Shown here: one piece after another, positions 1-64,000 of the stretch
Layout of the letters: each line of letters starts with the position of its first letter
Position numbering within the stretch: position 1 is the stretch's first letter
NCBI RefSeq assembly: GCF_045037415.1
Contig: NZ_CP173438.1
DNA from: Escherichia coli
GTDB taxonomy: Bacteria > Pseudomonadota > Gammaproteobacteria > Enterobacterales > Enterobacteriaceae
DNA: 64,000 bases
Reading direction: 5' to 3' (one strand)
Notes under the pieces: generated by a model
The model's input: the letters and a program-made list of their open reading frames with translations, nothing else
Told to the model about the DNA's origin: nothing
Databases searched by the model: none
Translations under genes and position numbers: made by a program

Positions 1-265
<265 letters not shown>

Positions 266-397
266 TTAATTAAAACAATGTTTCATTTCCACCGTTATAC
301 GAAAAGATGATCAATTCCGCCAGCCTTAACGCGTGAATTATTGTCTTATCACAACTTATCGGCAGGCGCGTTCCCGCCTTTCGGATCAAGGTCAGCA

Positions 398-991
398 TCA
401 CTCCTTGAGAATAGTTTTTATCGCTTCCCCCGCCAGTGCAGCTGTTGCACAGAGTTGTTCGAGGGAGTGCCCCTCTCGTGCCTTCGCAGAAAGCCCTGAC
501 ATCACGGTACTCATAAAATCAGTCACACATTGTGCGCTTTGTGGATGCCGCCTGGCGATATAGTCATAAATGGTCGTTTCTGCGGCGTGATAATATTGAA
601 CGGCAATATCACGCGCTTGTGGATCATGACTATGAATGCCTTCAAGAACCATACAGCCAGCGCAGCCGCCGTTTTGGCTATATCTGCGCGCCGCTTCTTT
701 TAATACCTCAGCCAGGCACTCCCCTACCGGACGATCATCACGAAGAATATCGGCAAGCGGAATAGCTTCCGTACCGACATATTCATTGAGTACACGGCTA
801 AATAACCCAGCCTTACTGCCAAAAGCCGCGTAGAGACTCGGGGGGTTAATACCAAGATAATCAGTAACTTCAGCAACACTGACAGCATCGAAACCTTTTT
901 GGTGAAAAAGCACTTTTGCCGCAGAGACTGCCTGCTCAGGAGCGAAACGTCTGGGACGACCTGGAACGCGAGATTGTTTTTTAGTGACCAT
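398..991 (-). CDS. bdcR: TetR-family transcriptional regulator BdcR
   Basis: ORF track 197 aa; N-terminal TetR HTH; divergent from bdcA; length matches K-12 protein from memory. Confidence 0.85.
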   Translation of the reverse strand: MVTKKQSRVPGRPRRFAPEQAVSAAKVLFHQKGFDAVSVAEVTDYLGINPPSLYAAFGSKAGLFSRVLNEYVGTEAIPLADILRDDRPVGECLAEVLKEAARRYSQNGGCAGCMVLEGIHSHDPQARDIAVQYYHAAETTIYDYIARRHPQSAQCVTDFMSTVMSGLSAKAREGHSLEQLCATAALAGEAIKTILKE

Positions 992-1061
992 TACAAAACT
1001 TGTTGACAGAAAGTTAAAACAGTTTTGTAATGCATGTTACATAATAAATCAAGGAGTCCTT

Positions 1062-1775
1062 ATGGGCGCTTTTACAGGTAAGACAGTTCTCATCCTCGGT
1101 GGTAGCCGTGGAATAGGTGCCGCTATCGTACGTCGTTTCGTCACCGATGGAGCCAATGTACGATTCACCTATGCGGGGTCGAAAGATGCCGCTGAACGCC
1201 TGGCACATGAGACTGGAGCGACAGCAGTATTCACAGATAGTGCTGACAGAGACGCTGTTATTGATGTCGTTCGTAAGAGCGGCGCATTGGATATCCTGGT
1301 GGTAAATGCAGGTATTGGCGTCTTTGGCGATGCCCTGGAATTAAATGCCGACGATATTGATCGCCTTTTCAAAATCAATATTCATGCCCCTTACCATGCC
1401 TCTGTTGAAGCCGCCCGGCAGATGCCCGAAGGCGGGCGCATCTTAATCATCGGCTCCGTGAATGGCGATCGTATGCCTGTTGCAGGCATGGCTGCTTATG
1501 CCGCCAGTAAATCTGCCCTGCAAGGCATGGCGCGCGGGCTGGCCCGTGATTTTGGACCGCGTGGGATCACCATCAACGTCGTCCAGCCAGGGCCAATAGA
1601 TACCGACGCTAATCCCGCCAACGGGCCAATGCGCGATATGTTGCATAGTTTTATGGCTATCAAAAGACATGGGCAACCGGAAGAGGTCGCTGGAATGGTC
1701 GCATGGTTAGCAGGGCCAGAAGCCAGTTTTGTTACCGGCGCGATGCATACCATTGATGGCGCGTTTGGGGCATAA
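1062..1775 (+). CDS. bdcA: Short-chain dehydrogenase/reductase BdcA
   Basis: ORF track frame 984..1775; start moved to internal ATG (MGAFTGKTVLILGGSRGIG) preceded by AAGGAG; 237 aa. Confidence 0.85.
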   Translation: MGAFTGKTVLILGGSRGIGAAIVRRFVTDGANVRFTYAGSKDAAERLAHETGATAVFTDSADRDAVIDVVRKSGALDILVVNAGIGVFGDALELNADDIDRLFKINIHAPYHASVEAARQMPEGGRILIIGSVNGDRMPVAGMAAYAASKSALQGMARGLARDFGPRGITINVVQPGPIDTDANPANGPMRDMLHSFMAIKRHGQPEEVAGMVAWLAGPEASFVTGAMHTIDGAFGA

Positions 1776-1905
1776 CCGACTACGCTCAATTAAGCCCAGC
1801 CATTATCCATGATGTCTGGGTTTTGTTTACTCACGTCGTTCCCTAAAAGCGGCTCCCGGTAAATATAAATCTTCTGTTCATGTCGTAAATCTTGAGGATA
1901 ACCAA

Positions 1906-2301
1906 ATGGTAGAAAGAACCGCTGTTTTCCCTGCTGGCCGACATTCACTGTATGCTGAACATCGTTATTCGGCGGCTATTCGTTCCGGCGATTTGCTGTT
2001 TGTTTCCGGGCAAGTAGGAAGTCGAGAGGACGGAACACCAGAACCCGATTTTCAGCAACAAGTCAGACTGGCATTTGATAATTTGCATGCGACCCTGGCA
2101 GCTGCGGGATGCACTTTTGACGATATCATTGATGTTACGAGCTTTCATACCGATCCGGAAAAACAATTTGAAGACATCATGACGGTCAAAAATGAAATAT
2201 TTAGCGCCCCTCCTTATCCAAACTGGACGGCGGTGGGCGTTACCTGGCTGGCAGGCTTTGATTTTGAAATTAAAGTGATAGCGCGCATCCCTGAGCTGTA
2301 A
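1906..2301 (+). CDS. yjgH: RidA/YjgF-family protein YjgH
   Basis: ORF track 131 aa; position upstream of pyrL; RidA-like sequence. Confidence 0.8.
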   Translation: MVERTAVFPAGRHSLYAEHRYSAAIRSGDLLFVSGQVGSREDGTPEPDFQQQVRLAFDNLHATLAAAGCTFDDIIDVTSFHTDPEKQFEDIMTVKNEIFSAPPYPNWTAVGVTWLAGFDFEIKVIARIPEL

Positions 2302-2581
2302 GCAATAGTGTTAGCCGTTCGTTTTCACACTCCGCCGTATAAGTCGGATGAATGGAATAAAATGCATATCTGATTGCGTGAAAGTGAAAAAGAAAAAAGC
2401 AGGAAATGTCTGCAATTATTGATACCGAACGACAGTTCTCTTCCAGAATCAAAGCAAATAAAAATGCATACATTTTGACTTTTAATTCAAATAAACCGTT
2501 TGCGCTGACAAAATATTGCATCAAATGCTTGCACCGCTTCTGGCTATGAGTATAATGCCGGACAATTTGCCGGGAGGATGT

Positions 2582-2716
2582 ATGGTTCAGTGTGTTCGAC
2601 ATTTTGTCTTACCGCGTCTGAAAAAAGACGCTGGCCTGCCGTTTTTCTTCCCGTTGATCACCCATTCCCAGCCCCTCAATCGAGGGGCTTTTTTTTGCCC
2701 AGGCGTCAGGAGATAA
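2582..2716 (+). CDS. pyrL: pyrBI operon leader peptide
   Basis: Last 44 codons of ORF 2516..2716 (MVQCVRHFVLPRLKKDAGLPFFFPLITHSQPLNRGAFFCPGVRR), ends 4 nt before pyrB. Confidence 0.8.
   Translation: MVQCVRHFVLPRLKKDAGLPFFFPLITHSQPLNRGAFFCPGVRR
2671..2696 (+). terminator. pyrBI attenuator: GC hairpin (gcccctc aatc gaggggc) followed by T8
   Basis: Hairpin plus U-run inside the pyrL coding region, directly upstream of pyrB. Confidence 0.7.
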
Positions 2717-2719
2717 AAG

Positions 2720-3655
2720 ATGGCTAATCCGCTATATCAGAAACATATCATTTCCATAAACGACCTTAGTCGCGATGACCTTAATCTGGTGCTGGCGACA
2801 GCGGCGAAACTGAAAGCAAACCCGCAACCAGAGCTGTTGAAGCACAAAGTCATTGCCAGCTGTTTCTTCGAAGCCTCTACCCGTACCCGCCTCTCTTTCG
2901 AAACATCTATGCACCGCCTGGGTGCCAGCGTGGTGGGCTTCTCCGACAGCGCCAATACATCACTGGGTAAAAAGGGCGAAACGCTGGCCGATACCATTTC
3001 GGTTATCAGCACTTACGTCGATGCGATAGTGATGCGTCATCCGCAGGAAGGTGCGGCGCGCCTGGCCACCGAGTTTTCCGGCAATGTACCGGTACTGAAT
3101 GCCGGTGATGGCTCCAACCAACATCCGACGCAAACCTTGCTGGACTTATTCACTATTCAGGAAACCCAGGGGCGTCTGGACAATCTCCACGTCGCAATGG
3201 TTGGTGACCTGAAATATGGCCGCACCGTTCACTCCCTGACTCAGGCGTTAGCGAAGTTCGACGGCAACCGTTTTTACTTCATCGCGCCGGACGCGCTGGC
3301 AATGCCGCAATACATTCTGGATATGCTCGATGAAAAAGGGATCGCATGGAGTCTGCACAGCTCTATTGAAGAAGTGATGGCGGAAGTAGACATCCTGTAC
3401 ATGACCCGCGTGCAAAAAGAGCGTCTGGACCCGTCCGAGTACGCCAACGTGAAAGCGCAGTTTGTTCTTCGCGCCAGCGATCTCCACAACGCCAAAGCCA
3501 ATATGAAAGTGCTGCATCCGCTGCCGCGTGTTGATGAGATTGCCACCGATGTGGATAAAACGCCACACGCCTGGTACTTCCAGCAGGCAGGCAACGGGAT
3601 TTTCGCTCGCCAGGCGTTACTGGCACTGGTTCTGAATCGCGATCTGGTACTGTAA
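2720..3655 (+). CDS. pyrB: Aspartate carbamoyltransferase catalytic subunit
   Basis: ORF track 311 aa; STRTR and HPLP motifs. Confidence 0.97.
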
Positions 3656-3667
3656 GGGGAAATAGAG

Positions 3668-4129
3668 ATGACACACGATAATAAATTGCAGGTTGAAGCT
3701 ATTAAACGCGGCACGGTAATTGACCATATCCCCGCCCAGATCGGTTTTAAGCTGTTGAGTCTGTTCAAGCTGACCGAAACGGATCAGCGCATCACCATCG
3801 GTCTGAACTTGCCTTCTGGCGAGATGGGCCGCAAAGATCTGATCAAAATCGAAAATACCTTTTTGAGTGAAGATCAGGTAGATCAACTGGCATTGTATGC
3901 GCCGCAAGCCACGGTTAACCGTATCGACAACTATGAAGTGGTGGGTAAATCGCGCCCCAGTCTGCCAGAGCGCATCGACAATGTGCTGGTCTGCCCGAAC
4001 AGCAACTGTATCAGCCATGCCGAACCGGTTTCTTCCAGCTTTGCCGTGCGAAAACGCGCCAATGACATCGCGCTCAAATGCAAATACTGTGAAAAAGAGT
4101 TTTCCCATAATGTGGTGCTGGCCAATTAA
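3668..4129 (+). CDS. pyrI: Aspartate carbamoyltransferase regulatory subunit
   Basis: ORF track 153 aa; C-terminal Cys cluster (CPNSNC...CKYC). Confidence 0.97.
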
Positions 4130-4146
4130 TTGCGGTTGGTAATAAA

Positions 4147-4178
4147 AGTCTGGCTCCCTATAATGAGCCAGACTTTTT
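4147..4178 (+). terminator. Hairpin (agtctggctc / gagccagact) plus T-run after pyrI; loop contains TATAAT, so may double as ridA promoter -10
   Basis: 10-bp inverted repeat followed by ttttt, 18 nt after pyrI stop. Confidence 0.45.
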
Positions 4179-4201
4179 ACCGCTGTAATAAAGGAGAAAT
4201 C

Positions 4202-4588
4202 ATGAGCAAAACTATCGCGACGGAAAATGCACCGGCAGCTATCGGTCCTTACGTACAGGGCGTTGATCTGGGCAATATGATCATCACCTCCGGTCAGATC
4301 CCGGTAAATCCGAAAACGGGTGAAGTACCGGCAGACGTCGCTGCACAGGCACGTCAGTCGCTGGATAACGTAAAAGCGATCGTCGAAGCCGCTGGCCTGA
4401 AAGTGGGCGACATCGTTAAAACCACCGTGTTTGTGAAAGATCTGAACGACTTCGCTACCGTTAATGCTACCTACGAAGCCTTCTTCACCGAACACAACGC
4501 CACCTTCCCGGCACGTTCTTGCGTTGAAGTCGCCCGTCTGCCGAAAGACGTGAAGATTGAGATCGAAGCGATCGCTGTTCGTCGCTAA
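4202..4588 (+). CDS. ridA: Enamine/imine deaminase RidA (YjgF)
   Basis: ORF track frame 4130..4588; start at MSKTIATENAPAAIGPYVQG after AAGGAG; 128 aa. Confidence 0.93.
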   Translation: MSKTIATENAPAAIGPYVQGVDLGNMIITSGQIPVNPKTGEVPADVAAQARQSLDNVKAIVEAAGLKVGDIVKTTVFVKDLNDFATVNATYEAFFTEHNATFPARSCVEVARLPKDVKIEIEAIAVRR

Positions 4589-4644
4589 TCTTGATGGAAA
4601 TCCGGGCTATCATGCCCGGATTAAGTCTGATGACAAACGCAAAA

Positions 4645-4735
4645 TCGCCTGATGCGCTACGCTTATCAGGCCTACGTGATTCCTGCAATTTATTGAATTT
4701 GTTGGCCGGATAAGGCATTTACGCCGCATCCGGCA
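4645..4735. repeat. REP (repetitive extragenic palindrome) units
   Basis: gcctgatgcgctacgcttatcaggcctac and gccggataaggcatttacgccgcatccggc motifs between ridA and mgtA 3' ends. Confidence 0.6.
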
Positions 4736-4793
4736 TGAACAAAGCTTACTTTGTCTGCAATCTGAATCGGGGCTATCGTGCCCAGTTTATTCT

Positions 4794-7490
4794 TTATTGC
4801 CAGCCGTAACGACGGCTATAGAACCCTTTCACCAACTGGGTTAATGTCATATACCCTGCCAGAATCGCAACCAGCCACGGGAAATAGCTTAACGGCAGCG
4901 CCTGTAATTGCAGATAACTGGCCAGCGGTGAAAACGGCAATGCGATCCCGACAATCATCACGATCACGGTCATGATCATTAACGGCCACGATGCACAGCT
5001 CTGAATAAACGGCACACGGCGGGTGCGGATCATATGCACAATCAGCGTTTGCGACAGTAAGCCCACCACAAACCATCCCGACTGGAACAGCGTTTGCGTT
5101 TCCGGCGTGTTGGCATGGAATACCCACCACATCAGGCAAAACGTCAGAATATCGAAGATCGAGCTGATCGGTCCGAAGAAGATCATAAAGCGCCCCAGAT
5201 CCGCCGGGTTCCAACGCTGCGGCTTTTGAATTTGCTCGTCGTCGACGTTATCAAACGGGATCGCCACCTGTGACACATCATACAGCAGGTTCTGAATAAG
5301 CAAGTGTAACGGCAACATCGGCAGGAAGGGCAAGAAAGCACTCGCCACCAGCACGCTGAACACATTACCGAAGTTGGAGCTCGCCGTCATTTTGATGTAT
5401 TTCAGCATGTTGGCGAAAGTGCGACGTCCTTCAATAACCCCCTCTTCCAGCACCATCAGGCTTTTTTCCAGCAGGATGATATCAGCCGCTTCACGGGCAA
5501 TATCTACCGCGCCGTCCACAGAAATGCCGATATCCGCAGCGCGTAAGGCGGGCGCATCATTAATACCATCGCCCATAAAGCCAACCACATGCCCTTCGCG
5601 CTTCAGTAAGGTCACAATGCGTTCTTTATGCATCGGCGTCAGACGAGCAAACAGCGTGGTACGCTGTGCGAGATTTGCCAGTTCGTCGTCAGATAGCGTT
5701 TCAATATCACTACCAATGACCACCTCTCCCGCGTCCAGCCCCACTTCATGGCACACTTTCGCTGCAACTAACTCACTGTCGCCAGTAAGGATTTTTACGG
5801 TAATTCCACTCGCTTTTAATGCCTTCAGTGCCGGAGCAGTTGTCTCTTTCGGCGGATCAAGGAAAGCAATATATCCTTCGAGGATCAGGTCGGATTCATC
5901 CGCCCGCTGGTAATCTCCTTCACGCGCTGGCAGGTATTTCGTCGCCACCGCAACCACGCGCAGCCCCTGACGATTCAGCGTATCAGTAACCCGCTTAATC
6001 TTACGCAGCATGATGTCATCGAGCGGCACAATCTCGCCATTGTGACGCACCTGCGAACACACATTGAGGATTTCCTGCAATGCACCTTTGCAAACCAGCT
6101 GATGGTGCTCGGTATTTTCTGCCACTACCACCGACATCCGGCGACGCTCGAAATCAAACGGAATCTCATCGATTTTTTGCCAACGACTGGCCAGCGAGCG
6201 CGCTGACTCTTCATCCGTACCTTCGAGCACCGCTGTATCGAGCAGGTTTTTAAGTCCGGTCTGATAATGACTGTTCAACCACGCGCTATGCAGCACGCGT
6301 TCGCTGGTTTTACCGGAGATATCGGTATGATTCTCCAGCACAATTTTGTCCTGTGTCAGGGTGCCAGTTTTATCAGTGCACAGAATATCCATTGCGCCAA
6401 AGTTCTGAATAGCATCCAGATGTTTGACGATCACTTTCTGTTTCGACAGCTTTACTGCGCCGCGCGCCAGCGTCGAGGTAACAATCATCGGCAACATTTC
6501 CGGCGTTAAGCCTACCGCGACCGAAAGCGCAAACAGTGCCGCTTCCCACCAGTCGCCTTTGGTGTAACCATTGATTAACAGCACCACCGGAGCCATCACC
6601 AGCATAAAGCGAATCAGCAGCATACTGACGCGGCTGATCCCTTGCTGAAAGGCATTCGGCTCGCTTTCCTGCTCACTAACACGCCCCGCCAGTTGACCAA
6701 ACCAGGTATTGGCACCTGTAGCAATCACCATTGCTTGTGCCGTGCCGCTCACCACGGTGGTGCCCATAAAACACAGGGTGTCGCACTCCAGCGGATTGCT
6801 GTGCTCCGGCTGGCGAGTGGTAGCTGCTTTTTCTACGGGCAGAGACTCACCGGTTAACGACGCCTGAGCGACGAACAGATCCCGCGCCTGCAAGATACGT
6901 AAATCTGCCGGGATCATATCCCCCGCCGCCAGTTTTATAATATCGCCGGGCACCAGCTGGTCGATCGGGATCTCCAGCCAGCCATTTTCGCCTTTGTCGT
7001 TAATTACGCGCAGCACCGTCGCAGTATTGCTGACCATCGCTTTCAGGGCATCTGCCGCTTTAGTGGAACGTGCTTCCTGAATAAAGTTCAGCAACGTAGA
7101 AATAGCGACCATTAGCGCGATAACGCCCGCGGCAAATAAATCTTCCGTGGCGTAAGAAATAGCGCCGAGAATGGTGAGTAAAATATTAAATGGGTTGCGA
7201 TAGCAGACCCATAAATGTACCCACCACGGCGACGGTTGTTGTGCGGGTAATTTATTTTCACCATGTTGTTCGCGGGCAGATTCCACTTCCGCCTGATTTA
7301 ACCCTTCCGGATGGGTGTCGAACGTTTTCCATAATTCTTCTTCGGGCATCACCGCCATTTTCAGGCAATGCGCACTTAAGGACGGCGGGACCGCCGTATT
7401 CACTGTCTGCTGCGCGCCAGGCAATGGATCGCGATGAACCAGACGGGAAGGTAAATGGCGAATGAGCCGGGTAAAAATTTCTTTAAACAT
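4794..7490 (-). CDS. mgtA: Mg2+-importing P-type ATPase
   Basis: ORF track 898 aa; P-type ATPase motifs (DKTGTLT, GDGINDAPAL). Confidence 0.97.
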   Translation of the reverse strand: MFKEIFTRLIRHLPSRLVHRDPLPGAQQTVNTAVPPSLSAHCLKMAVMPEEELWKTFDTHPEGLNQAEVESAREQHGENKLPAQQPSPWWVHLWVCYRNPFNILLTILGAISYATEDLFAAGVIALMVAISTLLNFIQEARSTKAADALKAMVSNTATVLRVINDKGENGWLEIPIDQLVPGDIIKLAAGDMIPADLRILQARDLFVAQASLTGESLPVEKAATTRQPEHSNPLECDTLCFMGTTVVSGTAQAMVIATGANTWFGQLAGRVSEQESEPNAFQQGISRVSMLLIRFMLVMAPVVLLINGYTKGDWWEAALFALSVAVGLTPEMLPMIVTSTLARGAVKLSKQKVIVKHLDAIQNFGAMDILCTDKTGTLTQDKIVLENHTDISGKTSERVLHSAWLNSHYQTGLKNLLDTAVLEGTDEESARSLASRWQKIDEIPFDFERRRMSVVVAENTEHHQLVCKGALQEILNVCSQVRHNGEIVPLDDIMLRKIKRVTDTLNRQGLRVVAVATKYLPAREGDYQRADESDLILEGYIAFLDPPKETTAPALKALKASGITVKILTGDSELVAAKVCHEVGLDAGEVVIGSDIETLSDDELANLAQRTTLFARLTPMHKERIVTLLKREGHVVGFMGDGINDAPALRAADIGISVDGAVDIAREAADIILLEKSLMVLEEGVIEGRRTFANMLKYIKMTASSNFGNVFSVLVASAFLPFLPMLPLHLLIQNLLYDVSQVAIPFDNVDDEQIQKPQRWNPADLGRFMIFFGPISSIFDILTFCLMWWVFHANTPETQTLFQSGWFVVGLLSQTLIVHMIRTRRVPFIQSCASWPLMIMTVIVMIVGIALPFSPLASYLQLQALPLSYFPWLVAILAGYMTLTQLVKGFYSRRYGWQ

Positions 7491-7760
7491 AAGGAGTCCC
7501 TCCGCACTGTCTGAAACAGTACAGAAATGTCTTCAGGCGTGGCGAAGCCTTACCTGAAGGTAATAAAGCTGAGCAGGGACGTTAAAACGTCACGGCCTTA
7601 CGCATCCGGTAACGCCGTGAAAAGACGGGCTTACCGGAAAAGTTTTAATCTCCGTCGAGGGAGAGGCGTGGGATCAGGTTCCATATAACCTCCGGTAAGT
7701 GAAAAAAGCGCCGCAAATAATAAGGAGAATCCAATAATATTCGTAGCATCTATGGCGATA
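7491..7760 (-). promoter_or_regulatory. mgtA 5' leader (Mg2+/proline-sensing leader with mgtL)
   Basis: Long untranslated region between mgtA ATG and PhoP box, containing the proline-rich mgtL leader ORF. Confidence 0.6.
7631..7684 (-). CDS. mgtL: mgtA leader peptide MgtL (17 aa, [17 protein letters not shown])
   Basis: Last 17 codons of ORF 7631..7972; proline-rich leader peptide upstream of mgtA. Confidence 0.7.
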
Positions 7761-7777
7761 TAATACCTGCTGGCAAC

Positions 7778-7794
7778 TAAACCAACGATAAACC
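7778..7794 (-). promoter_or_regulatory. PhoP box (GGTTTA-n5-GGTTTA direct repeat) for mgtA promoter
   Basis: Plus strand reads taaacc aacga taaacc; reverse complement matches the PhoP hexamer repeat. Confidence 0.6.
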
Positions 7795-7868
7795 AGACTT
7801 TACCCATTGCTGAATGCACGGGTAAAGTTAGGCTCAAATAATTAAACAACACGTTACAGGACAACAGG

Positions 7869-8816
7869 ATGCAAAATCGGCTGACCATCAAAGACATCGC
7901 ACGCTTAAGCGGCGTGGGGAAATCTACAGTTTCCCGGGTGCTGAATAACGAAAGCGGCGTGAGCCAGCGCACCCGCGAGCGTGTTGAAGCAGTGATGAAT
8001 CAGCATGGATTTTCCCCTTCCCGCTCTGCGCGCGCTATGCGTGGGCAAAGCGATAAAGTGGTCGCCATCATTGTTACCCGTCTGGATTCGTTGTCAGAAA
8101 ATCTCGCCGTTCAAACCATGCTGCCAGCGTTCTATGAACAAGGTTACGACCCAATCATGATGGAAAGTCAGTTTTCCCCACAATTAGTTGCCGAACATTT
8201 GGGGGTGCTGAAACGGCGTAATATCGACGGCGTAGTGCTGTTCGGTTTTACTGGCATAACAGAAGAAATGTTAGCCCACTGGCAGTCATCGCTGGTTCTG
8301 CTGGCGCGTGACGCAAAAGGCTTTGCTTCGGTCTGTTATGACGACGAAGGGGCAATCAAGATCCTGATGCAACGGCTGTATGACCAGGGGCATCGTAATA
8401 TCAGTTATCTCGGCGTGCCGCATAGTGACGTGACAACCGGTAAGCGACGTCACGAAGCCTACCTGGCGTTCTGCAAAGCGCATAAACTGCATCCCGTTGC
8501 CGCTCTGCCAGGGCTTGCTATGAAGCAAGGCTATGAGAACGTGGCAAAAGTGATTACGCCTGAAACTACTGCGTTACTGTGCGCAACCGACACGCTGGCA
8601 CTTGGCGCAAGTAAATACCTGCAAGAGCAACGCATCGACACCTTGCAACTGGCGAGCGTCGGTAATACACCGTTAATGAAATTCCTCCATCCGGAGATCG
8701 TCACCGTAGATCCCGGTTACGCCGAAGCTGGACGCCAGGCGGCCTGCCAATTGATCGCACAGGTAACCGGGCGCAGCGAACCGCAACAAATCATCATCCC
8801 CGCCACCCTGTCCTGA
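7869..8816 (+). CDS. treR: Trehalose operon repressor (LacI family)
   Basis: ORF track 315 aa; N-terminal LacI-type HTH (TIKDIARLSGVGKSTVSRVLN). Confidence 0.95.
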   Translation: MQNRLTIKDIARLSGVGKSTVSRVLNNESGVSQRTRERVEAVMNQHGFSPSRSARAMRGQSDKVVAIIVTRLDSLSENLAVQTMLPAFYEQGYDPIMMESQFSPQLVAEHLGVLKRRNIDGVVLFGFTGITEEMLAHWQSSLVLLARDAKGFASVCYDDEGAIKILMQRLYDQGHRNISYLGVPHSDVTTGKRRHEAYLAFCKAHKLHPVAALPGLAMKQGYENVAKVITPETTALLCATDTLALGASKYLQEQRIDTLQLASVGNTPLMKFLHPEIVTVDPGYAEAGRQAACQLIAQVTGRSEPQQIIIPATLS

Positions 8817-8855
8817 TCGTTTCCTGAACGATAAATTGTGATCTTCGCTGCGTTT

Positions 8856-8869
8856 CGGGAACGTTCCCG
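8856..8869. promoter_or_regulatory. Perfect 14-bp palindrome cgggaacgttcccg, candidate TreR operator upstream of treB
   Basis: Exact palindrome in treR-treB intergenic region. Confidence 0.45.
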
Positions 8870-8934
8870 TTTTTAAATTTTTCCGCGCAATATATTCTGC
8901 AGCCAACCAAAAATGTCATCTGCCATGGGGCTTT

Positions 8935-10356
8935 ATGATGAGCAAAATAAACCAAACGGATATCGATCGGTTGATTGAACTGGTCGGCGGGCGCGGCAAT
9001 ATTGCGACGGTGAGCCACTGTATTACTCGCCTGCGCTTTGTCCTCAACCAACCGGCCAATGCCAGACCGAAAGAAATTGAGCAACTCCCCATGGTGAAAG
9101 GCTGTTTCACCAATGCCGGGCAATTTCAGGTGGTGATTGGCACCAATGTGGGTGATTACTATCAAGCACTGATTGCGTCAACCGGACAGGCGCAGGTTGA
9201 TAAAGAGCAGGTAAAAAAAGCCGCCCGGCAGAATATGAAATGGCATGAGCAGTTGATCTCTCATTTCGCGGAGATCTTCTTCCCGCTGCTGCCCGCGTTG
9301 ATTAGCGGCGGTTTGATCCTCGGTTTTCGCAATGTGATCGGCGATTTGCCCATGAGCAACGGTCAGACGCTGGCGCAAATGTACCCTTCCCTGCAAACGA
9401 TCTACGATTTTCTGTGGTTGATCGGTGAAGCGATCTTCTTCTACCTGCCGGTCGGTATTTGCTGGTCAGCGGTGAAAAAAATGGGCGGCACGCCGATCCT
9501 TGGTATCGTGCTTGGCGTGACACTGGTTTCTCCCCAGCTGATGAACGCTTATCTGCTCGGGCAGCAGCTGCCGGAAGTGTGGGACTTTGGCATGTTCAGC
9601 ATCGCCAAAGTAGGCTATCAGGCGCAGGTGATCCCGGCACTGTTAGCCGGGCTGGCGCTGGGCGTTATTGAAACTCGCCTTAAACGCATCGTGCCGGATT
9701 ACCTCTATCTGGTGGTGGTACCCGTCTGTTCGCTGATCCTCGCGGTGTTCCTCGCCCATGCGCTGATTGGTCCGTTTGGTCGCATGATTGGCGATGGCGT
9801 TGCCTTTGCGGTACGTCACCTGATGACCGGCAACTTTGCTCCGATTGGTGCGGCATTGTTTGGCTTCCTGTACGCGCCGCTGGTGATCACCGGCGTACAC
9901 CAGACCACCCTTGCTATTGATTTGCAGATGATTCAAAGCATGGGTGGCACGCCAGTGTGGCCGCTGATTGCGCTGTCGAATATCGCTCAGGGCTCCGCCG
10001 TGATAGGCATTATCATTTCCAGCCGCAAGCACAATGAACGCGAGATCTCCGTGCCTGCCGCTATCTCCGCCTGGCTTGGGGTCACTGAGCCTGCAATGTA
10101 CGGCATCAACCTGAAATATCGCTTCCCGATGCTGTGCGCGATGATTGGTTCTGGTCTGGCAGGATTGCTATGCGGCCTGAACGGCGTTATGGCGAATGGC
10201 ATCGGCGTAGGCGGCCTGCCGGGAATTCTCTCGATTCAACCGAGCTACTGGCAGGTATTTGCGCTGGCAATGGCTATCGCCATCATCATCCCGATTGTAC
10301 TCACCTCGTTTATCTATCAGCGGAAATACCGCCTGGGCACGCTGGACATTGTTTAA
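8935..10356 (+). CDS. treB: PTS trehalose-specific EIIBC
   Basis: ORF track 473 aa; PTS EIIB Cys motif (VSHCITRLRF) and EIIC membrane domain. Confidence 0.95.
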   Translation: MMSKINQTDIDRLIELVGGRGNIATVSHCITRLRFVLNQPANARPKEIEQLPMVKGCFTNAGQFQVVIGTNVGDYYQALIASTGQAQVDKEQVKKAARQNMKWHEQLISHFAEIFFPLLPALISGGLILGFRNVIGDLPMSNGQTLAQMYPSLQTIYDFLWLIGEAIFFYLPVGICWSAVKKMGGTPILGIVLGVTLVSPQLMNAYLLGQQLPEVWDFGMFSIAKVGYQAQVIPALLAGLALGVIETRLKRIVPDYLYLVVVPVCSLILAVFLAHALIGPFGRMIGDGVAFAVRHLMTGNFAPIGAALFGFLYAPLVITGVHQTTLAIDLQMIQSMGGTPVWPLIALSNIAQGSAVIGIIISSRKHNEREISVPAAISAWLGVTEPAMYGINLKYRFPMLCAMIGSGLAGLLCGLNGVMANGIGVGGLPGILSIQPSYWQVFALAMAIAIIIPIVLTSFIYQRKYRLGTLDIV

Positions 10357-10405
10357 TTTTCTTCGGGGCGCAATTGCGCCCCCTCGCATTTGCAGGAATA
10401 ACGTA

Positions 10406-12061
10406 ATGACTAATCTTCCCCACTGGTGGCAAAACGGCGTTATCTACCAGATTTATCCAAAGAGTTTTCAGGACACCACGGGTAGCGGCACCGGCGATTT
10501 ACGTGGCGTTATCCAACGCCTGGACTATCTGCATAAACTGGGCGTTGATGCCATCTGGCTAACCCCCTTTTATGTCTCTCCCCAGGTCGATAACGGTTAC
10601 GATGTAGCGAACTATACGGCGATTGATCCCACCTACGGCACGCTGGACGATTTTGACGAACTGGTGACGCAGGCAAAATCGCGCGGGATTCGTATCATTC
10701 TCGATATGGTGTTTAACCATACCTCTACCCAACATGCCTGGTTTCGCGAGGCGCTGAACAAAGAAAGCCCTTACCGCCAGTTTTATATCTGGCGCGATGG
10801 CGAACCAGAAACGCCACCGAACAACTGGCGTTCAAAATTTGGCGGTAGTGCGTGGCGCTGGCATGCGGAAAGCGAACAGTACTATTTGCATCTCTTTGCA
10901 CCAGAACAGGCGGATCTCAACTGGGAGAATCCAGCGGTACGCGCAGAGCTGAAAAAAGTCTGTGAATTCTGGGCCGATCGTGGGGTCGACGGGTTGCGCC
11001 TGGATGTGGTGAATCTGATCTCCAAAGACCCGCGTTTCCCTGAAGACCTGGATGGCGACGGGCGTCGCTTCTACACCGACGGGCCACGAGCACACGAGTT
11101 TTTGCACGAGATGAACCGCGATGTGTTTACGCCACGCGGGTTAATGACCGTAGGTGAAATGTCCTCCACCAGCCTTGAGCATTGCCAGCGATACGCGGCA
11201 CTGACAGGCAGTGAATTGTCGATGACCTTTAATTTTCATCACCTGAAGGTCGATTATCCCGGTGGTGAAAAATGGACGCTGGCTAAACCTGACTTTGTGG
11301 CGTTGAAAACATTGTTCCGCCACTGGCAACAAGGAATGCACAACGTGGCATGGAATGCCTTGTTCTGGTGTAACCACGATCAGCCGCGCATTGTTTCTCG
11401 CTTTGGTGATGAAGGTGAATACCGCGTGCCTGCGGCAAAAATGCTGGCGATGGTGCTGCATGGCATGCAGGGAACGCCGTATATCTACCAGGGCGAAGAG
11501 ATTGGCATGACCAACCCGCATTTCACGCGCATTACTGACTATCGCGACGTGGAGAGCCTCAATATGTTTGCCGAGCTGCGCAACGATGGTCGTGATGCCG
11601 ACGAGTTATTGGCAATCCTCGCCAGTAAATCCCGTGACAACAGCCGCACGCCCATGCAATGGAGCAACGGCGATAATGCCGGGTTTACGGCTGGCGAACC
11701 GTGGATTGGCCTGGGCGATAACTATCAACAAATCAACGTAGAAGCCGCGCTGGCCGATGAGTCCTCGGTGTTTTACACCTACCAAAAGTTAATCGCACTG
11801 CGTAAGCAAGAAGCCATCCTGACATGGGGCAATTACCAGGATCTGCTGCCAAACAGCCCTGTATTGTGGTGCTATCGCCGTGAATGGAAGGGGCAAACCT
11901 TGCTGGTCATTGCCAACCTTAGCCGTGAGATCCAACCCTGGCAGCCAGGGCAAATGCGCGGCAACTGGCAGCTTGTGATGCATAACTACGAAGAAGCCTC
12001 ACCACAACCCTGTGCCATGAATTTACGGCCTTTTGAGGCTGTCTGGTGGTTACAGAAGTAA
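10406..12061 (+). CDS. treC: Trehalose-6-phosphate hydrolase
   Basis: ORF track frame 10259..12061; start at MTNLPHWWQNGVIYQIYP; GH13 family; 551 aa. Confidence 0.95.
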   Translation: MTNLPHWWQNGVIYQIYPKSFQDTTGSGTGDLRGVIQRLDYLHKLGVDAIWLTPFYVSPQVDNGYDVANYTAIDPTYGTLDDFDELVTQAKSRGIRIILDMVFNHTSTQHAWFREALNKESPYRQFYIWRDGEPETPPNNWRSKFGGSAWRWHAESEQYYLHLFAPEQADLNWENPAVRAELKKVCEFWADRGVDGLRLDVVNLISKDPRFPEDLDGDGRRFYTDGPRAHEFLHEMNRDVFTPRGLMTVGEMSSTSLEHCQRYAALTGSELSMTFNFHHLKVDYPGGEKWTLAKPDFVALKTLFRHWQQGMHNVAWNALFWCNHDQPRIVSRFGDEGEYRVPAAKMLAMVLHGMQGTPYIYQGEEIGMTNPHFTRITDYRDVESLNMFAELRNDGRDADELLAILASKSRDNSRTPMQWSNGDNAGFTAGEPWIGLGDNYQQINVEAALADESSVFYTYQKLIALRKQEAILTWGNYQDLLPNSPVLWCYRREWKGQTLLVIANLSREIQPWQPGQMRGNWQLVMHNYEEASPQPCAMNLRPFEAVWWLQK

Positions 12062-12072
12062 ATCTTCCCTAA

Positions 12073-12104
12073 GCCCCGGTAATGCCGGTCATTCCGGGGT
12101 TTTG
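12073..12104 (+). terminator. Rho-independent terminator after treC
   Basis: ccccgg...ccgggg hairpin followed by tttt just after treC stop. Confidence 0.5.
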
Positions 12105-12247
12105 TCTGTCAGCATGTTGTTTTTGTTGATTTTTCAACCAGCAAATTCATTAAAAAATTTACATAACGCTGTAGCGCCCGTCATCCGTACGCTCTGCTTT
12201 TTACTTTGAGCTACATCAAAAAAAGTTAAAACATCCTTGATGCAAAG

Positions 12248-12292
12248 CACTATATATAGACTTTAAAATGCGTCCCAACCCAATATGTTGTA
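12248..12292. promoter_or_regulatory. Two NrdR-box-like palindromes (cactatatataga / caatatgttg) about 32 bp apart in nrdD promoter
   Basis: AT-rich palindromes with spacing typical of NrdR tandem boxes; upstream ttgat-tttt-caacc could be a weak FNR-like site. Confidence 0.4.
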
Positions 12293-12454
12293 TTAATCGA
12301 CTATAATTGCTACTACAGCTCCCCACGAAAAAGGTGCGGCGTTGTGGATAAGCGGATGGCGATTGCGGAAAGCACCGGAAAACGAAACGAAAAAACCGGA
12401 AAACGCCTTTCCCAATTTCTGTGGATAACCTGTTCTTAAAAATATGGAGCGATC

Positions 12455-14593
12455 ATGACACCGCATGTGATGAAACGAGACGGCTGCAAAGTGCCGTTTA
12501 AATCAGAGCGCATCAAAGAAGCGATTCTGCGTGCAGCTAAAGCAGCGGAAGTCGATGATGCCGATTATTGCGCCACTGTTGCCGCGGTTGTCAGCGAGCA
12601 GATGCAGGGCCGCAACCAGGTGGATATCAACGAGATCCAGACCGCAGTTGAAAACCAGCTGATGTCGGGTCCATACAAACAACTGGCTCGCGCTTACATC
12701 GAGTACCGTCACGATCGCGACATTGAACGTGAAAAACGCGGTCGCCTGAACCAGGAGATCCGTGGTCTGGTCGAGCAGACCAACGCCTCGTTACTCAACG
12801 AAAACGCCAACAAAGACAGCAAGGTGATTCCAACCCAGCGCGACCTGCTGGCCGGGATCGTGGCTAAACACTATGCACGTCAGCACCTGCTGCCGCGTGA
12901 CGTGGTGCAGGCACATGAGCGTGGCGATATTCACTATCACGATCTCGATTACTCACCGTTTTTCCCGATGTTCAACTGCATGTTGATCGACCTGAAAGGC
13001 ATGCTGACCCAGGGCTTTAAAATGGGGAACGCCGAGATTGAACCGCCGAAGTCGATCTCAACGGCAACCGCGGTAACTGCGCAGATTATTGCTCAGGTTG
13101 CCAGCCATATTTATGGCGGCACCACCATTAACCGTATCGATGAAGTGCTGGCACCGTTTGTCACCGCCAGCTACAACAAACATCGCAAGACCGCAGAAGA
13201 GTGGAGCATCCCGGACGCCGAAGGCTACGCTAACTCTCGTACCATTAAAGAGTGCTACGATGCCTTCCAGTCGCTGGAGTACGAAGTAAACACCCTGCAC
13301 ACCGCCAACGGTCAGACGCCGTTTGTAACCTTTGGTTTTGGTCTGGGCACCAGCTGGGAGTCGCGCCTGATTCAGGAATCTATCCTGCGTAACCGTATCG
13401 CAGGCCTTGGTAAAAACCGTAAAACTGCGGTGTTCCCGAAACTGGTGTTTGCGATTCGCGATGGCCTGAACCATAAAAAAGGCGATCCGAACTACGACAT
13501 CAAACAGCTGGCGCTGGAGTGCGCAAGCAAGCGCATGTATCCGGATATCCTGAACTACGATCAGGTAGTGAAAGTCACCGGTTCGTTTAAAACCCCGATG
13601 GGCTGCCGCAGCTTCCTCGGCGTGTGGGAAAATGAAAACGGCGAGCAGATCCACGATGGTCGTAACAACCTCGGCGTGATCAGCCTGAACCTGCCGCGTA
13701 TTGCTCTGGAAGCAAAAGGCGATGAAGCCACCTTCTGGAAGCTGCTGGATGAACGTCTGGTGCTGGCACGTAAGGCACTGATGACCCGTATCGCTCGTCT
13801 CGAAGGCGTGAAAGCGCGCGTCGCCCCGATCCTCTATATGGAAGGTGCTTGTGGCGTACGTCTGAATGCTGACGATGATGTTTCTGAAATCTTCAAAAAC
13901 GGTCGTGCGTCTATTTCGCTGGGTTACATCGGCATCCACGAAACCATTAACGCGCTGTTCGGCGGCGAGCATGTTTACGACAACGAGCAGCTTCGCGCGA
14001 AAGGTATCGCCATTGTTGAACGTCTGCGCCAGGCAGTGGATCAGTGGAAAGAAGAAACGGGTTATGGTTTCAGTCTCTACAGCACGCCGAGTGAAAACCT
14101 GTGCGACCGCTTCTGCCGTCTCGATACTGCTGAGTTTGGCGTGGTGCCGGGCGTGACCGATAAAGGTTACTACACCAACAGTTTCCACCTCGATGTGGAG
14201 AAGAAGGTGAACCCGTACGACAAGATCGACTTTGAAGCGCCTTACCCGCCGCTAGCGAACGGTGGTTTCATTTGCTACGGCGAGTATCCAAACATTCAGC
14301 ACAACCTGAAGGCGCTGGAAGATGTCTGGGATTACAGCTATCAGCATGTACCGTATTACGGCACCAATACACCGATTGATGAGTGCTACGAGTGTGGCTT
14401 TACCGGTGAGTTCGAGTGCACCAGCAAAGGCTTCACTTGCCCGAAATGTGGTAACCATGACGCCTCCCGTGTGTCGGTGACTCGCCGCGTGTGCGGATAT
14501 TTAGGTAGCCCGGATGCACGTCCATTTAACGCCGGTAAGCAGGAAGAAGTTAAGCGCCGCGTTAAACATTTGGGGAATGGGCAGATAGGTTAA
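12455..14593 (+). CDS. nrdD: Anaerobic ribonucleoside-triphosphate reductase
   Basis: ORF track 712 aa; C-terminal glycyl-radical region and Cys cluster (CYECGF...CPKCG). Confidence 0.97.
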   Translation: MTPHVMKRDGCKVPFKSERIKEAILRAAKAAEVDDADYCATVAAVVSEQMQGRNQVDINEIQTAVENQLMSGPYKQLARAYIEYRHDRDIEREKRGRLNQEIRGLVEQTNASLLNENANKDSKVIPTQRDLLAGIVAKHYARQHLLPRDVVQAHERGDIHYHDLDYSPFFPMFNCMLIDLKGMLTQGFKMGNAEIEPPKSISTATAVTAQIIAQVASHIYGGTTINRIDEVLAPFVTASYNKHRKTAEEWSIPDAEGYANSRTIKECYDAFQSLEYEVNTLHTANGQTPFVTFGFGLGTSWESRLIQESILRNRIAGLGKNRKTAVFPKLVFAIRDGLNHKKGDPNYDIKQLALECASKRMYPDILNYDQVVKVTGSFKTPMGCRSFLGVWENENGEQIHDGRNNLGVISLNLPRIALEAKGDEATFWKLLDERLVLARKALMTRIARLEGVKARVAPILYMEGACGVRLNADDDVSEIFKNGRASISLGYIGIHETINALFGGEHVYDNEQLRAKGIAIVERLRQAVDQWKEETGYGFSLYSTPSENLCDRFCRLDTAEFGVVPGVTDKGYYTNSFHLDVEKKVNPYDKIDFEAPYPPLANGGFICYGEYPNIQHNLKALEDVWDYSYQHVPYYGTNTPIDECYECGFTGEFECTSKGFTCPKCGNHDASRVSVTRRVCGYLGSPDARPFNAGKQEEVKRRVKHLGNGQIG

Positions 14594-14614
14594 TCTTCAC
14601 TCTACGTTAAGCAA

Positions 14615-14705
<91 letters not shown>

Positions 14706-14751
14706 ATTACCGGATGCATCCTATACGCGGACTGATAAGCCAGGCGAAACA

Positions 14752-15216
14752 ATGAATTATCATCAGTACTATCCTGTCGACATCGTCAACGGCCCCGGCA
14801 CTCGCTGCACCCTGTTTGTCTCCGGGTGTGTTCATGAATGCCCCGGTTGCTATAACAAAAGCACATGGCGGGTAAATTCCGGTCAGACATTTACTAAAGC
14901 AATGGAAGACCAGATTATTAACGATCTGAATGACACTCGTATCAAACGCCAGGGTATTTCCCTCTCCGGCGGCGATCCGCTGCATCCGCAAAACGTGCCG
15001 GATATTCTGAAACTGGTAAAACGCATCCGCGCCGAGTGTCCGGGTAAAGACATCTGGGTGTGGACAGGCTATAAACTCGACGAACTCAACGCTGCGCAAA
15101 TGCAGGTTGTTGATTTGATTAACGTACTGGTCGACGGCAAATTTGTGCAGGATTTAAAAGACCCTTCCCTGATCTGGCGCGGCAGCAGCAATCAGGTGGT
15201 GCATCATTTGCGATGA
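14752..15216 (+). CDS. nrdG: Anaerobic RNR activating enzyme (radical SAM)
   Basis: ORF track 154 aa; CxxxCxxC-type motif (CVHECPGCYN). Confidence 0.95.
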   Translation: MNYHQYYPVDIVNGPGTRCTLFVSGCVHECPGCYNKSTWRVNSGQTFTKAMEDQIINDLNDTRIKRQGISLSGGDPLHPQNVPDILKLVKRIRAECPGKDIWVWTGYKLDELNAAQMQVVDLINVLVDGKFVQDLKDPSLIWRGSSNQVVHHLR

Positions 15217-15260
15217 TAAGTTCCCTGTTACCTGAGTGCAGGCAACAGGGAAATGAGGAA

Positions 15261-15650
<390 letters not shown>

Positions 15651-15829
15651 TCACTTCCTTTTTTATTTACACTTCATCCTTCACACTGCCTCATCGACGG
15701 CTACGCTCATTCGCCCGGGTCACGTACTGCGAGTACGCTCCCCGGCCCTCATTCACTTTCCGTCTCGATGCAGTGCGAATGATTTTGTGTAATTTTTTAG
15801 TTTATAGCGCGGCAGGTCGCGCCAGTTTT

Positions 15830-17182
15830 TTACTGCCCGGCGATTTTCATCTCCGGCAACAGCACAGAACCACACTGTATATTACTGCGTGTTTCAATAT
15901 CGTTACCGACGGTGACAATATTGCGCCACATATCTTTTAAATTACCTGCGATGGTGATTTCACTAACGGGATACTGAATTTCGCCATTCTCTACCCAGAA
16001 GCCCGCTGCACCACGGGAATAATCACCGGTAATGGCACTCACGCCCTGGCCCATCAGCTCCGTCACCACCAGCCCGGTGCCCATCTCTTTGAGCATTTGT
16101 TCGAAGCTTAGCCCTTGTCCGGCAATCCGCCAGTTGTGAATACCGCCCGCATGTCCGGTGCTTTTCAGCCCCAGTTTCCGCGCCGAGTAGCTGGTCAGCA
16201 GCCACTGAGTCAGGATGCCATCTTTAATAATATCGCGACGCTCGGTGCGCACACCTTCGCTGTCGAATGGCGTCGACGCCAGCCCTTTCAGCAGATGCGG
16301 ATGCTCTTCAATGGTCAGCCAGTCCGGCAGAATTTGTTTACCCAGCGAATCCAGCAGAAAGGTAGATTTACGGTAAACCGAGCCACCCGCTATCGCCCCC
16401 ACCAGATGGCCAAAAAGCCCGGTTGCCACTTCATTGGCAAAAATGACTGGCGCTTTCATGGTGGAGAGTTTACGCGGTGACAGGCGCGATAAAGTACGGC
16501 GAGCACAGTCGGCCCCGACCCACTCTGGCGTTTGCAGATCGCTCATCGCGCGGCCAATGGTGTAGGCGTAATCACGCTCCATATCGCCATTTTCTTCGGC
16601 AATTACACAGCTGGAGAGTGAATGACGCGTAGAGCAGTAACCCTGCAACATGCCGTGGCTGTTGCCAAAAACTTTGACACCGTAGTGGCTGTTAAAACTG
16701 CCGCCTTCGGTATTGGTAATGCGTTTGTCCGCCTGCAATGCCGCCTGTTCTGCGCGGGCCGCCAGTTCAATGGCTTCATCCGGGGAAACTTCCGCAGGGT
16801 GGAACAAGTCGAGATCTGGTGCGTCAAAGGCCAGCAGCTCTTTGTCTGCCACGCCGGCACAGGGATCTGGCGAGGTATAACGGGCAATATCCAGCGCCGC
16901 CTGTACGGTGCGGGCAATGGCCTGCGGGCTTAAATCGGTGGATGATGCGCTACCTTTGCGGTTCTGGTGATAAACAGTGATCCCCAGCGCGCCATCGCTA
17001 TTGAATTCAACATTCTCCACTTCACCATAACGCGTGCTTACGCTAATGCCGGTGGTCTTGCTGACGGCAACTTCCGCACCGTCCGATTTGCCTGAGGCCA
17101 ACTCCAGCGCAGTGGAAACTGCTTCTTCCAGAATCTTGCGCTGCGCTTCAACTTGAGAGATTACTTTCATTGCAAGTGCCAT
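15830..17182 (-). CDS. pmbA: Metalloprotease PmbA (TldE)
   Basis: ORF track 450 aa; PmbA/TldD family. Confidence 0.93.
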
Positions 17183-17275
17183 AATGTAGAGAGTTTCTCT
17201 GAAGTCTAACAGAGAACCGTTTTTCAGTGCGCATCTTAACTGGTAACATTAGCCTCTTTTTTTAAGGAGCCTGAG

Positions 17276-17827
17276 ATGACTAAGCAGCCCGAAGACTGGC
17301 TCGACGACGTTCCCGGTGATGACATCGAAGACGAAGACGATGAAATTATCTGGGTCAGTAAAAGTGAAATTAAACGTGATGCCGAGGAGCTAAAACGCCT
17401 TGGCGCGGAAATTGTTGATCTGGGGAAAAACGCGCTGGATAAGATCCCGTTAGATGCGGATCTGCGCGCGGCTATTGAGCTCGCCCAGCGTATTAAGATG
17501 GAAGGTCGCCGCCGCCAGTTGCAGCTCATCGGTAAGATGCTGCGCCAGCGCGACGTAGAGCCTATTCGTCAGGCGCTGGATAAGCTGAAAAACCGTCACA
17601 ACCAGCAGGTGGTGCTGTTCCATAAACTGGAAAACCTGCGCGATCGTCTGATCGATCAAGGTGATGACGCCATCGCTGAAGTATTGAATCTGTGGCCCGA
17701 TGCCGATCGTCAGCAGCTGCGTACTCTGATCCGTAACGCGAAGAAAGAGAAAGAAGGGAATAAGCCGCCGAAATCCGCACGCCAGATTTTCCAGTATCTG
17801 CGCGAACTGGCGGAGAATGAAGGGTAA
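17276..17827 (+). CDS. yjgA: Ribosome-associated protein YjgA (DarP)
   Basis: ORF track 183 aa; acidic N-terminus, conserved position between pmbA and mpl. Confidence 0.88.
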
Positions 17828-17849
17828 TTTTCGTTGTTGATGTGAGTAT

Positions 17850-17965
17850 GGTTTGCCGGATGCGGTGCACCTGTAGGCCGGATAAGACGCATCAAGCGTC
17901 GCATCAGGCACTATGCTCAAATGCCGGATGCGGCGTAAACGCCTTATCCGGCAATGCTATCTCAG
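17850..17965. repeat. REP units (several copies)
   Basis: gccggatgcggtg..., gtaggccggataagacgc..., gccggatgcggcgtaaacgccttatccggc motifs. Confidence 0.6.
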
Positions 17966-17977
17966 GCTGAGGCCGAA

Positions 17978-19351
17978 TTACTGCGCAGCTTCCGCCTTCT
18001 TCGCCAGACCATCCAGCAGTTTCTGATGGATCCCACCAAAACCGCCGTTGCTCATGACCAGAATATGGTCGCCAGGCTGAGCGGTTTTCACCACCATATC
18101 TGCCAGCGTATCCACATCGCCACTCCAGTGTGCAGGCTGAACGCAGGCTTCTGCCACTTCTGCCACCTGCCACGGAATATGCGCCGGTTGCAGCAGGAAG
18201 ACTTCATCGGCACGACCTAATGAAGGTGCCAGATCGTCTTTGCAGATCCCCATTTTCATGGTATTCGAGCGCGGCTCCAGCACAGCAATAATGCGCGCCG
18301 TACCACCAACTTTGCCACGCAGCGCCGCAAGCGTTGCCAGAATTGCCGTCGGGTGATGGGCAAAATCGTCATATACCGTCACGCCATTCGCTTCACCACG
18401 CAACTCCAGACGGCGACGAGCGTTAATAAACGAACCCAGCGCGTTAGCGGCATCTGCAGGCGCTACACCAACATGGCGAGCCGCCGCAATCGCCATCAGG
18501 CCATTGTGCATATTATGTTCGCCCACCAGCGACCATTTCACTTCGCCCACTTTTTCGCCATCCAGCAAGACTTCCCATTCAGAAGCGTCAGTGGTCAGCT
18601 TTTTCGCCTGCCAGTGACCCTGCTCACCCACCAGCTCCTGCTCGCTCCAGCAGCCCATCGCCATGGTCTGTTTCAGGTTGATGTCATTTTCCGGCCAGAT
18701 AATACGGCCCTGCCCCGGAACGATACGCACCAGATGGTGGAACTGTTTCTGGATCGCTTTCAGGTCGTCAAAGATATCGGCGTGATCGAACTCAAGGTTG
18801 TTGAGGATCAGCGTACGCGGGCAGTAATGGACAAATTTAGAGCGTTTGTCGAAGAAGGCGCAGTCATACTCATCCGCTTCGATAACAAAGAAGTCGCTTT
18901 CGCCCAGACGCGCCGAAACCTCAAAGTTCCCCGGCACACCGCCGATCACAAATCCCGGTTTGTAACCGCACTGTTCCAGAATCCAGGTCGCCATTCCCGC
19001 GGTGGTAGTTTTGCCGTGTGTACCGGCAACGGCCAGCACCCAGCGGTCGCGCAGCACAAAATCGTGCAGCCACTGTGGACCTGACATATAAGGGATGTTT
19101 TTTTCCAGTACCGCTTCCACACACGGATTTCCACGGGTCATGGCGTTGCCAATAATCACCAGATCCGGCTGCGGATCGAGCTGGCTGGCATCGTAACCCT
19201 GAATCAGCTCAATGCCTTGCTTCTCAAGTAAGGTGCTCATCGGCGGATACACATTGGCGTCCGAACCCGTTACTTCATGGCCTAACTGGCGCGCCAGCAT
19301 CGCCAGACCGCCCATAAATGTGCCACAAATTCCTAAAATATGAATGCGCAT
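17978..19351 (-). CDS. mpl: UDP-N-acetylmuramate:L-alanyl-gamma-D-glutamyl-meso-DAP ligase
   Basis: ORF track 457 aa; Mur ligase motifs (GTHGKTTT). Confidence 0.95.
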
Positions 19352-19526
19352 ACGTCACTATCCTTTTTTAATCTGCCGCTCATTTTACGCATATGTCGGG
19401 CAAGTGAGAAACGCATTTCAGGATAATCCGCAATTTGCTGGCGCGATTCACCTGAGCGCAACATTGAGATTATTTGTTAAGATTGTTGCGGTCGCTTTAC
19501 TCCATAAACATTGCAGGGAAAGTTTT

Positions 19527-20525
19527 ATGAAAACGTTAGGTGAATTTATTGTCGAAAAGCAGCACGAGTTTTCTCATGCTACCGGTGAGCTCACTGCTTT
19601 GCTGTCGGCAATAAAACTGGGCGCCAAGATTATCCATCGCGATATCAACAAAGCAGGACTGGTTGATATCCTGGGTGCCAGCGGTGCTGAGAACGTGCAG
19701 GGCGAGGTTCAGCAGAAACTCGACTTGTTCGCTAATGAAAAACTGAAAGCCGCACTGAAAGCACGCGATATCGTTGCGGGCATTGCCTCTGAAGAAGAAG
19801 ATGAGATTGTCGTCTTTGAAGGCTGTGAACACGCAAAATACGTGGTGCTGATGGACCCCCTGGATGGCTCGTCCAACATCGATGTTAACGTCTCTGTCGG
19901 TACCATTTTCTCCATCTACCGCCGCGTTACGCCTGTTGGCACGCCGGTAACGGAAGAAGATTTCCTCCAGCCTGGTAACAAACAGGTTGCGGCAGGTTAC
20001 GTGGTATACGGCTCCTCTACCATGCTGGTTTACACCACCGGATGCGGTGTTCACGCCTTTACTTACGATCCTTCGCTGGGCGTTTTCTGCCTGTGCCAGG
20101 AACGGATGCGCTTCCCGGAGAAAGGCAAAACCTACTCCATCAACGAAGGAAACTACATTAAGTTTCCGAACGGGGTGAAGAAGTACATTAAATTCTGCCA
20201 GGAAGAAGATAAATCCACCAACCGCCCGTATACCTCACGTTATATCGGTTCACTGGTCGCGGATTTCCACCGTAACCTGCTGAAAGGCGGTATTTATCTC
20301 TACCCAAGCACCGCCAGCCACCCGGACGGCAAACTGCGTTTGCTGTATGAGTGCAACCCGATGGCATTCCTGGCGGAACAAGCGGGCGGTAAAGCGAGCG
20401 ATGGCAAAGAGCGTATTCTGGATATCATCCCGGAAACTCTGCACCAGCGCCGTTCGTTCTTTGTCGGCAACGACCATATGGTTGAAGATGTCGAACGCTT
20501 TATCCGTGAATTCCCGGACGCGTAA
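19527..20525 (+). CDS. fbp: Fructose-1,6-bisphosphatase class 1
   Basis: ORF track frame 19344..20525; start at [15 protein letters not shown]; 332 aa. Confidence 0.95.
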
Positions 20526-20557
20526 TCTCCTGCGCCTCTCCACACGGAGAGGCGTTT

Positions 20558-21553
20558 TTATCGCTGCGCAATATTGACTCTTGTCACTGGCGAACTCTGA
20601 CGATTCTCCCACAGCACCGTTAATCCACGCTGTAAGGCAATAAAAATGAACAGCAAAATGCCGATGGCGATTTTCGTCCACCAGGAACTCAGCGTACCGT
20701 CAAAGTTGATATAAGTCTGAATTAGCCCCTGAATCGCCACGCCAAAAAGCGTCCCTAATACCGTTCCAACGCCACCGCTCAAAAGCGTACCGCCAATTAC
20801 CACTGAGGCGATAGCATCCAGTTCCACACCTACGCCCGCCAGCGCATATCCGGCCTGGGTATAAATCGAGAAGACAATCCCCGCCAGCGTTGCCAGTCCG
20901 GTGGAGAGCATATAAATGCGAATAGTGGTGCTGCGGGTAGAAATCCCCATCAGGTTTGCCGACGTTGCGTTGCCGCCAATGGCGTATACCTGATTACCAA
21001 AACGGGTACGATGCGCGAGGAATATGCCGATAACCACCACCGCCAGCATCAGCAGTCCCATCGCACTTAAGCGACCGCCGCCAGGGATTTTCCACGCAAG
21101 GCTTGAGAGCGTGTCATAAATGGGATGGTTTATCGGGATCGACTCTTCTGAAACGAGATAGCTGACGCCGCGCAAAAAGAACATTCCTGCCAGGGTAATG
21201 ATAAATGCCGGGATCTTCAGGGCGTCGATCAAAAGCCCCATAAATGCGCCAAAGGCACAGCCCATCACCAGCACTAGCGGAAACGCCAGCAGCGGCGAGA
21301 GGCCGAAATCGCCAATCACTTTTGCCAGAAACACGCCAGTAAAGGCGATCACCGAACCGACGGAGAGATCGATACCGCCAGAGAGGATCACAAAGGTCAT
21401 GCCAACGGCGATTATCCCAAGAAAGGCGTTATCGGTCAGGATATTGCAGATCACTCTTGTGGAAGCAAAACCGGGAAACTGGGTCAGGCAGTAGAGATAG
21501 CCCAGCACAAAGACGCCGATGGTGATCATCAGCGGCAAGTTACGTTTTATCAT
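20558..21553 (-). CDS. yjfF: Galactofuranose ABC transporter permease YjfF
   Basis: ORF track 331 aa; polytopic permease; overlaps ytfT 3' end. Confidence 0.9.
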   Translation of the reverse strand: MIKRNLPLMITIGVFVLGYLYCLTQFPGFASTRVICNILTDNAFLGIIAVGMTFVILSGGIDLSVGSVIAFTGVFLAKVIGDFGLSPLLAFPLVLVMGCAFGAFMGLLIDALKIPAFIITLAGMFFLRGVSYLVSEESIPINHPIYDTLSSLAWKIPGGGRLSAMGLLMLAVVVIGIFLAHRTRFGNQVYAIGGNATSANLMGISTRSTTIRIYMLSTGLATLAGIVFSIYTQAGYALAGVGVELDAIASVVIGGTLLSGGVGTVLGTLFGVAIQGLIQTYINFDGTLSSWWTKIAIGILLFIFIALQRGLTVLWENRQSSPVTRVNIAQR

Positions 21554-22562
21554 GGCTACGTACTCCTTTAATCAGACTGATAAAGCGTTGCGACTGAACA
21601 ATCAGCACACAAAGCACCACCACCGCTTTTACGACCTGGTTCATCTCCGGCGGAAAGCCAGAAAGTAAAATTCCGGTGTTCATCCCCTGAATAATCAGCG
21701 CCCCCACGACTGAGAGCAGCAGGTTAAAGCGCCCGCCCATCAGCGATCCGCCGCCAATCACCACCGCAAGAATGGCGTCCAGCTCCAGCCATAACCCGGC
21801 GTTATTGGCATCGGCACCGCGAATATCCGCCGCCACGATAATGCCCGCAATCGCCGCACACAGCCCGCTCAACACGTAGGTGAGCATGACGATGATCCGC
21901 GTGTTTACCCCGGCATTTTTTGCCGCCCGAATGTTGATACCAACGGCTTCGATAAACATCCCCAGCGCCGTTTTGCGGGTCAACAGCCAGAACAGGAGAA
22001 GCGTCAGCACCGCGATAATGACCGGCGTTGGCAGGAACAACAGCGATCCGCTGCCAAACCATGAGAGATCCGGCGAGTTAAACGTGACGATCTGCCCGGC
22101 GGTGATCAGTTGCGCCACGCCGCGCCCGGCGACCATCAGGATCAGGGTGGCGACAAACGGCTGAATTTTGAGGATCGCTACCAGTATGCCGTTCCACAAT
22201 CCCGCCAGGATGCCGGTGCCCAGGGCGCTTAACAAAACAATCGGCAGGCTGAATCCCGCGACCGTCATCGCAGCCGTTGTGGCTCCGGCGATAGCCATCA
22301 CCGCCCCTACGGAGAGATCAATCCCACCGGTGGCGATCACCAGCGTCATACCAATCGCCAGTAACGCAACGGGAGCTGCACGGTTAAGAATGTCGATAGG
22401 GCTACCGAACAAACGCCCATCCTGAAGCACCACCTGCCAGAAATGCGGGGCTACCAGGCTATCGACCAGCAGCACCAGCAATAGCGCCGCCAGCTGCGGC
22501 ATTCCCGTTGGCCAGCGAAAGCGCCTTTTCGGCGGCGTAGTGTCCGGGAGAGATTGAGGCAT
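21540..22562 (-). CDS. ytfT: Galactofuranose ABC transporter permease YtfT
   Basis: ORF track 21540..22586; start placed at internal ATG (MPQSLPDT) with better-spaced GGAGA; exact start uncertain. Confidence 0.85.
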   Translation of the reverse strand: MPQSLPDTTPPKRRFRWPTGMPQLAALLLVLLVDSLVAPHFWQVVLQDGRLFGSPIDILNRAAPVALLAIGMTLVIATGGIDLSVGAVMAIAGATTAAMTVAGFSLPIVLLSALGTGILAGLWNGILVAILKIQPFVATLILMVAGRGVAQLITAGQIVTFNSPDLSWFGSGSLLFLPTPVIIAVLTLLLFWLLTRKTALGMFIEAVGINIRAAKNAGVNTRIIVMLTYVLSGLCAAIAGIIVAADIRGADANNAGLWLELDAILAVVIGGGSLMGGRFNLLLSVVGALIIQGMNTGILLSGFPPEMNQVVKAVVVLCVLIVQSQRFISLIKGVRSHDKT

Positions 22563-22575
22563 CACACTGTTCTCC

Positions 22576-39400: not shown

Positions 39401-39404
39401 GCAG

Positions 39405-39785
39405 TTATGCCGCACGTTCATCCCGCACCGCCAACACCTCGGGCAAATTCAACTCAATCCAGTCCGCCAGTGCAGCAACCTTTTCGCTCACCTGCTCGCC
39501 CAGCGGCGTGAGGCTGTATTCCACATGCGGCGGCACCACCGGATACGCGATACGGTTAAGAAAACCATCCTGTTCTAACGCCTGTAACGACTGCGCAAGC
39601 ATCTTTTCACTCACCCCACCGATTTTGCGCCGCAGGTCGCTAAAGCGATGAGTACCTTCGCGTAGCGCCACCAGAATCAATACCCCCCAACGGCTGGTGA
39701 CGTGTTTCAACACCTCGCGCGACGGGCACTGTTCCGCAAAGAGATTACCCTCTTTCAGTTGTTGCGACAGGCTAACCTGACTCAT
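39405..39785 (-). CDS. ytfH: HxlR-type transcriptional regulator YtfH
   Basis: ORF track frame 39405..39896; start at MSQVSLSQQLKEGNLFAEQCP; 126 aa. Confidence 0.88.
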   Translation of the reverse strand: MSQVSLSQQLKEGNLFAEQCPSREVLKHVTSRWGVLILVALREGTHRFSDLRRKIGGVSEKMLAQSLQALEQDGFLNRIAYPVVPPHVEYSLTPLGEQVSEKVAALADWIELNLPEVLAVRDERAA

Positions 39786-39873
39786 TTCATACTTACCTTT
39801 TTGTACGTACTTACTAAAAGTAAGTTTAGGTGTTAGCGTATTTAAACACAAGACAAAACGATGGAGACTTCCC

Positions 39874-40734
39874 ATGATCGCTATTACTGGTGCCACTGGC
39901 CAACTTGGTCACTATGTTATTGAATCCTTGATGAAAACGGTTCCTGCCAGCCAAATAGTGGCTATCGTTCGTAATCCGGCAAAAGCCCAGGCCCTGGCAG
40001 CACAAGGCATTACCGTGCGTCAGGCTGACTACGGCGATGAAGCCGCACTGACATCTGCACTTCAGGGAGTGGAAAAACTACTGCTGATCTCTTCCAGCGA
40101 AGTGGGTCAACGTGCCCCGCAGCATCGTAATGTTATTAATGCCGCAAAGGCGGCTGGCGTGAAATTTATCGCTTATACCAGCCTGCTACATGCAGATACC
40201 TCCCCGCTCGGCCTCGCCGATGAGCACATCGAGACGGATAAAATGCTGGCTGATTCTGGCATCGTTTACACCCTGCTGCGCAACGGCTGGTACACCGAAA
40301 ACTACCTCGCCAGCGCCCCGGCAGCACTGGAACACGGCGTATTTATCGGTGCGGCGGGCGATGGCAAAATCGCCTCAGCAACGCGGGCAGATTATGCGGC
40401 AGCTGCGGCACGCGTGATTAGCGAAGCCGGTCACGAAGGCAAGGTTTACGAACTGGCGGGCGATAGTGCCTGGACGTTGACACAGTTAGCGGCAGAGCTG
40501 ACCAAACAGAGCGGAAAATCCGTTACCTATCAAAATCTGAGCGAAGCCGATTTCGCCGCGGCACTGAAAAGCGTCGGACTGCCCGACGGACTGGCGGATA
40601 TGCTGGCGGATTCTGACGTTGGCGCATCGAAAGGTGGTCTGTTTGATAACAGCAAAACGCTTAGCAAATTGATTGGCCGCCCAACGACAACGTTAGCCGA
40701 AAGCGTAAGCCATCTTTTTAATGTTAATAACTAG
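39874..40734 (+). CDS. qorB: NAD(P)H:quinone oxidoreductase QorB (YtfG)
   Basis: ORF track 286 aa; MIAITGATGQLG Rossmann motif. Confidence 0.92.
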   Translation: MIAITGATGQLGHYVIESLMKTVPASQIVAIVRNPAKAQALAAQGITVRQADYGDEAALTSALQGVEKLLLISSSEVGQRAPQHRNVINAAKAAGVKFIAYTSLLHADTSPLGLADEHIETDKMLADSGIVYTLLRNGWYTENYLASAPAALEHGVFIGAAGDGKIASATRADYAAAAARVISEAGHEGKVYELAGDSAWTLTQLAAELTKQSGKSVTYQNLSEADFAAALKSVGLPDGLADMLADSDVGASKGGLFDNSKTLSKLIGRPTTTLAESVSHLFNVNN

Positions 40735-40832
40735 TTAATTAAAGTGGCATCCTCCCGCATCCTCTCTAATAATGACGGGATGCCGGGAGCAATCATGTCT
40801 GCTTCCTGAACTTTCTTCTGACAGACCAATGG

Positions 40833-41807
40833 ATGCCAGTAATGATTAGCGGCGTGCTGTACGCCCTGTTAGCAGGGTTGATGTGGGGGCTTATTTTTGT
40901 CGGGCCGTTGATCGTACCGGAATACCCGGCGATGTTGCAGTCGATGGGGCGTTATCTGGCGTTAGGGTTAATTGCGCTGCCCATTGCCTGGCTGGGACGC
41001 GTGCGTCTGCGTCAGTTGGCGCGTCGGGACTGGCTTACCGCCTTGATGCTCACTATGATGGGCAACCTCATTTATTACTTCTGCCTTGCCAGTGCCATTC
41101 AACGTACTGGCGCGCCTGTTTCCACGATGATTATCGGCACCCTGCCGGTGGTCATTCCTGTCTTTGCCAATCTGCTTTATAGCCAGCGCGACGGCAAACT
41201 CGCGTGGGGAAAACTCGCCCCGGCACTGATTTGTATTGGCATCGGCCTGGCGAGTGTGAATATTGCTGAGTTAAACCACGGACTCCCCGATTTTGACTGG
41301 GCACGTTATACCTCTGGCATCGTGCTAGCGTTAGTTTCCGTGGTCTGCTGGGCATGGTATGCCCTGCGCAACGCCCGCTGGCTGCGGGAAAATCCCGACA
41401 AACATCCGATGATGTGGGCGACGGCGCAGGCGCTGGTCACGCTGCCGGTTTCTCTCATCGGCTATCTCGTCGCCTGTTACTGGCTGAATATACAAACGCC
41501 GGACTTCTCCTTACCTTTTGGCCCCCGTCCGCTGGTGTTTATTAGTCTGATGGTTGCGATAGCCGTGCTTTGCTCATGGGTTGGCGCACTCTGCTGGAAC
41601 GTCGCCAGCCAGCGATTACCGACAGTGATTCTCGGGCCGCTGATTGTTTTCGAAACGCTGGCAGGTTTGCTGTACACCTTTTTACTCCGCCAGCAAATGC
41701 CGCCGCTAATGACGCTGAGCGGTATCGCGCTGTTAGTGATTGGCGTGGTCATTGCGGTCAGAGCAAAACCAGAAAAACCTTTAACTGAATCTGTCTCAGA
41801 AAGTTGA
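40833..41807 (+). CDS. ytfF: EamA/DMT-family inner membrane transporter YtfF
   Basis: ORF track 324 aa; polytopic membrane protein; start may be a few codons downstream. Confidence 0.85.
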   Translation: MPVMISGVLYALLAGLMWGLIFVGPLIVPEYPAMLQSMGRYLALGLIALPIAWLGRVRLRQLARRDWLTALMLTMMGNLIYYFCLASAIQRTGAPVSTMIIGTLPVVIPVFANLLYSQRDGKLAWGKLAPALICIGIGLASVNIAELNHGLPDFDWARYTSGIVLALVSVVCWAWYALRNARWLRENPDKHPMMWATAQALVTLPVSLIGYLVACYWLNIQTPDFSLPFGPRPLVFISLMVAIAVLCSWVGALCWNVASQRLPTVILGPLIVFETLAGLLYTFLLRQQMPPLMTLSGIALLVIGVVIAVRAKPEKPLTESVSES

Positions 41808-41865
41808 CACGCTGGCAGTGAGTTAAATAAGCCTCTGCTACGTAAGGGTTATAGCTTTTGCCTTA

Positions 41866-41888
41866 AAGATGCATTTAAAATACATCTT
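41866..41888. promoter_or_regulatory. NsrR-type operator upstream of ytfE (aagatgcattt a aaatacatctt)
   Basis: Near-perfect 11-1-11 inverted repeat about 30 nt upstream of ytfE ATG. Confidence 0.55.
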
Positions 41889-41914
41889 ATATTATTAAGA
41901 ATGAGGTATCAGCT

Positions 41915-42577
41915 ATGGCTTATCGCGACCAACCTTTAGGTGAACTGGCGCTCTCTATCCCTCGCGCTTCGGCTCTGTTTCGTAAATATGATATGGATTA
42001 CTGCTGTGGCGGTAAGCAGACGCTGGCGCGCGCGGCGGCACGTAAAGAACTGGATGTTGAGGTCATTGAAGCTGAACTGGCAAAGCTTGCTGAACAACCG
42101 ATTGAGAAAGACTGGCGTAGCGCCCCGCTGGCAGAAATCATTGACCATATCATCGTGCGCTACCACGATCGTCACCGCGAGCAGCTGCCGGAGCTGATCC
42201 TGCAAGCGACTAAAGTCGAGCGCGTTCACGCCGACAAACCGAGCGTGCCAAAAGGGCTGACAAAATACCTGACTATGCTGCATGAAGAGCTTTCCAGCCA
42301 CATGATGAAAGAAGAGCAGATCCTCTTCCCGATGATCAAACAAGGCATGGGCAGCCAGGCAATGGGACCAATCAGCGTGATGGAAAGCGAGCACGATGAA
42401 GCGGGCGAACTGCTGGAAGTGATTAAACACACCACCAATAACGTCACACCGCCGCCGGAAGCCTGCACCACCTGGAAAGCGATGTATAACGGTATTAATG
42501 AACTGATTGATGACCTGATGGATCACATCAGCCTGGAAAACAATGTACTGTTCCCACGCGCGCTGGCGGGTGAGTAA
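41915..42577 (+). CDS. ytfE: Iron-sulfur cluster repair di-iron protein YtfE (RIC)
   Basis: ORF track 220 aa; [22 protein letters not shown]... Confidence 0.95.
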
Positions 42578-42621
42578 TCTAAAAGCTGGATGGCATTGCG
42601 CCATCCAGCATGATAATGCGG

Positions 42622-44034
42622 TTATTTCCGCAGTTCAGCAGCCCGCTTCTTACCAATAAACAACCAGCCCAGCCCCAGTGCGATAAACCACAGCGGGGTG
42701 ACCAACAGCGCCTGGCGAGTGTCATCTTCCAGTGTCAGCAACACGACCACGAACACAAAGAACGCCATACATACCCAGCACATCAGCTTGCCGAGCGGCA
42801 TCTTGTAGATCGACTTCTCATGCAGATGAGGACGCTGTTTGCGGTAAACCAGGTACGAGCAAAGGATAATTGTCCAGACGAACATAAACAGAATCGCGGA
42901 AACGGTTGTAATCATCGTGAACGCGCCAATCACGCTAGGATTCACATACAACATCACCACGCCGCCGAGCAGACAGATACACGAGAAGGTCAACCCTTTC
43001 GCGGGTACTGCGCGCTTAGAAAGTTTAGCGAACGCTTTCGGTGCTACACCTTCCTGCGCCAGACCAAACAGCATACGGCTGGTAGAGAAGACGCCGCTGT
43101 TAGCGGAAGACGCCGCAGAGGTCAGCACCACAAAGTTGATCACGCTTGCGGCAGCAGGCAGCCCTACCAACACGAACAGTTCAACAAACGGGCTTTTCTC
43201 CGGGACTACCGAACTCCACGGCGTCACGGACATAATTACAATCAGCGCGAAGACGTAGAACATAATGATACGGATCGGAATAGAGTTAATTGCACGCGGC
43301 AGTGATTTCTCCGGATCTTTGGTTTCCGCAGCGGTTGTACCTACCAGCTCAATCCCTACGAAAGCGAAAACCGCTATCTGGAATCCGGCAAAGAAGCCAC
43401 TTAAACCTTTCGGGAACCAGCCGCCATCATTCCACAAATGCGCGAATGACGCTTCCACACCAGTCGGTGACTGAAAGTGCATCGCCACCATAACCAGGCC
43501 GACGACAATCAGCGACACAATGGCGACGATTTTGATCATCGCAAACCAGAACTCCATCTCACCGAACATTTTCACGGTGGCGAGATTGAGCGTCAGCAGC
43601 AGCACTATCACCGCCAGCGAGGCGACCCAGTCGGAGAGATCGGGGAACCAGAACTGAGCATAAGCAGTGATCGCCACCACGTCTGCCATACCGGTTACAA
43701 CCCAGCAGAACCAGTAAGTCCAGCCGGTGAAATATCCTGCCCACGGCCCGAGTAAATCGGAAGCGAAGTCACTAAAAGATTTGTATTCCAGATTCGAAAG
43801 CAGCAATTCCCCCATTGCCCGCATCACGAAAAAGAGCATAAAACCGATGATCATATAAACGAAAATGATCGACGGCCCGGCAAGGCTAATCGTTTTGCCA
43901 GACCCCATAAACAACCCCGTACCAATGGCACCGCCAATGGCAATAAGCTGAATATGTCGGTTTGTGAGATTGCGCCGTAGCGACTGTTCAGCCGGAGCCT
44001 GATCATCGGCAACGACTTTTACCTGATCTACCAT
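42622..44034 (-). CDS. cycA: D-serine/D-alanine/glycine transporter (APC family)
   Basis: ORF track 470 aa. Confidence 0.95.
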   Translation of the reverse strand: MVDQVKVVADDQAPAEQSLRRNLTNRHIQLIAIGGAIGTGLFMGSGKTISLAGPSIIFVYMIIGFMLFFVMRAMGELLLSNLEYKSFSDFASDLLGPWAGYFTGWTYWFCWVVTGMADVVAITAYAQFWFPDLSDWVASLAVIVLLLTLNLATVKMFGEMEFWFAMIKIVAIVSLIVVGLVMVAMHFQSPTGVEASFAHLWNDGGWFPKGLSGFFAGFQIAVFAFVGIELVGTTAAETKDPEKSLPRAINSIPIRIIMFYVFALIVIMSVTPWSSVVPEKSPFVELFVLVGLPAAASVINFVVLTSAASSANSGVFSTSRMLFGLAQEGVAPKAFAKLSKRAVPAKGLTFSCICLLGGVVMLYVNPSVIGAFTMITTVSAILFMFVWTIILCSYLVYRKQRPHLHEKSIYKMPLGKLMCWVCMAFFVFVVVLLTLEDDTRQALLVTPLWFIALGLGWLFIGKKRAAELRK

Positions 44035-44342
44035 GTTTTTTTCTTCCTGTACCTGTCTGTGTTGTTCAGGCTCTACGGCCTTTAGTCAGTCTATGATACG
44101 ACGAATCTGTATCGGGACTCATCGATATTAGGTAACAATACGCGGGATGAATACTAAGATTTAGATCTAATGTTAATTTTATGTTTAAAGTGAGTGTCAT
44201 ATCACGGTGATAACGCGAAACAGCTCACAAAAATACACGCTTACGGGGTCTTTGCAACACAAAATAGCGCCGTTTGGCAAACTGAAGGGTTTATTGCTGA
44301 ATGCCTGCTCCCCTCTGGTTCGAGGGGAACAGAATGCGCTGC

Positions 44343-44963
44343 TTAGAGGATTTCCAGCAGTTCGACTTCAAACACCAGGGTGCTGAACGGAGGGATGGAT
44401 GCGCCTGCGCCGCGCTCGCCATATGCCAGTTCCTGCGGGATAGTCAGTTCCCATTTAGAACCTACCGGCATCAGAGTCAGTGCTTCAATCCAGCCAGGGA
44501 TCACGCCATTAACCGGAAATTCAGCGGGTTCACCACGAGCAACGGAGCTGTCAAACACGGTGCCGTCGATCAGTTTACCGGTGTAATGAACACGAACGCG
44601 GTCGGTACGTGCCGGAATTGCGCCTTCACCCTGGTTGATCACGCGGAATTGCAGGCCAGATTCGGTGCTATTCACACCTTCTTTTTTGGCGTTTTCTTCC
44701 AGGTATTTCACACCTTCAGCAGCCATCGCCTGGAAACGCTGACGACGAACGGCATCGGCGCGCTCGTGGATTTCACGCAGCGCGCGATGCACCACATCAA
44801 CCGGAACAGCCGGATGTTTGCCTTCCAGCGCATCGGCAATACCTGCAACCAGTGCTTCTGGCAGCAGCCCTTCCAGGCCAGATTCACTCAGTTGTTGCCC
44901 TACCTGCAAACCAATGCCGTAGCTTGCTTGCGCTTCGATGGTGTCAAAAGTTGGGGTGGTCAT
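44343..44963 (-). CDS. fklB: FKBP-type peptidyl-prolyl cis-trans isomerase
   Basis: ORF track frame 44343..45014; start at [18 protein letters not shown]; 206 aa. Confidence 0.93.
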
Positions 44964-45181
44964 CGTATTTCCTTTCTTAGGGTATAAAAGTAGCGGGCAG
45001 CATATCAGCCACACTTCTTTGGGTAAAACTTTGTCGCAGGAATGATGACAAATCCCGGGGAAAAAGAAACAATAGCAATATCCCGTATGAATATAATAAA
45101 GGCGGGTTTACCACGGACATCATAGCGTTAGCTTATTCATAGGCTATGATTGAGGAACAAGACGCGGAGCAGGAGGAAACC

Positions 45182-45820
45182 ATGCCCGGGCGCTTTGAAC
45201 TAAAACCAACCCTGGAGAAAGTCTGGCACGCGCCGGACAATTTTCGCTTCATGGACCCGCTGCCGCCGATGCATCGTCGGGGGATCATTATTGCCGCCAT
45301 TATATTGGTGGTCGGATTTCTGCTTCCATCTGATGATACGCCCAACGCGCCGGTGGTGACGCGTGAAGCGCAGTTAGATATTCAGTCGCAATCACAACCG
45401 CCGACAGAAGAACAGCTGCGGGCGCAATTAGTCACACCACAAAATGATCCTGATCAGGTGGCTCCGGTCGCTCCAGAACCTATACAGGAAAGCCAGCCAG
45501 AAGAACAGCCGCAAACTACCCAAACACAACCATTCCAGCCAGATAGCGGAATTGATAATCAATGGCGCTCTTACCGTGTCGAACCCGGTAAAACGATGGC
45601 GCAGCTGTTCCGCGACCACGGACTGCCCGCTACCGATGTCTATGCAATGGCGCAGGTAGAAGGCGCGGGTAAGCCGCTGAGTAATTTGCAAAACGGGCAA
45701 ATGGTGAAAATCCGCCAGAACGCCAGCGGCGTGGTGACGGGCTTAACCATTGATACGGGGAATAATCAACAGGTCCTGTTCACCCGCCAGCCGGATGGCA
45801 GTTTTATTCGTGCGCGGTAG
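45182..45820 (+). CDS. ytfB: Cell-division-associated protein YtfB (OapA family)
   Basis: ORF track frame 45146..45820; start at [16 protein letters not shown]; 212 aa. Confidence 0.9.
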
Positions 45821-46451
45821 ATGAAGGGTCAACCAAAAGCCAGCTAAGGATTGTCTCTTTGATGACCTTACGTCTGGCTTCCAGTGCCTGGGGGGAAACC
45901 ATACTGATATGATAAACCAGGCCAAGCGTATGCTGGTTGATCAAATAATATCCGCCAAGCGCAGCAATATTAATATTCACCTGCAATGGGTCGATATCTG
46001 GCTTAAAAATATTTTGTTTCTTCCCTTCATCCAATAAGGATTCCATTAACTGCAAGTGCGCATGGTTAATTTCTAAAAGACGCTGTGATTTTGCATAATG
46101 CACACCCTTACTTTGATTTTCACTATGCACAATTTTTAAAAACCAGGGATTAGAAATATAATAATCCCATGTAAAATCGATTATTTTCTCAATGGCTTTC
46201 TGTGGCGGAAGATCTGAGAAATCAAGGGCCTTTTCTTTTTGTCGAATATCGTTCCAGGTATATTCCAGTACTTCGATAAATAAATTTTCTTTATTACCAA
46301 AGTGGTGATAAACCGTCTGTTTACTGCACCCCGCGGCCTTGACGATATTATCGACTCTGGCCCCTTCGTAACCATATTCGGCAAATTCATTAACCGCGCA
46401 TAACAGCAGCTTTTCTTTCAGGCTCTGTACGTTGCTGGTATCAAGATACAT
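45804..46451 (-). CDS. TetR/AcrR-family transcriptional regulator
   Basis: ORF track 45804..46523; start placed at [51 protein letters not shown] (TetR HTH); divergent from adjacent operon; 3' end overlaps ytfB by 17 nt. Confidence 0.8.
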
Positions 46452-46573
46452 AACGCTTCCCCACGACCTCTTCGTGGTGACTATCATAACCTGATTTGAT
46501 TTCAGCTTCAGAAAAAAGGGCAAAAACTTGTACTTTCATCAGGTTATCAAATGTCCTGTGATCGCCATCGCAT

Positions 46574-46595
46574 ATCAACCAACTAGATGGTTGAT
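46574..46595. promoter_or_regulatory. Inverted repeat atcaacca-actaga-tggttgat; candidate TetR operator in divergent promoter region
   Basis: 8-bp perfect inverted repeat with 6-bp spacer between the TetR gene and the SDR gene. Confidence 0.4.
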
Positions 46596-46663
46596 CTTTT
46601 TATCCTCCAGTCGCAAGCTAATCATCACTAAGGAAACAAAATTCAAAAAAAGAGAGCTATTGT

Positions 46664-47455
46664 ATGAAATCCACTCGTCCTGTTGCCGTGATTACCGGAG
46701 CCGCTCGTGGTATTGGAAAGGGCTGTGCGCTGGAGCTTGCGCGTGGCGGATTTAATCTGCTGATTAATGATCGTCCGGATGCGGATAGCGTAGAAAAATT
46801 ACATGCCACACAACAAGAATGTCTGGCGGAAGGCGTGGAAGTGATTTGCTTCCCTGCTGATGTGGGCGATCTCTCCCTGCATGAAGAGATGCTCGACGCA
46901 GCGCAAAACCAGTGGGGACGTCTGGACTGCCTGCTCAACAACGCAGGCATTTCAGTGAAAAAACGCGGTGACCTTCTCGACCTCGAACCAGACAGCTTCG
47001 ACCAAAATATTGCCATTAACACCCGCGCACCGTTCTTCCTTGCTCAGGCATTCAGTAAGCGCTTACTGGCACAGCCGAAACCGGAAGCAGAACTGCCGCA
47101 CCGCTCGATTATTTTTGTCAGTTCCATCAACGCCATCATGCTGGCGATGAATCGCGGCGAATATACCATTGCCAAAACTGCCGTCTCTGCCGCTGCTCGT
47201 CTGTTTGCTGCTCGCCTTTGTAATGAACAAATTGGCGTATATGAAGTGCGTCCTGGTCTCATCAAAACCGATATGACTATTCCGGCAACGGCCTATTACG
47301 ACGAACTGATTGCCAAAGGTCTGGTGCCGTGGGGACGTTGGGGTTATCCGGCGGATATTGCTTCCACTGTCCGCGCGATGGCGGAAGGTAAACTTATTTA
47401 CACCTGTGGTCAGGCGGTCGCCATCGACGGCGGCTTAAGTATGCCGCGCTTCTGA
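46664..47455 (+). CDS. Short-chain dehydrogenase/reductase (3-oxoacyl reductase-like)
   Basis: ORF track 263 aa; TGAARGIG cofactor motif; YxxxK (YTIAK) catalytic motif. Confidence 0.8.
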   Translation: MKSTRPVAVITGAARGIGKGCALELARGGFNLLINDRPDADSVEKLHATQQECLAEGVEVICFPADVGDLSLHEEMLDAAQNQWGRLDCLLNNAGISVKKRGDLLDLEPDSFDQNIAINTRAPFFLAQAFSKRLLAQPKPEAELPHRSIIFVSSINAIMLAMNRGEYTIAKTAVSAAARLFAARLCNEQIGVYEVRPGLIKTDMTIPATAYYDELIAKGLVPWGRWGYPADIASTVRAMAEGKLIYTCGQAVAIDGGLSMPRF

Positions 47456-47464
47456 GGCTGAATC

Positions 47465-48307
47465 ATGAGAGATCTGTTACAACGCCCGGATTTATTCAGT
47501 ATCAATACCGCGACACTGGGCTATAAAACGCCGCTACCCGCCATTATTGATGCCTGCGCCGCACGCGGTATTGGCGCGATTGCCCCCTGGCGCAGGGAGT
47601 TGCAGAGTGAAGATCTCCAGCAAACCGCCCGCCAGCTTGCTGCCAGTAACATGAACGTTTCCGGTTTGTGCCGTAGCACCTACTACACCGCACCGACGCT
47701 GGCGGAGCGCAAACTGGCGATTGACGATAACCGCCGGGCGCTGGACGACGCCGCTGTACTGAACGCCGCCTGTTATATGCAGGTGGTTGGCGGTCTGCCA
47801 ATGGGAACAAAAGATCTGTACGAAGCACGGGAACAGGTGAAACAAGGGATTCGCCAGTTGCTGCCACATTCGAAAGAGGTCGGCGTGCCAATTGCACTGG
47901 AGCCACTGCACCCGATGACTGCTGCCAATCGTTCTTGTCTGTGCACGTTACGTCAGGCGCTGGACTGGTGTGATGAACTCGATCCCGATGGCGAATTTGG
48001 CCTCGGCGTGGCGGTAGATGTCTACCATGTCTGGTGGGACCCGGATCTCGCCAGTCAGATCCTGCGTGCCGGAAAACGCATCCTCGCGTTTCATGTTTCC
48101 GACTGGTTAGTGCCGACCACCGATCTGGTCAATGACCGTGGAATGCCGGGAGATGGTGTCATCAATATTCCGTCAATTCGTCGGCTGGTTGAAAACGCCG
48201 GATTTAATGGCGCTATTGAACTGGAAATATTCTCACCGTACTGGTGGCAGAAAGATATTAACAGCACGCTGGATATTAGCGTCGATCGCATCGCGCATTA
48301 TTGTTAA
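47465..48307 (+). CDS. Xylose-isomerase-like TIM-barrel protein (sugar phosphate isomerase/epimerase family)
   Basis: ORF track 280 aa; family assignment from overall sequence character only; 9-nt gap from SDR gene. Confidence 0.55.
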   Translation: MRDLLQRPDLFSINTATLGYKTPLPAIIDACAARGIGAIAPWRRELQSEDLQQTARQLAASNMNVSGLCRSTYYTAPTLAERKLAIDDNRRALDDAAVLNAACYMQVVGGLPMGTKDLYEAREQVKQGIRQLLPHSKEVGVPIALEPLHPMTAANRSCLCTLRQALDWCDELDPDGEFGLGVAVDVYHVWWDPDLASQILRAGKRILAFHVSDWLVPTTDLVNDRGMPGDGVINIPSIRRLVENAGFNGAIELEIFSPYWWQKDINSTLDISVDRIAHYC

Positions 48308-48310
48308 GGA

Positions 48311-49093
48311 ATGATCATGAATGACCAACCCGTTCTGTTCAGCAGAGCGGCGGCTTCTTGCCGCCTGACATTGAACCGTGAAGATAAATGTCATGCTATT
48401 AATGAAGAAATGATCGAATCTCTCGACCATTATTTAAATGAAATTGAAAATGACACGGCATTACGCTTAGTCGAATTAACGGCAACCGGCGATAAATTCT
48501 TTTGTGCGGGTGGCGATATTAAATCGTGGTCGGCCTATTCGCCATTAGATATGGGCAGAAAATGGATTAAACGCGGTAATGACGTTTTTAATCGCCTGCG
48601 AAACTTACCCCAATTAACCGTTGCGAATCTCAACGGTCATACCATCGGCGGTGGTATTGAACTTGCCTTGTGCTGCGATATTCGTATCGCTCGCCCCGGC
48701 GCGAAATTCTCTAACCCGGAAGTGATGCTCGGCATGGTGCCAGGCTGGATGGGCATTGAGCGAGTGCTTAATCAGGTTGGTCCTGTGGTCGGTCGCCAGA
48801 TGCTGATGCTGGGTAAACGCCTGACGGCGCAGGAAGCTCAGACAGCGAATTTAATTGATGAAGTGGTAGAAAAAGAACAGGTGGAAAGCTGGATGGCGAA
48901 CCAGTTAGCGCAGCTGGAAAAATGTGGTCCGGTGGCACTGGCACATATTAAGCAACTGATTCTGGCGCTGGAAAATAAACACGCCGATTACTCGCACCAG
49001 TTGCTGGCTGGATTAATGTCCGCCACTCAGGATTGCCAACAGGCGACGCACGCATTTGCCGAAAAAGCCGGCGTGAGCTTCCACAATCAATAA
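48311..49093 (+). CDS. Enoyl-CoA hydratase/isomerase (crotonase) family protein
   Basis: ORF track 260 aa; FCAGGDIK and GGGIELAL crotonase motifs; true start may be ATG at 48317. Confidence 0.8.
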   Translation: MIMNDQPVLFSRAAASCRLTLNREDKCHAINEEMIESLDHYLNEIENDTALRLVELTATGDKFFCAGGDIKSWSAYSPLDMGRKWIKRGNDVFNRLRNLPQLTVANLNGHTIGGGIELALCCDIRIARPGAKFSNPEVMLGMVPGWMGIERVLNQVGPVVGRQMLMLGKRLTAQEAQTANLIDEVVEKEQVESWMANQLAQLEKCGPVALAHIKQLILALENKHADYSHQLLAGLMSATQDCQQATHAFAEKAGVSFHNQ

Positions 49094-49102
49094 GGAAATT
49101 GT

Positions 49103-50644
49103 ATGCGTAAGTTATCAACCGCCGAGACACTGGCGGCGCAAATTCAGGACGGCGCAACCATTGCCATTAGCGGCAACGGCGGCGGCATGGTGGAAGCTGA
49201 CCATATTCTGGCCGCCATTGAAGCGCGCTTTCTGCAAACCGGACACCCGCGCGATCTGACATTAATCCACTCGCTGGGTATTGGCGATCGCGACAGCAAA
49301 GGCACTAACCGTTTTGCTCACGCCGAAATGCTCAAACGCATTATTGCCGGACATTTTACCTGGTCGCCCAAGATGCAGGAACTGGTGAAAAACAATGCTA
49401 TTGAAGCCTACTGTTTCCCTGGTGGCGTAATTCAGGCACTGCTGCGGGAGATCGGTGCCGGACGTCCGGGGCTTTTTACCCACGTTGGGCTGGGATCGTT
49501 TGTTGATCCACGCAATGGTGGCGGTAAGTCGAATGAATGCACTACCGACGACCTGGTAGAACTGATTGAAATCGACGGTGAAACCAAACTTCGTTATCGC
49601 CCTTTCAAAGTGGATTACGCGATTTTGCGTGGCACTTATGCCGATCCACGAGGCAACGTTAGCCTCGAAGAAGAAGCGATTGATATGGATAGCTATTCGA
49701 TGGCGCTGGCAGCACACAACAGCGGCGGCAAAGTGTTCGTACAGGTACGCGATGTGCTGGAAGCAGGTACCATTGAACCACGTCGGGTCAAGCTACCAGG
49801 AATTCTGGTTGATGGCATCGTTGAGCACCGCGAACAACCGCAAACCTATCTTGGTGGTTACGACCTGACCATCAGCGGTCAACATCGCCGTCTAAGTTCT
49901 AACGACGCTATTGAACTGGTTAGTCATCCGGTGCGTCGCCTGATTGCCCGTCGGGCAGCGCGGGAACTGGTGGCAGGCGCTTCAACCAACTTTGGCTTTG
50001 GTATTCCCGGCGGTATTCCTGGGGTTGCGCTGCGCGAAGGCGTGCCTTATCAAAGTTTGTGGCTGAGTGTAGAACAGGGTGTGCATAACGGCATGATGCT
50101 TGATGATGCTCTGTTCGGCTGCGCCCGTAACGCCGATGCCATTATTCCATCACTCGATCAATTTGAATTCTACAGTGGCGGCGGCATCGATATCACCTTC
50201 CTCGGCATGGGAGAGATGGATCAATACGGTAACGTCAACGTATCCCATCTCAATGGCAATCTGATTGGCCCCGGCGGATTTCTCGAAATTGCACAAAACG
50301 CCCGTAAAGTGGTGTTTTGCGGTACGTTCGACGCCAAAGGCAGCAAGATTGATGTAACGCCAGATGGCTTGCATATCGCCCAGTCAGGTCAAATCCCTAA
50401 ACTGGTTACCCAGGTGGAAAAAATTACTTTTAGCGCCGCCTACGCACAGCAAAGTGGTCAGGAAGTGTTGTATATCACTGAACGCGCAGTATTCCAGTTA
50501 ACGGCAGAAGGCGTTGAATTAATTGAAATCGCGCCGGGTGTGGAGATTGAGCGCGACATTCTGCCGTATATGGCCTTCCGTCCGATTATCAGGCACCCAC
50601 GTCTGATGGAAAGTAGCCTGTTTATGCCAATGGAGGATGCATGA
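49103..50644 (+). CDS. Family I CoA-transferase (fused alpha/beta, YdiF/acetate CoA-transferase-like)
   Basis: ORF track 513 aa; two-domain 3-oxoacid CoA-transferase-like sequence. Confidence 0.7.
   Translation: MRKLSTAETLAAQIQDGATIAISGNGGGMVEADHILAAIEARFLQTGHPRDLTLIHSLGIGDRDSKGTNRFAHAEMLKRIIAGHFTWSPKMQELVKNNAIEAYCFPGGVIQALLREIGAGRPGLFTHVGLGSFVDPRNGGGKSNECTTDDLVELIEIDGETKLRYRPFKVDYAILRGTYADPRGNVSLEEEAIDMDSYSMALAAHNSGGKVFVQVRDVLEAGTIEPRRVKLPGILVDGIVEHREQPQTYLGGYDLTISGQHRRLSSNDAIELVSHPVRRLIARRAARELVAGASTNFGFGIPGGIPGVALREGVPYQSLWLSVEQGVHNGMMLDDALFGCARNADAIIPSLDQFEFYSGGGIDITFLGMGEMDQYGNVNVSHLNGNLIGPGGFLEIAQNARKVVFCGTFDAKGSKIDVTPDGLHIAQSGQIPKLVTQVEKITFSAAYAQQSGQEVLYITERAVFQLTAEGVELIEIAPGVEIERDILPYMAFRPIIRHPRLMESSLFMPMEDA

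Positions 50645-64000: not shown

Follow-up and report, generated by a model that had tools for sequence, protein, structure and literature searches.

REP and BIME sequences, of which E. coli has hundreds, have been on record since 1984. The mechanism by which REPs are disseminated has been described as unknown (Corneloup, 2021), and REP sequences have been reviewed as lacking MITE signatures (Delihas, 2011). The literature, with Corneloup (2021) among the sources, also holds that IHF binds the L linker and that mobilisation is due to a REP-associated transposase. Hairpins are what this Y1 transposase recognises, and its cuts fall close to their feet; Y1 transposases of the IS200/IS605 type make no target duplications. 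At the RNA level, stem-loops without a U-tract mark the trimmed 3' ends of transcripts that were stopped further downstream by Rho (Dar and Sorek, 2018), and REPs are stabilisers of this kind according to Peters et al. (2012), as that study is cited in Dar and Sorek (2018).

Here we describe the spacer between the convergent genes ridA and mgtA in a 64-kb stretch of E. coli DNA (the window), in which a complete BIME-1 is abutted on either side by a copy of the same hairpin, h1 on the left and h2 on the right. We consider it likely, with a probability of roughly 0.78, that h1 is the original ridA terminator stem-loop and that h2 is a second copy made when BIME-1 integrated there. Taken alone the spacer is ordinary: it holds the hairpin of a terminator, a REP element and a relic of that hairpin. 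It is of value as one example of an insertion footprint that recurs. Terminators, BIME-1 elements or REPINs, target duplications and protective stem-loops are each familiar, and the hairpin-length duplication is the part that is apparently undescribed: we found no description of one at BIME-1 ends in the full-text literature, a scope outside which the BIME papers of the 1990s lie. One of those papers, in which flanking repeats may have been noted, reportedly speaks of 'excisions of a whole BIME-1'.

The ridA-mgtA spacer and its two hairpins

This region of the window corresponds to E. coli pyrBI-ridA / mgtA, and its features are, in window coordinates:

4202..4588, plus strand: ridA coding sequence, 128 aa, stop TAA at 4586-4588 (translation, and RefSeq annotation of identical DNA)
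4599..4622, plus strand: h1, AATCCGGGC-TATCAT-GCCCGGATT (fold, 52 Escherichia loci and Citrobacter orthologue)
~4623..4764, plus strand: complete BIME-1 (RIP/RIB/REPIN-type), with one base shared with the hairpin at each end (T4622, A4765)
4622..4646, plus strand: A-like outer arm TAAGTCTGATGACAAACGCAAAATC, which recurs beside Y REP elsewhere and is the inverted-repeat partner of the B end
4624..4625, plus strand: steady-state 3' end of ridA RNA (MG1655 4470491/4470490, minus strand; Adams et al., 2021)
4647..4675, plus strand: Y-type REP, into which IS621 inserts in some strains
4676..4704, plus strand: L linker with core CCTGCAATTTATTGAATTTG, of putative IHF-site type (IHF assignment from the literature)
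4705..4735, plus strand: Z1-type REP, with a sub-threshold Rfam match to naRNA4 (REP-derived)
4735..4765, plus strand: B-like outer arm ATGAACAAAGCTTACTTTGTCTGCAATCTGA, which recurs beside Z1 REP at rlmB-rnr and other sites
4739, plus strand: second stable ridA-sense 3' end (MG1655 4470376, minus strand; Adams et al., 2021)
4765..4788, plus strand: h2, AATCGGGGC-TATCGT-GCCCAGTTT, degenerate, pairing through GGGC/GCCC only
4786..4798, plus strand: T-rich tail TTTATTCTTTATT, overlapping the mgtA stop codon (complement of 4794-4796)
4794..7490, minus strand: mgtA coding sequence, convergent with ridA

A first-pass annotation of this DNA had drawn attention to a pair of short direct repeats of about 80% identity, and the repeat is real: 4599-4623 and 4765-4789 share 21 of 25 nt (84%) in the same orientation and lie 166 nt apart in a repeat search. 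Both strings that it quoted are present, tccgggctatcatgcccgga at exactly 4601-4620 as given and tcggggctatcgtgcccag at 4767-4785, one base away from the ~4766-4784 assigned to it. The stems being palindromic, an inverted duplication was also a candidate; it was rejected because the loops agree at 5/6 positions directly and at 0/6 as reverse complements, and the duplication is therefore direct. That each copy folds was correct for h1, in which a stem of 9 bp (AATCCGGGC/GCCCGGATT) closes a 6-nt loop, TATCAT, with a folding energy in context of -20 kcal/mol (z = -4.3, equalled by 0/200 shuffles), and less so for h2, where all that is left is the 4-bp GGGC/GCCC stem and a few scattered pairs further out (-11.8 kcal/mol, z = -2.2). 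A long-range alternative, in which the 3' arm of h1 pairs with the 5' arm of h2, was considered and rejected, local hairpins being preferred when the whole spacer was folded as RNA or as DNA.

Compared with an intrinsic terminator, h1 has the GC-rich stem-loop and lacks the U-tract of ~7-8 nt straight after the stem, being followed directly by AUUAAGUCU (TAAGTCTGATG). The stem of h2 is only 4 bp, and on its 3' side a T-rich but interrupted tail, AGTTTATTCTTTATTG, continues into the stop codon of mgtA. That neither element is followed by a U-run is therefore true of h1 and only loosely so of h2. No terminator was called at h1 or h2 by a promoter and terminator scan, and an Rfam scan of 3500-8500 in E-value mode gave no match on either hairpin, the matches in that interval being the mgtA Mg riboswitch and sub-threshold models of REP-derived sRNAs on the REPs. 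The promoter and terminator scan also gave one weak minus-strand promoter-like site, which we take as noise.

The hairpins had been seen to bracket a REP pair, with a suggested link to a BIME, and what they abut is indeed a complete BIME-1. Its order is A-like arm, Y REP, L linker, inverted Z1 REP and B-like arm, with the REP-L-REP core at 4647-4735. Its ends were set independently, by comparison with other BIME-1 copies. The A-like arm TAAGTCTGATGACAAACGCAAAATC adjoins the Y REP also at yhaH-yqjG, lpdA-yacH, metE-ysgA and katE-chbG; the B-like arm, ATGAACAAAGC..ACTTTGTC.GCAATCTGA, adjoins the Z1 REP at rlmB-rnr, and a diverged form of it is found at the second BIME-1 of the window (~33620-33790, minus strand). 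The two arms are imperfect inverted repeats of each other. Because the outer arms are recurrent and mutually inverted, the element extends over ~4623-4764 and the hairpin copies touch its ends. We take these arms to be motifs A and B of the BIME literature, said to have been named by Gilson in 1991 and Bachellier in 1994. The hairpins lie outside the repeated unit, since other copies share the A-like and B-like arms and never h1 or h2.

When each flank was compared by BLAST with 5,426 E. coli genomes, a search blind to matches shorter than ~20 nt in 28 Gb, secondary matches were obtained for the inner 25-30 nt only. Because of that blindness, 364 kb of E. coli DNA of the same strain type was also scanned directly, and the motif GGGCTATCRTGCCC was found there nowhere beyond h1 and h2. 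It occurs exactly twice in the 64-kb window, a count that is not significant alone in a shuffle test allowing up to two mismatches (0.7 expected, two or more in 15/100 shuffles).

The ridA terminator in relatives and the RNA 3' ends

We gathered 80 Enterobacteriaceae ridA loci and compared their ridA-mgtA spacers. Three from Citrobacter (L037, L066 and L030) have a single AAAAAATCCGGGC-N6-GCCCGGATTTT(T) after ridA, forming a canonical terminator with A-tract, GC stem and T-tract, and Citrobacter R56 (L010) has one hairpin copy in a spacer of 69 nt. An alternative allele with a small ORF contains AATCCAGG...CCTGGATT, which is the same hairpin with compensatory changes; it is carried by E. albertii, by some Klebsiella and Citrobacter, and by the ~8% of E. 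coli genomes without the BIME allele, a figure that may include forms other than the small-ORF allele. Many other genera have a spacer of 37-96 nt with, usually, one (bidirectional) terminator-like hairpin, and some of them have REP-like palindromes. Among the 80 loci, the two-copy arrangement is confined to the Escherichia BIME allele. Judged from these spacers, h1 appears to be ridA's own terminator stem-loop, which has lost its U-tract; the ancestral terminator was probably bidirectional, and the TTTATTCTTTATT tail is the remnant of its U-tract.

The two-copy allele is present in E. coli and in two lineages (L003 and L005) whose identity to the window is 93-94% over 6-8 kb. The arrangement is therefore old, and the event is older than the split of E. 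coli from the cryptic Escherichia clades with this level of identity here. Within Escherichia no empty ridA-mgtA site was found, the sole alternative allele being the different spacer with the small ORF, and the single-hairpin state of an unoccupied site is thus seen across genera only, in Citrobacter.

Conservation of the two copies was followed first in an alignment of nine Escherichia sequences and afterwards in 52 loci, some of them on metagenome contigs. Across the 52 loci h1 has two variants, which differ in the loop only, with 0/18 stem positions polymorphic; h2 has nine variants and 8/18 polymorphic stem positions. At least 99% identity is kept by the left flank in 3,348 and by the right flank in 2,102 of the 5,426 genomes. 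A single relative, the cryptic-clade L005, has an intact h2, AATCCGGGC-CATCAT-GCCCGGATT, with stems identical to those of h1 at 18/18 positions and followed by ATGTTTTTTAC (ATGTTTTTT), a U-tract (U6). All E. coli proper have GCCCAGTTT in common, and the outer stem of h2 is broken in them. In the lineage of the window and K-12 the h2 loop has changed to TATCGT, making h2 more like h1 than it is in other strains; as the h1 loop of L003 is also TATCGT, a short gene conversion may be behind this change. We conclude that h2 is a decaying relic copy, probably dispensable in E. coli proper.

RNA 3' ends were taken from the Term-seq tables of Adams et al. (2021) (eLife, PMC7815308) and converted from MG1655 to window coordinates by g = 4475115 - w, derived from the table layout and the mgtA start. 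Each table string begins 50 nt before the 3' end and stops 10 nt after it, a layout checked on a clear T-tract terminator in the same table. Supplementary file 1 of Adams et al. (2021) has the end 4470491/4470490 in three growth conditions (188,006, 77,058 and 27,693 reads) and the end 4470376 in two (107,037 and 25,527 reads). The first, window 4624/4625, is 2-3 nt past the h1 stem; the second, window 4739, is 4 nt past the Z1 REP and 115 nt downstream of the first, with 57-92% as many reads in what are steady-state data only. No 3' end was called at h2 in the three conditions, and none in the mgtA sense in those media, where mgtA is barely expressed. A Rho termination region at 4470082, on the minus strand and antisense in mgtA, is listed in supplementary file 2 (Adams et al., 2021; score 3.07, p = 5.5e-5); it lies ~400 nt downstream and is moderately significant only.

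Because these ends match the class of stem-loops described by Dar and Sorek (2018), we conclude that h1 sets the ridA 3' end but is leaky, that the REP catches the read-through, and that h2 does nothing detectable in K-12. The idea that the repeats include an RNA-stability element thus held up for h1, which behaves as a stem-loop of the RNA 3'-end or stability kind. The companion idea, that neither was likely to be a simple intrinsic terminator, did not: h1 appears to be a former one, with the same stem followed by TTTTT in the Citrobacter orthologues, and h2 keeps a U-rich tail. Nor do the hairpins belong to a BIME mosaic or repeated family, as had also been proposed, since they are locus-specific and other BIME-1 copies carry different ones. 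A motif confined to this place had been expected to mean chance; confined it is, but chance is not borne out as the reason, which is that the motif was duplicated locally.

Hairpin copies at other BIME-1 sites

Further sites were sampled by scanning metagenome contigs for the L-linker core and de-duplicating the hits, together with six 50-kb pieces of an E. coli genome that agrees with the window at every position of the 421-nt query. The core matched at least 120 metagenome stretches, most of which are BIME-1 copies; a scan of viral contigs for further BIME-1 copies gave 2 loci only. Among the matches listed and the six pieces there are 16 distinct BIME-1 sites; seven of these are flanked on either side by a locus-specific GC hairpin that is in register with the ends of the element:

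ridA-mgtA: the h1/h2 pair
lpdA-yacH: AGCGGC-N7-GCCGCT, twice
metE-ysgA: CGGGTGG-N5-CCACCCG, twice
katE-chbG: GGCGGCG..GCGCCGC, twice
L098 site: 35-nt repeat consisting of hairpin, T-tract and 12 further nt
rsmS-mscK: decayed copy
rnpB-yhaC: decayed copy

The other nine show no clear duplication, and duplication is therefore either not obligatory or subject to erosion. The hairpins found at the same two positions of other BIME-1 copies (AGCGGC.., CGGGTGG.., GGCGGCG.., GCCCGC..) are unrelated.

The similarity between the two flanks of a site was compared with that of mismatched pairs. In this permutation test the ridA-mgtA pair reaches a score of 17, whereas none of 240 mismatched flank pairs scores above 14; four real pairs (16-28; Smith-Waterman) exceed all 240, and real and mismatched flanks differ overall (Mann-Whitney p = 0.0013). 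At the six duplicated sites other than L098 the repeat starts equally far from the REPs (flank positions 27-31), and at four of those six it is the whole palindrome, the two decayed sites being less clear. The duplications measure 19-24 nt, in one case 35, and their length follows the size of the palindrome, which suggests a structure-guided reaction. At the clearer sites the left copy keeps an A-tract and the right copy a T-tract, as expected if a terminator composed of A-tract, hairpin and T-tract had been split and its hairpin duplicated. The L098 junction lies inside the A arm, at a microhomology of 9 nt, CAAAAGCAA.

Two of the sites could be compared with empty alleles. At metE-ysgA, K-12 and AR_0086 have a single hairpin, AAACCGGGTGG-TAATA-CCACCCGGTCTTTT, and a ~93%-identical relative has two hairpin copies around BIME-1. 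At lpdA-yacH, most E. coli have one bidirectional terminator hairpin, AAAAAAAGCGGC-GTGGTTA-GCCGCTTTTTT, and 494 genomes have two copies around BIME-1; the empty form is the same in 9/9 empty contexts read, one of them visibly divergent, and is therefore ancestral. Both filled/empty pairs differ by exactly the element and one hairpin copy. Simple fill-in would leave the loops of the two copies more alike than they are; at lpdA and metE the difference is asymmetric, the A-side loop resembling the empty site and the B-side loop not. We considered katE-chbG as a third such pair and rejected it, the other allele having an unrelated spacer. A rule that the B-side loop begins with CA held at 4/4 sites and then failed at two new ones; a second rule, by which conservation would always favour the A-side copy, is contradicted by rsmS-mscK.

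Origin of the duplication and comparison with known systems

The duplication is probably linked to the arrival of BIME-1, and we infer that at ridA-mgtA insertion and duplication were one event. A BIME-1 of ~143 bp would have integrated at the foot of the hairpin and given rise to a palindrome-length target-site duplication of ~22-24 bp. The left copy, h1, would have kept its upstream context and lost its U-tract, because the insertion parted the hairpin from the tract, and would now mainly define and protect the 3' end of ridA mRNA; a large share of ridA transcripts would read into BIME-1 and gain the second stable end after the Z1 REP, and Rho would halt the remaining read-through within antisense mgtA. 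On the right, h2 would have kept the U-rich tail and be decaying.

As for the reaction, the hairpin, extruded or single-stranded, may have been nicked at both feet by an enzyme that recognises such structures. The REP-associated Y1 transposase is a natural candidate, given its recognition of hairpins and its cleavage close to the foot. Joining of the element at the nicked feet, followed by fill-in, would leave the hairpin duplicated. Any particular mechanism, including this preferred one of nicking and fill-in, is put forward as doubtful: the lack of target duplications with IS200/IS605-type Y1 transposases counts against a simple version of it, and the 35-nt duplication at L098, with its 9-nt microhomology, hints at template switching rather than fixed transposase cuts.

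It is improbable, in our estimation, that the duplication is real and yet did not come from an integration reaction. The possible routes would be recombination between two alleles, one with BIME-1 to the left of the hairpin and one with it to the right, a replication slip or template switch by which BIME-1 was copied from another place into the terminator region, or a later, selected duplication that gave a hairpin back to the gene deprived of one. The L098 junction at CAAAAGCAA, the range of duplication lengths from 19 to 35 nt, the differing loops and the absence of a known target duplication for Y1 transposases would all fit such routes. However, the shared offset at the six other duplicated sites and the match with the whole palindrome at four of them argue for one structure-guided process and not for assorted accidents, and the filled and empty alleles differ by nothing but the element and one hairpin copy.

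We also regard it as quite improbable that h2 is functional and under selection, whether as a weak plus-strand terminator shielding mgtA from antisense read-through or as a stem-loop in the 3'-UTR of mgtA mRNA. The inner GGGC/GCCC pairing is kept in 7/9 variants, one variant having a compensatory GGAT/GTCC and another a G.U, which pairs only in plus-strand RNA; a T-rich tail follows h2, and in L005 the hairpin is intact with U6. Against this stand the polymorphism of 8/18 stem positions, the outer stem broken in all E. coli proper, the weak fold, the lack of a Term-seq end at h2 in three conditions in which h1 and the REP have strong ends, and the Rho-dependent termination further downstream.

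A very unlikely reading is that the hairpins are a dispersed short repeat or BIME-mosaic motif that travels with the element and has a shared RNA-level role: the BIME is flanked by hairpins that can each be folded, but the flank BLAST returned extra places for the A-like and B-like arms and never for the hairpin, the motif is not found in the 364 kb of E. coli DNA, Rfam has no match, and other BIME-1 copies have unrelated hairpins at the same positions. Convergent genes often have hairpins of their own and both elements are near a stop codon, yet the two can hardly be independent terminators, one per gene, that are alike by chance or by convergence on GC-rich stems, given the same orientation, identity at 18/18 stem positions in L005 and 21/25 positions in the window, a flank score above all 240 controls, and the recurrence of the phenomenon at other BIME-1 sites with single-hairpin empty alleles.

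Integration of BIME-1 at the ridA terminator thus being the preferred reading, a wider proposal can be made, tentatively and at somewhat less than even odds: that BIME-1, the REPIN type of E. coli, prefers the palindromes of intrinsic terminators, duplicates the entire hairpin (19-24 bp), splits the terminator into a protective stem-loop without a U-tract and a hairpin that retains the tract, and thereby shifts the upstream gene from intrinsic towards Rho-dependent termination. The footprint of inverted arms, duplicated palindrome and empty sites offers a concrete, testable target and product of the BIME-1 reaction; if true, it would be the first sequence-level footprint of REP/BIME movement. 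It would explain why REP clusters lie at gene 3' ends, and may hint at how BIME-1 elements spread. At ridA-mgtA itself h1 would be the hairpin that matters and h2 a relic, and the locus would show one route from an intrinsic terminator to a Rho-dependent 3' end with a protective stem-loop.

Among known systems are the intrinsic terminators, often bidirectional between convergent genes: h1 is homologous to the canonical ridA terminator of Citrobacter, and the empty alleles of lpdA-yacH and metE-ysgA are textbook bidirectional terminators. Unlike these, h1 is followed by AUUAAGUCU and has its 3' end 2-3 nt past the stem, and h2 combines a U-rich tail with a 4-bp stem. As in the protective 3' stem-loops and REP stabilisers (Dar and Sorek, 2018), a stem-loop without a U-tract has an RNA 3' end just after it, with termination by Rho possibly further on, and h1 and the Z1 REP, each with its ridA end, agree with this class; here, however, the U-less state can be traced to separation by BIME-1, and the protection by h1 is putative.

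With its Y REP, long L linker, inverted Z1 REP and outer arms, 4623-4764 is like any BIME-1, RIP/RIB or REPIN, from which h1 and h2 differ in that they lie beyond its ends and are specific to this locus. MITEs and IS elements likewise leave target-site duplications, direct repeats of host sequence that immediately flank an element with imperfect terminal inverted repeats and are single-copy at empty sites, as at metE-ysgA and lpdA-yacH. Those duplications result from a fixed stagger of 2-14 bp, whereas here 19-24 bp (35 once) amount to the whole palindrome, the loops of the two copies are non-identical, and the presumed Y1 HUH family normally makes no duplication.

Class C group II introns reportedly integrate just after intrinsic-terminator hairpins, a finding said to have come from Robart and colleagues in 2007. 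These are RNA-guided retroelements that do not duplicate the hairpin, whereas BIME-1 encodes nothing; in both cases a mobile element lands at terminator stem-loops, where it is harmless at the ends of genes.

Loops of the duplicated hairpins

At lpdA-yacH (L214, L215 and L220) and metE-ysgA (L104 and L211) the two hairpin copies flanking BIME-1 are asymmetric in their loops. The A-side loop differs from the loop of the empty site, the allele with a single hairpin and no BIME-1, at one position, whereas 3-4 of the 5-7 bases of the B-side loop are changed. The B-side loop begins with CA at four of six sites, and at rsmS-mscK it is the A-side copy that has decayed. Simple fill-in, the step proposed to duplicate the hairpin when BIME-1 arrives, does not explain the asymmetry at lpdA-yacH and metE-ysgA.

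The loop of h2, the mgtA-proximal copy (window 4774-4779), is TATCGT in the window and the K-12 lineage and CACCAT in other E. coli. Strain E69 (L003) has TATCGT as its h1 loop. The h2 loop of the window and the K-12 lineage may have arisen by gene conversion over a short tract between h1 and h2, and its sequence makes the pair look more alike in the window than it otherwise would.

Junctions and alternative spacers

L098, about 2640-3020 of the reverse complement, minus strand: BIME-1 beside a gene ending ...AIDVL*

Flanking this BIME-1 is a 35-nt duplication that takes in the hairpin, T7 and CGCCAAAAGCAA. The junction on the left falls within the A arm, in a microhomology of 9 nt, and points to template switching as the origin of at least some BIME-1 copies.

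Two unrelated katE-chbG spacer alleles segregate in E. coli (L112 and L216). One, in approximately 1,930 genomes, carries a REP and a BIME-1 with a duplicated hairpin; the other has a single, different hairpin, AAGGTCAC..GTGACCTT. The whole spacer has been exchanged; the pair does not represent a simple insertion.

L002, 910-1474: alternative ridA-mgtA spacer (also at L004, L049, L034, L025 and L076)

This spacer of approximately 565 nt stands in place of the BIME allele in E. albertii, in scattered Klebsiella, Citrobacter, Phytobacter and Pseudescherichia, and in approximately 8% of E. coli genomes, a figure that covers those lacking the BIME allele and may include other forms. The protein encoded in it, of 151 aa, carries the annotation "transposase"; its sole domain is an N-terminal HTH_Tnp_1 (E = 5.5e-9), followed by hydrophobic segments.

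Other features of the window

4704-4740 (plus) and 4668-4704 (minus): Rfam hits below threshold, to the REP-derived sRNA models naRNA4 and ES036
7584-7699 (minus): Mg2+ riboswitch (Rfam RF01056, 125.8 bits) in the mgtA leader
33620-33790 (minus): second BIME-1, with diverged A-like and B-like arms

The second BIME-1 has no duplicated hairpin at its flanks. The riboswitch is expected in this leader and unrelated to the hairpin pair. The naRNA4 match scores 34 bits, with the gathering score at 59.5, and both it and the ES036 match reflect only REP homology.

IS621 at BIME-1 copies

L001, 220-1500: IS621 in the ridA-mgtA spacer of E. coli Res13-Lact-PEA14-20

In some E. coli strains the Y REP of the ridA-mgtA BIME-1 is interrupted by IS621 after ...TTATCAGGCCT, and in another strain (L213) IS621 adjoins BIME-1 in the katE-chbG spacer. 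IS621 is an IS110-family element that targets REP sequences, and its positions at both spacers are consistent with this targeting.

Follow-up and report, generated by a model that had tools for sequence, protein, structure and literature searches.

The window, by which we mean the whole stretch of 64,000 nucleotides of Escherichia coli chromosomal DNA analyzed here, carries the genes ytfE-cycA-fklB-ytfB, followed by a TetR-family regulator gene on the minus strand and then by six plus-strand genes that diverge from it. The query stretch is 100% identical to B2-type strains, for example NC101. The six divergent genes, which as a whole (46664..54083, plus strand, from the SDR gene to the MFS gene) are the proposed target of the regulation discussed below, encode an SDR (46664-47455), a xylose-isomerase-like TIM barrel protein (47465-48307), an enoyl-CoA hydratase (48311-49093), a family-I CoA transferase (49103-50644), a FAD-dependent oxidoreductase of the fumarate-reductase type (50641-52713) and an MFS transporter of the anion:cation-symporter type (52806-54083), all on the plus strand. 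This gene content suggests a pathway for the CoA-dependent breakdown of an organic acid. We found the intergenic region together with the operon in 3131 of 5426 complete E. coli genomes (~58%), and also in several other genera of Enterobacterales. The operon is divergent from the regulator and has the same gene order in Salmonella, Leminorella, Lelliottia and metagenomic relatives (regulator identity 58-67%); two of the loci (L054 and L055) are truncated contigs in which the gene order is visible in part, and the six-gene operon was seen elsewhere wherever the contig was long enough. The divergent arrangement of regulator and operon was also observed in Klebsiella spallanzanii and in other Escherichia species. 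Beyond the MFS gene, the minus strand carries at 54226-55987 an XRE-type HTH gene (163 aa), then a 168-aa ORF with no Pfam match, and then a gene for a 253-aa HipA_C protein whose start overlaps the preceding stop. The arrangement resembles a hipBA-like toxin-antitoxin module that is split or made of three parts; in BL21(DE3), rplI comes directly after the MFS gene at this place.

The regulator gene (45804..46451, minus strand) is an intact form of ytfA and encodes a TetR/AcrR-family protein of 215 aa. Its assignment to the TetR family, made by the initial annotation for the gene on the left, was borne out by two Pfam domains, TetR_N (PF00440, E = 1.9e-14) and TetR_C_29 (PF17938, E = 1.8e-30). 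When YtfA was compared with the NCBIfam equivalog models, none reached its cut-off, and the solved structure nearest to it was 3npi, an uncharacterised TetR protein. The start of the gene at 46451 is the RefSeq-annotated start in BL21(DE3) and other strains. In K-12, ytfA is a pseudogene: MG1655 keeps the last 134 codons, encoding the C-terminal part, as pseudogene b4205, its homology to the window ends at 46206, and yjfZ stands where the window has the HTH half of the gene, the intergenic region and the six-gene operon.

Between the two divergent start codons lies a 22-bp palindrome, ATCAACCAACTAGATGGTTGAT (46574..46595, no strand assigned), composed of a left arm ATCAACCA (46574-46581), the center ACTAGA (46582-46587) and a right arm TGGTTGAT (46588-46595). 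The initial annotation had described it as an inverted repeat with 8-bp arms and a 6-bp spacer, about 70 nt from the SDR start and about 120 nt from the TetR start, and both the sequence and these positions were confirmed: the distance is 68 nt to the SDR ATG (46664) and 122 nt to the TetR ATG (46451). Complementarity of the 8-nt arms is perfect, and the CTAG at the center is itself palindromic, so that the 22-mer pairs at 10 of 11 positions; a repeat search reported it as 11-nt arms, 91% complementary, with no gap. It is the sole repeat of such quality within the 212-nt intergenic region. Perfect inverted repeats with arms of 8 nt and a spacer between 0 and 10 nt occur 36 times in the whole window, in three cases with a spacer of 6, and one 22-mer reaching 10/11 pairs was observed where first-order Markov simulations predicted 0.77 per window. 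The palindrome by itself is no rarer than chance in 64 kb, and its significance comes from its conservation and not from the repeat.

No other copy of the motif was found in the 64-kb window with up to 3 mismatches. The initial annotation had pointed to the region upstream of the MFS gene as a place where the same motif might recur, but neither this search nor half-site scans with spacers of 0-8 nt detected it there, and the orthologues did not show one at this place either. The MFS gene lacks a site of its own and is probably co-transcribed with the rest of the operon. A look-alike before the MFS gene, ACCAACAACCAGGGTT at ~52764, was considered and set aside; it is weak, and Salmonella, Leminorella, Lelliottia and the distant relatives do not conserve it.

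In order to examine the conservation of the palindrome, orthologous loci were gathered via the regulator protein. These comprised E. coli alleles, E. albertii, E. whittamii, K. spallanzanii, Entomohabitans, Salmonella, Leminorella, Lelliottia and six metagenomic or draft-genome relatives, and 14 intergenic regions were aligned (alignment A3). The initial annotation had named absence of the motif from orthologous loci as grounds for rejecting the site; we found instead that none of the 19 orthologous TetR/SDR intergenic regions lacks the 22-mer. It is conserved amid diverging flanks, the mean column identity of the alignment being 55%, and the longest invariant blocks among the 14 aligned regions are AACCAAC (46578-46583) and GGTTG.TC (46589-46596), which make up an invariant core spanning 46578..46596. 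E. coli alleles of the intergenic region are 84-100% identical to the window, and in five of them (intergenic identity down to 84-90%) the sole change within the 22-mer is a T/C substitution at the central position 46584. One metagenomic relative (L054, regulator identity 57-59%) has two copies of the site, at 4241-4262 and 4288-4310 of its locus. The first overlaps a predicted -35 element as in E. coli (see below), and the second, AAACCAACCGAATGGTTGGTTT, begins 3 nt downstream of the inferred -10, which would put this copy on top of the predicted TSS, where a repressor site may be expected to lie.

The right arm of the palindrome contains the hexamer TTGATC (46591..46596, plus strand), identical in 18 of 19 loci and replaced by TTGTTC in the remaining one (L051). 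It is separated by exactly 17 nt in all 19 loci, without any indel, from a second hexamer, CAAGCT (46614..46619, plus strand), which reads CATnTT in other genera and TAAGTT in L054; the sequence of the spacer itself is not conserved. In this second hexamer, of the general form [C/T]A[A/T]nnT, A2 (46615) and T6 (46619) are invariant in the alignment, and these are the most important bases of a sigma-70 -10 element. We infer that TTGATC and CAAGCT are the -35 and -10 elements of the operon promoter, with a TSS near 46626. The putative -10 matches TATAAT at only 2-3 of 6 positions, a weak match as expected for an activator-dependent promoter. A plain consensus scan of the region found no promoter, and the predicted overlap of the palindrome with a core promoter element rests on TTGATC lying 17 nt upstream of a hexamer invariant at A2 and T6. 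Two other promoter assignments were considered and rejected. In one, GATCTT (46593-46598) would be the -10 of a class II CRP promoter with CRP at about -41; this is geometrically possible, but its T6 is replaced by C in Leminorella and by A in Lelliottia, and the strict 17-nt spacing of TTGATC from the later hexamer, invariant at A2 and T6, would be left unexplained. In the other, GCTAAT (46617-46622) would be the -10, and its A2 is absent in all orthologues. The right arm and -35 also contain a GATC (Dam) site (46593-46596), which is kept in 18 of 19 orthologues.

Abutting the palindrome on its left is a CRP site, TGTGA-TCGCCA-TCGCA (46557..46572), which matches TGTGA-N6-TCACA at 9 of 10 positions. 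Its half-site bases are invariant in the alignment, and the site scores 8-10/10 in all 19 loci. The center of the site lies at -61.5 from the inferred TSS, or at -60.5 in seven loci, which is a class I position. CRP ChIP-seq in ETEC H10407 yielded a peak that was assigned to TGTGATCACTATCGCA, between ETEC_4557 and ytfA (Haycocks et al., PMC4287617). We located TGTGATCACTATCGCA as an exact match in H10407 at the homologous position, 4 nt to the left of the palindrome; the peak coordinate (4940903, PMC4287617) and the CRP site (4941092-4941107 in NC_017633.1) are ~190-200 bp apart, the peak falling inside the SDR gene. A second GATC (Dam) site was observed inside the CRP site (46560-46563). The CRP site is in turn adjoined on its left by an unexplained conserved element, tttCAtcagGTTAtc (46534..46548), in which C46537, A46538 and T46545 never vary among the 14 orthologues and A46546 is kept almost throughout (90% or more). 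The distance of this element to the CRP site is constant and its distance to the regulator -10 is variable, and it could be an UP-like element or a site for a further factor.

The co-occurrence of the motif with relatives of the regulator provides the strongest in-silico evidence that the palindrome is the operator of YtfA. In 19 alphaproteobacterial loci (L013-L031) carrying a TetR protein ~40% identical to YtfA, we searched for TCAACCA-N2/N6-TGGTTGA with up to 1 mismatch and found 30 matches in 18 of the 19 loci; no match was obtained in 20 shuffles or in 15 control loci whose TetR proteins are more distant. All of the alphaproteobacterial matches are located either ~80-155 nt upstream of the start of the TetR match or just 3′ of the TetR gene, before the next operon (locus coordinates about 3846-3919 and about 4607-5069, mostly 4607-4791). 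In the two of the 19 loci that were checked against Pfam (L017 and L024), the neighboring genes are of other kinds and encode an amidase, an NAD-dependent epimerase and a GNAT acetyltransferase. The recognition helix common to the motif-bearing clades reads (S/N)KQ(T/L)VYHHFGNK, and that of two aligned controls SVG(S/N)VYHHFGNK. As the half-site occurs beside distant regulators next to unrelated genes, the motif appears to follow the regulator clade independently of the target genes, and the finding of such sites beside ~40% identical regulators with other neighbors suggests that the clade keeps its DNA specificity while its target genes differ.

The initial annotation had proposed that a TetR-family protein controls a divergent promoter pair through this site. 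The part of that proposal concerning the operon is supported by the conservation of the site in 19 of 19 loci and the recurrence of its half-site with distant relatives, but the part concerning the regulator promoter does not. The inferred -10 of the regulator gene, TATGAT (46488..46483, minus strand), in which T1, A2 and T6 are invariant in the 14 orthologues and whose distance to the ytfA ATG is roughly fixed among orthologues, lies ~86 bp from the palindrome, and control of both promoters is therefore not supported. Moreover, in Entomohabitans an insertion places the regulator start ~350 nt from the site, and the operator stays with the operon promoter. The locus shows an adjacent gene encoding a TetR_N HTH and an intergenic palindromic site in the range of ~15-30 bp, with no overlap of that site with the predicted regulator promoter. 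The site appears to be placed to repress the operon only, and autoregulation through it is not supported. We also considered a 10-nt inverted repeat, ATAACCTGAT/ATCAGGTTAT (46486-46495/46538-46547), as a second operator over the regulator promoter. This was rejected, as only ATAAC/GTTAT persists outside Escherichia and the left copy of the repeat is part of the regulator -10 region.

The 8+6+8 geometry given by the initial annotation is correct in that the arms are perfect, but the site can be read in further registers as well. Conservation is asymmetric about the dyad of the 22-mer: the outer left arm varies (ATC, ACC, TCC, CTT, CTA, TTT), while AC at 46582-46583, on the inner left side, is invariant and the bases facing it across the dyad vary. 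The center of the invariant block is displaced rightward by ~2 bp from the dyad of the 22-mer and coincides with that of an inner 18-mer, ACCAACyA-NN-TGGTTGAT, which has the same 7+2+7 geometry as the alphaproteobacterial sites and the RutR box TTGACCAnnTGGTCAA. Owing to the CAAC/GTTG repeats (CAACCAAC), registers with 2-bp and 6-bp spacers overlap, several relatives showing both, and the enteric 22-mer is readable as two overlapping 18-bp pseudo-palindromes offset by 4 bp. A tentative reading, which in our estimation has a minor chance of being correct, is that the YtfA clade recognizes a single half-site, TCAACCA, at two spacings, namely 2 bp (a RutR-like 18-mer that is common in alphaproteobacteria) and 6 bp (the enteric 22-mer), and that the enteric site would comprise two overlapping 18-bp sites, occupied either by a pair of dimers on separate faces of the helix or by a single dimer slipping from one register to the other. 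The off-center conservation supports such a composite site, although the asymmetry may instead partly reflect the -35 function of the right arm.

Taken together, these observations lead us to propose, with a probability of roughly 0.78, that the TetR-family repressor YtfA, encoded next to the palindrome, uses it as its operator, located at the promoter of the divergent six-gene operon and abutted by a CRP site. The operator would span approximately -52 to -31, that is, the gap between CRP and the -35 as well as the -35 itself. Repression by occlusion would be the natural reading of a TetR dimer at such an operator: in the absence of inducer, YtfA on the operator would obstruct sigma-70 region 4 as well as the contacts between alpha-CTD and CRP, and the operon would be off. 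Inducer would release YtfA, after which transcription would still need cAMP-CRP. By analogy with TetR regulators of CoA-dependent pathways, the inducer is presumably a transported organic acid or a CoA-thioester intermediate. Given the combination of a repressor with a requirement for cAMP-CRP, expression of the operon would be confined to conditions in which the substrate is available and preferred carbon sources are lacking. In E. coli FXCREC035, a urine isolate, two IS30-like ISApl1 copies and an inversion split the regulator gene (positions 1781-4306 of locus L005), and the operator and operon are present there without an intact repressor; this isolate would be a natural derepressed variant if the model is right.

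The palindrome might instead act as RNA, in which case a hairpin followed by a T-run on the plus strand would represent an intrinsic terminator or a leader attenuator. A consensus scan indeed flagged 46574-46595 together with CTTTTTATCC as terminator-like, the RNA hairpin folds at -9 kcal/mol (z = -2.55 relative to shuffles), and a T-run follows the right arm in most orthologues. However, the gene upstream is on the other strand, and the nearest upstream gene on the plus strand, ytfB, ends ~750 nt away; the stem has only 3 G-C pairs. In addition, the arms are kept as sequence, with no compensatory changes, and substitutions in the outer arm, such as CTTAACCA opposite TGGTTGAT, break the pairing. 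The fixed order of CRP site, -35, 17-nt spacer and -10 sets the palindrome upstream of the likely TSS, and the same half-sites are found beside distant regulators in unrelated contexts. The palindrome does not fit a Rho-independent terminator well, and we consider a function as RNA extremely improbable. The presence of TTGATC in the right arm at exactly 17 nt from the -10 raises a different question, namely whether the block might be conserved only as promoter DNA, comprising the -35 and a stretch contacted by alpha-CTD, with the dyad incidental and no dedicated repressor. A palindrome this good is expected by chance ~0.8 times per 64 kb, and part of the invariance of the right arm could stem from its role as a -35 alone. 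Nevertheless, AACCAAC in the left arm is invariant even though it lies outside any promoter hexamer, the half-site pair recurs beside ~40% identical relatives with other promoters and targets (30 matches, versus 0 in controls), and L054 has a second copy downstream of its -10. Conservation as promoter DNA only is, in our judgment, unlikely.

A protein other than YtfA might instead bind the site, whether a different TetR-family protein, most plausibly RutR, or another unlinked factor. The RutR consensus TTGACCAnnTGGTCAA and its 7+2+7 geometry (PMC2475637) match the inner register, that is, the inner 16 bp of the site. When CCAACyAGATGGTTGA was compared with the RutR consensus by manual count, 9 of 14 positions matched for the window allele and 10 of 14 for the BL21 allele, which is in the range of weak sites and far from the consensus; RutR sites bound in vivo scored 7-13/14 (PMC2475637). 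The match is poor, however, at the outer positions that tell the two motifs apart (CAAC versus TGAC), and the motif co-occurs tightly with the YtfA clade, including at the alphaproteobacterial loci. Binding by RutR or another unlinked protein is very unlikely, the adjacent regulator being the parsimonious partner of the site.

The operator model concerns a catabolic operon that has no assigned substrate, is widespread in E. coli and is missing from K-12, and this absence may be why the operon is unstudied. Literature searches found no functional study of ytfA, ETEC_4557, the gene set of the operon or the half-site. The regulator's site and the function of the operon are absent from the searchable literature, and while the kind of switch is ordinary, this one is not yet described. 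Its value is practical and not conceptual, as the logic (a specific repressor AND cAMP-CRP) is that of the textbook: a defined operator and promoter would offer a direct handle on the substrate of an orphan pathway, and might also yield a new TetR part that responds to a ligand.

Several known systems resemble the arrangement proposed for YtfA. In the classical pairs TetR-tetO and AcrR-acrAB and in catabolic repressors that respond to acyl-CoA, such as Bacillus FadR, PaaR and KstR2, as here, a regulator with a TetR_N HTH is divergent from its target, and these pairs also share with the YtfA locus an AT-rich intergenic palindrome of ~20 bp over a core promoter element (a predicted one for YtfA) and a target consisting of a CoA-dependent catabolic operon and a transporter. 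In comparison with tetR/tetA, the YtfA site would overlap the operon promoter only, and simple autoregulation is not indicated. Some sources label the Salmonella orthologue of YtfA as KstR2. We rejected this label, given that examples of the KstR2 motif read TACCAAGCAAGTGCTTGCTTAGGT (PMC3068626), from which the motif described here differs, and that the cut-off of no equivalog model was reached. The solved TetR proteins matching the HTH region of YtfA include RutR, and the RutR box TTGACCAnnTGGTCAA (PMC2475637) shares with the YtfA site the half-site core ACCA/TGGT, as well as sharing a 7-nt arm and 2-nt spacer with the alphaproteobacterial sites and with the inner register of the enteric site (TCAACCAnnTGGTTGA). 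However, the two motifs differ in the outer bases of the half-site (TCAA versus TTGA), the enteric site has perfect arms only with a 6-bp spacer, and the scores of YtfA for the RutR equivalog models, 37.8 and 33.6 bits, fall far short of the cut-offs of 368 and 230, respectively.

With regard to the promoter, a close parallel is that of catabolic promoters under dual control by class I cAMP-CRP and a pathway-specific repressor, such as lacP1 with LacI, which would share with the proposed YtfA system a CRP site at about -61.5, a weak -10 and a specific repressor site within the promoter, resulting in AND logic between inducer and carbon limitation. The two differ in that the YtfA operator would cover the -35, flanked by the CRP site on one side and the -10 on the other, and not the TSS, which in our case is a predicted one, as is the dependence on CRP apart from the ChIP-seq peak. 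QacR binds as two offset dimers on the 28-bp IR1. The 4-bp offset of the enteric YtfA site is smaller than that of QacR, and this likeness is best regarded as a lead. Overall, the site is most consistent with a standard TetR-type operator at a catabolic promoter under the dual control of a repressor and CRP.
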